Shown here in pieces: positions 1-64,000 of a DNA stretch of 64,000 bases. The number at the start of each line of letters is the position of its first letter. Positions within the stretch are counted from its first letter, which is position 1. The translations under genes were made by a program, and so were the position numbers. The stretch comes from Escherichia coli. Its GTDB lineage: Bacteria > Pseudomonadota > Gammaproteobacteria > Enterobacterales > Enterobacteriaceae. The notes beneath the pieces are model-generated. The model did no database searches. It had not been told where the DNA came from and was given only the letters and a program-made list of their open reading frames with translations. The stretch lies in the NCBI RefSeq assembly GCF_001677475.2, contig NZ_CP015229.1. One strand, 5' to 3'.

Positions 1-788
1 TGCGCTTTGAAATAATTCGCCACGCTACCGATCGCATCAACCGGATCCCACAGGTTGATATGCCCGTCGCCGCTGAAATCTACCGCATATTGTTTGTAAG
101 ACGACGGCATAAACTGTCCGTAGCCCATCGCCCCGGCAAAGGAACCTTTCAGATTGAGCGGATCGTCCTGCTCGTCACGCGCCATCAGCAGGAAGGTTTC
201 CAGCTCGCCAGAGAAATACTCCGCGCGGCGTGGGTAGTTAAATGACAGCGTTGCCAGCGCATCGAGGATGCGAGTTTTCCCCATCACGCGCCCCCAGCGG
301 GTTTCAACGCCGATAATCCCGACGATAATTTCCGGCGGTACGCCATACACCTGCCACGCGCGATTCAACGCATCTTCATACTGATTCCAGAAAACCACAC
401 CGTTCTGCACGTTGTCCGGCGTAATAAATTTTTTGCGATAACGCAGCCATGCGCCGTTCGGACCTGATGGCGGTTTCACCGATGTGGTTGGTGCCTGGTT
501 ATCCATCAGCCGCAGTACCGAATCCAGACGTTTCGCCTGGGAGAGAATTTCCTGCAACTGCTGACGATCGAAACCGTGTTTGTTCACCATTTTGTCGATG
601 AACTGCTGGGCATTCGGGTTATTGGCGAAGTCACCGCCCATCTGCATCACATTGTGCTGCGGCTCAAGCAGGAAGCCGCCAGACGGCGTTCCGGTGGTCG
701 TATCAGTCTCAGTAGGTTTTGGCTTGCTGCTACAGGCGGCAAGCAACACAAAAAGGGGAAGCAATGTTACATAACGACGCTTGAACAT
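1..788 (-). CDS. mltB: Membrane-bound lytic murein transglycosylase B, N-terminal part (gene continues past window start)
   Basis: Minus-strand reading from ATG at 786-788 gives MFKRRYVTLLPLFVLLAACSSKP (lipoprotein signal with lipobox). Plus-strand ORFs 60..245 and 576..803 are antisense artefacts. Confidence 0.85.
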   Translation of the reverse strand, partial: MFKRRYVTLLPLFVLLAACSSKPKPTETDTTTGTPSGGFLLEPQHNVMQMGGDFANNPNAQQFIDKMVNKHGFDRQQLQEILSQAKRLDSVLRLMDNQAPTTSVKPPSGPNGAWLRYRKKFITPDNVQNGVVFWNQYEDALNRAWQVYGVPPEIIVGIIGVETRWGRVMGKTRILDALATLSFNYPRRAEYFSGELETFLLMARDEQDDPLNLKGSFAGAMGYGQFMPSSYKQYAVDFSGDGHINLWDPVDAIGSVANYFKA

Positions 789-1025
789 GAGGGGTCCATT
801 TAACAGATTCAACCAGGGGCAAGTATGGTAAAGCATCCCGCCCCGCACAAGGAAGCGGTAGTCACTGCCCGATACGGACTTTACATAACTCAACTCATTC
901 CCCTCGCTATCTTTTTATTTAAACTTTCAAATTAAAATATTTATCTTTCATTTTGCGATCAAAATAACACTTTTAAACCTTTCAATCTGATTATATTAGG
1001 TTGCCATTTGGTAATAAAACAATAA

Positions 1026-2563
<1,538 letters not shown>

Positions 2564-2573
2564 AGGCTGAAAC

Positions 2574-3728
<1,155 letters not shown>

Positions 3729-3734
3729 TCAACA

Positions 3735-3760
3735 GCGGAGATCCCTTAAGGATCTCCGCG
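3735..3760 (+). other. Perfect inverted repeat (stem-loop) downstream of srlD, possible attenuator before gutM
   Basis: gcggagatcc cttaag ggatctccgc read directly; not followed by a T-run. Confidence 0.5.
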
Positions 3761-3774
3761 AGACTAATAGAATG

Positions 3775-3803
3775 CCTGATGCGCTACGCTTCTCAGGCCT
3801 ACA
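3775..3803. repeat. REP (repetitive extragenic palindrome) element
   Basis: gcctgatgcgctacgcttctcaggcctac, typical enterobacterial REP consensus, in the srlD-gutM spacer. Confidence 0.7.
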
Positions 3804-3833
3804 GGACTTCCGCCACTACATTAAGGAGAAGTT

Positions 3834-4193
3834 ATGGTATCCGCACTCATCACCGTCGCCGTTATCGCCTGGTGCGCGCAACTGGCCTTAGGCGGTTGGC
3901 AAATTTCTCGTTTTAACCGTGCCTTCGACACGCTATGTCAGCAAGGGCGGGTTGGCGTGGGCCGTTCCAGCGGGCGCTTTAAACCGCGGGTCGTGGTCGC
4001 CATCGCCCTGGACGATCAGCAACGCATCGTCGACACCTTGTTTATGAAAGGACTGACCGTCTTCGCCCGACCGCAAAAAATTCCCGCAATTACCGGTATG
4101 CATGCGGGTGATTTACAGCCCGATGTGATCTTTCCCCATGATCCACTATCACAGAATGCTCTATCATTGGCGCTTAAACTGAAACGTGGATAA
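3834..4193 (+). CDS. gutM: Glucitol operon activator
   Basis: 119 aa ORF with N-terminal hydrophobic segment, between srlD and srlR. Confidence 0.9.
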   Translation: MVSALITVAVIAWCAQLALGGWQISRFNRAFDTLCQQGRVGVGRSSGRFKPRVVVAIALDDQQRIVDTLFMKGLTVFARPQKIPAITGMHAGDLQPDVIFPHDPLSQNALSLALKLKRG

Positions 4194-4259
4194 TTTCGTT
4201 GTGAATGTTACTTGCTTGCGAAGTTATCATTTTGAAACCTAAATCAGGTAATCACGCCC

Positions 4260-5033
4260 ATGAAACCTCGTCAGCGTCAGGCCGCCATTCTGGAGTATCT
4301 GCAAAAGCAGGGTAAATGCTCGGTTGAAGAATTGGCGCAATACTTTGACACCACAGGCACAACCATTCGCAAAGATCTGGTCATTCTGGAACATGCCGGA
4401 ACCGTCATTCGTACTTATGGCGGAGTGGTGTTGAATAAAGAGGAATCCGATCCGCCTATCGATCATAAAACGCTCATCAACACCCACAAGAAAGAGCTGA
4501 TTGCAGAAGCTGCCGTTAGTTTTATTCATGATGGCGACTCAATAATTCTTGATGCTGGCAGTACCGTTTTGCAGATGGTCCCCCTGCTCTCGCGCTTTAA
4601 TAACATCACAGTGATGACCAACAGCCTGCATATCATCAATGCGCTATCCGAACTGGATAATGAACAAACTATCCTGATGCCAGGCGGAACGTTTCGTAAA
4701 AAATCGGCCTCATTTCACGGGCAGCTGGCAGAGAATGCCTTCGAACATTTCACCTTCGACAAATTGTTTATGGGCACCGACGGCATCGATCTCAATGCGG
4801 GCGTAACCACGTTCAACGAGGTTTATACCGTCAGTAAGGCAATGTGCAATGCCGCGCGCGAAGTGATTTTGATGGCGGACTCATCAAAGTTTGGCCGTAA
4901 AAGCCCCAACGTAGTTTGCAGTCTTGAAAGCGTCGATAAGCTAATTACCGACGCAGGTATCGATCCGGCGTTTCATCAGGCGCTGGAAAAGAAAGGGATC
5001 GATGTGATCATAACCGGAGAGAGCAATGAGTGA
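4260..5033 (+). CDS. srlR: Glucitol operon repressor, DeoR family
   Basis: 257 aa ORF with N-terminal HTH and DeoR C-terminal sugar-phosphate domain. Confidence 0.95.
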
Positions 5034-5991
5034 AGCACTACTGAACGCGGGACGTCAGACGTTAATACTGGAGTTGCAGGAAGCAAGCCGTTTACCGGAA
5101 CGTCTGGGCGATGATTTTGTTCGCGCCGCCAATATCATCCTGCACTGCGAAGGCAAAGTGGTGGTTTCGGGAATTGGCAAATCGGGCCACATTGGTAAGA
5201 AAATCGCCGCAACGCTTGCCAGTACCGGCACACCGGCTTTTTTTGTCCATCCCGCAGAAGCACTGCACGGCGATCTGGGGATGATTGAAAGCCGCGATGT
5301 GATGCTGTTTATCTCTTACTCCGGTGGTGCGAAGGAACTGGATCTGATTATTCCGCGTCTGGAAGACAAATCTATCGCGCTGCTGGCGATGACCGGCAAA
5401 CCGACGTCACCGCTGGGCCTGGCGGCAAAAGCGGTGCTGGATATCTCCGTAGAACGCGAAGCCTGTCCGATGCACCTTGCGCCGACCTCCAGCACCGTCA
5501 ATACCCTGATGATGGGTGACGCGCTGGCGATGGCGGTCATGCAGGCACGCGGATTTAATGAAGAAGATTTTGCCCGCTCCCACCCAGCTGGGGCACTGGG
5601 CGCTCGCTTGCTGAATAAAGTGCATCATCTGATGCGCCGTGATGACGCTATCCCACAGGTAGCATTAACCGCTAGCGTGATGGACGCGATGCTGGAACTC
5701 AGCCGCACCGGTTTAGGTCTGGTGGCAGTGTGCGATGATCAACGACTGGTGAAAGGCGTCTTTACTGACGGCGATTTACGTCGCTGGCTGGTTGGCGGCG
5801 GCGCACTCACCACGCCAGTTAATGAAGCGATGACGACAGGCGGCACCACATTACAGGCGCAAAGTCGCGCCATCGACGCTAAAGAGATCCTGATGAAGCG
5901 CAAAATCACTGCCGCACCGGTGGTGGATGAAAACGGCAAACTCACCGGCGCAATTAACCTGCAGGATTTCTATCAGGCCGGGATTATTTAA
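5026..5991 (+). CDS. gutQ: D-arabinose 5-phosphate isomerase (SIS + tandem CBS domains)
   Basis: 321 aa ORF with SIS motif [15 protein letters not shown] and C-terminal CBS pair; overlaps srlR stop. Confidence 0.95.
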
Positions 5992-7502
5992 TCCTTCAAT
6001 CCCAGACGTTTCGCCAGCCGATGCAGGTTGGCGACGTCGGTTTCCAGCATCCGCGCGCAGGCGGCCCAGTTGTGATGATTTTGTGCCAGTGCCTGGCGAA
6101 TAGTTTCACGCTGGAACGCTTCTGTCGCTTCACGCAGATTTTGCTTAATAACGGGCACCGCCGCCGCTTCTGGCGTCGGCAACGTCACCTCAGGAAAAGC
6201 AAAATGTTGCGCCTCAAGAATCACTTCATCGCCGCTGCGGGTGGCTCTCGACAGTACTACCGCCCGATGAATAGCATGTTCCAGTTCACGCACGTTTCCC
6301 GGAAAACTGTAGTGTTGCAGTAAATTTCGCGCTCCGGAACTTAACACTACGCGGGAGAGCCCCAGCCGCAAACGGCACTGCTCACAGAAATACCCCGCCA
6401 GAAGAGTGACGTCATCGCCCCGCTCACGCAGCGGCGGCACCGAAAGCGGAAACACGCTCAGGCGATGGAACAAATCGGCGCGGAATCGCCCTGCCAGCAC
6501 CTCTTCACGCAAGTCGCGGTTAGTCGCCGCCAGCACGCGCACATCGACCCGCAAACTGCGGTCATCGCCAACGCGCTGAATATCGCCATACTGCAACACC
6601 CGCAGCAGCTTGGCCTGCAATGCCAACGACAACTCGCCGATCTCATCGAGAAACAGCGTGCCGTTATCCGCCATTTCAAACTTCCCGCTGCGGTTACTGA
6701 TAGCGCCAGTAAACGCTCCTTTCACATGCCCGAACAATTCACTTTCCGCCACACTTTCCGGCAGTGCGGCACAGTTGAGATAGACCAGCGGATTCACCGC
6801 CCGTGGCGAGGCTTCATGAATCGCTTTCGCCACCAGCTCCTTACCGGTTCCCGTCTCACCGCTGATTAAGACGTTGAGATCGGACGCCGCCACAATCTCA
6901 ATCTCTTTTTTTAATTGCGTCATACCTGGCGACAGACCGATCATCTGCGTCTGTTTCACCGCTTCAAACGGCGCGGCATCGCCCGGCAGCATATTCTGGC
7001 TTTCCAGTTGCTCAATCAGCAACGCATTGCTTAACGCTCCCGCCGCCAGCGCGGCAATCAGGCGTAACTCTTCGTCGCTGAAAACATCGAACTGATCGGG
7101 CTGCATCCCGTCGAGCGTCAGTGCGCCGATCAGGTTTTGCCCGGCAAACAACGGCAGACCAACGCAGGCGTGAACCTTCAGTCTCTCCTGCCCGGGAATC
7201 AAACCGTCATAGGGATCGGGCAATTCGCTGTCTGCGGGAAAGCGCACCACGTCCCCAGCGCGGGCAATCGCTTCCAGCCGAGGATGCCCTTCCAGCGCAA
7301 AGCGTCTACCGAGTACATCCTTCGCCAGCCCGTCGATGGCAAGCGGAATAAACTGCCGCGAGTCGTAACGTAGCAACGCAGACGCATCGCACTCCAGCAC
7401 CTGACGCAGCGTGGTGATCAGGCGCTGAAAACGATCCTGATGACCAATCCCACGCTGCAATTCGATGGCGATATTCGCCAGCACATCAACGGAAAAACTC
7501 AT
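5988..7502 (-). CDS. norR: Anaerobic nitric oxide reductase transcriptional activator, sigma54-dependent (GAF-AAA+-HTH)
   Basis: 504 aa ORF with Walker [15 protein letters not shown] motif and C-terminal HTH; divergent from norVW; its 3-prime end overlaps gutQ by 4 nt in convergent orientation. Confidence 0.95.
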
Positions 7503-7514
7503 CTTTGCCTCACT

Positions 7515-7570
7515 GTCAATTTGACTATTGATATTGTCATATTGACCATTTTATTGATAGTCATTTTGAC
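7515..7570. promoter_or_regulatory. Three NorR enhancer sites of GT-N7-AC type
   Basis: gtcaatttgac (7515-7525), gtcatattgac (7537-7547), gtcattttgac (7560-7570) read directly; matches the known NorR site architecture upstream of norV. Confidence 0.85.
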
Positions 7571-7625
7571 TACTCACTAATGAGCATAAATTAATTTATA
7601 CATTAAAAACAATCAGATAAAAAAC

Positions 7626-7640
7626 TGGCACGCAATCTGC
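7626..7640 (+). promoter_or_regulatory. Sigma54 (-24/-12) promoter of norVW
   Basis: TGGCAC-gcaat-CTGC about 50 nt upstream of norV ATG, downstream of the NorR sites. Confidence 0.8.
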
Positions 7641-7688
7641 AATTAACAAGACATCTTTTTAGAACACGCTGAATAAATTGAGGTTGCT

Positions 7689-9128
7689 ATGTCTATTGTG
7701 GTGAAAAATAACATTCATTGGGTGGGTCAACGTGACTGGGAAGTACGTGATTTTCACGGCACGGAATATAAAACGCTGCGCGGCAGCAGCTACAACAGCT
7801 ACCTCATCCGCGAAGAAAAAAACGTGCTGATCGACACCGTCGACCATAAATTCAGCCGCGAATTTGTGCAGAACCTGCGTAATGAAATCGATCTGGCGGA
7901 TATCGATTACATCGTGATTAACCATGCAGAAGAGGACCACGCCGGGGCGCTGACTGAACTGATGGCGCAAATTCCCGATACGCCGATCTACTGTACAGCC
8001 AACGCTATCGACTCGATAAATGGTCATCACCATCATCCGGAGTGGAATTTTAATGTGGTGAAAACTGGCGACACGCTGGATATCGGCAACGGCAAACAGC
8101 TCATTTTTGTCGAAACACCAATGCTGCACTGGCCGGACAGCATGATGACTTACCTGACAGGCGACGCGGTGCTGTTCAGTAACGATGCTTTCGGTCAGCA
8201 CTACTGCGACGAGCATCTGTTCAACGATGAAGTGGATCAGACCGAGCTTTTCGAGCAGTGCCAGCGTTACTACGCCAATATCCTGACGCCGTTCAGCCGC
8301 CTGGTAACGCCGAAAATTACCGAGATCCTGGGCTTTAACTTGCCAGTCGATATGATAGCGACCTCTCACGGCGTGGTATGGCGCGATAACCCGACGCAAA
8401 TTGTCGAGCTGTACCTGAAATGGGCGGCGGATTATCAGGAAGACAGAATCACCATTTTCTACGACACCATGTCGAATAATACCCGCATGATGGCTGACGC
8501 TATCGCCCAGGGGATCGCGGAAACCGACCCGCGCGTAGCGGTGAAAATTTTCAACGTCGCCCGAAGCGATAAAAACGAAATCCTGACCAATGTCTTCCGC
8601 TCAAAAGGCGTGCTGGTCGGCACTTCGACGATGAATAACGTGATGATGCCGAAAATCGCCGGGCTGGTGGAGGAGATGACCGGATTGCGCTTTCGTAATA
8701 AACGCGCCAGTGCTTTCGGCTCTCACGGCTGGAGCGGCGGTGCGGTGGATCGTCTTTCCACTCGCCTGCAGGATGCAGGTTTCGAAATGTCGCTTAGCCT
8801 GAAAGCCAAATGGCGACCGGATCAGGACGCTCTGGAGTTATGCCGTGAACACGGTCGTGAAATTGCCCGTCAATGGGCGCTTTCGCCGCTGCCGCAGAAC
8901 ACGGTGAATACGGTGGTTAAAGAAGAAACCTGTGCCACCACGACGGCTGACCTCGGCCCACGGATGCAATGCAGCGTCTGCCAGTGGATTTACGATCCGG
9001 CAAAAGGCGAGCCAATGCAGGACGTTGCGCCAGGAACGCCGTGGAGTGAAGTCCCGGATAACTTCCTGTGCCCGGAATGTTCACTCGGCAAAGACGTCTT
9101 TGACGAACTGGCATCGGAGGCAAAATGA
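7689..9128 (+). CDS. norV: Anaerobic nitric oxide reductase flavorubredoxin
   Basis: 479 aa ORF with metallo-beta-lactamase-like HxExDH motif, flavodoxin region and C-terminal rubredoxin CxxC...CxxC. Confidence 0.95.
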
Positions 9129-10258
9129 GCAACGGCATTGTGATCATTGGTTCGGGCTTCGCCGCCCGCCAACTGGTGAAAAATATTCGCAAACAGGACG
9201 CCAGTATTCCATTAACCCTGATTGCCGCCGACAGCATGGATGAGTACAACAAACCTGACCTCAGCCATGTGATCAGTCAGGGGCAACGTGCCGACGACCT
9301 TACCCGCCAGACGGCAGGTGAATTTGCCGAGCAGTTTAATCTGCGCCTGTTTCCGCACACCTGGGTGACGGATATCGATGCCGAAGCCCATGTGGTGAAA
9401 AGTCAGAATAATCAGTGGCAATACGACAAGTTAGTGCTGGCAACCGGTGCCAGCGCCTTTGTCCCGCCAGTGCCCGGGCGTGAGTTAATGCTGACGTTAA
9501 ATAGTCAGCAAGAGTATCGCGCCTGTGAAACGCAACTGCGGGATGCCCGACGCGTGTTGATTGTCGGCGGTGGTTTGATTGGTAGCGAACTGGCGATGGA
9601 TTTTTGTCGTGCAGGCAAAGCGGTCACGCTAATCGACAACGCTGCCAGTATTCTGGCATCGTTAATGCCACCGGAAGTAAGCAGCCGCTTGCAGCATCGG
9701 TTGACGGAGATGGGCGTTCATCTGCTGTTGAAATCTCAGTTGCAGGGGCTGGAAAAAACGGATTCTGGCATTCGGGCAACGCTGGATCGCCAACGCAGCA
9801 TCGAAGTGGACGCGGTAATTGCCACAACCGGACTGCGCCCGGAAACCGCCCTGGCACGACGCGCCGGGCTGACGATTAATCGCGGCGTTTGCGTCGATAG
9901 TTATCTGCAAACCAGTAATGCCGATATTTATGCGCTGGGCGATTGCGCAGAAATTAACGGTCAGGTACTGCCGTTCCTCCAGCCGATTCAACTTAGCGCG
10001 ATGGTGCTGGCAAAAAATCTTCTCGGCAATAACACGCCGCTGAAACTACCGGCGATGCTGGTGAAAATCAAAACGCCGGAATTACCGCTGCATCTGGCAG
10101 GCGAAACCCAGCGTCAGGATTTACGCTGGCAGATTAATACCGAACGCCAGGGAATGGTGGCGCGCGGCGTTGACGATGCTGACCAGCTTCGCGCCTTTGT
10201 GGTCAGTGAGGATCGGATGAAAGAGGCATTTGGATTGTTGAAAACGTTGCCGATGTAG
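9125..10258 (+). CDS. norW: NADH:flavorubredoxin oxidoreductase
   Basis: 377 aa ORF with two GxGxxG/A dinucleotide folds ([16 protein letters not shown]); start overlaps norV stop. Confidence 0.95.
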
Positions 10259-10281
10259 GCGGGCTACTGTACCTAAAATGT

Positions 10282-10364
<83 letters not shown>

Positions 10365-10386
10365 TGGTGTCCAAATGCAGCACGTT

Positions 10387-12639
10387 TTATCCGTTCTGGA
10401 CTTCCCCTGCCAACCAACGCGCCGCAGCAATAACCCCCTGCCCCAGAGACAAACCGCCATCACCTGCCGGTAAACTCTGTGGAAAGAGCAATGTGAAATC
10501 AGCGAGATAATGCGCCAGACGTGCACGCAGCAAACGGTTATGAATAACCCCGCCGCTAAATACCAGCGTAGTGATACCGTGCATCGTGGCCTGCTCACGC
10601 ATCAATGCGGCAAAACCCTGCGCCAGCGTATCATGAAACGCCCACGCGCGTTGATTAACCGGTGCCTGCCAGTTCAGCCACTGCTGCCAGAAGGTGGCGA
10701 GATCCAGTTGATTGTCCACCAGCGGCATCGTCACCGGATGCGTCACTCCGTGGCACGAAGCTGCGAGCGCCTCCAGAGCACAAGCCGCTTCACCTTCATA
10801 ACTTAACGTGGCTGGCGCACAACCCAGTGCCGCCGCCACAGCATCGAACAAACGCCCACACGATGACGCCAGCGGCGCGTTAATTCCACGCTCAATGGCC
10901 CGCGCCAGCACGCTCCAGTTTTGCTGTTGCACACTTGCCGTTTCAGGGTAATTCTGCCACTGCGGCACAAAGCGCAGGCACTGCGCCAGCAGGTTACGCC
11001 ACGGCTGCTTTGCAGCCAAATCGCCCCCCGGAAGCGCCACCGCAGGCAAGCCGCCCAGGTGCTCACATTCGCGATAGTTCACCCGCAGGCACTCGCCGCC
11101 CCACAAAGCGCCGTTCTCCCCCATACCGATACCGTCGAGCGTCAACGCAATGACATCACCGCCATCCAGCGGCCAGTGATGTTCTGCCAGACACGCCGCT
11201 GCGTGGGCATGATGATGAAGCACCGTTTGCGTCGGCAGATTCATTTCGCTCGCCCACTGGCTGGAGACATAGCCCGGATGCACGTCATGCACAACGTATT
11301 GCGGGGTAAAATCGTAGATGTTTTGCATCAGGCGTAACGCTTCGCGCCACTGCATCTGGATGCCATCGTCACTTAAATCGCCCAGATGCTGACTCAACAC
11401 CGCTTGCTCACCGCGCACCAGGCAGAAGGTATTTTTCAGATCCGCGCCGAGACACAGCACAGGCGGAACATTTTTAAAGCCCGGAGGCAAAGCCAGCGCA
11501 TCCGGCACATACCCCCGCGAACGGCGCAGCATTTCGCCGCTTTCGCGCACCACCGAATCATCCATCCGCTGCACGATGTCGCGGTTATGTATCAAGAATC
11601 CGTCGGCAATGCCCTGCAAATCCGCCAGCGCCTGTTCGTTGCTGATAGCTGGTGGTTTACCGCTCAGGTTGCCGGAGGTCATCACCAGCGGGCATTGCAG
11701 TTCCTGTAACAGCAAATGCTGGAGCGGGTTCGCAGGCAACATTACCCCGACTTCGTTAAGGCCAGGGGCGATATCATCACAAAGCTCAGGTACATATTTT
11801 TTATCCACCAGCACAATCGGCGCGGCGGGCGTGGTAAGCAACTGGCGCGCAGCGTCTGGTAAACCGTCAGCCACTGGCAACATGACCGCCAGCGGTTTCG
11901 CCGGGCGATGTTTGCGCGCCCGAAGTGTCGCCACCGCGTTACTGTTACGTGCATCGCAGGCAAGATGAAATCCGCCAATCCCTTTGATGGCGACAATGTT
12001 GCCCATTTTTAACTGTGCGATAGCTGCCTGTAATGCCGCCTCTTGTTCCGCATGTTCATCATGACTTACCCATTCAAGATGGGGGCCACACTCCGGGCAG
12101 GCCACCGGCTGGGCGTGGAAGCGACGATCGAGCGGGTCACAGTACTCTTTGTCACAAGCCGGACACAGCGGAAACGCCGCCATCACGGTAAACGGGCGAT
12201 CGTAAGGCATGGCGCGAATAATGGTGAAACGCGGGCCACAGTGGGTACAGTTGATAAACGGATAACGCCAGCGTCGTTCGCCTGGGGTATTCATTTCGGC
12301 AAGGCAAGCAGGGCAAGTCGCGGCATCGGGAACAATTTGCGTATTCATGACGCCACCCGCGCTCTGGCGGATGGTGAACTCAGTGGGCAGTTGTGACCAG
12401 ATAAACGGCTCACGCTCGACGCTATCAATACGCGCCAGTGGCGGGCAGTGCTGATGCAATTGAACAAGAAACGCTTCCGGATCTTCCAGCAGCCGGACTT
12501 CTACGCCATCGCCGTCATTACAGACATCGCCGTGAAGATTTAATTGCTGTGCCAGTTGCCAGACAAACGGACGAAAACCGACGCCCTGCACTTTGCCACG
12601 AATACGCAGTTGGACACCGCAAGATGTGTTTTTTGCCAT
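10387..12639 (-). CDS. hypF: [NiFe]-hydrogenase maturation carbamoyltransferase HypF
   Basis: Start set to ATG at 12637-12639 ([24 protein letters not shown], acylphosphatase domain) giving 750 aa; zinc-finger CxxC pairs and YrdC/Kae1-like domains follow. The track start at 12711 is an upstream extension. Confidence 0.92.
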
Positions 12640-12791
12640 TAAGTTATTCCCGCCATCATGAATTGCGTAACCCGCCCAGCCGGACACGACAGCGTCGCAT
12701 CCGGCAGTCACAGGTCGGCGATACCGCCCGCTTCGTATTCTACGAATATTTCCGGGAATTCCTTTGATGCCAGAACAGTTCTGTAAGATTT

Positions 12792-13319
12792 TTAGAACAT
12801 CAGCGCCGTACGGCGACGTTTTTCTGCGCTCAGTTGTTCAAGTTTATTACGATCGACACAAATCAGCGCATGAGTCGGGCAAGCCGCCATACACGCCGGG
12901 CCGTCTTCACGATGGTTGCACAGGTCGCATTTATTGGCTTCGGCTTTGTCAGCTCGTACGTTAAGTCCTGCGCCGCTGTTGCGAATCACCGGACGTACCA
13001 CCACTTCCATCGCGCCATACGGGCAAGCCACAACGCAGGTTTTGCAACCAATACAACGTTCCTGCATCACATGAACAAACCCTTTATCACGACTGATAGC
13101 ACCATTCGGGCAGACGTTAGCGCACGGTGCATCTTCACACTGACGGCAAACTGTCGCCGTGGAAATGTTCACACCTTTAATGACATGGATTCGCGGTAAA
13201 AAAGTTTCCGGGGTCAGCGATGCACAGTCCTGATTCTCCTGATGAGAAACCACGCACGCCACTTCACAGGTACGGCAACCAATACATTTACTCGCGTCAG
13301 CAATGATGAAACGGTTCAT
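12792..13319 (-). CDS. hydN: Formate-regulon electron-transfer ferredoxin-like protein (4x[4Fe-4S])
   Basis: ATG at 13317-13319 ([22 protein letters not shown]) preceded by GGAG; 175 aa with four CxxCxxCxxxCP-type motifs. The track's 5-codon extension could not be reproduced from the printed bases. Confidence 0.9.
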
Positions 13320-13423
13320 CAAATTCTCCAGCAATAACAGTTAATGCGCCGATACATTCACAAATCATGCCAGTTTTTAATACACTGTTATTTAAGGAAA
13401 TTAATTTCTGTAATGCAGGAAAA

Positions 13424-13460
13424 ATGATGTCATCGACACTAGTGACGATGACATGTGATG
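13424..13460. promoter_or_regulatory. FhlA-UAS-like motif upstream of hydN-hypF
   Basis: aatgatgtcatcgacactagtgacgatgacatgtgatgaca shares the TGTCAT...TCGACA core with the two hyc/hyp UAS copies in this window. Confidence 0.5.
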
Positions 13461-13467
13461 ACAATTT

Positions 13468-14481
13468 TTATCGCGAAAGAGCAATGAGTGAGTCGCGGCG
13501 GATCAGTTTTCCGCTGAAGGTTTTCGGCGGTGAGAAATCCCCGCCATCGAGCATAAAAATCAGCCGTCCAATAATTTCCTGAATCATCTCAGTCACCGGA
13601 ATTTTTACGCTGGAGAGCGCCGGAACGATATAGGGGGCAATGGCGATATCATCGAATCCGATAACTGACACCTGCTCTGGCACCGCTACGCCGCGCTCGT
13701 GTAACGCTTTCATCGCACCTATCGCCATATCGTCGTTACTGGCAACTAACGCGCTAAATTTAGCCCCACGTTCGAGCAACGTTTCTACCCCTTCGGCACC
13801 GCTGGCGGGCGTCCATTTACCGTTAGCGATAAGTTTTTCATTGAACGCAATACCATGCTGCGCCAGCGCGTCTTTATATCCGGCAAGACGTTCAATGCTG
13901 GTGGGGGAATCCATCGAGCCGGTAAGGAAAGCAATCTCCTGATGTCCGGCGTTTATCAACTCTGCCACGGCGTTAAAGCTGGTCTGTTTATGATCGCACC
14001 AGACGCTATGGCTGCTGTTTTTGCGCAGGCGGCGATTAAGCACCATTATCGGCTGACTGTGTGCGTCAATGATGTCATCAATCTCATCCACGCTTAAAAA
14101 ACGCGGGTAAATCATAATGGCGTCGCAGCGCAAATCCAGCAGATACTGAATCGCCTGGCGCTCTTCTTCGGCGCTATGTTTACCATCTGCCAATAGCAAC
14201 TGTCGCCCTTTCTCTTCCGCCATTCGCGCGGCATGAAACAGTAATTCACTAAAATAAATGCCGTGGTAAAGCGTGTTGGTCACTACCAGCCCCAGCGTCT
14301 GAGTACTCTTCGCCGACAGATTGCGCGCCAGCAAATTTGGGCGGTAACCGCTCTCTTCTACCGCCTGAAACACGCGATCTTTCGTCTCCTGGCTGACGTA
14401 GCCATTACCTGAAAGCACGCGGGAAACGGTCGCTTTTGAAACCCCGGCGCGCTTCGCCACTTCCAGCATCGTCGTCATCAT
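13468..14481 (-). CDS. ascG: asc operon repressor, LacI/GalR family
   Basis: ORF with N-terminal HTH MLEVAKRAGVSKATVSRVL and periplasmic-binding-protein-like core. Start chosen at the MMTTML methionine (ATG 14479-14481); the adjacent ATG at 14478 is equally possible. Confidence 0.88.
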   Translation of the reverse strand: MMTTMLEVAKRAGVSKATVSRVLSGNGYVSQETKDRVFQAVEESGYRPNLLARNLSAKSTQTLGLVVTNTLYHGIYFSELLFHAARMAEEKGRQLLLADGKHSAEEERQAIQYLLDLRCDAIMIYPRFLSVDEIDDIIDAHSQPIMVLNRRLRKNSSHSVWCDHKQTSFNAVAELINAGHQEIAFLTGSMDSPTSIERLAGYKDALAQHGIAFNEKLIANGKWTPASGAEGVETLLERGAKFSALVASNDDMAIGAMKALHERGVAVPEQVSVIGFDDIAIAPYIVPALSSVKIPVTEMIQEIIGRLIFMLDGGDFSPPKTFSGKLIRRDSLIALSR

Positions 14482-14564
14482 TTTCATCCCTTTACACGCA
14501 ATCAACGCAGTGTACTGCACCGTTTGCCGATTGTCCTTGCGCAATCGGCGGGAAAAATATTCAG

Positions 14565-14578
14565 GTGACCGGTTTCAC
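14565..14578. promoter_or_regulatory. Candidate AscG operator (near-palindrome gtgaccggtttcac)
   Basis: Read directly in the ascG/ascF divergent region; LacI-family operator-like half-site symmetry. Confidence 0.5.
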
Positions 14579-14640
14579 AAATATAAAAAATGAACAATTA
14601 ACTCTCTTGCTTATTCAGTGACAACTATTCATGATTTTGT

Positions 14641-14652
14641 GAAACCGGTTTC
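14641..14652. promoter_or_regulatory. Candidate AscG operator (perfect palindrome gaaaccggtttc)
   Basis: 12 bp perfect palindrome sharing the core of the site at 14565-14578. Confidence 0.55.
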
Positions 14653-14737
14653 CTAATTCCGTTTCAGCATCGGCATTTTTCCGTCACGTCGACTGATAAC
14701 AACTACATCTACCCTACTGATAACAGGATAAAATCCG

Positions 14738-17628
<2,891 letters not shown>

Positions 17629-17635
17629 GTAACAT

Positions 17636-17718
17636 TGCCGGATGTGGCGTGAACGCCTTATCCGGCTTACATAGTTCGTGCGACATGTAGGCCCGATAAG
17701 CGCAGCGCATCGGGCAAT
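17636..17718. repeat. Pair of inverted REP elements at the 3-prime end of ascB
   Basis: gccggatgtggcgtgaacgccttatccggcttac and gtaggcccgataagcgcagcgcatcgggca; the minus ORF 17381..17710 is the REP translation artefact. Confidence 0.85.
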
Positions 17719-17741
17719 CTGGAGTTTGGCATCAGTCAAAA

Positions 17742-18161
17742 TCAAAGAAACCATTCCGGCTTAACGCCAAATCGGGCTGAAAGTGCCTTAATATGGGATA
17801 TTGTCAGGGATCGTTGCCCAGACAAAATCTGACTGACCAGGGATTTAGAGCCGATTTCGTTCTTCAAATCCGCGTAGGTCAGATTATGTTGATCAATCAG
17901 CGTACGAAGTAACGCCACGCCAACCGGCATTGCTGCAACGGCTTTGTCGAACTCTGCAAACTTTTCGTTATTGTTTTCATATTCTGCAATGCGGCTCGCC
18001 AGAAAGTCGATAAGTGGATTGGTGTCATCTTCTTCAATCAAATATTCGACCAGTTCCAGTGCTTCACGATAATCATCTTCTGAGTCACTGCCTCCCAGAA
18101 AGGGGACTGCATTGACCAGTTCTCTTGTTGCTTTAACAGCGCGTGCAGCATTAGCAGTCAT
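17742..18161 (-). CDS. HigA-like antitoxin / XRE-family HTH protein (no intact partner toxin)
   Basis: 139 aa ORF with ATG at 18159-18161; C-terminal HTH IGSKSLVSQILSGQRSLTISHIKALSARFGV and overall resemblance to E. coli HigA as recalled. Confidence 0.75.
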   Translation of the reverse strand: MTANAARAVKATRELVNAVPFLGGSDSEDDYREALELVEYLIEEDDTNPLIDFLASRIAEYENNNEKFAEFDKAVAAMPVGVALLRTLIDQHNLTYADLKNEIGSKSLVSQILSGQRSLTISHIKALSARFGVKPEWFL

Positions 18162-18396
18162 TCTTGGTTCTCTCTGTAGTATCGTGTCAGACGCCCACTT
18201 TTCTAAAATGCCAGTTTTGATCGGTATAATAAGGCATGGTCAGGAGAGGTTTCAGCGCCCGCTTTTGTGCGTATTCGCTGTCACTCATCGGCAGATATTC
18301 GGTAAAGCTGGTGGCCTACGCAGGAAGCACTAAGCTCAATAAAAAAGCGCACATCCCTGTCCTGATTTTCAATTCCCTGAATTCCTTAATGAAGAA

Positions 18397-18867
18397 CTAC
18401 TCTTCTTCCACCGCTAACTGCGCGAAGCCGCCATTCCCTTCCCAGCCTTCCAGTCGTTGATAAACGGTTTCTACCGCATCTTTAATCGGTTGGGTCATCG
18501 GATAGTAAAAGCCGACGATATCCGGCTGGATACCAAGGAAAATCACTTCGCCAATGTCTTCTTTTAACTGGTCGATAAGGTAATTCAACGGCATGTTATG
18601 GGTAGTCATCATAAACATCTCGGCGATGTCATCCGGGTCGATGATGCGGATCTCGCCGGGGTTTAGCCCCATATCCGTGGCGTCGACAATCAGTAACCGC
18701 GTAGGGCGCAGTTCACGGATGGCGACAATGTCGTTTTCCGGTGCGCTACCGCCGTCAATCACCACCCAATTACCTTTCGGCGCGGCGGCGCACTTTTCCG
18801 CCAGCAGCGGACCTGCGCCATCATCGCCCATCATGCTATTGCCAACACAGAGTAAAACGTCAGTCAC
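18397..18867 (-). CDS. hycI: Hydrogenase 3 maturation endopeptidase
   Basis: 156 aa ORF, last gene of the hyc operon. Confidence 0.95.
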   Translation of the reverse strand: MTDVLLCVGNSMMGDDGAGPLLAEKCAAAPKGNWVVIDGGSAPENDIVAIRELRPTRLLIVDATDMGLNPGEIRIIDPDDIAEMFMMTTHNMPLNYLIDQLKEDIGEVIFLGIQPDIVGFYYPMTQPIKDAVETVYQRLEGWEGNGGFAQLAVEEE

Positions 18868-19270
18868 GCAGTCTCCTCACCATCAAATAGATGGCGTTTT
18901 CCTGATGAATATCATGCAGCATACTTAACAGCATTGTACTCCATTCCTGCTGCTGCGAAGTTTGCGCTGCCCGGGCTTTATCGAATGCGTTGGCCAGCAT
19001 CGGCACATGGTTAATGTCGATGACGATCTCACCATATTTCGGCACGCCTTCCATTTTGCGGCGGGCTTCGCTGCCCGCCTCCAGAGTGGCAATCCATGCC
19101 AGATATTCATCCCACGGGCAGGTGAGCGCCGCTTCCAGGCAATCGATAACCCCAAGGTGGTGACCAATCGCCAGGCTGTAATAGACCACCTGCTGCGCCT
19201 CGGCGGGCGTGGCATCGTTCTCATCAATAAATTTACGGCTCAGTTGACTGAACACCACCTTTTCACTCAT
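18860..19270 (-). CDS. hycH: Formate hydrogenlyase maturation protein
   Basis: 136 aa ORF, operon position, overlaps neighbours. Confidence 0.93.
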
Positions 19271-20034
19271 CGGATACGCGCCTCTTCAACAACATGATTC
19301 AGATGGCTGACAATCTCGTTCAGACGCGGATCGTTTTCCGCTTCCAGCCAGCGTGCAACCTGCTCTTCGCCCTGCCCTAACCGTGTAAGGTAATCATCGG
19401 CAATCTGGCGACCGTAGCGGTAACCCGCCAGGCGACGCGCTTCGCGATCCACTTTCACGCGCAGCGGCTGCACCATATCCGGATGCAGAATCTCTGCCGG
19501 TTGCTCATCCAGTTCGCCTGGCTCACGGGCGTGGATTTTCTGCTCCAGCAGGCCGAGCGCCATTGCAAAGCCGTACAGCGTGGCGGCAGGCGTTGGCGGG
19601 CAACCTGGGATGTAAACATCCACCGGGACGATTTTATCCGTACCGCCCCACACGCAGTAGAGATCGTGGAAAATGCCCCCGCTGTTGCCGCAGGCACCGT
19701 AGGAGATACAGATTTTCGGATCCGGCGCGGACTGCCACGCACGCAGCGCAGGGGATCGCATTGCACGGGTGACCGCGCCGGTAAACAGTAAAATATCCGC
19801 ATGACGCGGGGACGGAACAACTTTAATACCGAAGCGTTCTGCATCGAACAGCGGCGAAAGCGTGGCGAAAATTTCAATTTCGCAGCCGTTGCAGCCACCG
19901 CAGTCCACGCGGTAAACGTAGGCAGAACGTTTGATTTTTTTCAGTAACGACGCCTTCATGCTGGCGATGGATTCATCCACCGTCATCGGAACCGGAATGC
20001 CGTTGGCGTCACGGGGGCCTAATAAATTGCTCAT
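19267..20034 (-). CDS. hycG: Hydrogenase 3 small subunit (NuoB-like)
   Basis: 255 aa ORF with NuoB-type cysteine motifs ([14 protein letters not shown]). Confidence 0.95.
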
Positions 20035-20576
20035 CAGATGGCCTCTTTCATATGGCGAGTCAGTTCAATACGGTCGGACGGCACCAGGCATTTCTGGCGC
20101 TTACATTCCGGGCAAGTCTCAAAGCTTTCGCGGTGGTTTTCCGCGCGGCTGTCGCCGTTGTGCTTAAGCAGCGCAATGGCGTAGTCGATCTCTTTCTGGA
20201 CGGCGAAAGGACGATTGCAGACGCGGCAGTTGCACAGCGCGAAGCGGGACTGTTGCAGGAAGTCTTCTTTCTTCCACACCGCCAGTTCGTACTCTTGCGA
20301 CAGTTTGATCGCCGCCGTCGGGCAAACTTCTTCGCAGCGTCCACAGAAGATGCAGCGGCCAAGATTGAACTCCCAGGCCAACTCACCGGTGGCGAGGTCA
20401 GTTTCAACCGTTAAGGCGTTTGACGGGCAGGCATTGACGCAGGCCGCGCAGCCGATGCACTGCTGCGGGTTCTGCTCTGGCTTACCACGGAAGTTTTTAT
20501 CAACCGCAATCGGCTCCAGCGGATAAGACGAGGTCGCCGTGCCGGTTTTGATGACTTTTTTGATAAAGGTAAACAT
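20034..20576 (-). CDS. hycF: Formate hydrogenlyase iron-sulfur subunit (NuoI-like ferredoxin)
   Basis: 180 aa ORF with two CxxCxxCxxxCP motifs. Confidence 0.95.
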
Positions 20577-20585
20577 GGCGATTCC

Positions 20586-22295
20586 TTATTTCAGCGGCGA
20601 GTTTTTACGCTCAATGCTGTAACGCTCGAGTTCTTTGTACGGCACCACTTTGCTCTTCTTCTTACGCACATCGACCACGGTCATGCGGTCGGTACAGGAA
20701 TAGCAAGGGTCGAGGCTACCGATAATCAGCGGCGCATCAGAAACGGTGTTGCCGCGCAGCATGTAGCGCAGGGTCGGCCAGTTCGCATAGGTCGCGGCAC
20801 GGCAGCGCCAGCGGTACAGCTTCTGGTTGTCACCGGTCATGCTCCAGTGGATATCATCGCCACGCGGCGCTTCGGCAAAGCCCAACGCAAAACGGTGTGG
20901 AATGTAGGTGAATCCTTCCACCGCCAGCGGACCGCCTGGCAGGTTGTCCAGTCCGTAGTCGATCATATTGAGCGAGGTAAAGACTTCGTTGATACGCACT
21001 TTCAGACGCGAAATAACGTCGCAGCCCTGCTCGCTGTGAACTTCCATCGGCAGCAGGCCATAACCGACAAACGGGTGATCAGCACGGGTATCACGAGCGT
21101 GGCCGCTGGCGCGGACCATCGGGCCAACGTTACTGAAATCGCGGGCAATTTCCGGGTCCAGACGACCAATGCCGTCAGTGCGTTGTTCCATGTTCGGTGT
21201 GCTCAGCAGCACGTCCACCAGCTCCTGCACTTCACGACGCATCTGTTGCGCCAGCTGGCGGGTCTGGATCATGTCATCTTTCAGCAGATCGCGACGAATC
21301 CCGCCGATCAGGTTCAGGCCGTAGGTTTTACGCGCACCGGTAAGGATCTCCGCCATTTTCATGGAGGTTTCACGCACGCGGAAGAACTGCATAAAGCCGG
21401 AGTCGAAGCCGGTAAAGTGGCAGGCGAGGCCGAGGTTGAGCAGATGCGAGTGCAGGCGTTCCACTTCCAGCAGAATAGCGCGGATCATCTGCGCACGTTC
21501 CGGCACCACGATGCCCATCGCATTCTCAACGGAGGTGGTGTACGCCGTGCTGTGGGCGAAGCCGCAGATGCCGCAAACACGGTCAGAGAGGAAGGTCACT
21601 TCGTTGTAACCCATGCGGGTCTCCGCCAGTTTTTCCATGCCGCGATGGACGTAGAACAGGCGGTAGTCGGCGTCGATAATGTTTTCGCCATCGACGAACA
21701 GACGGAAGTGACCCGGTTCGTCGGAAGTGACGTGCAGCGGACCAATCGGCACGACGTTGTTTTTCTTGTCGCCCAGTTCGTTGATGAACTCGTAGGTTTC
21801 AGCATCAGTAGTCGGTGCCGGACGCTGACGATAATCCATGCTGTCTTTACGCAGCGGATAAAGTTCATCCGGCCAGTCATCCGGCAGCACCAGACGACGT
21901 TCATCCGGCAAACCAACCGGAATCAAACCGTACATATCGCGCACTTCACGCTCGCCCCACACCGCCGCCGGAACGCGCGGCGTCACGGACGGATATTCCG
22001 GTTTGTTGGCGTCAACTTCGACGCGAACCGTGATCCAGCACTTAGTCCCCTTCTCCATCGACAGCACGTAATAAACGGCGTAATGACCATTCAGTTTGCG
22101 TTCGTCGTTACCAAACAGCACCGACAGCCAGCCACCCTGCTTGTAGTAGAGAAACTCCACCACTTCCGGCAGATAGTTCACCTTTACGGTCACGGTCAGC
22201 TGATCTTTGGTCTGCCAGGCGTGGTCCAGCACGACGCCCGGAAATGCCTCATTCAGCGCGGCGAGATAATGTTGACCTAATTTTTCTTCAGACAT
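20586..22295 (-). CDS. hycE: Hydrogenase 3 [NiFe] large subunit
   Basis: Start at ATG 22293-22295 (MSEEKLGQHYLAALNEAFPG) gives 569 aa; N-terminal RVCGICGFAH and C-terminal DPCYSCTDR nickel-ligand motifs. Confidence 0.95.
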   Translation of the reverse strand: MSEEKLGQHYLAALNEAFPGVVLDHAWQTKDQLTVTVKVNYLPEVVEFLYYKQGGWLSVLFGNDERKLNGHYAVYYVLSMEKGTKCWITVRVEVDANKPEYPSVTPRVPAAVWGEREVRDMYGLIPVGLPDERRLVLPDDWPDELYPLRKDSMDYRQRPAPTTDAETYEFINELGDKKNNVVPIGPLHVTSDEPGHFRLFVDGENIIDADYRLFYVHRGMEKLAETRMGYNEVTFLSDRVCGICGFAHSTAYTTSVENAMGIVVPERAQMIRAILLEVERLHSHLLNLGLACHFTGFDSGFMQFFRVRETSMKMAEILTGARKTYGLNLIGGIRRDLLKDDMIQTRQLAQQMRREVQELVDVLLSTPNMEQRTDGIGRLDPEIARDFSNVGPMVRASGHARDTRADHPFVGYGLLPMEVHSEQGCDVISRLKVRINEVFTSLNMIDYGLDNLPGGPLAVEGFTYIPHRFALGFAEAPRGDDIHWSMTGDNQKLYRWRCRAATYANWPTLRYMLRGNTVSDAPLIIGSLDPCYSCTDRMTVVDVRKKKSKVVPYKELERYSIERKNSPLK

Positions 22296-22312
22296 GCTCA
22301 AACTCTCTTTAA

Positions 22313-23236
22313 TCACGCCGCCAGCAAGGAGACGAACGCTAAAAATGCAAAGCCAAACCCAGCCCAGGTAATGCGCGGAGTAATATCAAGACGCAGACGG
22401 GCCATGCTGTTTTCGAACAGCGCGATAACCAGTACGCCGACTACCAGTTTGACGATGGCAATCACCAGCGCCAGCAGCAGTCCACCAGCGGTGAAGGTTT
22501 CCATTTGTCCCCACGGAATAAACACCCCGACGAACATCTGCAACACCACCAGCTGTTTCAGGCTGATACCCCATTTCATGACGCCAAAGCCGCTACCGCT
22601 GTATTCGGAGAGGGGACCTTCCTGCAACTCCTGCTCGGCTTCCGCCAGGTCGAATGGCAGTTTGCCCATTTCGATAAAAGTGGCGAACGCACAGGCACAA
22701 AGCGCCAGCACCAGCGGAATGCTCTGGCTCAGCGGCCAGTGATAAACGGTGTCGGTGATGTTGCTGATGTTGGTGGAACCGGCAACCTGTGCGGCAACCC
22801 ACAGACCAAGCAGCAGCATCGGTTCGACCAGCACGCCAAGCATCGCTTCACGGCTCGCGCCGATAGCGGTAAACGGGCTACCGGTATCCAGACCGGAAAT
22901 GGCAAAGAAGAAACGCGCGATGGCAAAGAGATACAGTAAGGTGATCAAATCGCCCAGCTGCGGCAGCGGAGAACCAACGGTCACCACCGGCAGCGCAGTA
23001 GCGATAGTCAGCATGACGCCCACCATCACATACGGCGTCAGGCGGAACACCCAGCCGGAGGCATCCGGGCCAACGCTCTGGCGACCCAGCAGTTTGATAA
23101 TGTCGCGATACTCCTGCAACACGCCCGGCCCGCGACGGTTATGCAAGCGGGCGCGCGCCACGCGGGTTATACCGGAGAGCAGCGGCGCAACGGCAAATAA
23201 CACCAGCGCCTGAATTAACGGATATAAAACACTCAT
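22313..23236 (-). CDS. hycD: Formate hydrogenlyase membrane subunit (NuoH-like)
   Basis: 307 aa polytopic membrane ORF. Confidence 0.95.
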   Translation of the reverse strand: MSVLYPLIQALVLFAVAPLLSGITRVARARLHNRRGPGVLQEYRDIIKLLGRQSVGPDASGWVFRLTPYVMVGVMLTIATALPVVTVGSPLPQLGDLITLLYLFAIARFFFAISGLDTGSPFTAIGASREAMLGVLVEPMLLLGLWVAAQVAGSTNISNITDTVYHWPLSQSIPLVLALCACAFATFIEMGKLPFDLAEAEQELQEGPLSEYSGSGFGVMKWGISLKQLVVLQMFVGVFIPWGQMETFTAGGLLLALVIAIVKLVVGVLVIALFENSMARLRLDITPRITWAGFGFAFLAFVSLLAA

Positions 23237-23238
23237 TC

Positions 23239-25065
23239 TCAGGCTCCTCGTGAAACAATAATCACCACCAGTACCGCCAGTTCAACCAGCGCCATCCGGC
23301 GGAACAGCAACGCACTCCCCTCGCACTGCCAGCCCGGTACCAGCGACACCGGATTCAGCCATTTGCGCAGTTTCAGCACCGGCGCAAACGCCTGTTTCAC
23401 CGGCATGGCAAAACCGTGAGCAGTAATCACCATTGATTTTTCATGGTCGTAGCCGCACACCCAGGCCGCGCCGCGGGAACGCGACGGCAAACGATCGCCT
23501 TTGCAAATCGCCATAATGATGAATGGCAGCAGCGGGCAGGCAATCAGCAGCAACGTGATCATGGGTTGAGAAACGGTGGTGTTAGCAGGCTCCAGCGGCA
23601 GAGGTACAGCAGCAGAGAGCATCGGCAGCAGCCACGGCGCAGCAACACCGCCAATTACGCAGCAAATCGCCAGTGCCACAACGCTTACGCTCATCAGGAG
23701 CGGCGCACTGGTGGCGTTTTCGGCTTCTTTGGTACGCGGCGCGCCGAGGAACGTGACGCCATAGACTTTCGCCATACACATCACTGCCAGCGCACCGGTA
23801 ATTGCCAGCCCCACAGCGAGCAGCGGCCCCAGCAGACGGGCAACAAACGCGCCACTATTGCTCAGTTTGAAGAAGGATTGATAGATAACCCATTCACCGG
23901 CAAAACCGTTCAACGGCGGCAGCGCAGCCATTGCCATCAGCCCGACTAACATAGCGATGGAGATAACCGGCATTTTCTTGCCAATACCACCGAGTTTTTC
24001 GATATCGCGATGACCGGTACGGAACCAGACGCTCCCCGCCCCGAGGAACAGTACGCTTTTGAACAGGCTATGGTTAAGCAGATGGTACAGGCCACCGACC
24101 AGGCCAAGAGCAATCAGCGCCGGTTGTTCGAGCGCGATACCCGTTACGCCAGCCCCCAGCCCCAGCAGGATGATGCCGATATTTTCCAGTGTGTGGTAAG
24201 CCAGCAGACGCTGGATGTTGTGCTCCATCAGCGCATACAAACCACCGACGAACGCGGTGATCATGCCGAGCACCAGCAGCGCAATTCCCCACCACAGCGG
24301 CGCGTTACCGCCCAGCAGAGACAGGGTTAAAATGCCCAGCAGGCCGATTTTCATTACCACCGTGGAAAACAGCGCGGCAGCTGGCGCAGAGGCGTTAGCA
24401 TGTGCCTGCGGCACCCAGCCGTGCAGCGGAATAATCCCGGCCAGCAGGCCAAAGCCAATCACACCGAGCAGCCAGATATCGGAACCGAGCGGCAGCTGTT
24501 GCATACGCATATCCAGCAGGCGCAGATCCAGCGTGCCGTAACGCTGCCACAGCAGCCAGCAAGCAATCGCCAGCAGCAGAGTGCCAAGACGCCCCAGCGC
24601 AAACCACAGTTTGCCCTCTTTGCTGTTGCTGGTGAGGAACACCGCACACAAGGCCATGACTTCGGCCATTACCACGAACATGCCGAGGTTGCTGGCAATG
24701 ACGGCGCAGACGGCGGCAGCCATCAACATATTGATCTGCAAGCCGTTGCACTTCACCTGCGCGTGGCGATGCCAGTCAATGTTGTAGAGGCTGACAAACA
24801 GACCGCACAGACCGAGCGTAATCAGCCAAATCGCGTTAAGCGGAGAAATTTGCACATCGTAGCTTACCAGCGACAGCGCACCGCTCACGCCAACCGCGCC
24901 AGTCAGCACAGTAAAGCCCGCGGCTGCCGTATACAGGCTACCCACCGCGCCGCCAATTCCGGCTATCCAGCCGCTTAGCGCCTTTTGAAAAGAAAAGAGA
25001 AATGCCAGAACAGCGGCGGCGGCAAACCACGCCACGCCGCTATTGATCAGGGAAATTGCGCTCAT
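23239..25065 (-). CDS. hycC: Formate hydrogenlyase membrane subunit (NuoL/antiporter-like)
   Basis: 608 aa polytopic membrane ORF. Confidence 0.95.
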   Translation of the reverse strand: MSAISLINSGVAWFAAAAVLAFLFSFQKALSGWIAGIGGAVGSLYTAAAGFTVLTGAVGVSGALSLVSYDVQISPLNAIWLITLGLCGLFVSLYNIDWHRHAQVKCNGLQINMLMAAAVCAVIASNLGMFVVMAEVMALCAVFLTSNSKEGKLWFALGRLGTLLLAIACWLLWQRYGTLDLRLLDMRMQQLPLGSDIWLLGVIGFGLLAGIIPLHGWVPQAHANASAPAAALFSTVVMKIGLLGILTLSLLGGNAPLWWGIALLVLGMITAFVGGLYALMEHNIQRLLAYHTLENIGIILLGLGAGVTGIALEQPALIALGLVGGLYHLLNHSLFKSVLFLGAGSVWFRTGHRDIEKLGGIGKKMPVISIAMLVGLMAMAALPPLNGFAGEWVIYQSFFKLSNSGAFVARLLGPLLAVGLAITGALAVMCMAKVYGVTFLGAPRTKEAENATSAPLLMSVSVVALAICCVIGGVAAPWLLPMLSAAVPLPLEPANTTVSQPMITLLLIACPLLPFIIMAICKGDRLPSRSRGAAWVCGYDHEKSMVITAHGFAMPVKQAFAPVLKLRKWLNPVSLVPGWQCEGSALLFRRMALVELAVLVVIIVSRGA

Positions 25066-25673
25066 TTAGCCTCTCCACTTTGAGCCTGCTGAAACAAGGT
25101 GAGATCGCCAAAGTCCGTGTTAAAGGTCAGCTCACGCTTACGTTTGCTGACGCGGGCGATATCGGTGTTATCCACCAGATGCAGGGCTTTAGTCGGGCAC
25201 ATCCGCACGCAGGCCGGACCTTGTTCATCAAAACTACAAAGGTCACATTTGACGGCGATCGCGCGAATACCTGGCACCCAGTCAAGCAGCGTACTGATAC
25301 GCGCCGGAGCAGGCGGTGCCGGTGGCGCTTTCGGGGTATTGGCATTTGCAGGAATATCCAGCGGACGGCTGCCGGAAAATTCAATTGCGCCAAACGGGCA
25401 GGCGATGCCGCACAGTTTGCAGCTTACGCACAGGCTTTCATTCAACTGCACGGCCCCATTAACGCGGGTGATGGCGTTAACCGGGCAGACCACCGCGCAG
25501 GGTGCATCTTCACAATGGTGACAGAGCTGCGGTGCAGATTCTTTTTCATTTAGCATCACTCTCAGGCGCGGCATTGATTGCAGGCCGTGCTGGCGATGCG
25601 TCTCTGAACAGGCAGCCTCACAAGTGTGGCAGCCGATACAGAGCGTGGAGTCAGCAATTACAAAACGATTCAC
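25062..25673 (-). CDS. hycB: Formate hydrogenlyase iron-sulfur subunit (4x[4Fe-4S])
   Basis: 203 aa ORF with repeated CxxCxxCxxxCP motifs. Confidence 0.95.
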   Translation of the reverse strand: MNRFVIADSTLCIGCHTCEAACSETHRQHGLQSMPRLRVMLNEKESAPQLCHHCEDAPCAVVCPVNAITRVNGAVQLNESLCVSCKLCGIACPFGAIEFSGSRPLDIPANANTPKAPPAPPAPARISTLLDWVPGIRAIAVKCDLCSFDEQGPACVRMCPTKALHLVDNTDIARVSKRKRELTFNTDFGDLTLFQQAQSGEAK

Positions 25674-25691
25674 CAGGCATTCCTCAGGTGA

Positions 25692-25748
25692 TTGTCATTT
25701 TTGACGAAAACATGCCGATGAAATGTCATTTTCGACACTCATCGACAC
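25692..25748. promoter_or_regulatory. FhlA UAS copy in the hycA-hycB intergenic region
   Basis: tgtcatttttgacg ... tgtcattttcgacactcatcgacacg; same core as the hycA-hypA UAS. Confidence 0.7.
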
Positions 25749-25797
25749 GCCCATCCCCAAACAGGCGTAACGCCTGCAAAACGGGCAAAGCCTCAGC

Positions 25798-26259
25798 TCA
25801 TGCTGCCGGGCTTTGTCCCTTTACCAGTTGGCTTAAATTCACCGGCACATTGTTTTCAATGGCGGTATATAAGCTGTCGTAAACGCCAGCGATTTTTTCG
25901 AGATAGTGTTCCAGAACCTGTTCGCGATCGCGGATGTTGACCTTGCCATCAATCATGCCGTCAATGCTCAGTTGCGCCTGCGCAATCCGCTGTTTGTCTT
26001 CGCCATCTTTTGTTTCGACGTAATACTCGATGGTGTGGCTGTTAAAGCCATCCGCCAGGGTGACGTAAATGCGAAAATGTTCAAAAAGGACGAAACAGAG
26101 TTCTTTGTCCGGCGCGCAGCTCATGGCGTGATGCAGGCGCGCTTTCGATAACGTGATCCCCTGAACCAGCGAATTGCAGTAGATGTGCCACTGGTCCTGT
26201 AGGCGACGATGCCGCTGTGCGATGTAATCGGCTTTCTCGCTTATTTCCCAAATAGTCAT
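25798..26259 (-). CDS. hycA: Formate hydrogenlyase regulatory protein (FhlA antagonist)
   Basis: 153 aa ORF, first gene of the hyc operon, divergent from hypA. Confidence 0.93.
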   Translation of the reverse strand: MTIWEISEKADYIAQRHRRLQDQWHIYCNSLVQGITLSKARLHHAMSCAPDKELCFVLFEHFRIYVTLADGFNSHTIEYYVETKDGEDKQRIAQAQLSIDGMIDGKVNIRDREQVLEHYLEKIAGVYDSLYTAIENNVPVNLSQLVKGQSPAA

Positions 26260-26296
26260 TGTCAGGTTACCCGTTTAACAGAGATGCCAGTTTTAA

Positions 26297-26311
26297 GCAT
26301 TTTCTGTGCCA
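26297..26311 (-). promoter_or_regulatory. Sigma54 (-24/-12) promoter of the hyc operon
   Basis: Minus strand reads TGGCAC-agaaa-ATGC, about 40 nt upstream of hycA ATG. Confidence 0.75.
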
Positions 26312-26367
26312 ACTTTTAATTTATTGTTATTAAAGCGATTTTTAAGCTAAAGATGAATTTCGTCGCC

Positions 26368-26399
26368 GTGTCGACGTGTCATTTCGACATCATCGACAT
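26368..26399. promoter_or_regulatory. FhlA UAS between divergent hyc and hyp promoters
   Basis: gtgtcgacgtgtcatttcgacatcatcgacat with repeated TCGACA half-sites, centred between the two sigma54 promoters. Confidence 0.75.
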
Positions 26400-26424
26400 T
26401 ATTCACCGCAGGGATAATCAACAC

Positions 26425-26439
26425 TGGCACAATTATTGC
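26425..26439 (+). promoter_or_regulatory. Sigma54 (-24/-12) promoter of the hyp operon
   Basis: TGGCAC-aatta-TTGC about 30 nt upstream of hypA ATG. Confidence 0.8.
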
Positions 26440-26470
26440 TTGTAGCTGGCAATAGTTAATGGGAGGCGAT

Positions 26471-26821
26471 ATGCACGAAATAACCCTCTGCCAACGGGCA
26501 CTGGAATTGATCGAACAGCAGGCCGCAAAACACGGCGCAAAACGCGTAACTGGGGTCTGGCTCAAAATTGGCGCATTTTCTTGTGTCGAAACCAGCTCTC
26601 TTGCCTTTTGTTTTGATCTGGTTTGCCGCGGCAGCCTGGCGGAAGGTTGTAAACTGCACCTCGAAGAACAAGAGGCCGAATGCTGGTGTGAAACATGCCA
26701 ACAGTATGTGACGCTACTAACCCAGCGCGTCCGCCGCTGTCCACAGTGTCATGGTGACATGCTACAGATTGTGGCAGACGACGGTTTACAGATTCGGCGG
26801 ATAGAAATAGACCAGGAGTGA
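26471..26821 (+). CDS. hypA: Hydrogenase nickel-insertion zinc metallochaperone
   Basis: Start at ATG 26471 after GGGAGG; MHEITLCQRALELIEQ..., 116 aa with C-terminal CxxC...CxxC. Confidence 0.95.
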   Translation: MHEITLCQRALELIEQQAAKHGAKRVTGVWLKIGAFSCVETSSLAFCFDLVCRGSLAEGCKLHLEEQEAECWCETCQQYVTLLTQRVRRCPQCHGDMLQIVADDGLQIRRIEIDQE

Positions 26822-26824
26822 GCG

Positions 26825-27697
26825 ATGTGTACAACATGCGGTTGCGGTGAAGGCAACCTGTATATCGAGGGTGATGAACATAACCCTCATTCCGCGTTTC
26901 GTAGCGCGCCATTTGCCCCGGCGGCACGCCCGAAGATGAAAATCACCGGCATTAAAGCGCCTGAATTTACCCCCAGCCAGACTGATGAAGGCGACCTGCA
27001 TTACGGTCATGGCGAAGCGGGCACACACGCGCCGGGCATGAGCCAGCGTCGAATGCTGGAAGTTGAAATTGACGTGCTGGACAAAAACAACCGTCTGGCT
27101 GAACGCAACCGCGCGCGCTTTGCTGCCCGCAAGCAACTGGTGCTCAACCTGGTTTCCAGCCCTGGTTCCGGTAAAACCACCCTGCTGACGGAAACCTTAA
27201 TGCGCCTGAAAGACAGCGTTCCGTGCGCAGTTATTGAAGGCGACCAGCAAACCGTGAACGATGCCGCACGCATTCGCGCTACCGGCACACCAGCGATTCA
27301 GGTGAACACCGGTAAAGGCTGCCATCTTGACGCACAGATGATTGCCGACGCCGCACCGCGTCTGCCGCTGGACGATAACGGTATTCTGTTTATAGAAAAC
27401 GTTGGCAACCTCGTATGCCCGGCCAGCTTCGATCTCGGTGAAAAACACAAAGTGGCGGTGCTTTCCGTTACCGAAGGTGAAGACAAACCGCTGAAATATC
27501 CGCATATGTTTGCCGCCGCCTCGCTGATGCTGCTCAACAAAGTTGACCTGCTGCCGTATCTCAACTTTGACGTTGAGAAGTGCATCGCCTGCGCCCGCGA
27601 AGTCAATCCAGAAATTGAAATCATCCTTATTTCCGCCACCAGCGGCGAAGGGATGGACCAGTGGCTGAACTGGCTGGAGACACAGCGATGTGCATAG
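26825..27697 (+). CDS. hypB: Hydrogenase nickel-incorporation GTPase
   Basis: 290 aa ORF with N-terminal [10 protein letters not shown] metal-binding motif and P-loop GSPGSGKTT. Confidence 0.95.
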
Positions 27698-27960
27698 GCG
27701 TTCCCGGCCAGATCCGCACCATTGACGGTAACCAGGCTAAAGTCGACGTCTGCGGCATTCAGCGCGATGTCGATTTAACGTTAGTCGGCAGCTGCGATGA
27801 AAACGGTCAGCCGCGCGTGGGCCAGTGGGTACTGGTTCACGTTGGCTTTGCCATGAGCGTAATTAATGAAGCCGAAGCACGCGACACTCTCGACGCCTTA
27901 CAAAACATGTTTGACGTTGAGCCGGATGTCGGCGCGCTGTTGTATGGCGAGGAAAAATAA
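27688..27960 (+). CDS. hypC: Hydrogenase maturation chaperone HypC
   Basis: Start at ATG 27688 giving MCIGVPGQI (invariant N-terminal Cys), 90 aa; overlaps hypB stop. Confidence 0.95.
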
Positions 27961-29081
27961 TGCGTTTTGTTGATGAATATCGCGCGCCGGAACAGGTGAT
28001 GCAGTTAATTGAGCATCTGCGCGAACGTGCTTCACATCTCTCTTACACCGCCGAACGCCCTCTGCGGATTATGGAAGTGTGTGGCGGTCATACCCACGCC
28101 ATTTTTAAATTCGGCCTCGACCAGTTACTGCCGGAAAACGTTGAGTTTATCCACGGTCCGGGTTGCCCGGTGTGCGTACTGCCAATGGGTAGAATCGACA
28201 CCTGCGTGGAGATTGCCAGCCATCCGGAAGTCATCTTCTGTACCTTTGGCGATGCCATGCGCGTACCAGGGAAACAGGGTTCGCTGTTGCAGGCAAAAGC
28301 ACGCGGTGCCGATGTGCGCATCGTTTACTCGCCAATGGATGCGTTGAAACTGGCGCAGGAGAATCCAACCCGTAAAGTGGTATTCTTCGGCTTAGGTTTT
28401 GAAACCACCATGCCGACCACCGCCATCACGTTGCAACAGGCAAAAGCCCGCGATGTGCAGAATTTTTACTTCTTCTGCCAGCACATTACGCTCATCCCAA
28501 CACTGCGCAGTTTGCTGGAACAGCCGGATAACGGTATCGACGCGTTCCTCGCGCCGGGCCACGTTAGTATGGTTATCGGCACAGATGCCTATAATTTTAT
28601 CGCCAGCGATTTTAATCGTCCGCTGGTGGTCGCTGGTTTCGAACCACTTGATCTACTACAAGGCGTGGTGATGCTGGTAGAGCAGAAAATAGCGGCCCAC
28701 AGCAAAGTAGAGAATCAGTACCGTAGGGTGGTGCCTGACGCAGGTAACCTGCTGGCGCAACAGGCGATAGCCGACGTGTTCTGTGTTAACGGCGATAGCG
28801 AATGGCGTGGCCTTGGGGTGATCGAATCTTCTGGCGTGCATCTGACGCCGGATTATCAACGATTCGATGCCGAAGCACATTTCCGCCCGGCACCGCAGCA
28901 GGTCTGCGATGACCCGCGTGCGCGTTGTGGCGAAGTATTAACGGGCAAATGTAAGCCGCATCAATGCCCGCTATTTGGTAACACCTGTAATCCTCAAACC
29001 GCGTTTGGTGCACTGATGGTCTCCTCCGAAGGAGCGTGCGCTGCGTGGTATCAGTATCGTCAGCAGGAGAGTGAAGCGTGA
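27960..29081 (+). CDS. hypD: Hydrogenase maturation Fe-S protein HypD
   Basis: 373 aa ORF with CGGHTHA and GPGCPVC motifs. Confidence 0.95.
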   Translation: MRFVDEYRAPEQVMQLIEHLRERASHLSYTAERPLRIMEVCGGHTHAIFKFGLDQLLPENVEFIHGPGCPVCVLPMGRIDTCVEIASHPEVIFCTFGDAMRVPGKQGSLLQAKARGADVRIVYSPMDALKLAQENPTRKVVFFGLGFETTMPTTAITLQQAKARDVQNFYFFCQHITLIPTLRSLLEQPDNGIDAFLAPGHVSMVIGTDAYNFIASDFNRPLVVAGFEPLDLLQGVVMLVEQKIAAHSKVENQYRRVVPDAGNLLAQQAIADVFCVNGDSEWRGLGVIESSGVHLTPDYQRFDAEAHFRPAPQQVCDDPRARCGEVLTGKCKPHQCPLFGNTCNPQTAFGALMVSSEGACAAWYQYRQQESEA

Positions 29082-30088
29082 ATAATATCCAACTCGCCCA
29101 CGGCAGCGGCGGCCAGGCGATGCAGCAATTAATCAACAGCCTGTTTATGGAAGCCTTTGCCAACCCGTGGCTGGCAGAGCAGGAAGATCAGGCACGTCTT
29201 GATCTGGCGCAGCTGGTAGCGGAAGGCGACCGTCTGGCGTTCTCCACCGACAGTTACGTCATTGACCCGCTGTTTTTCCCTGGCGGCAATATCGGCAAGC
29301 TGGCGATTTGCGGCACCGCGAATGACGTTGCGGTCAGTGGCGCTATTCAGCGCTATCTCTCCTGTGGCTTTATCCTCGAAGAAGGATTGCCGATGGAGAC
29401 ACTGAAAGCCGTAGTGACCAGCATGGCAGAAACCGCCCGCGCGGCAGGTATTGCCATTGTTACTGGCGATACTAAAGTGGTGCAGCGCGGCGCGGCAGAT
29501 AAACTGTTTATCAACACCGCTGGCATGGGCGCAATTCCGGCGAATATTCACTGGGGCGCAAAGACGCTAACCGCAGGCGATGTATTGCTGGTGAGCGGTA
29601 CACTCGGCGACCACGGGGCGACTATACTTAACCTGCGTGAGCAGCTGGGGCTGGATGGCGAACTGGTCAGCGACTGCGCGGTGCTGACGCCGCTTATTCA
29701 GACGCTGCGTGACATTCCCGGCGTGAAAGCGCTGCGTGATGCCACCCGTGGTGGTGTAAACGCGGTGGTTCATGAGTTCGCGGCAGCCTGCGGTTGTGGT
29801 ATTGAAATTTCAGAAGCGGCACTGCCGGTTAAACCTGCCGTGCGCGGCGTTTGCGAACTGCTGGGACTGGACGCTCTGAACTTTGCCAACGAAGGCAAAC
29901 TAGTAATAGCCGTTGAACGCAACGCAGCAGAGCAAGTTTTGGCAGCGTTACATTCCCATCCACTGGGAAAAGACGCGGCGCTGATTGGTGAAGTGGTGGA
30001 ACGTAAAGGTGTTCGTCTTGCTGGTCTGTATGGCGTGAAACGAACCCTCGATTTACCACACGCCGAACCGCTTCCGCGTATATGCTAA
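29078..30088 (+). CDS. hypE: Hydrogenase maturation carbamoyl dehydratase HypE
   Basis: 336 aa ORF, PurM-like fold, C-terminal PRIC. Confidence 0.95.
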   Translation: MNNIQLAHGSGGQAMQQLINSLFMEAFANPWLAEQEDQARLDLAQLVAEGDRLAFSTDSYVIDPLFFPGGNIGKLAICGTANDVAVSGAIQRYLSCGFILEEGLPMETLKAVVTSMAETARAAGIAIVTGDTKVVQRGAADKLFINTAGMGAIPANIHWGAKTLTAGDVLLVSGTLGDHGATILNLREQLGLDGELVSDCAVLTPLIQTLRDIPGVKALRDATRGGVNAVVHEFAAACGCGIEISEAALPVKPAVRGVCELLGLDALNFANEGKLVIAVERNAAEQVLAALHSHPLGKDAALIGEVVERKGVRLAGLYGVKRTLDLPHAEPLPRIC

Positions 30089-30161
30089 TAAAATTCTAAA
30101 TCTCCTATAGTTAGTCAATGACCTTTTGCACCGCTTTGCGGTGCTTTCCTGGAAGAACAAA

Positions 30162-32240
30162 ATGTCATATACACCGATGAGTGATCTCGGACAGCAAGGG
30201 TTGTTCGACATCACTCGGACACTATTGCAGCAGCCCGATCTGGCCTCGCTGTGTGAGGCTCTTTCGCAACTGGTAAAGCGTTCTGCGCTCGCCGACAACG
30301 CGGCTATTGTGTTGTGGCAAGCGCAGACTCAACGTGCGTCTTATTACGCGTCGCGTGAAAAAGACACCCCCATTAAATATGAAGACGAAACTGTTCTGGC
30401 ACACGGTCCGGTACGCAGCATTTTGTCGCGCCCTGATACGCTGCATTGCAGTTACGAAGAATTTTGTGAAACCTGGCCGCAGCTGGCCGCAGGTGGGCTA
30501 TACCCAAAATTTGCTCACTATTGTCTGATGCCACTGGCGGCGGAAGGGCATATTTTTGGTGGCTGTGAATTTATTCGTTATGACGATCGCCCCTGGAGCG
30601 AAAAAGAGTTCAATCGTCTGCAAACATTTACGCAGATCGTTTCTGTCGTCACCGAACAAATCCAGAGTCGCGTCGTTAACAATGTTGACTATGAGTTGTT
30701 ATGCCGGGAACGCGATAACTTCCGCATCCTGGTCGCCATCACCAACGCGGTGCTTTCCCGCCTGGATATGGACGAACTGGTCAGCGAAGTCGCCAAAGAA
30801 ATCCATTACTATTTCGACATTGATGATATCAGCATCGTCTTACGCAGCCACCGTAAAAACAAACTCAACATCTACTCCACTCACTATCTTGATAAACAGC
30901 ATCCCGCCCACGAACAGAGCGAAGTCGATGAAGCCGGAACCCTCACCGAACGCGTCTTCAAAAGTAAAGAGATGCTGTTGATTAATCTCCACGAGCGGGA
31001 CGATTTAGCCCCCTATGAACGTATGTTGTTCGACACTTGGGGCAACCAGATTCAAACCTTGTGCCTGTTACCGCTGATGTCTGGCGACACCATGCTGGGC
31101 GTGCTAAAACTGGCGCAATGCGAAGAGAAAGTATTTACCACTACCAATCTGAATTTACTGCGCCAGATTGCCGAACGTGTGGCAATCGCTGTCGATAACG
31201 CCCTCGCCTATCAGGAAATTCATCGTCTGAAAGAACGGCTGGTTGATGAAAACCTCGCCCTGACCGAGCAGCTCAACAATGTTGATAGTGAATTTGGCGA
31301 GATTATTGGCCGCAGCGAAGCCATGTACAGCGTACTTAAACAAGTTGAAATGGTGGCGCAAAGTGACAGTACCGTTCTGATCCTCGGTGAAACTGGCACG
31401 GGTAAAGAGCTGATTGCCCGTGCTATCCATAATCTCAGTGGGCGTAATAATCGCCGCATGGTCAAAATGAACTGCGCGGCGATGCCTGCCGGATTGCTGG
31501 AGAGTGATCTGTTTGGTCATGAGCGTGGGGCTTTTACCGGTGCCAGCGCCCAGCGCATTGGTCGTTTTGAACTGGCGGATAAAAGCTCCCTGTTCCTCGA
31601 CGAAGTGGGCGATATGCCACTGGAGTTACAGCCGAAGTTGCTGCGTGTATTACAGGAACAGGAGTTTGAACGTCTTGGCAGCAACAAAATCATTCAGACG
31701 GACGTACGTCTAATCGCCGCAACTAACCGCGATCTGAAAAAAATGGTCGCCGACCGAGAGTTCCGTAGCGATCTCTATTACCGCCTGAACGTATTCCCGA
31801 TTCACCTGCCGCCACTACGCGAGCGTCCGGAAGATATTCCGCTGCTGGCGAAAGCCTTTACCTTCAAAATTGCCCGCCGACTGGGGCGCAATATCGACAG
31901 CATTCCTGCCGAGACACTGCGCATATTGAGCAACATGGAATGGCCGGGTAACGTACGCGAACTGGAAAATGTCATTGAGCGCGCGGTATTGCTAACACGC
32001 GGCAACGTGCTGCAGCTGTCATTGCCAGATATTGCTTTACCGGAGCCTGAAACGCCGCCTGCCGCAACGGTTGTCGCTCAGGAGGGCGAAGATGAATATC
32101 AGTTGATTGTTCGCGTGCTGAAAGAAACAAACGGCGTGGTTGCCGGGCCTAAAGGCGCTGCGCAACGTCTGGGGCTGAAACGCACGACTCTGCTGTCACG
32201 GATGAAGCGACTGGGAATTGATAAATCGGCATTGATTTAA
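30162..32240 (+). CDS. fhlA: Formate hydrogenlyase transcriptional activator, sigma54-dependent
   Basis: Start at ATG 30162 (MSYTPMSDLGQQGLFD) gives 692 aa; two GAF-like N-terminal domains, AAA+ core with GETGTGKE and GAFTGA, C-terminal HTH. Confidence 0.95.
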   Translation: MSYTPMSDLGQQGLFDITRTLLQQPDLASLCEALSQLVKRSALADNAAIVLWQAQTQRASYYASREKDTPIKYEDETVLAHGPVRSILSRPDTLHCSYEEFCETWPQLAAGGLYPKFAHYCLMPLAAEGHIFGGCEFIRYDDRPWSEKEFNRLQTFTQIVSVVTEQIQSRVVNNVDYELLCRERDNFRILVAITNAVLSRLDMDELVSEVAKEIHYYFDIDDISIVLRSHRKNKLNIYSTHYLDKQHPAHEQSEVDEAGTLTERVFKSKEMLLINLHERDDLAPYERMLFDTWGNQIQTLCLLPLMSGDTMLGVLKLAQCEEKVFTTTNLNLLRQIAERVAIAVDNALAYQEIHRLKERLVDENLALTEQLNNVDSEFGEIIGRSEAMYSVLKQVEMVAQSDSTVLILGETGTGKELIARAIHNLSGRNNRRMVKMNCAAMPAGLLESDLFGHERGAFTGASAQRIGRFELADKSSLFLDEVGDMPLELQPKLLRVLQEQEFERLGSNKIIQTDVRLIAATNRDLKKMVADREFRSDLYYRLNVFPIHLPPLRERPEDIPLLAKAFTFKIARRLGRNIDSIPAETLRILSNMEWPGNVRELENVIERAVLLTRGNVLQLSLPDIALPEPETPPAATVVAQEGEDEYQLIVRVLKETNGVVAGPKGAAQRLGLKRTTLLSRMKRLGIDKSALI

Positions 32241-32284
32241 CAGATGTGGTTATACTCGATCAACATTCAATGAAAGGAGGCAGT

Positions 32285-32713
32285 ATGGCAGTTTCAGCAA
32301 GAAATCAATTAACCGGAACAGTTAGCGCAGTAGCAATGGGCGCGGTGAATGACGAAGTAGAACTGACGCTGGCAGGTGGTGCAAAGCTGGTGGCAATTGT
32401 GACTCACAGCAGCCAGCAGGCTCTGGGTCTGGCGAAAGGGAAAGAAGCGATTGCCCTGATTAAAGCCCCGTGGGTAACGCTGGCAACGGAAGACTGTGGA
32501 CTGAAATTCTCTGCTCGCAACCAGTTTGCTGGCAGCGTGTCGACAATCACCGAAGGCGCAGTGAACGCCACTGTCCATATCAAAACGGATGCGGGTTTTG
32601 AAATTGTGGCAGTGGTAACAAATGAAAGTCAGGATGAAATGAAACTCACCACTGGCTCACGCGTTATTGCATTGATCAAAGCATCAGCCATCCTGATTGC
32701 CACCAAAGCGTAA
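32285..32713 (+). CDS. Tandem Mop-domain (TOBE) molybdate/tungstate-binding protein (molbindin)
   Basis: ATG at 32285 preceded by GGAGG at 32275-32279; 142 aa made of two ~70 aa repeats each starting with the Mop signature SARNQ(L/F)xGxV. The track start at 32246 is an upstream extension. Confidence 0.8.
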   Translation: MAVSARNQLTGTVSAVAMGAVNDEVELTLAGGAKLVAIVTHSSQQALGLAKGKEAIALIKAPWVTLATEDCGLKFSARNQFAGSVSTITEGAVNATVHIKTDAGFEIVAVVTNESQDEMKLTTGSRVIALIKASAILIATKA

Positions 32714-32724
32714 GCGCCTTATTT

Positions 32725-32760
32725 GCCGGAGAGTATGGCTCTCCGGCAGATTTATTTCTT
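32725..32760. terminator. Bidirectional rho-independent terminator between mop-like gene (+) and ygbA (-)
   Basis: 9 bp stem gccggagag / ctctccggc with 5 nt loop, followed by agatttatttcttt. Confidence 0.7.
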
Positions 32761-33096
32761 TGGACGATATTTTTCTGGCAACTCCGGCACCGGACGCTTG
32801 TCATCGATGAGATGACGCACAGTTAAGATCGGGTGACGCCACAGCATTCTCGGCCCGGCCCAACGCATAATCTGTTTCATCTCTTCACGCTTTGCAGGCT
32901 GGTAACAGTGCACCGGACACTGCTTACAGGCTGGTTTCTCTTCGCCGAACACACATTTATCCAGCCGCTTTTGCGCGTAAGTAAACAACGCCTCATAATG
33001 CTCCGGCTCCGCTGACGCCTGCGGGCATTTCGCTTGATAAAGATCGATCATTTTTTTAATCGTCAGTTTTTCACGAGAGATACGCTTGCCGGACAT
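32752..33096 (-). CDS. ygbA: Cys-rich small protein YgbA
   Basis: 114 aa ORF with CxxC pairs, located immediately upstream of and divergent from mutS as in E. coli. Confidence 0.8.
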   Translation of the reverse strand: MSGKRISREKLTIKKMIDLYQAKCPQASAEPEHYEALFTYAQKRLDKCVFGEEKPACKQCPVHCYQPAKREEMKQIMRWAGPRMLWRHPILTVRHLIDDKRPVPELPEKYRPKK

Positions 33097-33382
33097 GCTG
33101 CCTCCATACTCTTAAGGTGTATTTATATTACAACTTAATTTGAAAGGGGACTATGGCTCTGAAGGAGGAGGTTTATTCAACCGACGCAATTTTGCGTACT
33201 TGCTTCATAATCATCACGCAAAAGCTGCAAAACAGCATCTTTCCCGGAATCACCATCAAGAACTCGCCGTTCGCTTCTTCCCCTGAAATGATTAACTCCG
33301 GTATCATGTGCGCCTTATGTGATTACAACGAAAATAAAAACCATCACACCCCATTTAATATCAGGGAACCGGACATAACCCC

Positions 33383-35944
33383 ATGAGTGCAATAGAAAAT
33401 TTCGACGCCCATACGCCCATGATGCAGCAGTATCTCAAGCTGAAAGCCCAGCATCCCGAGATCCTGCTGTTTTACCGGATGGGTGATTTTTATGAACTGT
33501 TTTATGACGACGCAAAACGTGCGTCGCAACTGCTGGATATTTCACTGACCAAACGCGGTGCTTCAGCGGGAGAGCCGATCCCGATGGCGGGGATTCCCTA
33601 CCATGCAGTGGAAAACTACCTCGCCAAACTGGTGAATCAGGGCGAGTCCGTTGCCATCTGCGAACAAATTGGCGATCCGGCGACCAGCAAAGGTCCGGTT
33701 GAGCGCAAAGTTGTGCGTATCGTTACGCCTGGCACCATCAGCGATGAAGCCCTGTTGCAGGAGCGTCAGGACAACCTGTTGGCGGCTATCTGGCAGGACA
33801 GTAAAGGTTTCGGCTACGCGACGCTGGATATTAGTTCCGGTCGTTTTCGCCTGAGCGAACCGGCTGACCGGGAAACGATGGCGGCAGAACTGCAACGCAC
33901 TAATCCTGCGGAACTGCTGTATGCAGAAGATTTTGCTGAAATGTCGTTAATTGAAGGTCGTCGCGGTCTGCGCCGTCGCCCGCTGTGGGAGTTTGAAATC
34001 GACACCGCGCGCCAGCAGTTAAACCTGCAATTTGGCACTCGTGATCTGGTCGGTTTTGGCGTCGAGAACGCGCCGCGCGGACTTTGTGCTGCCGGTTGTC
34101 TGTTGCAGTATGCGAAAGATACCCAACGCACGACCCTGCCGCATATTCGTTCTATCACCATGGAACGTGAGCAGGACAGCATCATTATGGATGCCGCGAC
34201 GCGTCGTAACCTGGAAATTACCCAGAACCTGGCGGGCGGTGCGGAAAACACGCTGGCTTCAGTGCTCGACTGCACTGTAACGCCGATGGGTAGTCGTATG
34301 CTGAAACGCTGGCTGCATATGCCAGTGCGCGATACCCGCGTGTTGCTTGAGCGCCAGCAAACTATTGGCGCATTGCAGGATTTCACCGCCGAGCTGCAGC
34401 CGGTACTGCGTCAGGTCGGCGACCTGGAACGTATTCTGGCACGTCTGGCTTTACGAACAGCTCGCCCACGCGATCTGGCCCGTATGCGTCACGCTTTCCA
34501 GCAACTGCCGGAGTTGCGTGCGCAGTTAGAAACTGTCGATAGCGCTCCGGTGCAGGCGCTACGTGAGAAGATGGGCGAGTTTGCCGAGCTGCGCGATCTG
34601 CTGGAGCGAGCAATCATCGACACACCGCCAGTGCTGGTACGCGACGGTGGTGTTATCGCATCAGGCTATAACGAAGAGCTGGATGAGTGGCGCGCGCTGG
34701 CTGACGGCGCGACCGATTATCTGGAGCGTCTGGAAGTCCGCGAGCGTGAACGTACCGGCCTGGACACGCTGAAAGTTGGCTTTAATGCGGTGCACGGCTA
34801 CTACATTCAGATCAGCCGTGGGCAAAGCCACCTGGCACCGATTAACTACATGCGCCGCCAGACGCTGAAAAACGCCGAACGCTACATTATTCCAGAGCTA
34901 AAAGAGTACGAAGATAAAGTTCTCACCTCAAAAGGCAAAGCACTGGCACTGGAAAAACAGCTTTATGAAGAGCTGTTCGACTTGCTGTTGCCGCATCTGG
35001 AAGCGTTGCAACAGAGCGCGAGCGCGCTGGCGGAACTCGACGTGCTGGTTAACCTGGCGGAACGGGCCTATACCCTGAACTACACCTGCCCGACCTTTAT
35101 TGATAAACCGGGTATTCGCATCACCGAAGGCCGCCATCCGGTGGTTGAACAGGTACTGAACGAGCCATTTATCGCCAACCCGCTGAACCTGTCGCCGCAG
35201 CGTCGCATGTTGATCATTACCGGTCCGAATATGGGCGGTAAAAGTACCTATATGCGCCAGACCGCACTGATTGCGCTGATGGCGTATATCGGCAGCTATG
35301 TACCGGCACAAAAAGTCGAGATTGGACCTATCGATCGCATCTTTACCCGCGTAGGGGCAGCGGATGATCTGGCATCCGGGCGTTCAACCTTTATGGTGGA
35401 GATGACCGAAACCGCTAATATTCTGCATAACGCCACCGAGTACAGCCTGGTGTTGATGGATGAGATTGGGCGCGGGACGTCCACTTACGATGGCCTGTCG
35501 CTGGCGTGGGCGTGCGCGGAAAATCTGGCGAATAAGATTAAAGCGTTGACGCTGTTTGCCACCCACTATTTCGAGCTGACCCAGTTACCGGAGAAAATGG
35601 AAGGCGTCGCCAACGTGCATCTCGATGCACTGGAGCACGGCGACACCATTGCCTTTATGCACAGCGTGCAGGATGGCGCGGCGAGCAAAAGCTACGGCCT
35701 GGCGGTTGCAGCTCTGGCAGGCGTGCCAAAAGAGGTTATTAAGCGCGCACGGCAAAAACTGCGTGAGCTGGAAAGCATTTCGCCGAACGCCGCCGCTACG
35801 CAAGTGGATGGTACGCAAATGTCTTTGCTGTCCGTACCAGAAGAAACTTCGCCTGCGGTCGAGGCACTGGAAAACCTCGACCCGGATTCACTGACTCCGC
35901 GTCAGGCGCTGGAATGGATTTATCGCTTGAAGAGTCTGGTGTAA
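33383..35944 (+). CDS. mutS: DNA mismatch repair protein MutS
   Basis: 853 aa intact ORF with Walker [10 protein letters not shown] and the N-terminal mismatch-binding GDFYELF motif. Confidence 0.97.
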
Positions 35945-35950
35945 TAACAA

Positions 35951-35977
35951 TTCCCGATAGTCTTTTGCTATCGGGAA
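35951..35977 (+). terminator. Stem-loop immediately after mutS (candidate terminator)
   Basis: Perfect 10 bp inverted repeat ttcccgatag / ctatcgggaa with 7 nt loop; weak T-tract. Confidence 0.5.
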
Positions 35978-36049
35978 TATTAACGACAACTGACGAATCA
36001 AATAAAAATACCCTGTATAATAGGAAATCTTATTTTACAGGGTAAAACC

Positions 36050-36706
36050 ATGCCATCTACACGCTATCAAAAAATTAATGCCCATCACTATCGTTATATA
36101 TGGGCCGTTGGTGATATTCATGGTGACTATCAATTATTACAATCCCGCTTACATCAACTCTCTTTTTGCCCTGAAACCGACTTACTTATTTCTGTCGGCG
36201 ATAATATTGATCGTGGGCCGGAGAGTCTTAACGTACTACGCCTGTTAAACCAGCCCTGGTTTACATCGGTTAAAGGCAACCATGAAGCGATGGCGCTTGA
36301 TGCATTCGAAACTGGCGATGGAAATATGTGGCTTGCCAGCGGCGGCGACTGGTTCTTTGAATTAAATGAGACGGAACAACAAGAAGCAATAAATCTGTTG
36401 CTGAAATTTCATCGCCTTCCACATATTATTGAAATCACTAACGACATAATAAAATATGTCATCGCACATGCAGATTATCCGGGGAATGAATATCTCTTTG
36501 GCAAAGAAATAGCGGAGAGCGAATTACTCTGGCCTGTTGATCGTGTGCAGAAATCACTTAATGGCGAGTTACAACAAATAAACGGCGCTGATTATTTTAT
36601 ATTTGGACATATGATGTTTGATAACATTCAGACGTTCGCTAACCAGATTTATATTGATACCGGATCGCCGAAAAGCGGGCGGCTGTCATTTTATAAAATA
36701 AAGTAG
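36050..36706 (+). CDS. pphB: Serine/threonine protein phosphatase 2 (PPP family)
   Basis: 218 aa ORF with metallophosphatase GDIHGD, GDNIDRG and GNHE motifs. Confidence 0.93.
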   Translation: MPSTRYQKINAHHYRYIWAVGDIHGDYQLLQSRLHQLSFCPETDLLISVGDNIDRGPESLNVLRLLNQPWFTSVKGNHEAMALDAFETGDGNMWLASGGDWFFELNETEQQEAINLLLKFHRLPHIIEITNDIIKYVIAHADYPGNEYLFGKEIAESELLWPVDRVQKSLNGELQQINGADYFIFGHMMFDNIQTFANQIYIDTGSPKSGRLSFYKIK

Positions 36707-36710
36707 TCTC

Positions 36711-36738
36711 ATGCTTCTTCTGTGAAGCATGAGTAACC
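36711..36738. terminator. Stem-loop between convergent pphB and ygbI
   Basis: ctcatgcttc ttctgt gaagcatgag, 10 bp stem. Confidence 0.5.
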
Positions 36739-36756
36739 CGGTGTTATTGCAGGCCA

Positions 36757-37554
36757 TTATTCATTTTTCGCTACCAGCAAAGAGAGATCCTGCTTCGCCA
36801 GCGCGCGACTGGCACTCTCCGGCAAACCGTCGTCTGTAATGATCTGATCAAACTCGCTTAATGGTAACGCCAGCCATGTCGCCACCTGACCATATTTCGT
36901 CGCATCACAGACCAAAACTCGCTGGCGGCTGGCACTGGCAATCGCCCGTTTCACCGTGACTTTATCTTCCGCTGGCGTAGAAATCCCCCGCACACTCCAT
37001 GACGATGCAGAAATAAAAGCCTGATCAATCATCAGGCTGCGCAGCATAGTCGCAGCGGCTTCCCCGACACAGGAACGGTTTTCCCGACACACTGCACCGC
37101 CAGTGTGAATAATTGTGCAATTACTATTGTCGAGCAAGTAGTCTGCAATAACGAAATCGTTTGTGACCACAGTCAGTGACTCCATGTGAATCAGATGCTG
37201 TGCTATCGCTAACGTGGTCGTTCCCGCATCCAGATAGATACAACTTCCCGGCTGAACAAGACTTGCCGCCAGCTTGCCAATAGCCGCTTTTTGCGTCATT
37301 GCCAGCGCAGTTTTTACCTGATGAGAAGGTTCATGCGCCACGCGTCCCGGAGACTGGACGCCTCCGGACACCAGCACAACGGCTCCCTGCTGCTCCAGTT
37401 TTTGTAAATCCCGACGAATGGTCATATGTGACACATTCATTCTGTCCGTTAGTTCAGCAATACTGACAATGCCTTTTTCAGCTACCATCTCAAGGATGAT
37501 TTGGCGACGCTCTACGGGTATCAACTTTTGCTCCTTCCTTTGTCCTGCTGACAT
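36757..37554 (-). CDS. ygbI: DeoR-family transcriptional regulator of the ygbJKLMN cluster
   Basis: ORF with N-terminal HTH and DeoR C-terminal domain; ATG at 37552-37554. The true start may be about 10 codons downstream. Confidence 0.85.
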   Translation of the reverse strand: MSAGQRKEQKLIPVERRQIILEMVAEKGIVSIAELTDRMNVSHMTIRRDLQKLEQQGAVVLVSGGVQSPGRVAHEPSHQVKTALAMTQKAAIGKLAASLVQPGSCIYLDAGTTTLAIAQHLIHMESLTVVTNDFVIADYLLDNSNCTIIHTGGAVCRENRSCVGEAAATMLRSLMIDQAFISASSWSVRGISTPAEDKVTVKRAIASASRQRVLVCDATKYGQVATWLALPLSEFDQIITDDGLPESASRALAKQDLSLLVAKNE

Positions 37555-37719
37555 TCTACGCTATTTGCCTGCGAAACGTGCGCGGCGCAACTAATGCTTA
37601 GTTCACATAAAATAACACACAATGTTAATTTTTGTGAATCAGCTCACCATATCGTTATCTTCCAGCGCTTATATTCACAATATCAAACAAAATATCACTT
37701 AAATTAACAAGGAGAGAAG

Positions 37720-38628
37720 ATGAAAACGGGATCTGAGTTTCATGTCGGTATCGTTGGCTTAGGGTCAATGGGAATGGGAGCAGCACTGTCATGTGTCCGC
37801 GCAGGTCTTTCTACCTGGGGCGCAGACCTGAACAGCAATGCCTGCGCTACGTTGAAAGAGGCAGGTGCTTGCGGGGTTTCTGATAACGCCGCGACGTTTG
37901 CCGAAAAACTGGACGCTCTGCTGGTGCTGGTGGTCAATGCGACCCAGGTTAAACAGGTGCTGTTTGGTGAAACAGGCGTTGCACAACATCTGAAACCCGG
38001 TACGGCAGTAATGGTTTCTTCCACTATCGCTAGTGCTGATGCGCAAGAAATTGCTACCGCTCTGGCTGGATTCGATCTGGAAATGCTGGATGCGCCAGTT
38101 TCTGGTGGTGCAGTAAAAGCCGCTAACGGTGAAATGACTGTCATGGCCTCCGGTAGCGATATTGCCTTTGAACGACTGGCACCCGTGCTGGAAGCCGTTG
38201 CCGGAAAAGTTTATCGCATCGGTGCAGAACCGGGACTAGGTTCGACCGTAAAAATTATTCACCAGTTGTTAGCGGGCGTACATATTGCTGCCGGAGCCGA
38301 AGCGATGGCACTTGCAGCCCGTGCGGGGATCCCGCTGGATGTGATGTATGACGTCGTGACCAATGCCGCCGGAAATTCCTGGATGTTCGAAAACCGGATG
38401 CGTCATGTGGTGGATGGCGATTACACCCCGCATTCAGCCGTCGATATTTTTGTTAAGGATCTTGGTCTGGTTGCCGATACAGCCAAAGCCCTGCACTTCC
38501 CGCTGCCATTGGCCTCAACAGCATTGAATATGTTCACCAGCGCCAGTAACGCGGGTTACGGGAAAGAAGACGATAGCGCAGTTATCAAGATTTTCTCTGG
38601 CATCACTCTACCGGGAGCGAAATCATGA
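37720..38628 (+). CDS. ygbJ: NAD-dependent 3-hydroxyisobutyrate-dehydrogenase-family enzyme (L-threonate dehydrogenase type)
   Basis: 302 aa ORF with N-terminal GIVGLGSMG Rossmann motif. Confidence 0.9.
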   Translation: MKTGSEFHVGIVGLGSMGMGAALSCVRAGLSTWGADLNSNACATLKEAGACGVSDNAATFAEKLDALLVLVVNATQVKQVLFGETGVAQHLKPGTAVMVSSTIASADAQEIATALAGFDLEMLDAPVSGGAVKAANGEMTVMASGSDIAFERLAPVLEAVAGKVYRIGAEPGLGSTVKIIHQLLAGVHIAAGAEAMALAARAGIPLDVMYDVVTNAAGNSWMFENRMRHVVDGDYTPHSAVDIFVKDLGLVADTAKALHFPLPLASTALNMFTSASNAGYGKEDDSAVIKIFSGITLPGAKS

Positions 38629-39887
38629 TCAAGATTGGCGTTATCGCCGATGATTTTACCGGCGCGACGGATATCGCCAGTTTTCTGGTGGAAAACGGTC
38701 TACCAACGGTACAAATTAACGGTGTTCCCACAGGTAAAATGCCGGAAGCAATCGACGCACTAGTGATCAGCCTGAAAACGCGCTCCTGTCCGGTGGTTGA
38801 AGCCACACAGCAATCGCTGGCGGCTCTGAGCTGGTTGCAACAGCAAGGTTGCAAACAGATCTATTTCAAATACTGCTCTACTTTCGACAGTACGGCGAAA
38901 GGTAATATCGGCCCGGTTACCGATGCGTTAATGGATGCTCTCGACACGCCGTTTACGGTCTTCTCTCCGGCCCTGCCGGTCAACGGACGTACGGTTTATC
39001 AGGGGTATTTGTTCGTAATGAATCAACTGCTGGCCGAATCTGGGATGCGCCATCACCCGGTAAATCCCATGACCGACAGCTATCTTCCCCGTCTGGTTGA
39101 AGCGCAATCCACAGGGCGCTGCGGCGTCGTTTCGGCACATGTTTTCGAACAAGGTGTAGATGCCGTTCGTCAGGAGCTGGCTCGCTTACAGCAAGAGGGC
39201 TATCGCTACGTGGTACTTGATGCGCTGACCGAACACCATCTGGAAATTCAGGGAGAAGCCTTGCGCGATGCTCCACTGGTAACGGGCGGTTCTGGTCTGG
39301 CGATTGGCCTGGCCCGGCAGTGGGCGCAAGAAAACGGTAACCAGGCTCGCGAAGCAGGGCGTCCGCTCGCTGGGCGCGGCGTAGTGCTCTCCGGTTCATG
39401 CTCTCAAATGACCAACCGCCAGGTGGCACATTACCGTCAAATTGCACCAGCCCGTGAAGTTGATGTGGCACGCTGCCTCTCAACCGAAACTCTGGCCGCT
39501 TATGCACACGAACTGGCAGAGTGGGTTCTGGGCCAGGAAAGTGTACTTGCTCCACTGGTTTTTGCCACCTCCAGCACTGACGCATTGGCAGCAATTCAAC
39601 AGCAATACGGTGCACAAAAAGCCAGTCAGGCAGTAGAAACGCTGTTTTCTCAACTAGCGGCGCGGTTAGCAGCGGAAGGCGTGACACGCTTTATTGTCGC
39701 AGGCGGTGAGACCTCCGGCGTAGTCACACAGAGCCTGGGCATAAAAGGGTTTCATATTGGCCCAACCATTTCCCCCGGCGTGCCGTGGGTAAACGCACTG
39801 GATAAGCCTGTCTCACTCGCCCTTAAATCTGGCAACTTCGGTGATGAAGCCTTTTTTTCACGAGCCCAAAGAGAGTTTTTATCATGA
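38625..39887 (+). CDS. ygbK: Four-carbon acid sugar kinase (3-oxo-tetronate kinase type)
   Basis: 420 aa ORF starting MIKIGVIADDFTGATD, typical of this kinase family; overlaps ygbJ stop. Confidence 0.88.
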   Translation: MIKIGVIADDFTGATDIASFLVENGLPTVQINGVPTGKMPEAIDALVISLKTRSCPVVEATQQSLAALSWLQQQGCKQIYFKYCSTFDSTAKGNIGPVTDALMDALDTPFTVFSPALPVNGRTVYQGYLFVMNQLLAESGMRHHPVNPMTDSYLPRLVEAQSTGRCGVVSAHVFEQGVDAVRQELARLQQEGYRYVVLDALTEHHLEIQGEALRDAPLVTGGSGLAIGLARQWAQENGNQAREAGRPLAGRGVVLSGSCSQMTNRQVAHYRQIAPAREVDVARCLSTETLAAYAHELAEWVLGQESVLAPLVFATSSTDALAAIQQQYGAQKASQAVETLFSQLAARLAAEGVTRFIVAGGETSGVVTQSLGIKGFHIGPTISPGVPWVNALDKPVSLALKSGNFGDEAFFSRAQREFLS

Positions 39888-40522
39888 GCGATTTCGCAAA
39901 AGTAGAGCAGTCTTTGCGAGAGGAGATGACGCGGATTGCCAGTTCATTCTTTCAGCGCGGCTATGCAACCGGTTCGGCTGGCAATCTGTCGCTGCTTTTA
40001 CCTGACGGGAATTTACTGGCGACACCGACAGGTTCATGCCTGGGTAATCTCGATCCGCAGCGGCTTTCCAAAGTCGCCGCGGATGGCGAATGGTTAAGTG
40101 GTGACAACCCCTCGAAAGAGGTGCTCTTTCATCTGGCGCTGTATCGCAACAATCCGCGCTGTAAAGCGGTGGTGCATTTGCACAGCACATGGTCGACGGC
40201 GCTTTCCTGCCTGCAAGGGCTGGACAGCAGCAACGTTATTCGTCCGTTCACACCATATGTGGTGATGCGGATGGGAAATGTCCCGCTGGTGCCCTATTAC
40301 CGACCGGGCGATAAACGCATCGCACAGGATCTGGCGGAACTGGCAGCAGACAATCAGGCTTTTTTACTGGCAAATCATGGCCCAGTGGTTTGCGGTGAAA
40401 GCCTGCAAGAAGCCGCCAACAATATGGAAGAGCTGGAGGAAACGGCAAAGCTGATTTTTATTCTCGGTGACCGCCCGATCCGTTATCTGACCGCAGGTGA
40501 AATTGCGGAATTAAGGAGTTAA
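39884..40522 (+). CDS. ygbL: Class II aldolase/adducin-family enzyme (3-oxo-tetronate 4-phosphate decarboxylase type)
   Basis: 212 aa ORF in operon position. Confidence 0.88.
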
Positions 40523-40526
40523 TGCA

Positions 40527-41303
40527 ATGCCTCGTTTTGCAGCTAATTTATCCATGATGTTCACCGAAGTGCCTTTTATTGAACGCTTCGCCGCAGCGCG
40601 AAAAGCCGGGTTCGATGCTGTGGAATTTCTGTTTCCCTATGACTACTCCCCCCTGCAAATCCAAAAGCAACTGGTGCAAAACCATCTGACACTGGCGCTG
40701 TTCAATACCGCTCCCGGAGATATTAATGCGGGGGAATGGGGATTATCCGCCCTTCCCGGACGTGAGCAGGAAGCACGCGCAGACATCGACCTGGCACTGG
40801 AATATGCATTGGCGCTCAATTGTGAACAAGTCCATGTGATGGCAGGCGTCGTGCCCGCTGGCGAAGATGCTGAACGGTACCGGGCGGTATTTATCGATAA
40901 TCTCCGCTACGCTGCCGACCGCTTTGCGCCACACGGCAAGCGAATATTGGTTGAAGCACTCAGCCCCGGCGTTAAGCCTCATTATCTCTTCTCCAGCCAG
41001 TATCAGGCACTGGCTATTGTTGAAGAGGTTGCGCGAGATAACGTGTTTATTCAACTAGATACTTTCCATGCGCAAAAAGTAGATGGCAACCTGACGCATT
41101 TAATCCGCGACTACGCCGGGAAATATGCGCACGTACAAATTGCCGGACTACCTGATCGTCATGAACCGGACGATGGAGAAATCAACTATCCGTGGCTGTT
41201 CCGCCTGTTCGATGAAGTGGAATATCAGGGCTGGATCGGTTGTGAATACAAACCTCGTGGCCTCACCGAAGAAGGGCTTGGCTGGTTTGACGCCTGGCGC
41301 TAA
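40527..41303 (+). CDS. ygbM: Hydroxypyruvate-isomerase-like TIM-barrel enzyme (2-oxo-tetronate isomerase type)
   Basis: 258 aa ORF in operon position. Confidence 0.88.
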
Positions 41304-41391
41304 TTCGCTAAATCCCTAATTACAACGTACCCATACATCCCCCCATCTACGGATGGGGTAGGTTAACTATAACTTTCAGACAGGGTTTCCC

Positions 41392-42756
41392 ATGTCCACA
41401 ATTACATTGTTATGCATTGCGTTAGCTGGCGTAATCATGCTGTTGCTGCTGGTCATCAAGGCAAAGGTTCAACCATTCGTTGCTCTGCTCCTCGTCAGCC
41501 TGTTAGTCGCACTTGCGGCGGGTATACCGGCGGGCGAAGTGGGTAAAGTGATGGTCGCCGGGATGGGCGGTGTGCTTGGTTCCGTCACTATTATTATTGG
41601 TCTGGGCGCTATGCTGGGGCGTATGATCGAACACTCTGGTGGTGCAGAGTCACTGGCTAATTATTTCAGTCGCAAGTTAGGTGACAAACGAACTATCGCT
41701 GCGCTGACTCTGGCAGCGTTCTTCCTCGGTATTCCCGTCTTCTTTGATGTCGGCTTTATTATTCTTGCGCCAATCATTTACGGTTTTGCCAAGGTTGCCA
41801 AAATATCGCCACTCAAATTTGGCCTGCCTGTCGCTGGGATCATGCTCACTGTTCACGTGGCGGTACCGCCGCATCCAGGCCCTGTCGCCGCAGCGGGGTT
41901 ACTCCACGCAGACATCGGCTGGCTAACCATCATCGGTATTGCGATTTCTATTCCCGTAGGGATTGTTGGCTACTTTGCAGCGAAAATAATCAATAAGCGC
42001 CAATATGCGATGTCAGTAGAAGTACTGGAACAGATGCAACTGGCTCCGGCCAGTGAGGAAGGCGCGACAAAATTAAGCGATAAAATAAATCCACCGGGCG
42101 TCGCGCTGGTCACCTCGCTAATTGTTATTCCTATCGCGATTATCATGGCGGGTACGGTTTCTGCAACACTGATGCCGCCTTCGCATCCCCTGCTTGGTAC
42201 GCTACAGCTGATCGGCTCACCAATGGTAGCTCTAATGATTGCGCTGGTGCTGGCATTCTGGTTATTGGCTTTACGTCGCGGCTGGAGCTTACAACACACC
42301 AGCGACATTATGGGCTCAGCGCTTCCTACTGCGGCGGTAGTGATTTTGGTTACTGGTGCTGGAGGGGTATTTGGCAAAGTGCTGGTGGAATCGGGCGTCG
42401 GCAAAGCCCTTGCCAACATGTTACAAATGATTGACCTGCCTCTGTTACCAGCCGCATTTATTATTTCACTGGCGCTGCGTGCATCGCAGGGGTCAGCAAC
42501 CGTAGCAATACTGACAACCGGCGGGTTACTCTCAGAAGCGGTGATGAGATTGAATCCGATTCAGTGCGTATTGGTGACGCTGGCAGCCTGCTTTGGTGGG
42601 CTTGGTGCGTCACATATTAATGACTCAGGGTTCTGGATTGTGACCAAATATCTGGGATTGTCGGTAGCAGACGGTCTGAAAACCTGGACAGTGTTAACGA
42701 CCATTCTTGGTTTTACCGGATTCTTAATCACCTGGTGCGTATGGGCGGTGATTTAA
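41392..42756 (+). CDS. ygbN: GntP-family permease
   Basis: 454 aa polytopic membrane ORF. Confidence 0.9.
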   Translation: MSTITLLCIALAGVIMLLLLVIKAKVQPFVALLLVSLLVALAAGIPAGEVGKVMVAGMGGVLGSVTIIIGLGAMLGRMIEHSGGAESLANYFSRKLGDKRTIAALTLAAFFLGIPVFFDVGFIILAPIIYGFAKVAKISPLKFGLPVAGIMLTVHVAVPPHPGPVAAAGLLHADIGWLTIIGIAISIPVGIVGYFAAKIINKRQYAMSVEVLEQMQLAPASEEGATKLSDKINPPGVALVTSLIVIPIAIIMAGTVSATLMPPSHPLLGTLQLIGSPMVALMIALVLAFWLLALRRGWSLQHTSDIMGSALPTAAVVILVTGAGGVFGKVLVESGVGKALANMLQMIDLPLLPAAFIISLALRASQGSATVAILTTGGLLSEAVMRLNPIQCVLVTLAACFGGLGASHINDSGFWIVTKYLGLSVADGLKTWTVLTTILGFTGFLITWCVWAVI

Positions 42757-42764
42757 CCTTAATA

Positions 42765-42798
42765 AAAAGGTCCGATGAGCATCGGACCTTTTATTTAG
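42765..42798. terminator. Bidirectional rho-independent terminator (ygbN + / ecdD-like -)
   Basis: aaaaag gtccgat gagc atcggac cttttattt: hairpin flanked by an A-run and a T-run. Confidence 0.75.
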
Positions 42799-43031
42799 CG
42801 CTTATCTGCCGCCAGCAGCGGCGGGATGCTCGGCACCATTGGCGCGTCATCAATATCTTTTTGTGTCATACGGAACGCTTGTGGGTAATGTTCACGGCTG
42901 GTGCGGCGTAGCGGTTCGGTATCGCGCCAGGTATAAAGGCAATGCTGGCACTGATATACCGTCCAGACATCTTTCACCGGCGATTTCGCCATCACTTCAA
43001 TCTGTTCATCGGCACAACGTGGACAAATCAT
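42795..43031 (-). CDS. ecdD: Small zinc-ribbon subunit of a UbiD-type phenolic acid decarboxylase (BsdD/VdcD-like)
   Basis: 78 aa ORF with CPRC ... CQHC pairs, immediately downstream of the UbiD-like gene on the same strand. Confidence 0.7.
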   Translation of the reverse strand: MICPRCADEQIEVMAKSPVKDVWTVYQCQHCLYTWRDTEPLRRTSREHYPQAFRMTQKDIDDAPMVPSIPPLLAADKR

Positions 43032-43041
43032 CTTCTTCTCC

Positions 43042-44469
43042 TTATTGACGCGCGGCCAGCATAGCGGTCAGTTTTTCAGCCCAGGCTTTGGTTTCCGGCA
43101 AATCCACCACCGGCTGGCTGTAGTGACCACGGTTGTCCGGGGCGACAGGCGTGGTGGCGTCGATAATCAGCTTGTCGGTGATGCCTGCCGGGCTTGAGCC
43201 AGGGTCGAGTTCCAGCACGGACATATTTGGTAGTTGCACCAAGTCGCCCGCCGGGTTCACTTTCGAGGAGAGCGCCCACATCACCTGCGGCAGGTTGAAC
43301 GGGTCAACGTCTTCATCGACCATAATCACCATCTTCACGTAGCCCAGACCGTGCGGCGTGGTCATCGCACGCAGGCCCACCGCGCGGGCAAAGCCGCCGT
43401 AGCGTTTTTTGGTGGAGATAATCGCCAGCAGGCCGTGGGTGTACATGGCGTTTACCGCCTGCACTTCCGGGAACTCGGCTTTCAGTTGTTGATACAGCGG
43501 TACGCAGGTGGCTGGCCCCATCAGGTAGTCGATTTCGGTCCACGGCATGCCGAGGTACAGCGATTCGAAAATCGGCCTGGTGCGGTAAGAGACTTTATCG
43601 ATGCGCACCACGGTCATGTTACGCCCGCCGGAGTAGTGTCCGGTAAACTCACCGAACGGCCCTTCGATTTCGCGTTTACGGCTTTCGATGACCCCTTCGA
43701 GGATCACTTCTGAACCCCACGGCACATCAAAACCGGTCAGCGGGGCGGTAGCGATCGGGTATGGGCTTTCACGCAGCGCGCCTGCCATTTCATACTCAGA
43801 CTGATCGTATTTCAGTGGCGTAGCCCCCATCAGCGTGATGATCGGATCGTTACCGAGCGTGATCGCAATCGGTAGATCTTCACCGCGCTCTTCTGCTTTA
43901 TGTAGATGCAGGGCGATATCGTGCATCGGCACCGGTTGTAGGCCGAGCTTTCGCTTGCCCTTCACTTCCATGCGGTAGATGCCGACGTTCTGCTTGCCGA
44001 AGTTATCCGGGTCGAGCGGATCGCGGGAAACCACGCAGGCTTTGTCGAGATAGAAACCGCCATCGCCATCGTTTAAACGAAACAGCGGCAGGATATCGAA
44101 CAGGTTAATCTCGTCGCTATCAACGGTGTTCTGCGCCCAGGCAGGATTGGCGCGGCGCTCCGGGGCAATCGGGAAGTTATCCCAGCGGCGAATAAACTCA
44201 TCAATCTGTTTTTTAACCGGAGTGTTTGCCGGCAGGCCGAGGGAAATCGCATGGTTCTGCCAGGAACCGATGGTATTCATCGCCACGCGGGCATCGGTAA
44301 AGCCGCGAATATTGTCAAACCACAGCGCCGGTGCGCCGTCGCCGATACGCCCGGTGGCGTTAGCTGCTGCTGCCAGATCCGGCTCAGCGTTCACCTCTTC
44401 GCTGATTTTCAGTAACTGGCCGTGGTCATCAAGCGCCTGTAAAAAGCTGCGTAAATCATCAAATGCCAT
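43042..44469 (-). CDS. ecdC: UbiD-family (prFMN-dependent) aromatic acid decarboxylase, subunit C type
   Basis: 475 aa ORF with UbiD-like core (GPFGEFTGHYSG); ATG at 44467-44469 overlaps the upstream gene's stop. Confidence 0.85.
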   Translation of the reverse strand: MAFDDLRSFLQALDDHGQLLKISEEVNAEPDLAAAANATGRIGDGAPALWFDNIRGFTDARVAMNTIGSWQNHAISLGLPANTPVKKQIDEFIRRWDNFPIAPERRANPAWAQNTVDSDEINLFDILPLFRLNDGDGGFYLDKACVVSRDPLDPDNFGKQNVGIYRMEVKGKRKLGLQPVPMHDIALHLHKAEERGEDLPIAITLGNDPIITLMGATPLKYDQSEYEMAGALRESPYPIATAPLTGFDVPWGSEVILEGVIESRKREIEGPFGEFTGHYSGGRNMTVVRIDKVSYRTRPIFESLYLGMPWTEIDYLMGPATCVPLYQQLKAEFPEVQAVNAMYTHGLLAIISTKKRYGGFARAVGLRAMTTPHGLGYVKMVIMVDEDVDPFNLPQVMWALSSKVNPAGDLVQLPNMSVLELDPGSSPAGITDKLIIDATTPVAPDNRGHYSQPVVDLPETKAWAEKLTAMLAARQ

Positions 44470-45062
44470 TATTTATTCTCCTGAGAAAAATTCCGGGCCT
44501 GCGGCAATCCTTGCCAGCGCCTGGCGTGGGGATGTTCGAGGCCAAATTGATCCAGCACGCGGGCTACCACATGGTGGACAATGTCATCTACCGTTTCGGG
44601 ATGGTTATAAAAGGCAGGCATCGGCGGCACCATCGCCACGCCCATGCGTGAAAGTGCGAGCATATTTTCGAGATGGATGGTGCTAAGCGGCATTTCACGC
44701 GGCACCAGCACCAGTTTGCGGCCTTCTTTGAGCACGACGTCCGCCGCGCGCCCTACCAGGCCATCGGCGTAACCAGCGCGGATACCGGAGAGCGTTTTCA
44801 TACTGCACGGAATAACGATCATGCCGTCGGTACGAAAAGAACCGGATGAGATGATCGCCGCCTGATCCGCCGGGTTATGGCTGAAGTCTGCGAGGGCAGC
44901 AACATCGCGAGCGCTGTAAGGCGTTTCCAGTTCAATGGTGGTTTTCGCCCACTTCGACATCACCAGATGAGTCTCGACATTCGGCATCTCCCGCAGCGCT
45001 TGCAGTAATGCCACACCAAGAGGCGCACCGGTAGCCCCTGTCATCCCGACGATCAGTTTCAT
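44469..45062 (-). CDS. ecdB: UbiX-family flavin prenyltransferase (decarboxylase subunit B type)
   Basis: 197 aa ORF starting MKLIVGMTGATGAPLGVALLQAL, flavoprotein fold like UbiX/Pad1. Confidence 0.85.
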   Translation of the reverse strand: MKLIVGMTGATGAPLGVALLQALREMPNVETHLVMSKWAKTTIELETPYSARDVAALADFSHNPADQAAIISSGSFRTDGMIVIPCSMKTLSGIRAGYADGLVGRAADVVLKEGRKLVLVPREMPLSTIHLENMLALSRMGVAMVPPMPAFYNHPETVDDIVHHVVARVLDQFGLEHPHARRWQGLPQARNFSQENK

Positions 45063-45078
45063 TGCTTATTCTCTTAAT

Positions 45079-45092
45079 TGTTCGTATACGAA
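45079..45092. promoter_or_regulatory. Perfect 14 bp palindrome, candidate MarR-type operator in the divergent ecdB/marR-like promoter region
   Basis: gttcgtatacgaac read directly, 16 nt upstream of the ecdB start codon. Confidence 0.55.
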
Positions 45093-45208
45093 CGTTATTA
45101 TTAACATACTCCTTCATTTCCACAGCGGCAAGGATTGAAAAGTAACAACATCTTCTTCGTCACTAAAAAACCGCTATGATAGCGACAGAGAATTAGCCCG
45201 GAGTTTAC

Positions 45209-45616
45209 ATGGCGTTACGAAATAAAGCGTTCCATCAGTTACGACAGCTTTTTCAGCAGCACACGGCTCGCTGGCAGCACGAGTTACCTGACCTGACCAA
45301 ACCACAGTATGCGGTGATGCGCGCCATTGCTGATAAGCCTGGTATCGAACAGGTGGCACTGATAGAAGCAGCAGTCAGCACCAAAGCAACGTTGGCAGAA
45401 ATGTTGGCAAGAATGGAGAATCGTGGCTTAGTCAGACGTGAACATGATGCCGCTGACAAGCGGCGTCGCTTTGTCTGGCTGACTGCCGAAGGAGAAAAGG
45501 TACTTGCTGCGGCGATACCGATTGGTGACAGTGTGGATGAGGAATTTTTGGGGCGTTTGAGTGCAGAAGAGAAGGAGCTGTTTATGCAGCTGGTGCGCAA
45601 GATGATGAGCACATAG
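45209..45616 (+). CDS. MarR-family transcriptional regulator
   Basis: 135 aa ORF with ATG at 45209 after GGAG; winged-helix region LTKPQYAVMRAIADKPGIEQVALIEAAVSTKATLAEMLARMENRGLVRR; divergent from the decarboxylase genes. Confidence 0.8.
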   Translation: MALRNKAFHQLRQLFQQHTARWQHELPDLTKPQYAVMRAIADKPGIEQVALIEAAVSTKATLAEMLARMENRGLVRREHDAADKRRRFVWLTAEGEKVLAAAIPIGDSVDEEFLGRLSAEEKELFMQLVRKMMST

Positions 45617-45625
45617 AATGCTGAT

Positions 45626-45660
45626 TGCCGGGTAGGACGCTGACGTGTCTTATCCAGGCG
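45626..45660. repeat. REP-like element
   Basis: gccgggtaggacgctgacgtgtcttatccaggc between the marR-like gene and the rpoS terminator. Confidence 0.6.
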
Positions 45661-45684
45661 ACAAAAACACATGCATCCCAAACA

Positions 45685-45720
45685 AAAGAAAAAAGGCCAG
45701 CCTCGCTTGAGACTGGCCTT
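45685..45720 (-). terminator. rpoS rho-independent terminator
   Basis: Minus strand reads ggccag-tctcaagcgagg-ctggcc followed by a T-run (A-run on plus at 45685-45694). Confidence 0.8.
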
Positions 45721-45736
45721 TCTGACAGATGCTTAC

Positions 45737-46729
45737 TTACTCGCGGAACAGCGCTTCGATATTCAGCCCCTGCGTTTGCAGGATTTCGCGCAAACGGCGC
45801 AGGCCTTCAACCTGAATCTGGCGAACACGTTCACGGGTGAGGCCAATTTCACGACCTACATCTTCCAGTGTTGCCGCTTCGTACCCCAGCAAACCGAATC
45901 GACGTGCCAGTACTTCACGCTGTTTGGCGTTCAGCTCGAACAGCCATTTGACGATGCTCTGCTTCATATCGTCATCTTGCGTGGTATCTTCCGGACCGTT
46001 CTCTTTTTCATCGGCCAGGATGTCCAGCAACGCTTTTTCGGAATCACCACCCAGCGGGGTGTCTACCGAGGTAATGCGCTCGTTAAGACGAAGCATACGG
46101 CTGACGTCATCAACTGGCTTATCCAGTTGCTCTGCGATCTCTTCCGCACTTGGTTCATGGTCCAGCTTATGGGACAACTCACGTGCGGTTCGCAGGTAAA
46201 CGTTCAGCTCCTTTACGATGTGAATCGGCAAACGAATAGTACGGGTTTGGTTCATAATCGCCCGTTCAATCGTCTGGCGAATCCACCAGGTTGCGTATGT
46301 TGAGAAGCGGAAACCACGTTCCGGGTCAAACTTCTCTACCGCGCGGATCAGCCCCAGGTTGCCCTCTTCGATCAGGTCCAGCAACGCCAGACCACGATTG
46401 CCATAACGGCGGGCAATTTTTACCACCAGACGCAAGTTACTCTCGATCATCCGGCGGCGGGAGGCAACATCTCCACGCAGTGCGCGACGCGCAAAATAAA
46501 CTTCTTCTTCGGCCGTTAACAGTGGTGAATAACCAATCTCACCAAGGTAAAGCTGAGTCGCGTCCAACACACGCTGTGTGGCTCCCTGCGATAACAGTTC
46601 CTCTTCGGCCAAATCGTTATCACTGGGTTCCTCTTCTACTAAGGCCTTTTCGTCAAAAACCTCAACTCCGTTCTCATCAAATTCCGCATCTTCATTTAAA
46701 TCATGAACTTTCAGCGTATTCTGACTCAT
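45737..46729 (-). CDS. rpoS: RNA polymerase sigma factor sigma-S (sigma-38)
   Basis: Start at ATG 46727-46729 ([21 protein letters not shown]) gives 330 aa, intact, with Glu at codon 33 (no internal stop). The track start at 46765 is an extension. Confidence 0.97.
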
Positions 46730-46791
46730 AAGGTGGCTCCTACCCGTGATCCCTTGACGGAACATTTAAGCAAAAGCCTGGTTCCGCCGAT

Positions 46792-47931
46792 TTATCGCTG
46801 CGGCAAATAACGCAGCGGGTTTACGGATTTCCCCTTGTAACGAATTTCAAAATGCAAGCGTGTTGAACTGGTTCCGGTGCTACCCATGGTTGCTATTTTT
46901 TGCCCCGCCTTCACTTCTTGTTGTTCCCGGACCAGCATTGTGTCGTTATGGGCGTAGGCACTCAGGTAATCATCATTATGTTTGATGATAATCAGATTAC
47001 CGTAGCCGCGCAGCGCGTTACCGGCATAAACAACGCGGCCATCTGCGGTCGCGATAATTGCCTGTCCTTTGCTGCCTGCGATATCAATCCCCTTGTTGCC
47101 CCCCTCAGAAGCGCCAAAGGTTTCGATCACTTTACCCTCAGTCGGCCAGCGCCAGGTGGAGATAGGCGTACTGGTTGATGTACTGCTGACAGTCGGCTCG
47201 GTTGTGCTTGCTGTTGGTACCGTTACAGGCGCTGTGACCGTGGTCGCAGTTGGCTTGTTGTTCGGCAACATTTTGTTAGCACTCTGTTCACCCGAAGACT
47301 CAGAATACGTAATTGTCGGTTGCGAAGCAACAGCAACGGTGGAATTTTGTGCAGGCTTGATCACAACTCCTTGCTCTGCTGCGTCGGCCTGGGTAATGGC
47401 ATTTCCGCCAGTGATTGGAGTACCGGAAGCATTCCCCACCTGTAAGGTCTGACCGACGTTCAGCGCGTATGGTGCCTGAATATTGTTGCGCTGAGCAAGG
47501 TCACGGAAATCGTTGCCAGTAATCCAGGCGATATAGAAAAGTGTGTCGCCTTTTTTCACTGTATAGGTACTGCCGCTATAACTGCCTTTCGGAATGTTCC
47601 CATACTGACGGTTATAGACGATGCGTCCGTTTTCCATCTGTACCGGCTGCTGAGCTACTGGCTGCACCGGCTGGATTTGCGGTTGTTGAGTGGCCTGAAT
47701 TTGTGGCTGCTGTACCGGCTGAATTTGCGGTTGCTGAGTTGTAGACGTCGTCCCCATTTTCGGCGGCGGCGTAATCAACATACCAGAATTGGTATTTGCA
47801 GGCGCATTGCCATTAACGGAGCTGACCGGGGCCGGTGGATTTGAAGTGTCAGAACAGCCTGCCAGCCATAGCGAAACCAGTGACAAAGCCGCAATGCGGC
47901 GAACGGTGAATTTTGGGCTTCCCGCGCTCAT
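46792..47931 (-). CDS. nlpD: Murein hydrolase activator lipoprotein NlpD (LysM + M23 peptidase-like)
   Basis: 379 aa ORF with lipobox LAGCS, Gln/Pro-rich repeats, LysM and C-terminal LytM domain. Confidence 0.95.
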
Positions 47932-48070
47932 TTATCCCCCAGGAAAAATTGGTTAATAACCAGTGACATAATTACCGTGCAAGGCACCATACTGAACACT
48001 GGAAAAGATGTTCACGATACGCTGACCTGCGGCAAAATAACCAGGAAAAATCCAGGTATTTCCTCACGTT

Positions 48071-49432
<1,362 letters not shown>

Positions 49433-49452
<20 letters not shown>

Positions 49453-50482
49453 AATCACCTGTTGTGTTGATAAGTTCCCTGACAACGCTGGTTGCAAAAC
49501 TACCCGCCGGAAGCCAGAAACGGATTTCTACGGTGACGTCATCCCACCAGTTCCAGCTTAATTGTTGCGGATACAGCAGCATCGCTCTGCGCGCGGCTTC
49601 AACTTTTTCGCGCACCAGTAAGGCTTGTAATTCAGTTTCTGCGGCGACAGCTGCTTGTTCGAATGCCAGCGCTTCACGCTGAGTTCCCCATTCGCCACTG
49701 CCCGGCAATGTGGCGGTTATCATTAGCTCTTTATCGTTGACGCGACGCTGTAATTCCGCCAGTTCTTCGGTGGTTGCAACAAACCAGCTACCACGTCCGG
49801 CTAATTGTAGCGCATCGCCGTCAACAACTTGATTAACGTCTGCTTTTTTGAGGCGCTCAGCAACAATCTGATTAAACAACGCACTGCGGGCTGCCGACAA
49901 CCAAAAACTCCGTTTATTGCGATCGCGCACCGGAGTATTGGTTTGCGCCCAGCGCAGCGCGCCCTGCAAGTTGCTACCGCCAATCCCAAAACGTTGGGCA
50001 CCGAAGTAGTTCGGTACACCTTTTACGCAAATATCGATCAGACGTTGTTCAACGTCATCGCGATTGCTCACTTCGCGCAGAACCAGGGTAAAGGCGTTAC
50101 CTTTCAGCGCGCCTAAACGCAGCTTGCGCTTGTGCCGCGCATACTCCAGCACCTGGCAGCCTTCCAGTTGAAAGGCGCTCAGATCGGGCATTTCCTTGCC
50201 CGGCACGCGAGCGCATAACCACTGTTCCGTAACAGCATGTTTGTCTTTTTGCCCAGCGAAGCTGACTTCACGGGAATGAATTTTCAGGAATTTCGCCAGT
50301 GCATCCGCCACAAAACGGGTATTGCAGCCGTTTTTGAGGATTCTAACCAGAATATGCTCACCTTCACCATCAGGCTCAAAGCCCAAATCTTCCACCACCA
50401 CAAAGTCTTCCGGATTGGCTTTCAGCAGCCCGGTGCCTTGCGGTTTACCGTGGAGGTAAGTGAGATTATCAAACTCAATCAT
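49433..50482 (-). CDS. truD: tRNA pseudouridine13 synthase
   Basis: 349 aa ORF in the ispDF-truD-surE-pcm operon position. Confidence 0.93.
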
Positions 50483-50958
50483 TTTGTTGCCTTAATGAGT
50501 AGCGCCACCGCTTCACAGGCAATCCCTTCCCCACGTCCGGTAAATCCAAGTTTTTCCGTAGTAGTGGCTTTCACGTTAACATCATCCATATGGCAGCCGA
50601 GATCTTCGGCAATAAACACGCGCATTTGTGGAATGTGCGGCAACATCTTCGGTGCCTGAGCGATGATAGTGACATCGACGTTGCCCAGGGTATAACCCTT
50701 CGCCTGAATACGACGCCAGGCTTCGCGTAGCAGCTCGCGGCTGTCGGCACCTTTAAATGCCGGATCGGTATCCGGGAACAGTTTGCCGATATCCCCCAGC
50801 GCCGCCGCGCCAAGCAATGCATCGGTCAACGCATGGAGCGCCACGTCGCCATCAGAATGCGCCAGCAATCCTTTTTCGTAAGGAATGCGTACGCCACCAA
50901 TGATAATTGGGCCTTCACCGCCAAAGGCGTGTACGTCAAAACCGTGTCCAATTCGCAT
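50479..50958 (-). CDS. ispF: 2-C-methyl-D-erythritol 2,4-cyclodiphosphate synthase
   Basis: 159 aa ORF starting [14 protein letters not shown]. Confidence 0.95.
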
Positions 50959-51668
50959 TATGTATTCTCCTGATGGATGGTTCGGGTGAGGTAAAACTCG
51001 GCCAGTGCCAAATCTTCCGGGCGCGTGACTTTAATGTTATCCGCGCGGCCTTCGACCAACTGCGGATGAAATCCGCAATATTCCAGCGCCGAGGCTTCGT
51101 CGGTAATGGTAGCGCCTTCATTTAGAGCGCGCGTCAGACAGTCATATAACAGCTCACGAGGGAAAAATTGCGGCGTCAGCGCGTGCCATAAGCCGTTGCG
51201 ATCAACGGTATGAGCAATGGCATTTTTGCCCGGTTCGGCACGTTTCATCGTATCGCGCACTGGTGCGGCGAGGATCCCCCCCGTGCGGCTGGTTTCGCTC
51301 AACGCCAACAATCGCGCGAGGTCATCCTGATGCAGACAAGGACGAGCGGCGTCATGCACCAATACCCACTGCGCGTCGCCAGCGGCTTTCAGACCTGCCA
51401 GCACGGAATCGGCACGCTCATCACCGCCATCTACAACGGTGATTTGCGGATGATTCGCCAGAGGAAGTTGTGCAAAACGGCTATCGCCAGGACTTATGGC
51501 AATGACGACATGTTTCACCCGGGGATGCGCCAGCAGCGCATGCACCGAGTGTTCAAGAATGGTTTGATTACCGATTGAGAGATATTGCTTAGGACATTCC
51601 GTTTGCATTCGACGGCCAAATCCGGCCGCCGGAACCACGGCGCAAACATCCAAATGAGTGGTTGCCAT
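50958..51668 (-). CDS. ispD: 2-C-methyl-D-erythritol 4-phosphate cytidylyltransferase
   Basis: 236 aa ORF with N-terminal [11 protein letters not shown] motif. Confidence 0.95.
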
Positions 51669-51686
51669 GTTAATTCCTGGGCTGAT

Positions 51687-51998
51687 TTATCGATTGTTTT
51701 GCCCCGCAGACTGTGCGCGCTTCGACGCGTCAGGCACCAGACGATAAAAAGTTTCGCCCGGCCTGGTCATGCTGAGTTCATTACGCGCACGCTCTTCGAG
51801 CGCCTCCTGGCCGCCATTGAGATCGTCAATTTCGGCAAAAAGTTGATCGTTTCGCGCTTTAAGTTTCGCGTTTGTAGCTTGCTGTGCCGCCACATCATCA
51901 TTGACGCGGGTATAGTCATGTATACCGTTCTTACCGAACCACAGCGAATACTGTAGCCAGACCAGAATAGCCAGCAACAGCAGCGTTAGTTTACCCAT
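51687..51998 (-). CDS. ftsB: Cell division protein FtsB
   Basis: 103 aa ORF with N-terminal TM segment and coiled coil. Confidence 0.93.
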
Positions 51999-52191
51999 CC
52001 TGCCCCCTGAAAAACGGCATCATCATCCCATGCATCCGAAGACGACTCTACATCCTCTGTTGGGGATACCGCGACAACGCGGGCAAATGTACCACATTTG
52101 TCCATTGTTACGTATACCCAGGGCGTGCAGAACATAATCTCATTATTAGTTACGGTTTGAATTATGAACAGAGGAGACAAGAAAGTACAAA

Positions 52192-52515
52192 TTAGCCCAG
52201 TAGCCACATAAACAGTGCGCCAAACATAATGCCTACTGTCACCAGGGTGAAAACAATACTGTAGCGTAGCTTTCCGTCCATCAATGAATGCAGCGCAATT
52301 CCCACCACTACCGCGACGGGCATCAGCGCCAGAAAGAAAGGCCAAGTGTAGATAAAAAAGAACAGCGTGTTAGAACCATAAATCAACATCGGCATCGCCA
52401 GCGCAAATAACCAGGAGATAAAACCGACCACGGCACCTGGCAGTGACCATGTGGTTTCTTCATCCTCAGTAAGGCTGTCGTTATTTGTTAGTGTAATGTT
52501 ATGGCTATTACGCAT
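52192..52515 (-). CDS. ygbE: Small inner-membrane protein YgbE
   Basis: 107 aa ORF with three predicted TM helices. Confidence 0.85.
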   Translation of the reverse strand: MRNSHNITLTNNDSLTEDEETTWSLPGAVVGFISWLFALAMPMLIYGSNTLFFFIYTWPFFLALMPVAVVVGIALHSLMDGKLRYSIVFTLVTVGIMFGALFMWLLG

Positions 52516-52564
52516 ATTTGATCCTGTTACTTTGACGAACCGGGCATGAAAACCCGGTGGTGTC

Positions 52565-53170
52565 TCAGGATCTGATAATATCGTTCTGTCTCAACAGATC
52601 TAATAATTGCTGTACCAAATTTGTTACTAATTGTTCACCATTGAGATGAATTTCTGCCGATTCAGGCGCTTCGTAAACGGAATCTATTCCCGTAAAGTTG
52701 CGCAGTTCACCGGCACGCGCTTTCTTATATAAGCCTTTTGGATCGCGGGCTTCGCAAATCGCCAGCGGCGTATCGACAAGCACTTCGATAAAGCGCCCTT
52801 CTCCTACGCGTTCGCGAACCATCTGGCGTTCGGCGCGGTGTGGGGAGATAAATGCGGTCAGCACCACCAGCCCGGCATCTACCATCAGGTTAGCCACTTC
52901 ACCGACCCGACGGATATTTTCTTTGCGATCGGCATCGCTAAAACCGAGATCACTGCATAAGCCGTGGCGAACGTTGTCGCCATCCAGCAGATACGTACTG
53001 ACGCCGAGTTTATGTAACGCCTCCTCCAGCGCCCCGGCGACCGTCGATTTACCGGACCCGGAGAGGCCGGTAAACCACAGCACTACACCGCGATGACCGT
53101 GGTGTAGTTCGCGTTGTTGTACAGTGACTGGATGGCTATGCCAGACGACGTTTTCGTCATGCAGCGCCAT
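52565..53170 (-). CDS. cysC: Adenylyl-sulfate (APS) kinase
   Basis: 201 aa ORF with P-loop GLSGSGKST. Confidence 0.95.
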
Positions 53171-54597
53171 TATTTATCCCCCAGTAAATCGCGCGCGCCC
53201 CAGTGTGGAAAGTGGCGGCGAACCAGGGCATTCAATTCCAGTTCGAATGCACTGAATTCAGATGGCGCAGCAGTCGCCTGGCTAACTGGCTCGTGCACCA
53301 TACCGGCACCCACGGTCACATTGCTCAGGCGATCGATAAAAATCAGCCCACCGGTAACCGGGTTTTGCTGATAGCGATCTAACACCAGCGGCTCGTCAAA
53401 AGTGAGATCCACCAGGCCGATGCCATTCAGCGGCAGGTTTTCAACTTCGCGTTGGGTAAGATTATTAATATCAACCTGATAACGAATGCCATCAACACGA
53501 GCACGCGTCTTCTTACCGGCAATTTTGATGTCGTAACTCTGGCCTGGGGAAAGCGGCTGTTCCGCCATCCATACCACATCCACCGACGCGCTCTGCACAG
53601 CCGGTAACGCTTCGTCTGCCGCCAGCAGCAGATCGCCACGGCTGATGTCGATCTCATCCGTCAGCACCAGGGTGATCGCTTCTCCGGCAAAGGCTTCTTC
53701 GCGATCGCCATCAAAAGTCACGATCCGCGCGACGTTTGATTCCACACCAGAGGGCAGCACTTTTACACGTTGCCCGACTTCCACGCGACCGGATGCCAGC
53801 GTTCCGGCGTAGCCACGAAAATCGAGATTCGGGCGGTTAACGTACTGCACCGGGAAGCGCATTGGCTGAACATCCACCACTCGCTGGATCTCCACGGTTT
53901 CCAGCACTTCGAGCAGTGTCGGACCGCTGTACCACGGCATACTTTCACTTTGCGAAGCCACGTTGTCACCTTCCAGTGCGGAGAGCGGCACAAAGCGGAT
54001 ATCCAGATTACCCGGCAGCTGCCCGGCAAAGGTCAGATAATCTTCACGAATACGGGTGAACGTCTCTTCACTGTAATCCACCAGATCCATTTTGTTGATC
54101 GCCACGACCAGATGTTTGATCCCCAACAGTGTGGAGATAAAACTGTGACGACGGGTTTGATCGAGCACGCCTTTACGGGCGTCGATCAGTAAGATCGCCA
54201 GTTCGCATGTCGATGCGCCGGTCGCCATATTGCGGGTGTACTGCTCGTGCCCAGGGGTGTCGGCGATAATAAATTTGCGCTTCTCGGTAGAGAAATAACG
54301 GTAAGCCACGTCAATGGTGATGCCCTGTTCGCGCTCAGCTTGCAGGCCGTCCACCAGCAGTGCCAGATCCAGCTTTTCGCCCTGAGTGCCGTGACGCTTA
54401 CTGTCGTTATGCAGCGATGAGAGCTGATCTTCGTAGATTTGGCGGGTATCGTGCAGCAGGCGACCAATCAGGGTACTTTTGCCGTCATCGACGCTACCAC
54501 AGGTCAGAAAACGCAGCAGGCTTTTATGTTGTTGCGCAATCATCCAGGCTTCGACGCCGCCTTCATTGGCGATTTGTTGTGCAAGTGCGGTGTTCAT
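53170..54597 (-). CDS. cysN: Sulfate adenylyltransferase subunit 1 (GTPase)
   Basis: 475 aa ORF with G-domain motifs GSVDDGKST and DTPGH. Confidence 0.95.
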
Positions 54598-54598
54598 C

Positions 54599-55507
54599 TT
54601 AAAAATACCCCTGACGTTTTTTCAACTCCATGGATCCCGCCTGGTCGCGGTCAATCACGCGACCCTGACGTTCACTGGTGGTGGAAACCAGCATCTCTTC
54701 GATGATTTCCGGCAGTGTTTGTGCATTTGACTCCACCGCACCGGTCAGCGGCCAGCAGCCCAGCGTACGGAAACGCACCATCCGTTTTTTAATCACTTCT
54801 CCCGGTTGCAGGTCGATACGGTTGTCATCAATCATCATCAACATACCGTCGCGTTCCAGAACCGGTCGTTCCGCAGCGAGATACAGCGGAACAATGTCGA
54901 TATTTTCCAGCCAGATGTATTGCCAGATATCCTGCTCGGTCCAGTTAGAGAGCGGGAAGACGCGAATGCTTTCGCCTTTGTTAATTTGCCCGTTGTAGTT
55001 GTGCCACAGCTCCGGGCGCTGATTTTTCGGATCCCAGCGATGGAAGCGGTCACGGAAAGAGTAGATTCGCTCTTTAGCGCGGGATTTCTCTTCGTCACGG
55101 CGCGCACCACCGAAGGCGGCATCAAAACCGTATTTATTCAGCGCCTGTTTCAGGCCTTCAGTTTTCATAATATCGGTATGTTTCGCGCTGCCATGAACGA
55201 ATGGATTAATCCCCATCGCTACGCCTTCCGGGTTTTTATGCACCAGCAGCTCGCAGCCGTAGGCTTTAGCCGTACGATCGCGGAACTCATACATCTCGCG
55301 GAATTTCCAGCCGGTATCGACATGCAGCAACGGGAAAGGCAGCGTACCTGGATAAAACGCCTTGCGCGCCAGATGCAGCATGACGCTGGAATCTTTACCG
55401 ATAGAGTAGAGCATCACCGGATTTGAGAATTCTGCCGCCACCTCGCGAATAATGTGGATGCTTTCCGCCTCCAGTTGCCGCAGGTGAGTAAGTCGTTTTT
55501 GATCCAT
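54599..55507 (-). CDS. cysD: Sulfate adenylyltransferase subunit 2
   Basis: 302 aa PAPS-reductase-like ORF starting [23 protein letters not shown]. Confidence 0.95.
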
Positions 55508-55758
55508 AACCGTTCCTTTGCAATACCGCTATTTTCTTGCCATCAGATGTTTCGACTATAGGGAGCGTAAGAGAACGAATGAAATTACCAATTAGAATGA
55601 GTAGTTCCTTAACGGAATAACGATTTGGCAAAGCTAATATCAAAAAGTGCTTAAGGCACCGGATTTCGGGCGTTTAGGAAGATTTGAAATTGTTTTAGCG
55701 CATCGGCAGTTTCATACTATGACGGTAAAAAAATTTGCATGGTATTTAAGGACTCACT

Positions 55759-56796
55759 ATGTTTTCCGCATTGCGCCACCGTACCGCTGCCCTGGCGCTC
55801 GGCGTATGCTTTATCCTCCCCGTACACGCCTCGTCACCTAAACCTGGCGATTTTGCTAATACCCAGGCACGACATATTGCTACTTTCTTTCCGGGACGCA
55901 TGACCGGAACTCCTGCAGAAATGTTATCTGCCGATTATATTCGCCAACAGTTTCAGCAAATGGGTTATCGCAGTGATATTCGGACATTTAATAGTCGGTA
56001 TATCTTCACCGATAAAAACAAGCGTAAAAGCTGGCATAACGTGACAGGAAGTACGGTGATTGCCGCTCATGAAGGAAAAGTGCCCCAGCAAATCATCATC
56101 ATGGCGCATCTTGATACCTATGCTCCGCAAAGCGATGCAGATATTGATGCCAACCTTGGCGGGTTAACATTACAAGGTGTGGATGATAATGCCGCAGGCC
56201 TTGGTGTTATGCTTGAACTGGCAGAGCGCCTGAAAGATATTCCTACTGAGTATGGGATTCGTTTTATTGCCACCAGTGGTGAAGAGGAAGGGAAATTAGG
56301 TGCTGAGAATTTACTCAAGCGGATGAGCGATACTGAAAAGAAAAATACCTTACTGGTGATTAATCTCGATAATTTGATCGTGGGCGATAAGCTTTATTTT
56401 AATAGTGGCGTAAATACACCGGAAGCTGTCAGGAAATTAACCCGTGATCGAGCGCTGGCAATTGCGCGTAGTCATGGAATTGCCGCAACGACCAATCCGG
56501 GTTTGAATAAAAATTATCCGAAAGGCACTGGGTGTTGTAATGACGCAGAAATATTCGACAAAGCCGGTATTGCTGTACTTTCGGTGGAAGCGACTAACTG
56601 GAATCTTGGGAATAAGGATGGTTATCAGCAACGCGCAAAAACAGCCGCATTCCCTGCGGGAAATAGCTGGCATGATGTAAGGCTTGATAATCAACAACAT
56701 ATTGATAAGGCGCTTCCTGGAAGAATAGAACGTCGCTGCCGTGATGTTATGCGGATAATGCTACCTCTGGTGAAGGAGTTGGCGAAGGCGTCTTGA
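55759..56796 (+). CDS. iap: Alkaline phosphatase isozyme conversion aminopeptidase
   Basis: 345 aa ORF with signal peptide and M28-family peptidase core, immediately upstream of the CRISPR array. Confidence 0.93.
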   Translation: MFSALRHRTAALALGVCFILPVHASSPKPGDFANTQARHIATFFPGRMTGTPAEMLSADYIRQQFQQMGYRSDIRTFNSRYIFTDKNKRKSWHNVTGSTVIAAHEGKVPQQIIIMAHLDTYAPQSDADIDANLGGLTLQGVDDNAAGLGVMLELAERLKDIPTEYGIRFIATSGEEEGKLGAENLLKRMSDTEKKNTLLVINLDNLIVGDKLYFNSGVNTPEAVRKLTRDRALAIARSHGIAATTNPGLNKNYPKGTGCCNDAEIFDKAGIAVLSVEATNWNLGNKDGYQQRAKTAAFPAGNSWHDVRLDNQQHIDKALPGRIERRCRDVMRIMLPLVKELAKAS

Positions 56797-56816
56797 TGGG
56801 TTTGAAAATGGGAGTT

Positions 56817-57516
56817 GGGAGTTCTACCGCAGGGGCGGGGAACTCCAAGTGATATCCATCATCGCATCCAGTGCGCCCGGTTTATCCCCGCTGGCGCGGG
56901 GAACACCAAATCCAGCCAGCCGCCGACGGTAATCACCCCGGTTTATCCCCGCTGGCGCGGGGAACACTATGGGGTAGGGCGCTATCAGACATTTACGCAC
57001 GGTTTATCCCCGCTGGCGCGGGGAACACTGCAAGTAACGTTAAGGGAACCGTGGAGACAGCGGTTTATCCCCGCTGGCGCGGGGAACACTTAGAAAACGC
57101 AATGAGCCGCGCGCCCATACCCGGTTTATCCCCGCTGGCGCGGGGAACACGGCACGCTGGACTGAACAAATCCCTGGGCCATCGGTTTATCCCCGCTGGC
57201 GCGGGGAACACACTTACAACCACAATAATAAAAAAAGCCTCGTCGGTTTATCCCCGCTGGCGCGGGGAACACGCCGCTATCTCACCACCAGAACTGTTAC
57301 CCGTCGGTTTATCCCCGCTGGCGCGGGGAACACTTGCAGTGGATAGTCATGTAGCCCGCGCGGGCCGGTTTATCCCCGCTGGCGCGGGGAACACTTTAAA
57401 TACTGCCGTTCCAGCTTGTTGATCGCCGGTTTATCCCCGCTGGCGCGGGGAACACCGTAACTGCCTGTACACGCTGTAATGGCTCACCGGTTTATCCCCG
57501 CTGGCGCGGGGAACAC
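56817..57516 (-). CRISPR. Type I-E CRISPR array: 12 repeats (11 canonical + 1 degenerate terminal) and 11 spacers of 32 bp
   Basis: 29 bp repeat cggtttatccccgctggcgcggggaacac (plus strand) at 56878, 56939, 57000, 57061, 57122, 57183, 57244, 57305, 57366, 57427, 57488 with exact 61 bp period; degenerate repeat gggagttctaccgcaggggcggggaactc at 56817-56845 at the leader-distal (iap) end. The crRNA is read from the minus strand. Confidence 0.98.
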
Positions 57517-57612
57517 ACTAAGCATACATAACTGTTTTTAAACAAATTTATTCCGCATCAACAATCTACCAACTAAATTAAAACATTTCCTTATTTTTAA
57601 AGAACGGATAAC
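57517..57612 (-). promoter_or_regulatory. CRISPR leader (AT-rich, contains the array promoter)
   Basis: 96 bp AT-rich segment between the first repeat and the cas2 stop codon. Confidence 0.8.
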
Positions 57613-58822
<1,210 letters not shown>

Positions 58823-58826
<4 letters not shown>

Positions 58827-59473
58827 GCCTCTGCTCCGGGTTTGATCAGCATCAGACCACAACCGAACGCCCGGCTTTTGCCATACCCCTGACTGAGACG
58901 TTGCAGAAATAACCCAGGATCGGTGACCGTAAGCATCCCCGTATAATCCACGCTACTGAACTGGATCAGTTGCCGGGAGTTTTCCCGCCGCAGTTGCTGT
59001 TGTCGGTAGGCATCAACCGAAGTATCCAGCAGTGTAAAACCGCTTCTCTCCCCCTGCGCTGCCAGCCAGTTCAGCGCAGCCTGTTGTTGATGCAACCAGA
59101 CATCACTTCCTTCCACCGGCCCCCTCACCTGCCGTTTCGCCTCCATCAGCAAGTCGTGGCGTTTGCCCGCTTTACAAATTGTTGGATTCGCCCGCAGGTT
59201 GAAACAAAGGGATTGTCCGGTACGCAACTCTGGCGCAAATGGTCGGCATTCGATGGTGAAAATATCACTTTCCGCCGGGCGTTCCTGCGACAGGACAAAA
59301 AAGCGAAACGCCCCCTGGAGTTCTTCCCGACGATAAAGAAATTGCCTTTCTTTGCCGCCAGGAAAAAGATCCCACAGCCACTGATGCATTACATATTCAC
59401 CGCGATCCACCAAATGCAGCAACTGCGCAGGCGAAAGCTGGCCGGTATGTAATGTTATTCTTGAGAGGTACAT
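58823..59473 (-). CDS. cas6e: crRNA endoribonuclease Cas6e (CasE/Cse3)
   Basis: Start at ATG 59471-59473 (MYLSRITLH, matching the conserved MYLS N-terminus); glycine-rich C-terminal loop GCGLMLIKP. The track start at 59611 overlaps cas5. Confidence 0.9.
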
Positions 59474-60201
59474 GGTTCCTCCTTGCTGAGCCACGGCCCC
59501 TGATTGATGGTGCGTTCCCCAAACAGCCACTGCTGACGATTTAAAGGAACATCCCGGCGACGTAATATTTTGCTCGCGACCAGGCCGTCGTGTTCCCCTT
59601 CCCACCAGCATTCATCCTGAAGTTTCGGGAGTGAGACTTTCAGTTCGCGGAAACTATCCTGATACTGTTGGTATGCGTTACGTAAGACATCAGACGCGTT
59701 GCCTTCGAGCAGTAACGGCGCAAGTGGTAACGCCAGCGGATGACTTTTTCGCCCCAGATAAAGCGGAAAAACCGGATGACGTAAACCGTCCTGCAACTGT
59801 TCAAGGCTGTAAGGCGCATCGGGGGTTGTTGCCACCGCCACCATCCACCAGGCATCGGTGTAGTAGTCGCGCCGGGAGATAATCGCGCTCAGAAGATCAG
59901 GGGCGCTCAACTCTTCGCGACGGCTGAAATAACGCGCTTTACGCACCTCTTTTGGCATCTGGACCGTGTGATAATCCCGTGCCCAGCGCGGGTTACGGCT
60001 GGCGCAAACCACCAGTGAATAGTGGCGGTTAAACGCGTTTAATCGTTCGGTATCATCACGCCGAATCCCTACCCCGGCAGCCAGCAGCCCCAGCAATGCT
60101 GAGCGCGAAGGCAGTTCATGGGTATGACGCACTTCGCCGGGGGCATCGACGCCCCAGGATGCCATTGGCCCATGAAGCTGAAAAATCAAATATTGGCTCA
60201 T
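59455..60201 (-). CDS. cas5: Cascade subunit Cas5 (CasD)
   Basis: 248 aa ORF MSQYLIFQLHGPMASWG, conserved Cas5e N-terminus. Confidence 0.9.
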   Translation of the reverse strand: MSQYLIFQLHGPMASWGVDAPGEVRHTHELPSRSALLGLLAAGVGIRRDDTERLNAFNRHYSLVVCASRNPRWARDYHTVQMPKEVRKARYFSRREELSAPDLLSAIISRRDYYTDAWWMVAVATTPDAPYSLEQLQDGLRHPVFPLYLGRKSHPLALPLAPLLLEGNASDVLRNAYQQYQDSFRELKVSLPKLQDECWWEGEHDGLVASKILRRRDVPLNRQQWLFGERTINQGPWLSKEEPCTSQE

Positions 60202-60211
60202 TAGCCGCCCC

Positions 60212-61267
60212 TTACGCGCAGATAAAGTCCAGCACGTCCTTCATGCTTCCCTGTTTGTTCATCACGTCAAAGCTTGCGCATTCGGTCTTCTGTTCATAGA
60301 CCGTATTCATATTTTCGCGAAGCGTTGTAATACGCTGCACCGCCACATCTAACTGCCGGGTGCCATTAATGGGTTCATAGAAAGCCGCCGCCAGAGAGCG
60401 TGGTTGTTCAGTGCCTTTTTCTGCCAGCGCCCAGGAGGCGTAGGCACGGCTGGCAAAGCTGTTCTGTTTGCCGGTTGGGGAGACTTTAAGTGCGGCTTCC
60501 GTAAAGGCGCGCAAGGTCTGATTAGCTAACGCTTCGTCACCGCCGAGGTTTTCGACCAGCAGATCTTTATCGATGCAGATATAGGTGTAGAACAGCGCAG
60601 AACCGAATCCGGTTTCACCAAGATGCCCGGCACCGGCATCTTCAGAAGCCTGGCGCAAATCATCAACGGCGGTGAAAAAATCATCTTCGACAATCGTTTC
60701 ACTGACACCAAATGCATGCGCGACCTGGCAGGCGGCTTCAACATTAAATTCGGGTTTATTCGCCAGCATACGACCAAACATAGCGATATCTACTGCCATG
60801 CGATCTTTACGTAACAAAGCGAGATCTTCCTCTTTTGGCGCGCGCTTTTCTTCGGCCAGTTGATGGGCCAGCGCTTTTACGGCGTCAAATTCTGCCGGGC
60901 TGATATGGACTAGCTGTTCAGTTTCGGCGTTAGTGAGCGGATCTTTTGGTTTTTTGTCGTTTTTAGCTTTCCCAAGATAATCCGCAATTTTCGCCGCCCA
61001 TTCGATGGCTTTTTTCTCTTCGATGCCTTTCTCAATCAGGATAGTTGCCGCCTCACGCGCAATACGCCCACTGCGAATACCAATATGGCCCGCCAGCGCC
61101 TGTTCAAAAAGTGCAGAAGTGCGCCACGCACGTTTCAGACTTTGTGAGGAAACGCGCAGACGCGTTGCTCCACCCAGTACCACAGTTTTTGGCGCACCGG
61201 TGTCATCACGGTTAAGGTTGGCAGCAGGGTAAGCGGTTAACAAATGAAGCTGAATAAATGTCGTCAT
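60212..61267 (-). CDS. cas7: Cascade backbone subunit Cas7 (CasC/Cse4)
   Basis: 351 aa ORF MTTFIQLHLLTAYPAANLNRDDTGAPKT, Cas7e signature. Confidence 0.9.
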   Translation of the reverse strand: MTTFIQLHLLTAYPAANLNRDDTGAPKTVVLGGATRLRVSSQSLKRAWRTSALFEQALAGHIGIRSGRIAREAATILIEKGIEEKKAIEWAAKIADYLGKAKNDKKPKDPLTNAETEQLVHISPAEFDAVKALAHQLAEEKRAPKEEDLALLRKDRMAVDIAMFGRMLANKPEFNVEAACQVAHAFGVSETIVEDDFFTAVDDLRQASEDAGAGHLGETGFGSALFYTYICIDKDLLVENLGGDEALANQTLRAFTEAALKVSPTGKQNSFASRAYASWALAEKGTEQPRSLAAAFYEPINGTRQLDVAVQRITTLRENMNTVYEQKTECASFDVMNKQGSMKDVLDFICA

Positions 61268-61281
61268 GAGATAGTCCTTTA

Positions 61282-61818
61282 TTAATTTTGTTCGTTATCG
61301 GCGTCGCCAGCCTGGTAATATTCCAGCGCCCAGCGGATACGGATAAATTCTGTTGGCCGCTGCTGGCGGCGGTGATGATTGAGCAGATCGTCGCTCTCCT
61401 GGCACCAGCGGAAAATATCGTCTGCCAAAGAGATAAGATTGACGGAACCATTTAATAATTTGACCGCGCGACGTAACTGGCGCAGTAATTCATCCGGCGT
61501 TTTGACTGCCGACAGGCGAGTAAAACGCCCCTCAGACATTACCGCCGCCAACTGCGCGGCAAAAGGCTGCCGTTCATCAATGGCTTTTACATTGGCGGCA
61601 ACGGCGGCAACCAGCGCCAGTGCGGTAAAACGCCACTCCTGTGATTCAATTTTCCACAACGTGTGGGTCTGCATCAGCAGTGAACGAAACCCTTCTGACA
61701 GACAAACATCATTAACCGTTGTGCTACGCCGCAGACTGGCACGATTGCCGCGTTTTTCCTGCAACTCTTCGTGCCATTTACGCAGCGTGGCTTTGTGCTC
61801 CTCTTTTACAATACTCAT
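61282..61818 (-). CDS. cse2: Cascade small subunit Cse2 (CasB)
   Basis: 178 aa ORF; its ATG overlaps the cse1 stop (ATGA). Confidence 0.88.
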   Translation of the reverse strand: MSIVKEEHKATLRKWHEELQEKRGNRASLRRSTTVNDVCLSEGFRSLLMQTHTLWKIESQEWRFTALALVAAVAANVKAIDERQPFAAQLAAVMSEGRFTRLSAVKTPDELLRQLRRAVKLLNGSVNLISLADDIFRWCQESDDLLNHHRRQQRPTEFIRIRWALEYYQAGDADNEQN

Positions 61819-63377
61819 TCAGCAGCCTCCTGCTTTTTCTCCCTGGCGGCTTTAGCACTTTGCTTCTCCGCCGATGTTGTAAAATATTTCTTGCGCGCGG
61901 TCATGACGCGTTTCAAATCAACGGGCTCATAAGGATTAGTGAATACACGCTCGTCAAAATCCTGACGCGCGAATAACCAAATTTCCTTTTGCCATTTGCC
62001 GAGTAATTCATCCGCATCCTGACCTTCTTCAATTTGGCGCACTAACCTCAGGAAGCGATGCTGAGTTTTGTTCCAGAAGTCGATATCCACAAAACTGAAA
62101 TCACCCCTTGCACCTTTTGGATCGGAGAACCATGCTTCTTTCAATGCACTCCGTAACAGACTCAGAATCCGTGAAGCCGTTTGCGCAGCCAGCCGCAGCT
62201 TCGGTATCTGGCCTTCTTTTTTATTGAGCAGTAGCGGGAAATGGTGTTCGTACCAACAGCGCGCTTTCATGTTGTCAAAATCATAACCAAATCCCCACAG
62301 GCCCACTTTTGCCTGTTTCAGACTGCTGGCATTAAAGAGTTTCACCACCAGCGCGGGAAGTTCCGTATTGTTTTCTGATTTACCCGTTTCGATAAGGCCT
62401 AACCAGTCGCGCCAGATTAAACCGCCCGGTTGTGGTTTAACGGAGTAAAACTCGCCACCCTCTTTAAGTGGTACACGGTAAGGCGTTAAGGGATGCTGCC
62501 ACATGGCATAATTGGCACCATAATTTTTGGTCGTCATCAGGCTCAGGAGCGCGTCGTTCTGCTCGTCGCAAATATCGCAGTTGCCGACTGTCGTGGTATT
62601 AAAATCAATACGTATACGCCGCGGCATTCCCCAGTACGCCTGGAGTTTATTGACCTGATCATGGGTTACCACCGCACCGGCCAGTTCGCTGGTACGCGTC
62701 GGGCCTAGCCAGGGGAAAATCAGATCGTCAAATTTTTTGGGTAGCGGTAAGTCGGCTTCATCCTGCGGCATCACGTTGAGCCACAGTTTGCGCCACAAGG
62801 GTGTTTGTTGATTGCCCTGATATTCCTGTAATTCAATGAGAGTCGTCATCGGCCCACCGCCGCGTAAACCGGTGCGATAGCCTTTGCCGCCCGCGGGTGC
62901 ATTCAACTGTAAAGAGAACAAGGCCAATGCTAAGCAATGGGGGCACAGATATTCCGTTACACCCCGCTTGATAAAATGGTCTTTATTAAACTTCGTCGTT
63001 TGAGAACCGGGAATCTCAGGCAGTAGCGAAGCGACCGGAACTTTATCTCCCGTGAGCGCCTCAAAATCCTGCATAAATGAAGGGGAATCTGGCCCAAACT
63101 GGAAAGCATGTTCTAAGGACAGCAATGCTTCCCGTAGCTTTTCAGCTTCCAGTCCGTCTTCCCAGATATCATCCCAACGACGATGATCTTTTGGCGCGAA
63201 GCTGGTTTGTAGTAGCCCCAGCAAAAACTGCCAGGCCGCCCCCTGGAGATCTGCCCGCGGCGCAGCGATATCGACAACATTTTCATCCGCCAGATCGACT
63301 GGCGCCAGTTTGCCTGTCGTTCCGTCTTTATAACGAACGGGCAACCACGGGGTTGTTATAATTGAAAAAAATTCCAT
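61815..63377 (-). CDS. cse1: Cascade large subunit Cse1 (CasA)
   Basis: Start at ATG 63375-63377 (MEFFSIITTPWLPVR) gives 520 aa; the sequence is clearly not the K-12 CasA as I recall it, so this is the other E. coli I-E variant. Confidence 0.88.
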   Translation of the reverse strand: MEFFSIITTPWLPVRYKDGTTGKLAPVDLADENVVDIAAPRADLQGAAWQFLLGLLQTSFAPKDHRRWDDIWEDGLEAEKLREALLSLEHAFQFGPDSPSFMQDFEALTGDKVPVASLLPEIPGSQTTKFNKDHFIKRGVTEYLCPHCLALALFSLQLNAPAGGKGYRTGLRGGGPMTTLIELQEYQGNQQTPLWRKLWLNVMPQDEADLPLPKKFDDLIFPWLGPTRTSELAGAVVTHDQVNKLQAYWGMPRRIRIDFNTTTVGNCDICDEQNDALLSLMTTKNYGANYAMWQHPLTPYRVPLKEGGEFYSVKPQPGGLIWRDWLGLIETGKSENNTELPALVVKLFNASSLKQAKVGLWGFGYDFDNMKARCWYEHHFPLLLNKKEGQIPKLRLAAQTASRILSLLRSALKEAWFSDPKGARGDFSFVDIDFWNKTQHRFLRLVRQIEEGQDADELLGKWQKEIWLFARQDFDERVFTNPYEPVDLKRVMTARKKYFTTSAEKQSAKAAREKKQEAAE

Positions 63378-63752
63378 ACGCTTTCCTCGCAAATAAGACC
63401 ATCCATGGTAGGTTGTCCATCACCATATTCAAGAATCAATCGAAAAGAGAGATTACATCATATTAAATGAATATATTGAAAATTAGATTATTATTAAATA
63501 ATCAATAAATCACACGAATATATAAAGATAATTTTCTATAATGCTTTTCGCTCAGGCTCTATCACTTAATAAAAACCAAAGTATTCTTTATCAAAAGGTT
63601 TTTCAACTCTGCTTCCGGACATTGTTACATATATCAATAACTCTTAGAGATTTTCTTTATTTCGAATAACCCTTATTTTTGATATAAACGTCTTCAGTTC
63701 CCTGTCTAAGGGATTAACCAAGTTAGTGATACACGTATATCATTTTATGCTC
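63378..63752 (-). promoter_or_regulatory. AT-rich cse1 upstream region (cas operon promoter region)
   Basis: About 375 bp of very AT-rich DNA between the cas3 end and the cse1 start, as expected for the cas operon promoter region. Confidence 0.7.
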
Positions 63753-63781
63753 CTGTTCCCCGCGTCAGCGGGGATAAGCCC
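63753..63781 (+). repeat. Solitary degenerate CRISPR repeat-like hairpin, inverted relative to the array
   Basis: Plus strand ctgttccccgcgtcagcggggataagccc matches the crRNA-sense repeat gtgttccccgcgccagcggggataaaccg at 25 of 29 positions with the CCCCGC/GCGGGG stem preserved. Confidence 0.85.
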
Positions 63782-63807
63782 TGGCGTCATCCGACTCCAG
63801 GGCATCT

Positions 63808-64000
63808 CAATCAACCTTACCAATCAATCCCTCCGTAGCCGAATACCCGCAACTTTCGTCATCGGTAACTAAAATCACATTTGCCATCTCCGGATCTTGC
63901 CGCTGTTCAACGCACCACTGCCTGAACGCATCCCCTTCCAGTAAAGAAAACTCATCGCGATGTTTTTTCCACCAGCTTCGACGCACTCTGACAACGCTCA
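63808..64000 (-). CDS. cas3: Cas3 helicase-nuclease, C-terminal end (gene starts beyond window end)
   Basis: Open minus-strand frame ending at the stop at 63808-63810 (...EGLIGKVD*), located upstream of cse1 as in type I-E loci. Assignment is by position; only 64 codons are visible. Confidence 0.6.

Follow-up and report, generated by a model that had tools for sequence, protein, structure and literature searches.

A conserved stem-loop inside the norR coding sequence accompanies the fused gutQ-norR junction of Enterobacteriaceae

Since there is no spacer between the convergent genes gutQ and norR of Escherichia coli, the signal for the 3' end of the srl-gutQ mRNA appears to be encoded within norR: our comparative analysis indicates that a stem-loop lying shortly downstream of the gutQ stop codon is upheld by selection on the synonymous sites of norR. 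We lean, with moderate confidence, towards this stem-loop being a protective 3' element of an srl-gutQ mRNA that is terminated by Rho. It is this embedded and synteny-dependent hairpin, and not the overlap between the two genes, that is the new contribution of this work, and it belongs to a known kind of 3'-end element.

The fused gutQ-norR junction and its conservation

The junction was analyzed in a stretch of 64,000 nucleotides of E. coli DNA (contig NZ_CP015229.1), which we refer to as the window. A first-pass annotation had reported that gutQ and norR converge with overlapping stop codons, and the gene names, coordinates and stops that it gave proved correct: the two stops share two bases of a 4-bp TTAA (Table 1). 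The gutQ open reading frame (ORF; 321 aa) finishes with GGG ATT ATT TAA, the last codon being the stop at 5989-5991, and that of norR (504 aa) finishes with AAG GAT TAA, whose stop corresponds, in reverse complement, to the TTA at 5988-5990. Both products gave full-length matches, far over cut-off, to their equivalog models (GutQ with NCBIfam NF008581, 671 bits over 321/321 positions; NorR with NCBIfam NF003451, 824 bits), showing that these are two real convergent protein-coding genes. Their neighbours are srlD, gutM and srlR upstream of gutQ, and norV and norW beyond norR. The same 4-bp overlap is annotated in K-12 MG1655 (gutQ at 2829813..2830778 on the + strand, norR at 2830775..2832289 on the - strand) and likewise in strain C8. 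The stretch was found in 5425 of 5426 complete E. coli genomes, and identity over 2949-10258 was 96-97% with K-12 and strain C8, and 96.2% with Escherichia sp. E1V33. Two co-directional overlaps were also seen nearby, one of 8 bp between srlR (4260-5033) and gutQ at 5026-5033 and one of 4 bp between norV and norW at 9125-9128, both of which fit translational coupling within an operon.

Table 1. Features of the gutQ-norR junction (window positions) and places of hairpin decay in the NorR tree
Feature	Position	Strand	Description and basis
gutQ CDS	5026..5991	+	arabinose-5-phosphate isomerase; terminal gene of the srl/gut operon; ORF list, NF008581, annotation
norR CDS	5988..7502	-	sigma-54 enhancer-binding NO sensor; ORF list, NF003451, K-12 annotation
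Stop/stop overlap TTAA	5988..5991	.	central TA (5989-5990) common to both stop codons
Conserved stem-loop	6005..6038	+	GACG-UU-UCGCCAGCC-GAUGCA-GGUUGGCGA-CGUC; MFE fold, alignment
C-rich, G-poor RNA antisense to norR	6332..6791	+	predicted Rho loading/termination zone
Modest C>G stretch, RNA antisense to gutQ	5688..5827	-	160-300 nt past the norR stop; composition scan
Decayed hairpin, NorR tree place 1			adjoining Klebsiella
Decayed hairpin, NorR tree place 2			Siccibacter, Leminorella, Symbiopectobacterium
Decayed hairpin, NorR tree place 3			Enterobacter sp. BIGb0383
Decayed hairpin, NorR tree place 4			Intestinirhabdus, beside Citrobacter
Decayed hairpin, NorR tree place 5			Xenorhabdus, within the Enterobacter/Leclercia group

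Elsewhere in the window, a CRISPR array occupies positions 57000-57516 with a 61-bp period and the repeat CGGTTTATCCCCGCTGGCGCGGGGAACAC; no Rfam model reports this array. The next features after it are long ORFs clustered on the - strand (57903-63392), which we take to be cas genes. Two further ORFs of 475 and 197 aa, at 43042-45062 on the - strand, adjoin ORFs at 45737-47931 that are presumably rpoS and nlpD; we assume that K-12 has no such ORF pair here, in which case 43042-45062 would be a known variable segment near rpoS.

[quoted passage not shown] TGA is impossible in such an overlap because the central dinucleotide belongs to both stops, and the TTAA found at gutQ/norR is one of the four legal tetramers, [C/T]TA[A/G], with both stops in frame. 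The gutQ-norR overlap has the orientation, tetramer and length of this class and does not differ from it in kind (PMC2174442): it is ordinary, already annotated and of a textbook type, and thus not new. What is added here is a survey of orthologues, together with the derived 8-bp and 38-bp overlaps that this survey revealed.

For this survey, NorR was scanned using one genome per species and the best 80 loci were kept; gutQ lies beside norR in 70 of them. The overlap measures 4 bp in 58 of these 70 gutQ-adjacent species (TTAA in 27, TTAG in 21, CTAG in 9 and CTAA in 1, in norR orientation), 38 bp in eight (Klebsiella, Raoultella and one relative) and 8 bp in two, both Enterobacter, while the remaining two carry recent insertions at the junction. 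Altogether, some overlap is found in 68/70 adjacent species, and all four legal tetramers are represented. [Enterobacter] lignolyticus, where gutQ and norR are adjacent, has an 8-bp overlap. In the species with a 4-bp overlap, either gene may have TAA or TAG, switching at its private stop position, and the common TA is invariant, a pattern which indicates that the fused junction is ancient in Enterobacteriaceae and has been stable there. We obtained no gutQ located away from norR from a homologue search whose matches were all relatives at 77% identity or more and in which one candidate was checked.

The species with a 38-bp overlap (survey loci L066, L073 and L077-L082, from Klebsiella, Raoultella and Enterobacter sp. 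JUb54) share a 7-nt deletion just 5' of the norR stop, which shifts the norR frame so that norR runs 38 bp into gutQ. Their NorR C-terminus is different and ~11 residues longer; the hairpin is kept in this group, only 6 nt past the gutQ stop.

A stem-loop maintained within norR next to gutQ

The first-pass annotation had also held that the junction leaves no intergenic terminator space. This stood as far as a spacer is concerned, since the two CDSs overlap by 4 bp, but a probable 3'-end signal is nevertheless present, in the form of a conserved stem-loop that begins 14 nt past the gutQ TAA and falls within norR codons 489-500. This stem-loop consists of 13 bp and of two optional outer pairs (6002/6040 and 6003/6039), and the opposite strand encodes NorR residues D489-R499 plus the first base of the L500 codon. 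The 34 nt fold with a minimum free energy (MFE) of -20.6 kcal/mol; when the segment 5999-6041 was folded, the + strand gave -23.5 kcal/mol versus -18.9 kcal/mol for its complement. An identical stem-loop is found in K-12, at 2830792-2830825. The 34-mer occurs only once in the window, which rules out a REP-like repeated element. Rfam covariance models gave no match at E<=1 in 4800-7800 and none at gathering score over the whole window.

Pairing was assessed in an ungapped alignment of 59 genomes, one per species, displaying the 4-bp overlap. In this alignment, 92.7% of the cells were paired and 7 of the 15 pairs were invariant; changes on both sides were found at three pairs, two of which belong to the core stem (columns 84/105 and 90/99, each going from CG to UA). 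Registers slid by 1-3 columns, used as a control, were only 9-58% paired, and RNAalifold recovered the same helix. All 13 pairs can form on the + strand in 60 of the 70 gutQ-adjacent species versus 5 of 70 on the - strand, the latter count being so low because of an A.C mismatch; this strand assignment depends largely on a single, almost constant G.U pair with a U that is set by an Asn codon, the remaining strand-specific cells of the 59-genome alignment being roughly balanced (5 versus 4).

Two rearranged junctions involve the hairpin directly. In Kosakonia quasisacchari (locus L049, 5463-5689), a tandem repeat at the junction (83 bp x 2.7, 94% matches) corresponds to a duplicated norR 3' end including the hairpin, so that a 243-bp gap separates the two stops. 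The copy on the gutQ side, which is now non-coding, forms a perfect Watson-Crick stem in which G-C has replaced the G.U pair that the Asn codon otherwise imposes; the two middle copies have one mismatch each. In Enterobacteriaceae bacterium UBA7338 (locus L063, 5519-6490), a prlF-yhaV toxin-antitoxin cassette (PF15937, PF11663) lies between gutQ and norR. It was inserted within the left arm of the hairpin, with a ~21-bp direct duplication (CAAGCCCAGCCGCTTCGCCAG) on both flanks, and gutQ now precedes a canonical terminator-like sequence, GCGUUC-UACUGU-GAACGC-UUUUUCUU.

The codons that carry the stem-loop also stand out when synonymous variation is considered along norR. The seven 11-codon windows of lowest synonymous entropy in the whole gene all fall at codons 483-501, with 0.52 bit where the mean over norR is 1.05. 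In a normalised scan, in which each codon was compared with the mean for its amino acid and from which the Citrobacter amalonaticus row (L021) was removed on account of an internal stop, the global minimum of norR was located at codons 489-499 (-0.64 bit/codon), a value that none of 5000 permutations reached (P<2e-4). The norR sequence left out (C. amalonaticus AUH_CA_2023_1) is interrupted by a stop codon or bears an ambiguous base, and may be a pseudogene or a sequencing error. Constraint follows the pairing at the level of single sites: third positions that are paired (D489, V490, A491, N492, A497 and R499) have entropies of 0-0.3 bit, those of R495 and L496 are intermediate (0.4-0.6 bit), and those in the loop or bulge are free (H494, CAC/CAT 42/16; K498, AAA/AAG 36/22). 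The rare codon CGG is used at R495 in 52/59 species. Applied to gutQ, the same normalised permutation scan yielded no window in which synonymous constraint was significant (P=0.17). An antisense protein gene was considered as a source of the constraint, as a + strand ORF (6021-6323) has its AUG/GUG start in the hairpin loop; this ORF was ruled out, being 8 to >200 codons long among the 59 species when the constraint is limited to ~11 codons.

The 11-residue peptide encoded by the stem-loop segment is identical in 79 of the 80 species, and it is the genomic neighbourhood that separates those that keep the hairpin from those that do not. Among the best 80 NorR loci, at least 12 of the 13 pairs are kept in 68 of the 70 gutQ-adjacent species versus 2 of the 10 non-adjacent ones (Fisher p=6.6e-8, treating species as independent, with no phylogeny correction), and the mean hairpin MFE is -20.0 kcal/mol in the former 70 versus -10.0 kcal/mol in the latter 10. 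Decayed hairpins are found at at least five separate places in the NorR tree (Table 1), and Klebsiella/Raoultella, which are equally divergent (78-79% identity), have retained theirs. Both non-adjacent species in which the hairpin persists are near kin of gutQ-adjacent ones, which suggests that they were rearranged recently. The adjacency pattern and the strand pairing counts thus indicate that the element tracks gutQ and fit an RNA of gutQ sense.

The 3' ends of the two convergent transcripts

Canonical and bidirectional intrinsic terminators between convergent genes likewise place a G+C-rich hairpin at the junction, but here there is no U-tract on either side, no A-tract, and the hairpin lies wholly inside one CDS. 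The tail located 3' of the stem reads GGUUUCCAGC (GGUUUCC) in the window and CAUCUCC or CAGUUCC in other genera (Enterobacter, Klebsiella), so that at most three U follow the stem, as UUU in Escherichia, Salmonella and Citrobacter. Since this tail varies and since its synonymous site, the third position of E487, is free (GAA/GAG 29/28), no U-tract is being selected for. A terminator scan for a G+C-rich stem-loop followed by at least 5 U in 8 nt made no + strand call in 5991-7500. With a hairpin devoid of a selected U-tract, RNA polymerase probably continues into antisense norR.

Downstream of the hairpin, the composition of the RNA changes: in 80-nt windows past the gutQ stop, the C/G ratio is 0.8-1.35 up to +340 and 1.2-2.3 between +340 and +800. 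In K-12, a Rho (bicyclomycin-sensitive) termination region was mapped at 2831288 on the + strand and classed as antisense to norR (Adams et al., PMC7815308 Suppl. 2). Upstream/downstream reads were 87/25 without bicyclomycin and 130/197 with bicyclomycin, giving a Rho score of 5.27 (p=2e-12), a score that is coarse since it was computed over 800-nt windows (PMC7815308). By ungapped alignment (96.0% identity), this site corresponds to position 6501 of the window, ~510 nt past the gutQ stop. That K-12 + strand RNA reaches a Rho region at ~+510 argues against termination on the gutQ strand before the overlap, although this signal could stem from an antisense promoter within norR rather than from gutQ read-through.

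In LB or in glucose, repression of the srl operon is to be expected. The curated Term-seq tables of PMC7815308, from LB/glucose cultures, contain no 3' end for gutQ or norR, and TERMITe has no entry for them. A second Rho region from the same dataset lies inside srlR (K-12 2829346, window ~4559, + strand; 697 reads upstream and 76 downstream without bicyclomycin, score 3.7; PMC7815308), so most + strand transcription in LB may stop short of gutQ.

The arrangement seen at gutQ resembles one that was previously described for Rho-dependent transcripts of E. coli. Such transcripts have precise steady-state 3' ends directly after stable stem-loops without U-tracts, these ends may fall in downstream coding regions, C is enriched over G 3' of them, and the stem-loops shield the RNA against PNPase and RNase II (Dar & Sorek, PMC6061677). 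Like them, the gutQ hairpin is stable, comes soon after the stop and has no U-rich tail; RNA with more C than G, chiefly from +340 on, and, in K-12, a coarsely located bicyclomycin-sensitive region may be further points in common, and a location inside the CDS of the next gene also occurs in that class. It differs in being known from sequence rather than as a mapped 3' end, and in sitting in the helix-turn-helix segment of a convergent gene. Evolutionary constraint and loss with synteny, which are documented here, were not addressed in that study (PMC6061677).

Under the reading that we favour, in which the stem-loop protects a Rho-terminated mRNA, the polymerase would pass the gutQ stop and the hairpin and enter antisense norR, where the untranslated C-rich RNA would permit termination by Rho a few hundred nt downstream (~+510 in K-12, window 6501). 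3'-to-5' exonucleases would then shorten the transcript as far as the hairpin, and the mature srl-gutQ mRNA would be protected by it. The stable overlap with the norR mRNA would thus be only ~50-60 nt long, even if polymerases would still cross ~1/3 of norR head-on.

For norR transcripts, the - strand sequence offers less. The only candidate Rho-entry zone predicted for them is the modest C>G stretch within gutQ (Table 1), and they presumably end by Rho within antisense gutQ. Up to 160 nt past the norR stop, no conserved - strand structure was found (RNAalifold, -4.4 kcal/mol with scattered pairs). A terminator-like site at 5947..5934 on the - strand, 41 nt past the norR stop, was rejected: it has 5 pairs, 2 of them G.U (-4.1 kcal/mol, z=+0.13), and it is unconserved, lying within the variable GutQ codons 302-307. 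Terminator-like sites as a whole are unremarkable here, with 7 in 3 kb versus 3.5 expected.

Among other explanations for the hairpin, one that we hold as possible, if tentative, is that it acts as a weak or non-canonical intrinsic terminator, an insulator that would stop most srl polymerases within ~50 nt of the gutQ stop. Antisense transcription through norR would thus be avoided on sorbitol induction, and the Rho region at +510 would only clear read-through. The stem is strong enough (~-20 kcal/mol) to make this conceivable, UUU directly follows it in three genera (Escherichia, Citrobacter and Salmonella) provided that both outer pairs are formed, and some partial intrinsic termination is plausible in these genera. 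In addition, an intrinsic terminator is predicted within the partner gene for ~20% of the genes that take part in convergent overlaps in E. coli (PMC2174442), and a hairpin whose retention is tied to gutQ adjacency would suit an insulator equally well as a stabiliser. However, a tail with no more than three U, which is replaced by CAUCUCC or CAGUUCC in Enterobacter and Klebsiella, a synonymous site that varies freely within this tail and the silence of the consensus terminator scan all argue against an insulator, as does the measurable + strand RNA at the Rho site 510 nt downstream in K-12 (PMC7815308).

We consider it quite unlikely that the structure instead serves norR, be it as a - strand RNA element (acting on stability, translation termination or ribosome pausing) or as a DNA palindrome bound by a protein. 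It is true that the complement folds too (-15 to -19 kcal/mol), that the compensatory CG-to-TA changes keep a DNA palindrome as well and that a few cells pair on the - strand only (CA on the + strand). Yet the hairpin decays in norR genes that have no gutQ neighbour, with NorR and the peptide unchanged, the A.C mismatch disrupts the - strand version in 65/70 species, and trimming as far as this hairpin, whose end lies 15 nt upstream of the norR stop, would leave an mRNA without a stop codon; a symmetric protein site would also not account for the UU bulge, which is asymmetric, or for the conservation of the lower stem. Finally, that the junction holds nothing functional besides a neutral, frozen 4-bp overlap, the conservation of the hairpin being a by-product of codon bias and common descent in a highly conserved helix-turn-helix segment, is hardly credible, for although the peptide is invariant, several fixed codons (CTG, GCG, AAC, GAC) are common ones and the species are related, making counts non-independent, the minimum persists after amino-acid normalisation (P<2e-4), the rare CGG is fixed at R495 in 52/59 species, unpaired third positions of the same 11 codons vary freely and at least five separate non-adjacent lineages change synonymously at exactly the hairpin sites.

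Convergent transcription and what the hairpin means for the two genes

The transcripts of gutQ and norR must overlap at their 3' ends, as the first-pass annotation had pointed out, since a complete mRNA of either gene covers the stop of the other, and K-12 data agree with this (PMC12288877, PMC7815308). Indeed, of the MG1655 convergent excludons that ExcludonFinder recovered in 50% or more of 58 RNA-seq samples, 165 in all, gutQ-norR is one (PMC12288877). Such a listing is almost automatic for this pair, because a 4-bp coding overlap makes any co-expression count as an overlap. As in other convergent excludons, the gutQ and norR units have no functional relation and 3' transcript ends overlap in the K-12 data (PMC12288877).

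Whether the sorbitol and NO-stress units interfere with each other, as had also been suggested, is only a possibility. Our literature search found no report of a sorbitol-dependent change of norR, of reciprocal repression or of RNase III processing for gutQ-norR. In Salmonella, a ~two-fold higher signal was seen for gutQ and srlR after addition of an NO donor, by qPCR on random-hexamer cDNA (PMC4960098); such cDNA cannot separate strands, so that sense gutQ RNA and read-through from the opposite side are indistinguishable in this assay. A duplex of ~50 nt between the mature gutQ and norR RNAs is possible. We regard as unlikely a true excludon, in which sorbitol-induced srl transcription would lower NorR via head-on collisions and/or RNase III cleavage of a duplex, with the hairpin limiting the antisense reach; if it were true, the NO response would be tuned to the carbon source.

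The stem-loop offers a clean natural case of a probable RNA 3'-end signal of one gene constraining the synonymous sites of its convergent neighbour. The constrained segment of norR encodes a DNA-binding helix, and the constraint relaxes once gutQ and norR part. Recoding or deleting the norR 3' end, or replacing the gutQ-norR region (as in PMC5696343), may consequently alter the stability of the srl-gutQ mRNA, and assays of gutQ, srlR or norR that are not strand-specific cannot tell sense transcripts from convergent read-through. Scans for synonymous constraint, when combined with breaks in synteny, can find 3'-end signals of Rho-terminated transcripts that Term-seq misses in operons not expressed in standard media.

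Follow-up and report, generated by a model that had tools for sequence, protein, structure and literature searches.

The ascG-hydN gap as the probable, already described formate-responsive control region of hydN-hypF: an FhlA-type palindrome, an IHF-like site and a sigma-54 promoter

How is transcription of hydN and hypF switched on from the short gap that separates them from ascG, and which protein recognizes the palindromic DNA lying in that gap? The gap measures 148 bp (13320-13467) within a 64-kb stretch of DNA that was analysed as a whole, hereafter the window, and the genes on both of its sides are encoded on the minus strand. It is bordered by the ascG stop codon (13468-13470, minus strand) and by hydN (12792-13319, minus; ATG at 13319-13317), the first gene of the operon, which encodes a ferredoxin-like FeS protein and is preceded by a Shine-Dalgarno sequence GGAG (13326-13329, minus) that is nearly invariant as GGAGAA across the loci compared. 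The second gene, hypF (10387-12639, minus; start placed by analogy with K-12), encodes a carbamoyltransferase of [NiFe] cofactor synthesis. Through FhlA and sigma-54, control at this place makes the synthesis of HydN, which transfers electrons for formate dehydrogenase H, and of HypF, which serves [NiFe] cofactor maturation, dependent on the formate level of the cell.

The gene order in the window is norV-norW, hypF, hydN, ascG, ascF-ascB, hyc and hyp, and the identical order is annotated in K-12 and in all 5,425 matching E. coli genomes. Two open reading frames of a mechanical list cross the gap (13297-13464, minus; 13367-13582, plus), and the gap is non-coding in the K-12 and RefSeq annotation. 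An Rfam scan of the whole 64-kb window returned no family. Read in the direction of hydN, the gap runs from the TAA of ascG through AAATTGTCATCAC ATGTCATCGTCACTAGTGTCGATGACAT CATTTTTCC, then, further on, TAACAGTGTATTA, AAAAC and TGGCATGATTTGTGAA, and finally GGAG and the ATG of hydN. We consider it very probable that this gap is the already characterised formate-responsive control region of hydN-hypF, in which a sigma-54 promoter is preceded by an IHF-like site and, further upstream, by a palindromic enhancer of the FhlA type. According to the accessible parts of the literature, control of hydN-hypF by FhlA/formate and sigma-54, the position of the promoter and its conservation are already published, FhlA control since 1996. 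The relevance of the assignment beyond correct annotation is therefore little.

The DNA itself is somewhat unusual. Over 5 kb (10800-15800) the window is 97.5% identical to K-12, and across 5,426 complete E. coli genomes the best identity around hydN was only 98.5% over 1.9 kb (12700-14600), more divergence than is usual between ordinary E. coli strains. The HydN protein is 100% identical in E. whittamii, in Escherichia sp. E1V33 and in one E. coli strain. The window may thus stem from a divergent Escherichia lineage.

The sigma-54 promoter and the IHF-like site

The preliminary description of this region had found no convincing sigma-54 element by eye and had mentioned, as a poor candidate, a site on the minus strand around 13370-13385. 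We ran the matrix scan that it had proposed, over the whole window and with a published matrix of 186 promoters (Table 2 of PMC7658346; maximum 21.1 bits). The scan assigned 11.17 bits to TGGCATGATTTGTGAA at 13357-13372 on the minus strand, against 1.98 bits for the second-best site of the gap. This score ranks 13th among about 128,000 window positions, and its chance expectation for this gap and strand is roughly 0.01-0.015. The suspected element does exist, then, about 13 nt away from where it had been placed. As a 17-mer, CTGGCATGATTTGTGAA (13357-13373, minus), it carries the -24 GG at 13371-13370 and, at -12, TGAA instead of TGCA (G at 13359, A at 13358). Compared with TGGCAC-N5-TTGCW, the site reads TGGCAT-GATTT-GTGAA: the GG, the ten-base spacing and the TG of the -12 element match, and the C of the GC is changed to A, at a position where 173 of the 186 known sigma-54 promoters of the matrix have C (PMC7658346). 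The weakness of the site lies in its -12 element, and the doubt about it is resolved in favour of the candidate, considering that the identical 17-mer is occupied in K-12 ChIP-seq and that the element is conserved throughout our comparison. This comparison comprised 80 hydN loci, one genome per species from about 20 enterobacterial genera, giving 81 sequences. All 81 have a sigma-54 element on the minus strand with its -24 GG 49-54 nt upstream of the hydN ATG; the -12 tetramer TGAA occurs in 42 of them and TGTA in 10, while 29 have the canonical TGCA.

Published experiments leave little doubt that the promoter is used. In K-12, the sigma-54 ChIP-seq peak OS26 upstream of hydN contains the motif CTGGCATGATTTGTGAA, which is an experimentally confirmed promoter in EcoCyc (PMC4591121), and the 17-mer of the window is the same as that of K-12. 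The authors of the ChIP-seq study had already tabulated the conservation of the hydN site across genera, predicted a start 27 nt from hydN (their Table 1) and recorded a modest signal of 11 at OS26, compared with 91 at hycA and 201 at hypA (PMC4591121). RpoN holoenzyme also binds the hydN/ascG spacer in vitro in gSELEX (PMC8743547). Expression of hydN-hypF in Salmonella depends 13-fold on sigma-54, and ChIP-chip placed a site there at TGGCACGATTCGTGTATA (PMC3844500). Applying the rule of PMC4591121, by which the start lies 19 nt downstream of the motif centre, transcription of hydN-hypF is predicted to begin at 13346 (minus), 27 nt upstream of the ATG. That the hydN promoter is weaker than those of hyc and hyp is suggested by its modest ChIP signal and its weak -12 element. 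More generally, a sigma-54 promoter with a non-canonical -12 element (TGAA) can look poor both by eye and by matrix and yet be real.

Directly upstream of the promoter, TAACAGTGTATTA (13378-13390, minus) resembles an IHF site, with two mismatches to WATCAANNNNTTR over the nine specified positions; it begins 18 nt before the -24 TGG. The best IHF match lies at this offset of -18 in 45 of the 81 loci; irrespective of offset, it is perfect in 13 loci and has one mismatch in a further 26. The hyc promoter of the window has TAACAATAAATTA at the same -18 offset, so that the hydN and hyc promoters align through the IHF-like block, and IHF is a listed activator of hyc and hyp. IHF may bind at hydN as well.

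Two side observations concern the same type of element. A perfect 9-nt inverted repeat, AATAACAGT / ACTGTTATT (13333-13341 and 13384-13392), brackets the sigma-54 promoter, with its arms falling in the IHF-like block and shortly before the Shine-Dalgarno sequence. Escherichia, Salmonella and Citrobacter have mostly retained this repeat, Klebsiella has not, and it may be due to chance. Moreover, a strong sigma-54-like site, TGGCACATCTACTGCA (26175-26190, minus), lies inside hycA (ATG at 26259) in sense orientation, within the codons Q-W-H-I-Y-C-N; it scores 14.99 bits, rank 4 in the window, and is the same in K-12. The main text and the accessible supplements of the sigma-54 ChIP-seq study do not list it (PMC4591121). 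With the strong peaks of hycA and hypA only about 120-250 bp away, it may have escaped resolution in ChIP-seq.

A palindrome with invariant arms

The preliminary description had quoted two strings as the activator motif, and both are indeed in the sequence on the plus strand, tgtcatcgacact at 13428-13440 and gatgacatgtgatgaca at 13447-13463. They turn out to be parts of one near-perfect 28-bp palindrome (13427-13454) plus an additional half-site (13457-13463). We regard the palindrome as the core of the enhancer (UAS); in the minus-strand reading it is ATGTCATCGTCAC-TA-GTGTCGATGACAT, with 13 of 14 arm positions complementary. Its conserved arms occupy 13443-13453 and 13428-13438 around a free centre at 13439-13442, and the 14-mer CGTCACTAGTGTCG forms its inner part (13434-13447). 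The additional half-site, TGTCATC on the minus strand, starts 4 nt past the ascG stop codon, and its TGTC precedes that of the palindrome's left arm by 10 bp; a [TC]GTC-type element at about this offset is moderately conserved across genera. Downstream of the palindrome centre, the -24 GG follows after 69.5 bp and the predicted start after about 94.5 bp. Counting the hydN palindrome, the 64-kb window has four places where inverted arms of 13 nt or more show one mismatch or none; shuffled sequence yields about 0.5 such palindromes per window. The three others, at 42765-42792 (AAAAGGTCCGATGAGCATCGGACCTTTT), 45692-45721 (AAAGGCCAGCCTCGCTTGAGACTGGCCTTT) and 32721-32751 (ATTTGCCGGAGAGTATGGCTCTCCGGCAGAT), have G+C-rich stems, with A and T runs on either side of the first two, and probably act as intrinsic terminators in both directions.

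Across the comparative set, the palindrome is present as TGTCATCGTCA-N4-TGWCGATGACA in 80 of the 81 sequences. Its arms hardly vary, in contrast to the 4 nt of the centre, for which 20 different sequences occur. Information per column is near maximal over the arms and the promoter and drops to near zero in the spacer of about 30 nt that follows the palindrome, which in the window is A/T-rich (13391-13419, minus) and whose length varies between lineages by about one helical turn. Accordingly, two classes of spacing separate the palindrome centre from the -24 GG: 30 loci have 58-61 bp and 50 have 68-71 bp, while the range 62-67 bp is empty. These classes differ by about one helical turn, so that the enhancer keeps to the same helical face with respect to the promoter. 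Only one arm position varies (T/A); in 25 of the 81 sequences it leaves the two arms unpaired at this place, and compensatory changes were never seen. Arms that are conserved base for base and that lose pairing without compensation point to a protein-binding site rather than an RNA stem. Invariant arms, a free centre, a 14-mer nested in the palindrome and two distance classes would be a modest refinement of what is known of this region.

The neighbourhood of the palindrome is less constant than the palindrome itself. In Salmonella arizonae, hycI and not ascG lies upstream of hydN, and the palindrome is retained; Klebsiella has an ascG-like gene of the LacI family at this place. Because the palindrome is kept despite the exchange of hycI and ascG upstream, the element belongs to hydN. 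With regard to operon arrangement, hydN directly follows hycI in Salmonella enterica subsp. arizonae (locus L011, 1839-2500), so that the hyc operon adjoins hydN-hypF, while in Escherichia ascG-ascFB lies between the two (13468-18200 in the window). The asc genes may have been inserted beside the hydN enhancer, or they may have been lost from other lineages.

Which protein recognizes the palindrome

The claim that hydN-hypF is under formate/FhlA control agrees with the literature (PMC11841067; PMC3844500), and our comparative and k-mer analyses fit the palindrome as the enhancer. A 2025 review describes enhancement of hydN-hypF expression by formate-FhlA (PMC11841067), and hydN-hypF is assigned to FhlA, with reference to Maier et al. 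1996, in the accessible parts of two further papers (PMC3844500, PMC4987338). The preliminary description had based its claim on a TGTCAT/TCGACA core in common with the two hyc/hyp UAS copies, and this likeness was borne out: the 9-mer TGTCGATGA occurs six times in the window against 0.49 expected. Three of the copies lie in the hydN gap (13430-13438), in the hycA-hycB gap (25739-25747) and in the hycA-hypA gap (26390-26398).

The more specific question is whether the palindrome is a site for FhlA, and here the evidence is mixed. A published FhlA matrix of 14 positions, built from 13 sites (PMC7658346), gave its top scores in the window to the two hyc/hyp enhancers (17.5 and 16.3 bits). In the hydN gap its best match reached 7.0 bits, rank 208 in the window, and about 0.5 such matches are expected there by chance. 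We do not read this low score as absence of a site, because the matrix rests on 13 sites of which none starts with C. The consensus CATTTCGTACGAAATG, attributed in the accessible part of its source to Leonhartsberger 2000, was not found as such at hydN, where the arms have CATCG in place of the CATTTCG of that consensus. On the favourable side, the half-sites and spacing of CGTCACTAGTGTCG are the same as those of CGTCAAAACTGACG upstream of fdhF, of CGACACGGGTGTCG upstream of hyfA and of the hyc sites. Expressed as YGWCR-N4-TGWCR, this pattern has 14 matches in the window against 4.35 expected, among them all three FhlA-controlled gaps (hydN at 13434-13447), and exactly one match in each of the K-12 fdhF and hyfA loci, at the expected upstream position; these statistics are inflated because the pattern was devised after the sites had been seen. 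We therefore turned to a count that is free of this bias, namely the k-mers that each 51-nt stretch has in common with four other enhancers (hyc, hyp, fdhF and hyf). The stretch 13420-13470 has 24 6-mers and 14 7-mers in common with them, while other 51-nt stretches outside enhancers have means of 4.6 and 1.4 and maxima of 20 and 11, respectively. A literature search for genome-wide FhlA binding data (ChIP-exo) found none. On balance the evidence, the assignment in the literature included, is favourable, and FhlA would contact the hydN palindrome.

The pattern also matches within coding regions, at 14064-14077 (inside ascG), 2104-2117, 21719-21732, 22010-22023 and 27882-27895. Examples are the palindromic CGTCAATGATGTCA inside ascG and TGTCGATGGTGTCA, which scores 15.0 bits on the published FhlA matrix. 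Given that 4.35 matches are expected per window, these coding-region matches are probably due to chance. The GlrR-type arrangement TGTC-N10-GACA and the NorR-type arrangement GTCA-N3-TGAC were compared with the palindrome by eye and ruled out on spacing.

Could the palindrome serve some other purpose? It might mainly be an intrinsic (rho-independent) terminator of ascG, whose end at 13468 precedes it on the strand of hydN, and stop ascG transcripts before hydN. Its RNA would form a hairpin of 9+2 bp within a 71-nt fold (-15.5 kcal/mol, z = -2.1), with five U 3 nt later; the corresponding run of five T (13420-13424, minus), 3 nt past the palindrome, is retained in K-12 and several other Escherichia-type sequences. 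Most, though not all, of the Escherichia-type loci examined have it, and joined with the hairpin it could make a weak intrinsic terminator of ascG. However, a terminator scan of 13200-13700 returned 0 sites. The stem is rich in A/T and interrupted by an internal mismatch, and E. albertii and other genera keep the palindrome but lack the T run. In Salmonella, moreover, there is no ascG upstream to be terminated but hycI. Arms that stay conserved without compensatory change and lose pairing in 25 of 81 sequences show the pattern of a protein site, and the phased distance between palindrome and sigma-54 promoter likewise speaks against a terminator. As the main function of the palindrome, termination is thus very unlikely; as a secondary role confined to Escherichia, termination of ascG is conceivable, although we would not expect it. 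Chance would be another answer: the likeness of the motif and the weak -24/-12 element could be accidental, with hydN driven by read-through or by a sigma-70 promoter, and 12 window positions, mostly not known promoters, do exceed 11.17 bits on the sigma-54 matrix. A sigma-70 scan of 13200-13700 found a single sigma-70-like match in the gap, on the wrong strand and at chance level. Binding of sigma-54 at hydN by ChIP-seq, ChIP-chip and gSELEX refutes the chance reading for practical purposes, and the presence of both elements in 80-81 of the 81 sequences at fixed or phased distances, together with the palindrome and k-mer statistics, also goes against it. We give it next to no probability.

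If the palindrome is an enhancer for a sigma-54 activator, this need not be FhlA. Its paralogue HyfR could take its place, or NorR, which is encoded about 6 kb away, and the low score of hydN on the FhlA matrix leaves room for another activator. Each arm (GTCATCGTCAC, GTGTCGATGAC) fits the NorR core GT-N7-AC, and the NorR sites of the window (7515-7570, GTCA-N3-TGAC) have GTCA/TGAC half-sites in common with FhlA-type sites. Real NorR enhancers, however, have three GTCA-N3-TGAC repeats spaced 21-24 bp apart, all three of which are required, whereas the hydN arms are two units 13 bp apart, each matching one half of a NorR site. The k-mers in common with FhlA enhancers far exceed those of every other stretch of the window, the NorR region included, and the accessible literature places hydN-hypF in the FhlA/formate regulon. 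An activator other than FhlA is accordingly highly improbable as the main ligand of the palindrome; HyfR as an additional binder is possible.

FhlA thus remains our preferred activator, and a bolder version of this reading deserves mention. The hydN enhancer might be a distinct FhlA site of unusual compactness and symmetry, in which a 14-mer (CGTCA-N4-TGWCG) is embedded in a 26-28-bp perfect palindrome with four GTCA/TGAC half-sites, a fifth half-site lies one helical turn upstream, and the distance to a promoter with a weak -12 element is phased; in Escherichia it would possibly act in addition as an ascG terminator that insulates hydN from read-through. Taken as a whole, this proposal is speculative and, in our judgement, unlikely. 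If true, the hydN enhancer would offer a clean natural case on which to settle how FhlA recognizes DNA. Published descriptions of FhlA recognition conflict, as far as the accessible parts of the sources go, a matrix of the TGTC-N6-GACA type standing against CATTTCGTACGAAATG, and the conserved hydN enhancer is missed by the published 14-nt FhlA matrix.

Proposed mechanism and comparison with known systems

Food for a working model is provided by the arrangement of the elements. RNA polymerase with sigma-54 would first be held in a closed complex at the -24/-12 element (13357-13373), while FhlA, sensing formate, would occupy the palindrome (13427-13454), whose centre lies some 95 bp upstream of the start, and probably the additional half-site (13457-13463) too. 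If the IHF-like site (13378-13390) bends the DNA, FhlA on the enhancer could touch the polymerase. Formate-bound FhlA would then hydrolyse ATP to open the promoter, and hydN-hypF mRNA would start near 13346. A closed complex, an activator bound at an enhancer, a DNA bend and ATP-driven opening make up the standard enhancer-dependent sigma-54 mechanism.

The closest known system is the hydN-hypF promoter region of K-12 (hydNp; OS26), which is the same locus in the same gene order, norVW-hypF-hydN-ascG-ascFB-hyc-hyp. The 28-bp palindrome, the 17-nt sigma-54 motif and the predicted 27-nt leader are all identical to those of the window. Six of 165 upstream positions differ between the two; the palindrome, the promoter element and the Shine-Dalgarno sequence are free of these differences.

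A related system lies within the window itself, the NorR enhancer of norVW (about 7515-7641). Like hydN, it combines a GAF-domain enhancer-binding protein and GTCA/TGAC half-sites with an A/T-rich block at -24 and a sigma-54 promoter; unlike hydN, it responds to NO through another activator and differs in half-site spacing and in the number and spacing of its sites. The NorR sites of norV are GTCAATTTGAC, GTCATATTGAC and GTCATTTTGAC, with centres 21 and 24 bp apart, and the strong norV sigma-54 promoter (7626-7641) scores 16.29 bits, with the A/T-rich block AATCAGATAAAAAACTGG directly upstream of -24. This block resembles those of hydN and hyc, a layout common to the three sigma-54 promoters of the window.

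The hyc and hyp enhancers under FhlA are a further comparison. They, too, are GTC/GAC-rich inverted repeats of the form YGWCR-N4-TGWCR, have the 9-mer TGTCGATGA in common with hydN and lie roughly 70-80 bp upstream of the -24 GG, and hyc, like hydN, has an IHF-like block directly upstream of -24 at equal offset. In contrast to hydN, the 14-mers of the hyc/hyp enhancers stand apart from one another, by 31 bp in the hycA-hycB gap, and reach 12-17.5 bits on the published FhlA matrix. At hydN, by comparison, one 14-mer of 7.0 bits is nested in a longer palindrome with a half-site 10 bp upstream, the -12 element is non-canonical and sigma-54 occupancy is about 10-20 times lower (PMC4591121).

Follow-up and report, generated by a model that had tools for sequence, protein, structure and literature searches.

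The spacer between ascB and hycI in the 64-kb stretch of DNA analysed here (the whole of which we call the window) extends from position 17629 to 18396; ascB ends at 17628 and the stop codon of hycI, on the minus strand, occupies 18397–18399 in the ORF list. It is 768 bp long, compared with 158 bp in K-12 MG1655, where the two genes are neighbours as an earlier note on this DNA had stated. The spacer contains a pair of REP elements and an intact gene for a HigA-type protein, here called higA-2, and the 235 bp 5' of that gene are made up of the end of a higB gene, the start of a hypothetical gene and a short spacer that follows hycI (table 1).

Table 1. Features of the ascB-hycI spacer, in window coordinates
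Feature	Position	Strand	Basis
REP element 1, hairpin GCCGGATGTGGCGT/ACGCCTTATCCGGC	about 17637..17669	+	inverted repeat I2; RNA fold hairpin; naRNA4 match below threshold; kept in K-12
Inter-REP spacer CATAGTTCGTGCGACATG, 18 nt	17670..17687		orientation reversed from that of K-12 and strain 2e
REP element 2, opposite orientation	about 17688..17716	-	inverted repeat I1, pairs with REP element 1; fold hairpin
higA-2, orphan HigA-family antitoxin/HTH repressor gene, 139 aa, intact	17742..18161	-	ORF; Pfam HTH_3; similarity to K-12 HigA
Last 10 codons and stop of higB-2, stop overlapping the higA start (ATGA)	18158..18190	-	tblastn; alignment to full allele L002
ORF of 33 codons, Met23 of the remnant to TGA	18187..18288	-	ORF list; allele alignment
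Deletion junction	18190..18191		allele alignments; 1032 bp missing relative to full allele
5' remnant (about 55 codons, including signal peptide) of the gene for a 251-aa secreted hypothetical protein; pseudogene	18191..18354	-	tblastn; PGAP
TATAAT, allelic codon variant PYYT (versus PYDA) of the remnant	18225..18230	+
Nonsense mutation at remnant codon 13, CAG to TAG	18316..18318	-	allele alignment
Spacer of 42 nt from the hycI stop to the remnant start codon	18355..18396	-	without terminator; normal post-hycI spacer

The REP pair has the features of a REP/BIME element: imperfect palindromes of about 35 nt with a consensus of the GCCGGATG...CATCCGGC type, arranged in opposite orientation and with convergent genes on either side. 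The folded transcript of the region contains two stable hairpins (z = -2.6), K-12 has the same pair, and matches to the REP-derived Rfam family naRNA4 (naRNA4/REP325) occur at the pair below threshold only. The inverted-repeat search, the RNA fold and the conservation in K-12 all bear out the two inverted REPs that the earlier note had described. The 18 nt between the two elements are, with 1 mismatch, the reverse complement of the corresponding nucleotides of K-12 and strain 2e, evidently a small strain-polymorphic inversion flanked by the inverted REP arms.

The HigA-2 protein has a Pfam HTH_3 domain at its C-terminal residues 85–138 (E 7.9e-9), is 46% identical along its full length to K-12 HigA (YgjM), with 134 amino acids aligned (E 2e-45), and matches chain B of PDB entry 5IFG (E 2.5e-35); its description from the sequence as a 139-aa HigA-like HTH protein thus holds. 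It is 100% identical to WP_000126294.1, a protein that in strain 2e is paired with HigB; in that strain and in others its gene comes directly after a HigB gene (PF09907) and overlaps it by 4 nt (ATGA), the arrangement of a cognate pair. The partner protein, HigB-2, as encoded by the full allele, matches Pfam HigB_toxin (E 4.5e-23), is 39% identical to K-12 HigB and also matches the HigB chain of 5IFG. NCBIfam gives no usable match for HigA-2, HigB-2 or the 251-aa hypothetical protein, and our literature search found nothing specific on the hycI-higA locus or on WP_000126294. The window gene belongs among the HigA antitoxins of the K-12 type, in a paralogous, uncharacterised subfamily that we name HigBA-2, and its product would be a two-domain antitoxin and HTH repressor, with neutralisation of HigB and repression of higBA as its predicted activities.

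The K-12 HigBA pair (ygjN-ygjM) consists of a RelE-type ribosome-dependent mRNA interferase and an HTH antitoxin, with the toxin gene first (PMC2814082; PDB 5IFG). HigBA-2 shares with it the two protein families, the toxin-first order, the two-domain antitoxin with its C-terminal HTH_3 and, in the full allele, the 4-nt ATGA overlap. It differs in its site, which is the hyc-asc junction rather than fadH-rlmG, and in its operator (below), and the window copy differs further in that toxin, promoter and operator have all been deleted.

Deletion junction and alleles of the locus

The fullest allele of the locus, that of strain 2e (L002), has the order hycI, a hypothetical gene of 251–253 codons, higB, higA, the REP pair and the convergent ascB. 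Relative to this allele the window lacks 1032 bp (L002 positions 2563–3594), which comprise codons 1–93 of higB, the higBA promoter and operator, and approximately codons 56–251 of the hypothetical gene. The allele alignments show that one illegitimate deletion of 1032 bp fused the hypothetical gene, at codon ~55, with the final 10 codons of higB. The junction is without microhomology, and the window-type junction is therefore taken to have had a single origin.

A permissive tblastn search finds residues 93–103 of HigB-2 at 18161–18193 (E 3e-5 in the region), the last 10 of which are true higB sequence, and no other HigB-like sequence, whether intact or frameshifted, in the 64-kb window. The earlier note had supposed a HigB/RelE-type toxin to be absent or degraded and had proposed a frameshift-tolerant search of the higA-hycI interval; by that search the toxin is absent, having been deleted rather than eroded, and the HigB C-terminus is the one match in the interval. 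The further statement that the 235 bp hold no ORF longer than 33 codons is right for the higA strand, on which 33 codons is indeed the maximum between higA and hycI. On the opposite strand two ORFs of 73–74 codons cross the interval and reach beyond it; we read these antisense ORFs as probably spurious. The window thus has neither the intact toxin gene nor the promoter with an antitoxin operator that a working type II toxin-antitoxin (TA) system possesses, and higA-2 is an orphan antitoxin gene: an intact ORF with no cognate toxin nearby and with demonstrable descent from a complete module.

We searched 5426 complete E. coli genomes for the genes of this locus. higA-2 is present in 2508 of them, always on the chromosome and in single copy, and is absent from K-12; higB-2 is present in 1092, once in each and solely at the hyc-asc chromosomal site. 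An orphan higA, scored as a match to at least 80% of the 768-bp query, is found in 1416 genomes (2508 minus 1092). These counts across the ascB-hycI junction, with the HigB partner at the same site, make the gene part of an islet, as had been suggested, and not a core gene. The exact window-type junction is present in 833 of the 5426 genomes, and by subtraction the remaining orphans should carry the independent deletion of higB and its promoter in which the hypothetical gene is intact. The alleles that we retrieved form a series: full (L002), higA with an intact hypothetical gene (L003, L012, L018), hypothetical gene only (L004), higBA without the hypothetical gene (L013, L016), the window-type deletion (L001, L007-L011, L017, L041-L046) and the K-12 scar (L006). 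A toxin-less higA like this one is frequent and rather unremarkable among E. coli strains, and the spacer as a whole is best described as a polymorphic locus in a decayed allelic state.

The view in the earlier note that the entire segment is extra DNA relative to K-12 needs to be divided. It applies to the higBA cassette, which by the allele alignments is a true insertion of 900 bp with TCAG at both borders; it does not apply to the hypothetical-gene part, which is ancestral, because this gene also lies after hycI on the same strand in Salmonella and, behind a SymE gene, in Klebsiella spallanzanii. In the K-12 spacer (L006:616-773) the hypothetical gene survives as a scar of 28 nt from its 3' end, and the K-12 deletion runs between two ACATCCC repeats; the seemingly "empty" K-12 site is itself a deletion derivative.

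Other arrangements occur at the same place. In K. spallanzanii (L037:2422-4814) the position 3' of hycI and of the hypothetical gene is taken up by a ParD/ParE pair and two SymE-toxin genes; in several genera, TA modules seem to find a landing pad at the hyc-asc junction. In four alleles from B2-type strains such as SE15 (L009, L010, L011 and L015) the asc operon is absent, and a gene for a 142–145-aa hypothetical/DUF4259 protein replaces ascB between hydN and higA.

Sequence constraint on the orphan higA-2

The window higA-2 differs from the E. coli alleles, including the paired gene, by 8–9 synonymous and 0 non-synonymous differences. Seven alleles with the same junction have 18 synonymous segregating sites and 1 non-synonymous one, distributed across the N-terminal and HTH halves of the gene. 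On the same haplotypes the 235-bp remnant has diverged by 1–8.5% per site, which is similar to the higA dS of 2–14%, against a higA dN of 0–0.3%; in those pairs whose remnants are at least 2% apart, 0–1 amino acid changes are seen in higA where 7–27 would be expected at the rate of the remnant. The gene is intact in all 12 of the 12 sampled same-junction alleles that were not picked for a defect. The sequence comparisons draw on 19 orphan alleles that were retrieved, the genome-wide set being known by summary identity bands.

Two observations bear on how these numbers should be read. The higA gene of L001, which has the window-type junction, differs at 1 site from that of the paired allele L002 and at 14 sites from that of the same-junction allele L009; since a same-junction gene may thus resemble a paired allele more closely than it does another same-junction gene, recombination has shuffled the locus, and some of the synonymous-only variation may predate the loss of the toxin. 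In strain GPEC102 the orphan higA (an allele picked for its low identity) is frameshifted by a 25-bp deletion, so loss of the orphan is tolerated. With the caveat of recombination, the orphan higA-2 appears to be under purifying selection.

Between positions 8000 and 30000 the window is at best 97.1% identical, over 22 kb, to any of the 5426 complete E. coli genomes, and it evidently comes from a divergent Escherichia lineage outside that set. This lineage and phylogroup-B2-type backgrounds such as SE15 have the window junction in common, and the allele is therefore not young.

These values have to be weighed against the simplest alternative, that the orphan higA is a functionless relic, silent or useless, which is intact through youth or through repair by recombination with paired alleles. 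The recombination signals and the frameshifted copy are compatible with a relic, as are the loss of the native promoter and operator, the weak ribosome-binding site with its lost translational coupling (below), and the fact that K-12 and about half of E. coli live without higA-2. A relic is, however, difficult to reconcile with a gene that has kept its amino acid sequence beside a remnant that has drifted and acquired a nonsense codon, with the uniformly intact copies among the alleles not picked for a defect, and with a junction too widely shared to be young, and we consider it rather unlikely. The locus is a clean, datable case of TA decay, in which the toxin was lost first, by one deletion, and the antitoxin gene has survived undamaged in hundreds of genomes beside a drifting remnant.

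Operator, expression and mobile relatives of HigBA-2

An alignment of HigBA-2 promoters from 17 loci (those of E. coli, one phage-plasmid, seven further named genera and two Enterobacteriaceae of less precise classification) reveals a conserved palindrome, GTTYACATAWTGTRAAC, that is the candidate operator. Two copies of it lie around the -35 and -10 regions in the other genera, and one copy is present in E. coli; the palindrome emerges from the cross-genus alignment, and the E. coli higBA-2 promoter alone has no strong inverted repeat with a 6-nt seed. Both this operator and the higBA promoter are inside the 1032-bp deleted segment, and a search of the 64-kb window for the operator motif, with up to 3 mismatches allowed, gave 0 matches. 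Promoter and cis target are therefore both gone from the orphan.

higA-2 lies on the same strand as hycI, and no terminator-like site was found in the hycI-higA interval. This, together with the apparent place of the hypothetical gene in the hyc transcription unit of relatives, leads us to infer that higA-2 is now the tail of the hyc operon, and its transcription by hyc read-through appears plausible. The higA leader folds no better than shuffled sequences and is thus unstructured. The ribosome-binding site of higA is weak. The remnant ORF, besides being interrupted at codon 13, ends 25 nt short of the higA start codon, so translational coupling is lost and translation would have to rely on the weak Shine-Dalgarno sequence.

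Relatives of HigBA-2 occur on mobile DNA, and this pool is the best lead to a function for the orphan. About 520 enterobacterial plasmids encode HigB and HigA at 60–80% identity, and further relatives are present in an Enterobacter phage-plasmid, in Cronobacter phage JK004 and in three viral contigs of 84–90 kb. The HigB and HigA proteins of the mobile modules (for example Enterobacter pJBIWA008_2, Cronobacter phage JK004 and large Klebsiella plasmids) are 75–79% identical to those of HigBA-2, their HTH domain is nearly identical to that of the window HigA, and the phage-plasmid promoter in the alignment (L019) has the same GTTYACATAWTGTAAAC operator. They differ from the window locus in that the mobile modules are complete, and in that L019 has two copies of the operator whereas the E. 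coli chromosomal cassette has one and the window none.

We favour the following account. The 1032-bp deletion took out the gene for the RelE-type toxin together with the higBA promoter and its HigA operator, and left the HigA-2 protein unchanged. With its own promoter gone, higA-2 would most likely be transcribed as the tail of the hyc (formate-hydrogenlyase) operon transcript and be translated from its weak native ribosome-binding site. More speculatively, HigA-2 may act in trans by binding GTTYACATAWTGTRAAC operators and sequestering HigB-2-type toxins; the target toxins would arrive on plasmids and on phage-plasmids of about 90 kb that carry a ~78%-identical HigBA with the same operator, and HigA-2 might then serve anti-addiction or immunity instead of belonging to a working TA switch. 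This overall reading, of a deletion-derived allele whose constrained orphan is driven from hyc and may act in trans against addiction, is in our judgement likely, its action in trans being the speculative part. Several points count against it. Antitoxins are often highly specific, which places the cross-neutralisation of a 78%-identical toxin by HigA-2 in doubt, and a HigA target site was not found in the window; the weak ribosome-binding site, the lost coupling, the recombination among alleles and the one frameshifted orphan also weigh on this side. A bolder form of the proposal, that the orphan HigA-2 is a selected, hyc-driven trans factor in the fermentative gut which disarms and represses incoming HigBA-2, or controls chromosomal genes with GTTYACATAWTGTRAAC, and which has long been kept in roughly a quarter of E. 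coli, must be called doubtful at present. If the constraint is real, the locus offers a convenient natural system for the anti-addiction idea, with candidate mobile targets and a candidate operator in hand.

HigA-2 might alternatively work with a resident system, whether the paralogous K-12-type HigBA (ygjNM, at fadH-rlmG) or some other chromosomal toxin, for which it would be a cross-regulator or a spare antitoxin. The two systems belong to one fold family, with the identities to the K-12 proteins given above (46% for HigA-2 and 39% for HigB-2), and B2 strains are reported to be without the toxin at fadH-rlmG too, so that HigA-type orphans accumulate (PMC7232551). Against this, the operators are wholly different (ATCCGTTGCCAATCTGGCAACGGAT in K-12, where palindromes 5' of higB form the presumed operator, and GTTTACATATTGTGAAC in HigBA-2), 46% identity is low for cross-neutralisation, and the permissive tblastn search finds no such toxin in the 64-kb window; we regard service to a paralogue as improbable.

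Type II antitoxins orphaned by the loss of their toxin have been proposed to act as anti-addiction modules or as trans regulators (PMC7354431; the anti-addiction idea also in PMC10790755), and orphan antitoxins are reported to be abundant in E. coli (PMC10790755). Among those described is an orphan higA at fadH-rlmG in the B2 strains CFT073 and NRG857c, from which the toxin has been lost (PMC7232551). Like these, the window higA is toxin-less, derives from a once-complete module and is common in E. coli, including B2-type backgrounds. It differs from them in that the deletion, its junction and the allelic series are resolved, in the position of the orphan behind the hyc operon, and in the sequence evidence of constraint. 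Within the HigBA-2 subfamily, loss of the toxin with retention of the antitoxin has happened in other species as well, namely Kluyvera georgiana and Serratia sp. DD3. In the former (L025:1819-3420) an 80%-identical HigA-2 homologue, without HigB, follows a 354-aa ORF with a Fic-like motif (FDGNKRTSR), which could be either a toxin swap or an unrelated neighbour.

The hypothetical gene and its remnant upstream of higA-2

The hypothetical gene belongs to a family of proteins of 250–270 amino acids that have an N-terminal signal-peptide-like segment and are encoded on the same strand 3' of hycI; intact members are found at L003:2104-2859, L004:1909-2664, L036:3001-3810 and L037:3001-3753. It is directly after hycI in Salmonella (26 nt) and in about 27% of E. 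coli, its start lying 26–42 nt after hycI in these hosts; in K. spallanzanii a SymE gene sits between the two. The 251-aa protein has no match in Pfam, and its AlphaFold2 model, built with 13 homologues, has a mean pLDDT of 38 and is too poor to classify. Its position would in effect make it one more, as yet unnamed, member of the hyc operon.

The remnant in the window is 83% identical to residues 1–66 of the intact protein (E 1e-30), in an alignment that passes the junction into higB-derived codons. In PGAP annotation, equivalent remnants are either partial pseudogenes or genes for a hypothetical protein of 61 aa. The TAG at codon 13 is found in the window only, being absent from the other 14 of the 15 alleles aligned. 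The TGA at 18187-18189 was considered as a second nonsense mutation and rejected, as it is an out-of-frame stop made by the fusion. The 33-codon ORF was likewise considered as a toxin relic and rejected, as it is an internal piece, from Met23, of the gene for the 251-aa secreted protein. That a working TA pair has been rebuilt with a new toxin encoded directly 5' of higA, by the 33-codon ORF or by the 61-codon ORF annotated elsewhere, would fit the short same-strand ORF in the position of a HigB-type toxin and the RefSeq 61-aa hypothetical protein of many strains, but the ORF comes from the gene for the 251-aa secreted protein, of which it covers the signal peptide and N-terminus, is cut by the codon 13 TAG in the window, evolves at a neutral rate and has no similarity to HigB or RelE, so that this is hardly credible. 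The annotation may thus be corrected at two places, the "hypothetical protein" 5' of higA being a gene fragment and the "empty" K-12 site a deletion scar.

The TATAAT that the earlier note had left unexplained is where it was placed and is now accounted for as an allelic variant of this coding sequence; the same variant is present in the intact hypothetical gene of strain 2017-02-2CC, and other alleles have CATCAT. Read on the minus strand, the site gives a -10-like TATTAT with CTGAAA 18 nt upstream. The 3 promoter-like sites found in the region, against 2.0 expected from shuffled sequences, are at the level of chance.

In some strains, among them Z1323CEC0015 (L001:2029-2226), an A-to-T change removes the stop at the junction, and the remnant ORF there reaches the old higB stop and overlaps the higA start once more. 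Three predicted proteins of 194–209 amino acids (P0035, P0038 and P0039) have an HTH domain, with about 20% of the query matching the remnant, and we read these as probable remnant-HigA fusions.

Follow-up and report, generated by a model that had tools for sequence, protein, structure and literature searches.

Divergent sigma-54 promoters and predicted FhlA half-site clusters in the hycB–hypA region of an Escherichia coli chromosome

The control region described here lies in a 64,000-nt stretch of chromosomal DNA (hereafter called the window) whose gene order, norRVW, hypF-hydN, ascGFB, hycIHGFEDCBA, hypABCDE-fhlA, and mutS, is collinear with an E. coli record. On the minus strand are hycB (25062–25673) and the first gene of the hyc operon, hycA (25798–26259), an open reading frame for the formate hydrogenlyase regulator that is annotated as hycA in matching E. 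coli records, while hypA (26471–26821) is read from the plus strand. By these gene coordinates, positions 25674–26470 cover hycA together with the spacers that separate it from hycB and from hypA, and nothing else. The cognate enhancer-binding activator is encoded in cis, 3.7 kb downstream of the control region, by the last gene of the hyp-fhlA unit, i.e., fhlA (30162–32240, plus strand; placed via the collinear E. coli record with an offset of +5399), whose ORF translation begins ...MSYTPMSDLGQQ.

Of 5426 complete E. coli genomes, 5425 match the segment 25400–26700 over its full length in megablast and have hycB, hycA, and hypA annotated beneath the match, and the chromosome of the window is of the E. 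coli type. From hycB to hypA, it is 99.3% identical to K-12, with six differences over 901 nt that leave all conserved motif bases intact. Locus, genes, promoter motifs, and UAS sequences are the same as in K-12. The hyc promoter differs by a single base of its N5 spacer (AGAAA instead of AAAAA), and two further substitutions both fall on non-conserved spacer positions. We are highly confident that this is the control region of the E. coli formate regulon with its divergent sigma-54 promoters and FhlA sites, a feature that is already well known. The first-pass annotation had correctly recognized this regulatory architecture from the raw sequence, and the match to the established formate regulon that it had claimed is borne out by the identity to K-12, the ChIP-seq sites, and the phylogenetic footprint presented below. 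The sigma-54 promoters and FhlA UAS of the K-12 hyc–hyp region are reportedly the subject of Lutz et al. 1990, Schlensog et al. 1994, Hopper et al. 1994, and Leonhartsberger et al. 2000. The K-12 hyc–hyp formate regulon is also covered in PMC4987338 and PMC3844500.

Exact matches to a -24/-12 pattern of the TGGCAC-N5-TTGC type are found on both strands of the hycA–hypA spacer, TGGCACAGAAAATGC at 26311..26297 (minus) and TGGCACAATTATTGC at 26425–26439 (plus). They mark a predicted hyc promoter, P_hyc, on the minus strand (TTGGCACAGAAAATGCT, 26296–26312, with the -24 GG and -12 GC; predicted start at ca. 26285) and a predicted hyp promoter, P_hyp, on the plus strand (CTGGCACAATTATTGCT, 26424–26440; predicted start at ca. 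26451). A loose form of the -24/-12 pattern is not significant on its own in 64 kb (two matches found against 0.63 expected, with 11 of 100 shuffles reaching two), and we therefore scanned the window with an RpoN matrix built from 186 sites (taken from PMC7658346). Among the 128,000 positions scored, hyp ranks first (19.0 bits), followed by the norV promoter (16.3 bits) and hyc (15.6 bits), with four matches of at least 15 bits against 1.2 expected.

These promoters can be directly compared with published occupancy data. In K-12, sigma-54 ChIP-seq sites have been reported at hycA (TTGGCACAAAAAATGCT, OS27) and hypA (OS28, the strongest peak listed with an FAT of 201), and both are flagged as experimentally confirmed promoters (PMC4591121). 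The hyp promoter of the window is identical to OS28 at 17/17 positions and the hyc promoter to OS27 at 16/17, and both are listed as “confirmed” in EcoCyc. Following the rule of the same study that transcription starts 19 nt downstream of the motif centre (PMC4591121), starts are predicted at 26285 (minus) and 26451 (plus), 166 bp apart, at distances of 26 nt to hycA and 20 nt to hypA that equal the published values. Furthermore, a gSELEX peak of the RpoN holoenzyme falls into the hycA–hypA spacer (PMC8743547), and in Salmonella the orthologous sites are positive in sigma-54 ChIP-chip with sigma-54-dependent operons that are upregulated 26-fold and 5.6-fold (PMC3844500). The assignment of P_hyc and P_hyp as sigma-54 promoters is therefore supported, with occupancy in the present strain expected by analogy to K-12 and Salmonella.

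Two further candidate features were considered at these promoters and rejected. A third match inside hycA (TGGCACATCTACTGCA, 26190..26175, 15.0 bits) owes its sequence to the conserved codons W-H/R/Q-x-Y-C-N and loses the -12 GC wherever the cysteine is encoded by TGT (11 of 42 sequences); it is absent from the ChIP-seq tables and supplements examined, and about one such match per window is expected by chance. Similarly, a likeness between P_hyc and P_hyp that spans 27 nt up to a CTGGCA near +1 is not conserved beyond the Escherichia group.

Two copies of an FhlA UAS accompany the promoters in the same orientation, one in each spacer. In plus-strand reading, they are TGTCATTTTCGACACTCATCGACA at 25724–25747 in the hycA–hycB spacer (site A; TGTCGATGAGTGTCGAAAATGACA in the hyc sense, minus strand) and TGTCATTTCGACATCATCGACA at 26377–26398 in the hycA–hypA spacer, the latter being part of a longer intergenic UAS at 26369–26400 (TGTCGATGATGTCGAAATGACACGTCGACA in the hyc sense, minus strand). 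An alignment of the two copies matches at 22 of 24 positions with two 1-nt gaps and has a local score of 36 that was reached by none of 500 shuffled spacers. The centre of the intergenic UAS lies ca. 102 bp upstream of the predicted hyc start and ca. 64 bp upstream of the predicted hyp start. Both copies can be read as arrays of TGWCR half-sites with dyad symmetry, i.e., two direct boxes followed by two inverted ones, as CGTGTCGATGAGTGTC-GAAAAT-GACATTTCATCGGCATG in the hycA–hycB spacer and TGTCGATGATGTC-GAAAT-GACACGTCGACA in the intergenic array. The composite nature of the two copies had gone unmentioned in the first-pass annotation. The FhlA consensus CATTTCGTACGAAATG given by a secondary source (PMC4987338) is the same TGWCR element in another reading frame.

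To rank the sites we used a published 14-nt FhlA matrix (TGWC-N6-GWCA; 13 characterized E. coli sites, maximum 17.6 bits; PMC7658346). Site A is the best match of the window (17.5 bits, 25724–25737) and the intergenic UAS is second (16.1 bits, 26385–26398), and these are the only two matches of at least 16 bits, a number that none of 200 simulated windows contained. These scores are partly circular because both sites were very probably among those used to build the matrix. We therefore made a cross-genus footprint for which 80 loci encoding HycA relatives were collected with one genome per species, and both spacers were aligned from 42 of them representing ca. 18 genera.

In the resulting alignment, 40 of 70 columns within four elements of the hycA–hypA spacer, namely both -24/-12 elements, the UAS core, and an IHF-like box, are at least 90% conserved compared to 24 of 142 elsewhere, and the conserved columns outside the elements mostly belong to ribosome-binding regions. 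At both promoters, TGGCA and TGC are invariant in all 43 aligned sequences, and at hyp this extends to TGGCA...TATTGC (43/43). The intergenic UAS retains a core of ATG(T/A)CGA-N3-TG(A/T)CGAAATGACA(C/T)GTC, with 14 of 27 core columns at least 90% conserved among 20 genus-level representatives. At site A, the TGTCGA...TGTCGA boxes are nearly invariant in the orthologs, as is the wider ortholog consensus TGTCGA-N4-TGTCGAAA(A)TGACA. The earlier reading of -24/-12 elements for hyc on the minus strand and for hyp on the plus strand is thus correct in position, strand, and sequence, with RpoN matrix, ChIP-seq, and conservation in agreement, and the two UAS copies that it had described hold up equally by their 22/24 match (0/500 shuffles), their top two ranks with the FhlA matrix, and their conservation across ca. 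18 genera. FhlA and formate dependence in K-12 are documented in the literature (PMC4987338, PMC3844500), from which FhlA occupancy and a response to formate would be expected at these predicted sites as well.

It could be argued that all these motifs are chance matches without function, given that the loose -24/-12 pattern falls short of significance in 64 kb and that one RpoN match of at least 15 bits is expected per window anyway. However, the matrix ranks, the conservation in 42 loci, the fact that the promoters coincide with ChIP-seq sites, and the 22/24 match between the UAS copies are all contrary to this idea, which is scarcely credible and already refuted by the conservation together with the published occupancy data.

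Next to site A, the hycA–hycB spacer contains a second FhlA box, site B (25693–25709, minus strand), that had been absent from the first-pass annotation. It consists of CGTCAAAAATGACA (25706..25693) within the block TTTCGTCAAAAATGAC (25709..25694) and scores 12.2 bits with the FhlA matrix (25693–25706). By eye, the site-B block TTTTCGTCAAAAATG agrees with the 16-nt FhlA consensus at 11 of 16 positions. This 16-nt block (25694–25709) is identical in 43/43 aligned sequences, and it is still invariant in Kosakonia, where an insertion of 15–17 nt increases the distance to the hycB start from 36 to 51–53 nt. Because it remains invariant when displaced from the hycB ribosome-binding site, the block likely acts as DNA rather than as an element of translation initiation. 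The two sites together form a bipartite cluster that lies ca. 715–750 bp upstream of P_hyp (-715/-751) and at ca. +550 to +585 relative to the hyc start. The scan with the RpoN matrix found no sigma-54-like site downstream of the cluster in hycB, and the cluster must consequently act at a distance. An internal hycB promoter was also considered and rejected, with no sigma-54-like site downstream of the cluster and with matches to sigma-70 and terminator consensus sequences at chance level.

Between the intergenic UAS and the hyc promoter, 5 nt upstream of the -24 element, lies an IHF-like box (TAACAATAAATTA, 26317–26329, minus strand) with one mismatch to the consensus WATCAANNNNTTR. At an offset of 5–6 nt, 32 of the 43 sequences match this consensus, and 16 do so without a mismatch. 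IHF reportedly binds at hyc (Schlensog et al. 1994, Hopper et al. 1994, and the Böck/Sawers reviews), for which the box described here is a predicted site.

The alignment also reveals how the elements are spaced. In 30 of 43 sequences, 113–115 nt separate the two -24 elements, while the remaining sequences have 111, 101–102, or 91 nt, and a shift of the UAS by +11/12 nt relative to one promoter corresponds to -8/9 nt relative to the other. Similarly, sites A and B are separated by either 37–38 or 25–29 nt. Steps of about one helical turn like these are the pattern that would be expected for proteins facing each other across a bend, though they trace back to few independent indel events.

Which cluster serves which promoter is less straightforward. 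Taking a UAS position ca. 100 bp upstream as a yardstick, the sites at hyc (-102) and hydN (-92) fit, while the candidates for hyp, at -64 or -715/-751, are atypical. We take the hycA–hycB cluster to be the hyp enhancer, an assignment reportedly made in Schlensog et al. 1994, in Hopper et al. 1994, and in the Böck/Sawers reviews. In the open full-text literature, we found no paper describing the hycA–hycB site. Alternatively, the intergenic cluster might activate both promoters, leaving the hycA–hycB cluster as a reservoir of FhlA or as a downstream enhancer for P_hyc. The intergenic cluster sits between the two promoters (-102 and -64), only ca. 64 bp from the hyp start, the distance between the -24 elements is held at 113–115 nt in 30/43 sequences even though the UAS shifts by 11–12 nt in some genera, and the hycA–hycB cluster is closer to P_hyc than to P_hyp. 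However, established accounts attribute the activation of hyp to the hycA–hycB site, -64 would be an uncommonly short distance for an activator that works by looping unless a bend lay in between, and the IHF-like box is present on the hyc side only. We therefore consider this arrangement unlikely and favour the hycA–hycB cluster as the hyp enhancer.

With this assignment, sigma-54 RNA polymerase would sit in closed complexes at both divergent promoters while FhlA would bind the clusters of TGWCR half-sites. The intergenic FhlA, positioned ca. 100 bp upstream of P_hyc, would be brought to the polymerase by an IHF-type bend, and the hycA–hycB cluster with its sites A and B would act on P_hyp by DNA looping. 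Formate-bound FhlA would then hydrolyse ATP so that the complexes open, and HycA, as the first product of the hyc operon, would counteract FhlA in a negative feedback.

Much of this proposed layout is shared with other enhancer-dependent systems such as NtrC-glnAp2, NifA-nifH, or norR-norV (the latter at 7626–7641 of the window), which likewise have activator sites ca. 100 bp ahead of a -24/-12 promoter and a bend site separating the two. However, these systems use other activators with other recognition sequences than FhlA, and the hyc–hyp region is unlike them in that one of its two FhlA clusters lies ca. 0.7 kb away inside a neighbouring operon. Another comparison within the window is hydN–hypF, where a sigma-54 promoter (CTGGCATGATTTGTGAA, 13357–13373, minus strand; 11.0 bits with the RpoN matrix) is identical to a K-12 site found by sigma-54 ChIP-seq (OS26; PMC4591121) and has a weak -12 element with GTGA instead of TTGC. 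As at hyc, this promoter is preceded by a cluster of half-sites centred at ca. -92 from the predicted hydN start and by an AT-rich IHF-like tract adjoining the -24 element. The -24 element and this tract are similar enough in the two promoters to align at 23 of 29 positions (26306–26335 at hyc, 13367–13396 at hydN), a likeness that had not been pointed out before in the annotation of this window.

The half-site cluster of hydN itself (13426–13451, minus strand) is a 26-nt near-palindrome, TGTCATCGTCACTAGTGTCGATGACA, with an inner spacing of 1 nt compared to 3–4 nt in the hyc sites. It had previously been described as a third copy of the UAS motif. What stands of this claim is a 9-mer, TGTCGATGA, that the hydN upstream region has in common with both hyc copies. 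Beyond this 9-mer, the hydN region gave no alignment with the hyc copies over the full motif (28/500 and 7/500 shuffles did as well, the better of the two alignments covering the promoter/IHF region and not the UAS), and the cluster scores below 7 bits with the FhlA matrix. The hydN “copy” thus appears, judged by its sequence, to be a different arrangement of the same half-sites rather than a third copy. A high density of half-sites is what the three regions have in common: when TGWCR/YGWCA is counted in stretches of 45 nt, no other place in the window exceeds hydN (5), hycA–hycB (4), and hyc–hyp (4), which take the first three ranks, though counts of 4–5 arise somewhere in 43% of simulated windows.

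The suggestion that the three instances could be used to derive a site model consequently failed: MAFFT aligned them out of register, the only ungapped core was TGTCGATGA, and half of its matches in the window are coding. This 9-mer occurs six times in 64 kb against 0.49 expected, including three occurrences in coding DNA (593, 19015, and 34614), and a matrix made from the three copies was therefore rejected as an unspecific FhlA detector. FhlA sites vary in how they array a 5-nt half-site, and three copies are therefore too few for a model. The same lesson is taught by the K-12 fdhF UAS, which we included as an outside control. It also has five TGWCR/YGWCA half-sites ca. 100 bp upstream of a sigma-54 promoter and shares TTTCGTCA and CGTCAAAA-TGAC with site B, but its half-sites are otherwise arranged and it reaches no more than 8.2 bits with the 14-nt matrix. 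The published 13-site FhlA matrix thus misses even fdhF and hydN (8.2 and <7 bits), and we rejected it as a general detector, for which half-site density performs better.

The hycA–hycB spacer is transcribed as part of the hyc operon, and the dyad symmetry of site A extends into an imperfect palindrome (25711–25749, minus strand; CGTGTCGATGAGTGTC-GAAAAT-GACATTTCATCGGCATG followed by TTTTCGTC) that could form a hairpin in hyc mRNA. The spacer might also, or even mainly, be read as RNA, with the hairpin and a UUUU serving as a partial terminator, processing site, or stabiliser that sets how strongly hycA is expressed relative to hycB-I. Read in the hyc sense, RNA of the whole 141-nt spacer folds far better than shuffled sequences (z = -4.2), and a 46-nt stretch around site A reaches -23.5 kcal/mol compared to -11.2 kcal/mol for the antisense (z = -6.6). 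Of the two strands, the sense RNA is the more stable one in 16 of 18 genus-level groups, compared to 6 of 18 when the intergenic UAS, which is paralogous but not transcribed, is folded in the same way. When the E. coli hairpin is imposed on the alignment, four pairs show changes on both sides, and G·U exceeds A·C by 41:10.

However, hairpins arise for free from palindromic protein sites, and the asymmetry largely vanishes when normalised for composition (mean z of -3.7 for sense and -3.0 for antisense) and is clear only in the Escherichia, Salmonella, and Citrobacter amalonaticus lineages. Applied to the ortholog alignment, RNAalifold found neither a conserved hairpin nor covariation, and the right arm is missing in Enterobacter, Lelliottia, and Huaxiibacter. 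No Rfam family matched in the window. The supplementary files examined of one 3'-end mapping study, reportedly done with aerobic cultures, list no 3' end near hycA. The evidence for selection on the hycA–hycB hairpin at the RNA level is thus weak, and we regard a role as RNA as quite unlikely compared with the role of sites A and B as a DNA enhancer. If it were true, an RNA element located after the anti-activator gene hycA and ahead of the structural genes hycB-I could attenuate, process, or stabilise the mRNA, and a single sequence would serve hyp as a DNA enhancer and hyc as an RNA element, which would make a modest example of such dual use.

Taken as a whole, the hyc–hyp control region is a classical enhancer-dependent sigma-54 system that carries little weight as a discovery. 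What the cross-genus footprint adds is a sharper view than a single genome can give, i.e., of a two-part enhancer in the hycA–hycB spacer that includes an invariant 16-mer, of an IHF-like box in fixed position, and of spacing that changes in steps of a helical turn.

The sigma-54 promoters of hyc and hydN resemble each other beyond their -24/-12 elements. Positions 26306-26335 of hyc and 13367-13396 of hydN are identical at 23 of 29 positions spanning the -24 element and the adjoining AT-rich tract, with CTTWAATAACA..ATTAAAA.TGGCA as the common sequence. From this identity, the sequence suggests an IHF-type site directly upstream of the -24 element that is common to both promoters.

The upstream activating sequence (UAS) for FhlA in the hycA–hypA spacer (26369..26400) differs in the Klebsiella/Raoultella members of the orthologous HycA-encoding loci (L036, L039, L043, L058, and L063), where a 12-nt insertion within the UAS creates a near-perfect inverted repeat, ATGTCGATGAC...GTCATCGACAT. 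The word TGTCGATGACA of this repeat is also found in the E. coli half-site cluster upstream of hydN (13426..13451, minus strand). A deletion of 9-10 nt further along these spacers offsets the insertion, so that the promoter-to-promoter distance is kept at 113-114 nt.

On the other side of hycA, FhlA site A (25724..25747, minus strand) is enclosed by a 39-nt imperfect palindrome (25711-25749, minus strand) with TTTT after it (25710..25707), which in the hyc mRNA would form a stable hairpin followed by a short U run. The raw folding energy favors the sense strand, and this bias becomes much smaller once composition is corrected for; the hairpin may be under selection at the RNA level. Right after the hycA stop codon, only Escherichia, Salmonella, and Citrobacter have a segment of ca. 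60 nt (25750-25797, minus strand) that holds a GC-rich hairpin, CAGGCG-UUA-CGCCUG, and then UUUGGGG. Salmonella and Citrobacter carry inverted repeats of the type TCGTGACG...CGTCACGA, similar to FhlA half-sites, in place of this GC-rich hairpin. In genera beyond these three, site A follows the hycA stop codon almost directly. The 5' leader of hycA, TCTCTGTTAAACGGGTAACCTGACA-ATG (26260-26290, minus strand), is well conserved between genera and shows no obvious Shine-Dalgarno sequence.

Among other sigma-54-like sites, the second rank in the window under the published 186-site RpoN matrix is held by TGGCACGCAATCTGCA (7626-7641, plus strand), a match to the norV sigma-54 promoter published as OS25. 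The fourth-ranking site, the strong sigma-54-like match TGGCACATCTACTGCA (26175-26190, minus strand; 15.0 bits), lies within hycA and in its orientation. We rejected it as a promoter because it overlaps the conserved hycA codons W-H/R/Q-x-Y-C-N, lacks the -12 GC in 11 of the 42 aligned orthologs (the Cys codon being TGT there), and has no entry in the K-12 ChIP-seq tables; it is probably a by-product of the coding sequence.

Several segments elsewhere set the window apart from strain A34. Between ascB and hycI, ca. 640 nt (17736-18375) missing from K-12 and A34 include a 139-aa ORF (17742-18161, minus strand), whose predicted product carries an HTH_3 domain at its C terminus (Pfam E = 2e-9) and looks like an antitoxin. 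A 2.9-kb insertion relative to A34 between ygbN and rpoS (42796-45690), which is the known variable mutS–rpoS region, carries genes for a UbiD-family decarboxylase (43042-44469, minus strand), a flavoprotein/UbiX-like protein (44469-45062, minus strand), and a MarR-family protein (45209-45616, plus strand). Directly downstream of fhlA, a 155-aa protein with two TOBE domains (32246-32713, plus strand; Pfam E = 1e-34) is encoded on a segment missing from A34; the K-12 stretch compared ends short of it. The two domains are of the molybdate-binding type, and the placement of this gene after fhlA is curious because hyc expression depends on molybdate.

Follow-up and report, generated by a model that had tools for sequence, protein, structure and literature searches.

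The closest described relative of the protein studied here is ModG of A. vinelandii, whose structures (PDB 1h9j, 1h9k and 1h9m) are reportedly those of Delarbre et al. 2001. ModG and the E. coli protein belong to the same length class (142 aa here, about 141-145 aa for ModG), both consist of two tandem Mop domains and nothing else, and the SARN, GAVN, T-x-x-S and KA motifs are found in both repeats of the E. coli protein. The two genes differ in their surroundings. A. vinelandii modG lies with modEABC and is reported to be ModE-regulated, whereas the E. coli gene comes after hyp-fhlA and no ModE box can be recognised at it; neither the modEABC association nor the ModE-dependent expression of A. 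vinelandii modG was thus found for it. This missing mod context does not exclude membership in the ModG family, since it is a contextual and not a structural feature. Moreover, the E. coli host is enteric and non-diazotrophic, and there is therefore no nitrogenase connection.

The di-Mop domain of the ModE regulators (PDB 1h9r, 1h9s, 1o7l and 1b9m) shares the tandem Mop fold with the E. coli protein (TM 0.88-0.90, 34-36% identity), and its first-repeat ligand positions (SARNQ, T, S and KA) align with those of the latter. However, the N-terminal DNA-binding domain of ModE is absent from the E. coli protein, and the second repeat of ModE carries NADNQ and FNADS where the E. coli protein has SARNQ and IKAS. 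Single-domain molbindins were also compared, namely, C. pasteurianum MopII (1gug), S. ovata Mop (1fr3) and E. limosum Tub (9beb). They have in common with the E. coli protein a domain of about 70 residues and the type-1 and type-2 ligand residues, and each repeat of the E. coli protein is about 40% identical to Tub. Unlike the E. coli protein, which fuses two domains, these are hexamers of single-domain chains; with two fused domains per chain, a trimer would therefore equal the hexamer assembly of Mop and Tub. Finally, c3292 of E. coli CFT073 is the same gene as the one described here, with no difference of substance.

Organization of the fhlA-ygbA interval

The window, i.e., the whole stretch of 64,000 nucleotides of E. 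coli chromosome that was analysed, contains hyc (minus strand), hypABCDE, fhlA, an ORF that we call mop, ygbA (minus strand), mutS, pphB, ygbI-N, vdcCB-like genes, rpoS and nlpD. The FhlA product has 692 aa from ATG 30162 and matches the NCBIfam FhlA equivalog NF011958 with 1546 bits over residues 1-692/692. The features of the locus are as follows.

30162..32240, plus strand: fhlA, formate hydrogenlyase sigma-54 activator, last gene of the hyp-fhlA unit
32238-32240, plus strand: fhlA stop codon TAA, read from the sequence
32241..32284, plus strand: fhlA-mop spacer of 44 nt, holding the TATACT box and the Shine-Dalgarno sequence AAAGGAGG
32251-32256, plus strand: conserved TATACT box, candidate -10, from the alignment
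32273-32280, plus strand: Shine-Dalgarno sequence AAAGGAGG, 4 nt before ATG 32285
32285..32713, plus strand: mop CDS, 142 aa, ModG-type di-Mop molbindin, stop codon TAA at 32711-32713
32294..32482, plus strand: Mop/TOBE repeat 1, residues 4-66 (Pfam coordinates)
32510..32695, plus strand: Mop/TOBE repeat 2, residues 76-137 (Pfam coordinates)
32721..32761, plus strand: intrinsic terminator, 14-bp GC-rich stem at 32721-32751, then T-tract TTATTTCTTT
32752..33096, minus strand: ygbA, convergent neighbour, 114-aa allele (NCBIfam NF007713 and NF007716)

The original prediction had described a 142-aa ORF with two Mop/TOBE repeats between fhlA and ygbA, with its own ribosome-binding site and its own strong terminator, and each of these elements was recovered. 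Indeed, fhlA ends at 32240 and ygbA lies convergent downstream, the ORF matches Pfam and TIGR00638, AAAGGAGG stands 4 nt before the ATG with 44 nt separating this ATG from fhlA, and the 14-bp stem followed by TTATTTCTTT folds with -23.1 kcal/mol. Some records place the start at an in-frame GTG further upstream (32246), which would lengthen the protein by 13 residues to 155 aa. In other genera, the DNA for these 13 residues is either deleted or poorly conserved, and it is at ATG 32285 that homology to ModG and Mop begins.

The mop gene encodes a ModG-type molbindin

The profile search for TOBE/Mop domains that had been proposed for this ORF returned two TOBE domains with Pfam (PF03459), at residues 4-66 (E 1.6e-17) and 76-137 (E 6.2e-16), and two Mop stretches with NCBIfam TIGR00638 (142 bits, for a cut-off of 55). 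No other significant domain was found in the 142-aa protein by the Pfam search. The best PDB sequence match was A. vinelandii ModG 1h9j (E 5e-33), with query residues 1-140 aligned to residues 4-143 without gaps at 68/140 = 48.6% identity, and the next match after ModG was the ModE di-Mop domain (E 1e-15). An AlphaFold2 monomer model built on 72 stand-alone homologues had a mean pLDDT of 96.8; compared by Foldseek, it superposed on ModG 1h9j with a TM of 0.95 and an rmsd of 1.3 Å and on the ModE di-Mop domain with a TM of 0.88-0.90. Relatives of the protein numbered 2233 representatives at E 1e-3 or better. The gene product is thus a ModG-type (di-Mop) molbindin, a known member of a well-populated family.

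Three other identities were considered and rejected. The protein is not a ModE, because it has no DNA-binding domain: it begins at the first Mop domain, whereas ModE regulators have about 260 aa with a winged helix ahead of the di-Mop part. Correspondingly, no N-terminal winged-helix domain was present, and the ModE equivalog NF007957 scored 88 bits against a cut-off of 369, matching at profile positions 124-261 of 263 only. The ABC-transporter ATPases ModC and WtpC matched only through the C-terminal 60-70 positions of their profiles, far under the cut-offs. Single-domain Mop and Tub proteins matched one half of the query only, whereas two domains per chain are present here.

Conservation of the oxyanion-contact residues

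In Tub, the type-1 ligands are provided by the backbone of A20, V21 and N22 and the type-2 ligands by S4, R6, K60 and A61 of one subunit together with S40 of the neighbouring subunit, and these sites are said to resemble those of ModG, Mop and ModE (PMC11980592). Tub residues 2-67 align ungapped to residues 74-139 of the mop product, with an offset of 72, and the contacts predicted from this offset for repeat 2 are therefore S76, R78, A92-V93-N94, T112, K132 and A133. For repeat 1, the internal repeat and ModG alignments predict contacts at S4, R6, A20-V21-N22, T40, K60 and A61. Among the 72 stand-alone di-Mop homologues, S4, R6, T40, K60, S76, R78, V93, T112, K132 and A133 were invariant or at least 90% conserved, and A20, V21, N22, A61, A92 and N94 were not among the columns conserved to this degree. 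Strict side-chain conservation is not needed at the type-1 sites, since it is the backbone that makes the contacts. Judged by these residues, both repeats look ligand-competent, as in ModG.

Distribution in E. coli and earlier records of the gene

With the gene alone as query, mop was found in 1892 of the 5426 complete E. coli genomes searched, with one chromosomal copy each, full-length in 1889, and the exact 142-aa protein was found on at least 1000 contigs. The flanks of the locus were present in 5419 of the 5426 genomes, and the presence/absence survey that the original prediction had called for shows the fhlA-ygbA interval with the gene in 1889 of these flank-positive genomes. Individual carriers include ST131, Nissle 1917, CFT073 and IAI39; K-12, O157/O55:H7, O45:H2 and O104:H4 are examples of non-carriers. 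The earlier suspicion that K-12 lacks the gene was correct, as the TAA of the K-12-type fhlA runs directly into a hairpin and then into ygbA. Relative to the window, this K-12-type allele lacks about 473 bp, made up of the spacer and mop; its hairpin is homologous to the terminator that follows mop, with a few substitutions between the two. The ygbA allele also differs: that associated with the mop haplotype has 345 nt (114 aa), compared to 354 nt (117 aa) for the K-12 type, and an 8-nt difference accounts for the 117 versus 114 aa of YgbA.

This size polymorphism has been published. Ewers et al. 2014 reported that the fhlA-mutS amplicon measures 1673 bp in CFT073 and 1208 bp in MG1655 and EDL933 (PMC4209514). 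Their c3292 primer TAACCGGAACAGTTAGCGC matches window positions 32310-32328 exactly, and the published fhlA and mutS primers, located at 31757 and 33430, would amplify 1674 bp of the window, versus 1673 bp for CFT073. On these sequence matches, the mop gene of the window is the orthologue of CFT073 c3292. In that study c3292 served as a PCR size marker only, and its function was not studied there (PMC4209514). RefSeq names the gene "TOBE domain-containing protein" or "molybdopterin-binding protein" (e.g., WP_000301062.1, strain VCSW7), and the strain A16 copy, which bears the former name, is 100% identical in DNA to the window gene. Thus, both the gene and its presence/absence polymorphism are already known, being annotated in about 1900 complete E. 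coli genomes and published.

Some of the names in circulation are wrong. Lerminiaux et al. label the gene "transcriptional regulator modE" (PMC7232297), and a database name is "molybdate transport system regulatory protein"; both are misnomers, because the protein has no N-terminal DNA-binding domain, NF007957 stays below its cut-off and the second repeat is ligand-competent. The database name "transporter" is equally unfounded, since the ModC and WtpC models match only by their C-terminal positions and under their cut-offs. A literature search (ModG or molbindin in E. coli, c3292, Mop in Klebsiella or Enterobacteriaceae) found no functional work on the gene and two papers that use it as a marker.

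Expression signals around mop

The stem of the terminator starts 8 bases past the mop stop codon, and its free energy of -23.1 kcal/mol corresponds to z = -5.7, with 0 of 200 shuffles folding as well. On the minus strand the same hairpin has -19.4 kcal/mol and is followed by an A-rich tail, and the T-tract TTATTTCTTT runs into the 3' end of the convergent ygbA, covering its stop and last codons. A terminator scan of positions 31800-32720 found no terminator-like site between fhlA and mop. With no terminator after fhlA, a spacer of 44 nt and a strong terminator after mop, read-through from upstream is expected, and the gene is most likely co-transcribed with hyp-fhlA, as far as the arrangement of these signals tells. 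Such read-through would occur under anaerobic, formate- and FhlA-induced conditions.

A further spacer element is a box of the form GGYTATAMW, some 30 nt ahead of the start codon. It is shared by Escherichia, Citrobacter, Kluyvera and Pluralibacter, is present as well in the fhlA-unlinked Salmonella and Edwardsiella copies and is absent in Raoultella, Klebsiella and Kosakonia. A simple sigma-70 scan of positions 31800-33400 found no full promoter, and no properly spaced -35 was seen for the TATACT-like box, TTGATT lying 13 nt away. A sigma-70 promoter of its own is thus unsupported by the scan and stays hypothetical, despite the conserved box; given its conservation pattern, the TATACT box (32251-32256) may be the -10 of a weak promoter proper to mop.

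Two regulatory elements were looked for in the spacer, and neither was supported. The ModE operator consensus is of the type TATAT-N7-TAYAT, and comparison with this consensus, made without a weight matrix, revealed no conserved ModE-type palindrome in the 44-nt spacer across the multi-genus alignment. The candidate GTTATAC-N6/7-ACATT resembles one half of the modA operator; its second half is not conserved in Citrobacter, Kluyvera, Pluralibacter and Salmonella. The other candidate was an RNA structure in which the box GUUAUACU would pair with AGUAUGGC over the start codon. This structure was rejected, since it folded no better than shuffles (z = -0.3) and the GUUAUACU-AGUAUGGC pairing is not kept in Raoultella or Pantoea. 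The whole window gave no Rfam match at gathering thresholds.

Selection, synteny and origin of mop

Compared to the Citrobacter and Salmonella orthologues, the mop gene showed a dN/dS of 0.056-0.066 and a dS of 0.9-1.3, with synonymous sites near saturation; compared to the Raoultella and Pantoea orthologues, synonymous sites were saturated and pN was 0.09-0.11. The GGAGG of the Shine-Dalgarno sequence was kept in nearly all of 38 aligned sequences (at least 80% at every column). By this pattern of substitution, the ORF is a real, intact gene under strong purifying selection and not a chance ORF.

We then compared the surroundings of mop in a scan with one genome per species, which yielded 49 loci, 41 of them in Enterobacteriaceae, the context being established by tblastn with FhlA, HypE, YgbA, MutS and SitA. 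The following contexts were found.

fhlA immediately upstream of mop: 36 of 41 Enterobacteriaceae loci, in Escherichia, Citrobacter, Pseudocitrobacter, Raoultella, Klebsiella, Kluyvera, Enterobacter, Pluralibacter, Yokenella, Lelliottia and Kosakonia
hypE directly upstream of mop: 3 loci, two in Phytobacter and one in Kosakonia sp. S29
Neither fhlA nor hypE upstream of mop: 2 of 41 Enterobacteriaceae loci
mop orthologue at unrelated sites: Serratia, Cedecea, Edwardsiella and Pantoea

E. albertii is among the species with fhlA immediately upstream. The order in Citrobacter is identical to that of the window (hypABCDE-fhlA-mop-ygbA), and that in Raoultella is fhlA-mop-sitABCD-ygbA. At the three hypE-adjacent loci, all that is left is some 11 codons that look like the FhlA C terminus, and Phytobacter thus keeps mop though fhlA has been deleted at the site. 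Between E. coli and Citrobacter, the mop gene had a pS of 0.53 and a pN of 0.050, and hypD, hypE, fhlA and ygbA had a pS of 0.63-0.73 and a pN of 0.03-0.07; the GC content of mop (51%) matches that of the same four genes. Salmonella copies are rare, lie far from fhlA and sit on islets beside IS21 and IS66 remnants. Their homology runs from the stop codon back to -61 and so takes in the 44-nt spacer plus some 17 nt at the 3' end of fhlA; since they keep these sequences, they derive from an fhlA-linked copy and not the reverse. Because fhlA is upstream at 36 of 41 loci and because both divergence and GC content match those of the neighbours, comparison of the loci indicates that mop is ancestral at this site in Enterobacteriaceae and that it was not inserted here but has been lost elsewhere. 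The E. coli lineages to which K-12 and O157 belong would have lost the gene by clean removal of about 473 bp.

Other readings of the gene and of its history fit these data poorly. That the gene is dispensable in most E. coli, K-12 included, would suit a non-functional, untranslated relic, but we give this idea practically no credence, given a dN/dS of about 0.06 with saturated synonymous sites, a full-length frame in 1889 of 1892 E. coli carriers, a Shine-Dalgarno sequence conserved in nearly all genera aligned and conserved ligand residues. It also seems very improbable that K-12 represents the original state and that mop is a recently acquired islet. The fhlA-mutS interval is a documented hot spot of gain and loss, which holds SPI-1 in Salmonella (PMC7232297), the Salmonella copies of mop lie on islets next to IS21 and IS66 remnants, and the gene is patchy in E. 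coli, being found in 35% of genomes. However, the same position is filled in 36 of 41 Enterobacteriaceae loci, including those of E. albertii, Citrobacter, Klebsiella, Kluyvera and Kosakonia, mop resembles the flanking core genes in GC content and in its divergence at synonymous and non-synonymous sites, and the junctions carry neither repeats nor mobile-element genes. The Salmonella copies, moreover, carry the spacer and the fhlA 3' end and so stem from an fhlA-linked copy. Horizontal insertion at this locus was rejected on the grounds of synteny and divergence.

Proposed function of the mop product

We consider it likely that the mop product is a cytoplasmic ModG-type buffer or store of molybdate and tungstate. 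By analogy with A. vinelandii ModG, we infer that it would form a trimer (equal to a hexamer of Mop domains) able to bind up to eight molybdate or tungstate oxyanions. On the same analogy, two of the eight would sit on the three-fold axis, held by the GAVN backbone loops, and six would sit at domain interfaces, held by the SARN, T-x-x-S and KA motifs. The protein would in this way buffer or store intracellular molybdate for molybdoenzymes and for molybdenum-cofactor synthesis. The sequence does not discriminate between a preference for molybdate and one for tungstate; a gut-microbiome survey assigns many ModG-type proteins to tungsten users (PMC11980592).

The neighbours of mop are hyp-fhlA and ygbA and not modABC or modE. 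Any role of it would be auxiliary, since 65% of E. coli, including K-12 with its fully functional formate hydrogenlyase, are without the gene. That mop supports the Mo-dependent FDH-H, and with it formate hydrogenlyase, is plausible from the genomic context, because of the ancient hyp-fhlA linkage. The conserved hyp-fhlA-mop synteny across Enterobacteriaceae lends circumstantial support to this link with formate hydrogenlyase, which we infer. A general role is favoured over a hydrogenlyase-specific one, since the gene is dispensable in K-12, has orthologues away from fhlA and is retained where fhlA has been deleted.

The tight and ancient linkage to the gene of the formate hydrogenlyase activator could also be taken to mean that the mop product is a regulatory partner, a relative of ModE that lacks the DNA-binding domain, interacting in a molybdate-dependent manner with ModE, FhlA or a cofactor-synthesis protein and thereby tuning hyc/hyp or mod, or handing molybdate over. 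K-12 hyc transcription responds to molybdate through ModE, and Mop of Rhodobacter capsulatus is said to interact with the ModE-like MopB, reportedly in work by Wiethaus et al. 2009 (J Bacteriol). The protein is 34-36% identical to the ModE di-Mop domain, which mediates a molybdate-dependent conformational change, and resembles it in fold (TM 0.89). In both sequence and fold, however, it is closer to ModG than to ModE, it has the full ligand set in both repeats, as in storage proteins, whereas the second repeat of ModE is degenerate, and the gene survives fhlA deletion and occurs unlinked to fhlA. We therefore regard a regulatory partner as unlikely. A related proposal, that the di-Mop protein is a trans-acting molybdate sensor or donor dedicated to formate hydrogenlyase and not a passive store, is similarly doubtful; molybdate might be handed to the FDH-H cofactor pathway, for example, or the activity of FhlA or ModE might be modulated.

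The protein might also bind primarily tungstate ("TudG" in PMC11980592). It would then serve as a tungsten store, or it would sequester tungstate and thereby keep molybdoenzymes, e.g., FDH-H, from being mis-metallated. Sites of the Mop family bind tungstate about as well as molybdate, Tub having similar affinity for both (PMC11980592), and among gut genomes ModG-type architectures are commoner in predicted tungsten users (PMC11980592). PDB tungstate complexes exist for both the ModE di-Mop domain (1h9r) and MopII (1gug). However, neither tupABC nor tungsten-enzyme genes are found near the locus in the window. Molybdate import in E. coli and its relatives proceeds by ModABC, and these bacteria are not known to use tungsten physiologically in their main molybdoenzymes. 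A primarily tungstate-binding protein thus seems quite improbable to us, although a tungstate-specific role and a buffer of molybdate and tungstate are not mutually exclusive. The reading as a buffer or store is the one that we retain.

Significance

The practical value of these observations is modest, and the finding is correct but ordinary. What the analysis adds is a precise assignment to the ModG type, in place of the wrong labels "modE" and "transporter", together with evidence for an ancestral gene lost from K-12 and the extent of the hyp-fhlA-mop synteny. For annotation, "ModG-type molbindin" is the appropriate name of the gene, and "modE", "molybdate transport system regulatory protein" and "transporter" should be dropped.

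If the protein were a dedicated sensor or donor, K-12 would have lost a Mo-dependent layer of hydrogen-metabolism control, a layer still kept by most Enterobacteriaceae and by B2/ExPEC E. coli. As it stands, K-12, the standard model for formate hydrogenlyase and molybdoenzymes, is without an ancestral enterobacterial Mo/W-binding protein that is encoded at the end of the hyp-fhlA unit, and about one third of E. coli, including ST131, CFT073 and Nissle 1917, keep the gene. According to published work, molybdate acquisition is important for gut and urinary-tract colonisation by Klebsiella pneumoniae and Proteus mirabilis. The clean presence and absence alleles of E. coli constitute an easy natural knock-out/knock-in pair, and the mop gene could account for differences between strains in their sensitivity to tungstate or in molybdoenzyme activity when molybdate is low.

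mop copies outside the fhlA-ygbA context

We examined the rare copies of the mop gene (c3292 of CFT073) found in Salmonella enterica. In the two loci L004 and L010 (5940-6429 in both), mop lies away from fhlA, on islets that also hold a fimbrial usher operon and fragments of IS21 or IS66. The 44-nt spacer is still kept upstream of mop in both loci, and the Salmonella copies also retain about 17 nt resembling the 3' end of fhlA, with 15 of 20 bases identical to those of Citrobacter. On these sequence remnants, the Salmonella mop gene appears to be a relocated copy that was once linked to fhlA.

A different arrangement was observed in two Phytobacter loci (L047 and L052) and in Kosakonia sp. S29 (L059), where mop directly follows hypE after a gap of about 132 nt (positions 3861-4003). 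The hypE-mop spacer of these three loci encodes '...KKMGMDKQAMT*', which resembles the FhlA C terminus, '...MKRLGIDKSALI*'. Judging from this vestige, a deletion seems to have removed fhlA here and left mop and ygbA in place.

Sequences flanking mop

The longest fhlA open reading frame of the window encodes 704 aa from a TTG at 30126. The 692-aa product, which begins at the ATG at 30162, and the FhlA model match over their full lengths. Both RefSeq/PGAP (annotations in L001-L003, L001 being a K-12-type E. coli locus without mop) and NCBIfam NF011958 call this gene 'flhA / FlhA'. The symbol flhA, used there in place of fhlA, is that of a flagellar export gene.

Alignment of the mop upstream regions revealed a GGYTATAMW box about 30 nt 5' of the mop start codon (window 32251-32256), which is kept in several genera and is also present in mop copies unlinked to fhlA. 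The box was absent from Raoultella, Klebsiella and Kosakonia in this alignment. It is a candidate -10 element. The E. coli box is able to pair with the mop start-codon region, in a fold that was not significant. Across all 64 kb of the window (1-64000), no hit to an Rfam family attained the gathering score.

Downstream of mop, two ygbA alleles were found among the annotated loci examined (window 32752-32770 versus L001 1678-1700). A YgbA of 114 aa, ending in ...PKK, accompanies mop, as it does in Citrobacter and Raoultella, whereas K-12-type genomes without mop carry a 117-aa YgbA ending in ...PKKPHE. The hairpin common to both haplotypes shows paired substitutions (GCCGGAGAG...CTCTCCGGC versus GCCGGACAG...CTGTCCGGC). 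One further feature was recorded beyond ygbA:

33173-33307, minus strand: 44-codon ORF between ygbA and mutS

It corresponds in position to a 135-nt RefSeq 'hypothetical protein' (WP_000611926.1, WP_000611932.1), which measures 180 nt in strain RMDEC465.

Distribution of mop in E. coli

Of the 1892 E. coli carrier genomes, three had a mop match that covered less than 80% of the gene; in strain FDAARGOS_1285 (H60, NZ_CP070152.1 1490899-1491024), only the first 126 bases were matched. This suggests that mop is occasionally disrupted or truncated in carriers.

In the ygbN-nlpD region, in-silico PCR with the primers of Ewers 2014 yielded 4547 bp for o454-nlpD (window 42404-46950) and 734 bp for o454-yclC; vdcC/vdcB-type decarboxylase genes lie downstream of ygbN. 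This region is 'pattern IV' of Ewers 2014 (PMC4209514). With primers from the same study, the window, which contains c3292, gave a fhlA-mutS product of 1674 bp (31757-33430). The text of PMC4209514, in contrast, assigns this fhlA-mutS product exclusively to pattern III (B2) strains, and its Table 1 also gives a c3292-mutS amplicon for E2348/69. Since c3292 occurs here in a pattern IV window, and given the E2348/69 amplicon, the gene is not confined to B2 or pattern III.

Follow-up and report, generated by a model that had tools for sequence, protein, structure and literature searches.

The closest described relatives of this locus are the HosA/decarboxylase operons of Escherichia coli and the vdcBCD-type clusters of Klebsiella, Enterobacter and the Firmicutes. 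HosA binds a 14-bp site in EMSA and is released by 4-hydroxybenzoate (4-HBA), and a Kd of 4.74 uM is given (PMC6261655); the relief of DNA binding by 4-HBA was published for the UMN026 protein. A preprint, in its summary of Roy and Ranjan (2016), describes the operon as repressed by HosA and inducible with 4-HBA, HosA as repressing its own gene, and the palindromic site as lying past the transcription start. On the enzyme side, published work on homologues shows that VdcC requires VdcD in order to act on 4-HBA and vanillate, the Zn ligands of the Sedimentibacter hydroxybenzoicus subunit (ShVdcD) are C3, C6, C28 and C31, and K. pneumoniae kpdBCD placed in E. coli converts 4-HBA to phenol.

We analysed a 64-kb stretch of E. 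coli DNA (the window), in which the interval between ygbN and rpoS carries a regulator gene and three enzyme genes. We are highly confident that this is the hosA–vdcBCD (ecdBCD, kpdBCD, pad1–yclC–yclD) 4-HBA decarboxylase island of Escherichia, which is already described, its regulator, its 14-bp operator and its inducer, 4-HBA, all being in print. The features of the interval are as follows.

42764–42792, no strand assigned: bidirectional intrinsic terminator, common to ygbN (+) and the D-subunit gene (−); folds on both strands, also in K-12; left flank of the island
42795–43031, − strand: vdcD/ecdD/kpdD, 78-aa zinc-ribbon subunit D (NCBIfam VdcD; PDB 7AE4 chain a, ShdD)
43042–44469, − strand: vdcC/ecdC/kpdC (yclC), 475-aa UbiD-family prFMN-dependent decarboxylase subunit C (NCBIfam VdcC; PDB 7AE4 chain A)
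44469–45062, − strand: vdcB/ecdB/kpdB (pad1), 197-aa UbiX-family flavin prenyltransferase (NCBIfam VdcB; PDB 1SBZ)
45080–45093, no strand assigned: HosA operator, perfect 14-bp palindrome GTTCGTATACGAAC (match to published oligo T_H; conservation)
45103–45131, − strand: candidate sigma-70 promoter of the B-C-D operon, proposed from the sequence and its spacing to the palindrome
45209–45616, + strand: hosA, 135-aa MarR/SlyA-family repressor (identity to PDB 8AGA)
45622–45663, + strand: REP-like imperfect hairpin downstream of hosA, within the island (folding; related copy at 10289–10312)
45690–45723, − strand: rpoS intrinsic terminator, common with K-12; right flank of the island (terminator scan; folding)

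The first-pass annotation had recognized a UbiX-like, UbiD-like and zinc-ribbon module, and the family models and solved structures bear this out. The B subunit scores 310.5 bits against NCBIfam VdcB (cut-off 290) and 255.4 bits against the UbiX subfamily model (cut-off 188), and 193 of its 197 residues, counted from the alignment, are identical to those of O157:H7 Pad1 (PDB 1SBZ). The C subunit reaches 789.6 bits with VdcC (cut-off 650) and matches ShVdcC (PDB 7AE4 chain A) at E 1.1e-160, and the D subunit reaches 120.5 bits with VdcD (cut-off 30) and matches ShdD (PDB 7AE4 chain a) at E 7.5e-11. In D, Cys3, Cys6, Cys28 and Cys31 form two CXXC knuckles, with the same numbering as the ShVdcD Zn ligands. 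The C subunit carries NVGIYR (161–166), which includes R166, and EGPFGEF (269–275), which includes E269 and E274 and aligns with the ShVdcC stretch EGPFGEF that holds the catalytic Glu278. R166 and E269 are presumably members of the UbiD-family Glu-Arg-Glu catalytic set.

That B and C might instead be the UbiX and UbiD paralogues of ubiquinone biosynthesis we regard as having virtually no chance of being right. The superfamilies are the same, and there is a match to the UbiD structure 2IDB (E 6e-46), but the score against the UbiD equivalog model (PRK10922) is 171.6 bits, far from its cut-off of 788, and we rejected a ubiquinone UbiD/UbiX identity on these scores. The majority of complete E. 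coli genomes, moreover, lack the genes, and these are accompanied by a D subunit, which the literature ties to vanillate/4-HBA decarboxylases.

The first-pass annotation had held that substrate and inducer were not evident; the literature supplies both, naming 4-HBA as the HosA ligand, and 4-HBA and vanillate as substrates of close homologues. The C subunit is ∼96% identical to its homologues in other Klebsiella species, and by analogy the enzyme of the window would be expected to decarboxylate 4-HBA and vanillate. UbiD-family substrate ranges are wide and overlapping, and B and D proteins of such clusters are described as boosting AroY activity in engineered strains, so one might read C as a protocatechuate (AroY-type), gallate or other aromatic-acid decarboxylase. 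We find this very improbable: the C subunit clears the VdcC cut-off and matches ShVdcC at E 1e-160, whereas the protocatechuate decarboxylase structures 5O3M, 5NY5 and 5O3N are matched only at E 1e-28 to 1e-24, and both the Klebsiella identity, given the conversion of 4-HBA to phenol by kpdBCD, and the ligand of the regulator, 4-HBA, point to a 4-HBA decarboxylase. An AroY identity for C was rejected, a close relationship to the solved AroY enzymes not being found and the E-values being far weaker than for ShVdcC.

The B, C and D genes form one operon, lying on the same strand with tight spacing and a single terminator after D. They had been described as three translationally coupled genes, which holds for B and C, where stop and start overlap by one base (TAATG), but not for C and D, which are separated by a gap of 10 nt with GGAG immediately past the C stop (TAAGGAGAAGAAGATG). 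The C gene has no internal stop and differs from an E. coli allele at 48 nucleotides, only 4 of which alter an amino acid; we count this as evidence of selection in favour of the decarboxylase-island reading. The operon is dispensable, since the C gene is interrupted by an internal stop in at least one E. coli genome, that of an O145 strain.

The divergent MarR-family gene of the first-pass annotation is hosA (45209–45616, + strand). Its product is identical to the ‘Transcriptional regulator HosA’ of PDB 8AGA at 133 of 135 residues over the full length, differing from the crystallized protein by Q122K and N134S, and from one E. coli allele at four residues. The published 4-HBA contact residues, F8, H9, R12, F15, K31 and D110, are all found at those positions in the translation. 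The literature is our source for the binding of HosA to DNA, for its release by 4-HBA, for induction and for the activity of close homologues of the enzymes, and we infer that the allele of the window acts like those that have been studied.

The perfect palindrome GTTCGTATACGAAC that had been noticed between hosA and the B gene is indeed present at 45080–45093, 17 nt from the B-subunit ATG and in a single copy in the window. Oligo T_H in the supplement of PMC6261655, which was built with the HosA binding site, reads ...TTAATTGTTCGTATACGAACGTTATTA, and this corresponds to window positions 45074–45100, native flanks included. A full-text literature search for the 14-mer returned no paper, and the sequence was located only in a supplement. 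Several oligos of the same supplement print the site with an extra T, as GTTTCGTATACGAAC; this 15-mer is absent from the six E. coli genomes sampled, and we take it for a variant introduced in printing or design. The 14-bp palindrome is exact in all six of these genomes, and the same holds for nine loci from other taxa, among them Klebsiella, Kosakonia and Shewanella. These nine were retrieved by a search that demanded the central 12 bp, so that variation could show only in the outer G and C and in the flanks, and lineages with variant operators would be invisible to it. The flanking bases diverge in these nine loci, each of which has a divergent hosA homologue (50–98% identical) and the B-C(-D) gene order. 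The Shewanella operator is identical to that of Escherichia, although the HosA proteins of the two share only 50% identity.

A sceptic might take the palindrome for a chance inverted repeat, or for a small RNA or DNA hairpin (a terminator or 5′-UTR structure) that binds no protein. There are four perfect 14-bp palindromes in the 64-kb window, an unremarkable number against a mean of 4.5 in shuffles, and on the + strand the terminator scan gives this one a weak terminator-like call. We give such a reading almost no credence: the published binding-site oligo matches the palindrome, which stays the same from genus to genus although the bases around it diverge, in the + orientation no gene terminates ahead of it, and the hairpin stem would be just 5–6 bp. 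Within the 146-bp intergenic region ∼0.008 perfect 14-bp palindromes are expected.

A promoter scan of this 146-bp region found none at the scan threshold, below which the promoter that we propose for the B-C-D operon falls. This candidate has −35 TTGCCG (45131–45126), a 17-nt spacer and −10 TATGTT (45108–45103), with 8 of 12 consensus matches; TTG and TAnnnT recur at the same distance from the palindrome in other genera. We propose the −35/−10 assignment because of this fixed distance to the operator and because the published site lies downstream of a transcription start; with this placement the operator would fall just past the start, as the literature reports. The single palindrome might control both divergent promoters.

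We favour the published scheme, which would run as follows in the window. VdcB, a UbiX-type flavin prenyltransferase, would make the prenylated FMN that the UbiD-type decarboxylase VdcC is predicted to use as cofactor, and VdcD, the small four-cysteine zinc-ribbon subunit, would bind VdcC and be required for its activity. Together the three proteins would catalyse the reversible, non-oxidative conversion of 4-HBA to phenol and of vanillate to guaiacol. A HosA dimer would bind the palindrome, which sits 17 nt before the vdcB ATG and would lie just past the transcription start, a position from which bound HosA would block RNA polymerase. Binding of 4-HBA at the dimer interface would then cause HosA to leave the DNA, turning the operon on.

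An alternative is that HosA is chiefly a global regulator of motility and virulence, its neighbourhood with the decarboxylase operon being secondary. Enteropathogenic E. coli HosA mutants are reported, in a paper that cites the original work, to have reduced flagellin expression, but the sole perfect HosA-type site in the 64 kb precedes the operon, and hosA, operator and B-C-D are kept together as far as Shewanella, an argument for local control as the ancestral function of HosA. We consider a chiefly global role unlikely, while noting that local and global roles are mutually compatible.

Alignment with K-12 gives the island a span of 42796–45690, ∼2895 bp, which substitutes for 8 bp (GTGCACAG) of K-12; identity with K-12 restarts at 45691. 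In the comparison with K-12 and O157-type regions proposed by the first-pass annotation, O157:H7-type genomes carry the island, and the ygbN–rpoS interval is, as stated there, a documented variable region present here in its long, decarboxylase-bearing form. The ygbN terminator had been called bidirectional, and its hairpin (∼42764–42792), the sequence of which is the same in K-12, does fold on either strand, with −17.3 kcal/mol (z −4.3) for one and −19.6 kcal/mol (z −5.6) for the other. Runs of A and T flank the hairpin, and the D stop codon (42795–42797) abuts the T-run. On the right the terminator scan located the rpoS terminator (45690–45723; −26.5 kcal/mol). These two terminators do bound the island, but the REP-like hairpin at 45622–45663 (−23.5 kcal/mol, z −4.9), which had been given as part of its boundary, does not, because the limits set by the alignment place it within the island. 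We take this hairpin to resemble the E. coli REP consensus; a related copy is found at 10289–10312. No match to Rfam was obtained at gathering thresholds anywhere in the window, and therefore no known RNA element is involved.

The island was found in 2380 of 5426 complete E. coli genomes (∼44%), to whose islands its DNA is 94.5–97.2% identical; the remaining window is 96.5–97.9% identical to any complete E. coli genome, and rpoS–surE alone is closer, at 99.4%. We rejected a recent foreign origin as judged by unusual divergence, the best match of the island being 97.2% and the remaining window being similar at 96.5–97.9%. GC content is in slight excess in the B-C-D genes (55–59%, versus 49–55% in the flanks), and neither direct repeats nor mobility genes were found at the island ends. 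In the rather divergent Escherichia lineage of the window, the difference between the island and its E. coli counterparts is about equal to that of the core flanks, from which it would follow that the lineage has long had the island and that K-12 has lost it. We tentatively suggest that hosA, operator and BCD may be an ancient self-contained sensing and detoxifying cassette, moving among gamma-proteobacteria without a mobility gene, and that the 8-bp state of K-12 may be a loss and not the ancestral form; we would not put this at even odds.

As a discovery the locus carries little weight, its enzymes, regulator, operator and inducer being published, as is the EMSA test that had been suggested for the palindrome, and HosA with its 14-bp operator is already in use in 4-HBA biosensors. 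A small addition is the identity of the 14-bp operator across all loci retrieved, which range from Escherichia to Shewanella. The island is also a typing marker for the mutS–rpoS hotspot, and a route by which some enterobacteria turn 4-HBA (from parabens, plant phenolics or tyrosine metabolism) into phenol in the gut.

In the o454–nlpD typing scheme, pattern IV is E2348/69-like, with an amplicon of 4546 bp (Ewers et al., 2014; PMC4209514). The window, in which ygbN and kpdD–kpdC–kpdB–slyA are present, belongs to this pattern and shows no difference of substance from it: the F5 and R2 primer sites were both located, F5 with one mismatch, and give an in silico amplicon of 4547 bp, and the F6 and R4 sites are present too. 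O157:H7-type genomes (pattern I) have the same island as the window without ygbI–ygbN, so that pphB adjoins it.

Compared with the HosA/decarboxylase operon of E. coli UMN026, E2348/69 and O157:H7, the window has the same gene order, divergent regulator, 14-bp operator and rpoS-adjacent site and differs at the allele level only, with K122 and S134 in HosA; the candidate −10, TATGTT in the window, is TATTTT in the O157-type allele and in three others that were sampled. With the VdcCD enzymes of S. hydroxybenzoicus and Bacillus subtilis (ShdCD, BsdCD; PDB 7AE4) it shares a UbiD-type C subunit with the catalytic-Glu motif kept and a four-Cys zinc-ribbon D subunit with identical Cys positions. These Firmicutes enzymes are far more distant from the window than the enterobacterial homologues are. 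In B. subtilis the cluster is under the control of BsdA, a LysR-type regulator, instead of a MarR protein. The clusters of K. pneumoniae (KpdBCD) and Enterobacter cloacae (EcdBCD) have the same three genes, and loci of other Klebsiella species have the same operator and a hosA-like gene upstream, as in the window; the Klebsiella and Enterobacter clusters differ in lying at another chromosomal location and in having HosA homologues that are only 74–81% identical.

Four intact open reading frames lie between the ygbN stop (42756) and the rpoS stop codon (45737–45739, minus strand). The hairpins reported in the first-pass annotation, namely the ygbN terminator, which can fold on either strand, a REP-like element and the rpoS terminator, are all present. 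The genes and the latter two hairpins are positioned as follows.

42795–43031, minus strand: D-subunit gene (78 aa)
43042–44469, minus strand: C-subunit gene (475 aa)
44469–45062, minus strand: B-subunit gene (197 aa)
45209–45616, plus strand: MarR-family gene, hosA (135 aa)
45622–45663: REP-like hairpin
45690–45723: rpoS terminator

The initial description of three translationally coupled genes holds for B and C, whose stop and start overlap by one base (TAATG), but C and D are separated by 10 nt, with GGAG immediately 3′ of the C stop.

In a K-12-derived genome the ygbN–rpoS spacer is 93 bp. Alignment of this spacer with the window showed that both terminators are common to the two, and that 42796–45690 of the window, about 2895 bp, occupies the place of GTGCACAG in K-12. 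The REP-like element, at first taken to be an island boundary, therefore lies inside the island. Neither direct repeats nor mobility genes were seen at the island ends. A second REP-like sequence, GACGCTGACGCGTCTTATCCGACC, related to the copy within the island, is located at 10289–10312; the first 25 kb of the window has many matches per genome (median 18), indicating repeated elements there.

Protein comparisons bore out the proposed decarboxylase module. The B, C and D subunits score above the cut-offs of the NCBIfam models VdcB (310.5 against 290 bits), VdcC (789.6 against 650 bits) and VdcD (120.5 against 30 bits) respectively, with the defining residues in place. The B subunit is identical at 193 of 197 positions to 1SBZ, annotated as a ‘probable aromatic acid decarboxylase’; the C and D subunits match VdcC (chain A, E = 1.1e-160) and ShdD (chain a, E = 7.5e-11) of Sedimentibacter hydroxybenzoicus in 7AE4. 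NVGIYR and EGPFGEF are kept in the C subunit, the latter aligning with the stretch of ShVdcC that carries the catalytic Glu278, and the D subunit shares with ShVdcD (ShdD) its four zinc-binding residues, Cys3, Cys6, Cys28 and Cys31. The C subunit scored 171.6 with the ubiquinone UbiD model, far under the cut-off of 788, and solved structures of AroY match it weakly. Comparison of the C gene with its closest E. coli allele gave 4 amino-acid against 48 nucleotide differences, so the gene is under purifying selection. VdcC strictly needs VdcD to act on 4-hydroxybenzoate and vanillate, and E. coli expressing Klebsiella pneumoniae kpdBCD forms phenol from 4-hydroxybenzoate. Of six E. coli genomes sampled, one (O145 RM12522-C8, locus L015, 460–1887) has the C-subunit gene annotated as a pseudogene, interrupted by an internal stop; the operon is therefore decaying in some strains.

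The 135-aa regulator, for which no NCBIfam model reached its cut-off, is assigned by family to MarR only; it is identical at 133 of 135 positions to 8AGA, ‘Transcriptional regulator HosA’, differing by Q122K and N134S. Residues F8, H9, R12, F15, K31 and D110, reported to surround bound 4-hydroxybenzoate, are all kept. As cited in the HosA crystal-structure preprint, Roy and Ranjan (2016) found that HosA is a repressor both of itself and of the non-oxidative hydroxyarylic acid decarboxylase operon, and that 4-hydroxybenzoate, when bound to HosA, disrupts the DNA binding of the protein, with induction of the operon; a palindromic site downstream of the transcription start led to the suggestion of a roadblock mechanism. 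Substrate and inducer, initially considered not evident, had already been answered in print, and gel-shift experiments of the kind then proposed have been published in a biosensor study, showing binding to a ‘14-bp TFBS of HosA’ and 4-hydroxybenzoate-dependent release; that study also measured a Kd for this ligand of 4.74 µM (PMC6261655).

The 146-bp divergent intergenic region contains a perfect palindrome, GTTCGTATACGAAC, at 45080–45093; it lies 17 nt from the B-subunit start codon (ATG) and ∼115 bp upstream of that of hosA. Window positions 45074–45100 are identical, from TTAATT on, to oligo T_H, CAATTAAGCTTAATTGTTCGTATACGAACGTTATTA (supplement of PMC6261655), so that the palindrome first described corresponds to the published HosA site. 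Several other oligos in that supplement have the site printed with an extra T (GTTTCG...), a form absent from all six E. coli genomes sampled. About 0.008 perfect 14-bp palindromes are expected in any given 146-bp region; the whole 64 kb holds four, against a shuffle mean of 4.5. The three others, at 7586, 9089 and 60029 (ATAAATTAATTTAT, CAAAGACGTCTTTG and TTAAACGCGTTTAA), are as many as chance predicts.

We then scanned one genome per species for the palindrome's central 12 bp followed by a UbiX-like start, a pattern that favours conserved operators and leaves variant operators outside its reach. Nine loci were retrieved, from Escherichia albertii, a Citrobacter MAG, four Klebsiella (K. oxytoca, K. 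spallanzanii, K. indica and a gut MAG), Kosakonia sacchari, a soil MAG and Shewanella mangrovi. All nine have a divergent upstream HosA homologue (50–98% identical) and B then C genes, with D wherever the locus is long enough. Each keeps the whole 14-bp palindrome, including the outer G and C, which were free in the pattern; the bases around it differ. Across these genera the C subunit retains 88–99% amino-acid identity (88% even in Shewanella), far better conserved than the B subunit (77–97%) or HosA (50–98%).

TTG and TAnnnT recur across the retrieved loci at a fixed distance upstream of the palindrome. The candidate B-C-D promoter in the window (minus strand; −35 TTGCCG, 45131–45126; 17-nt spacer; −10 TATGTT, 45108–45103), which a generic promoter scan did not call, would place the transcription start a few bases ahead of the palindrome, in agreement with the published description. 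A hosA promoter with TATTAT (45097–45102) as its −10 may overlap the operator, and would bear on the reported autorepression.

Protein identity, key residues, operator sequence and conservation are direct observations. Binding, induction and catalysis are known from published work on proteins that are nearly identical or closely related to these: HosA dimers would sit on the palindrome just past the B-C-D transcript start and block it; 4-hydroxybenzoate entering the cell would bind HosA, leading to its release. VdcB would then supply prenylated FMN, and the carboxyl group would be taken off by VdcC together with the zinc-ribbon subunit VdcD, yielding phenol, or guaiacol from vanillate.

Most of the window has a best identity of 96.5–97.9% among 5426 complete E. 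coli genomes, so that the host would seem to belong to a divergent lineage of Escherichia. The rpoS-nlpD-pcm-surE segment adjoining the island (45737–49500) reaches 99.4%, and this more E. coli-like stretch possibly arose by recombination. Within it, rpoS (45737–46729, minus strand) is intact, with Glu at codon 33; that of the K-12-derived genome has an internal stop. RpoS is identical in the window and E. coli PapM-32-1, with 8 nucleotide differences. A 24-nt imperfect tandem repeat in nlpD (47661–47737; 3.2 copies) encodes QQPQIQP-type repeats, and the annotated nlpD length is not equal in two comparison genomes. Downstream of iap, type I-E cas genes (57903–63392) adjoin a CRISPR array (57000–57516; 61-bp periodicity; repeat CGGTTTATCCCCGCTGGCGCGGGGAACAC).

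The island, with at least 80% of its length covered, is present in 2380 of the 5426 genomes and is always chromosomal; in those that lack it, the match is limited to the rpoS terminator. O157:H7-type genomes differ in having the island directly after pphB, without ygbI–ygbN. We conclude that the first-pass observation is confirmed and its interpretation supported, with small anatomical corrections. Both the system and the variable region that holds it are already known: of the four o454–nlpD patterns of Ewers et al. (2014; PMC4209514), pattern IV carries kpdD-kpdC-kpdB-slyA, and the long, decarboxylase-containing form of the polymorphic mutS–rpoS region fits it, the F5/R2 primers of that study giving a 4547-bp product on the window against the published 4546 bp.
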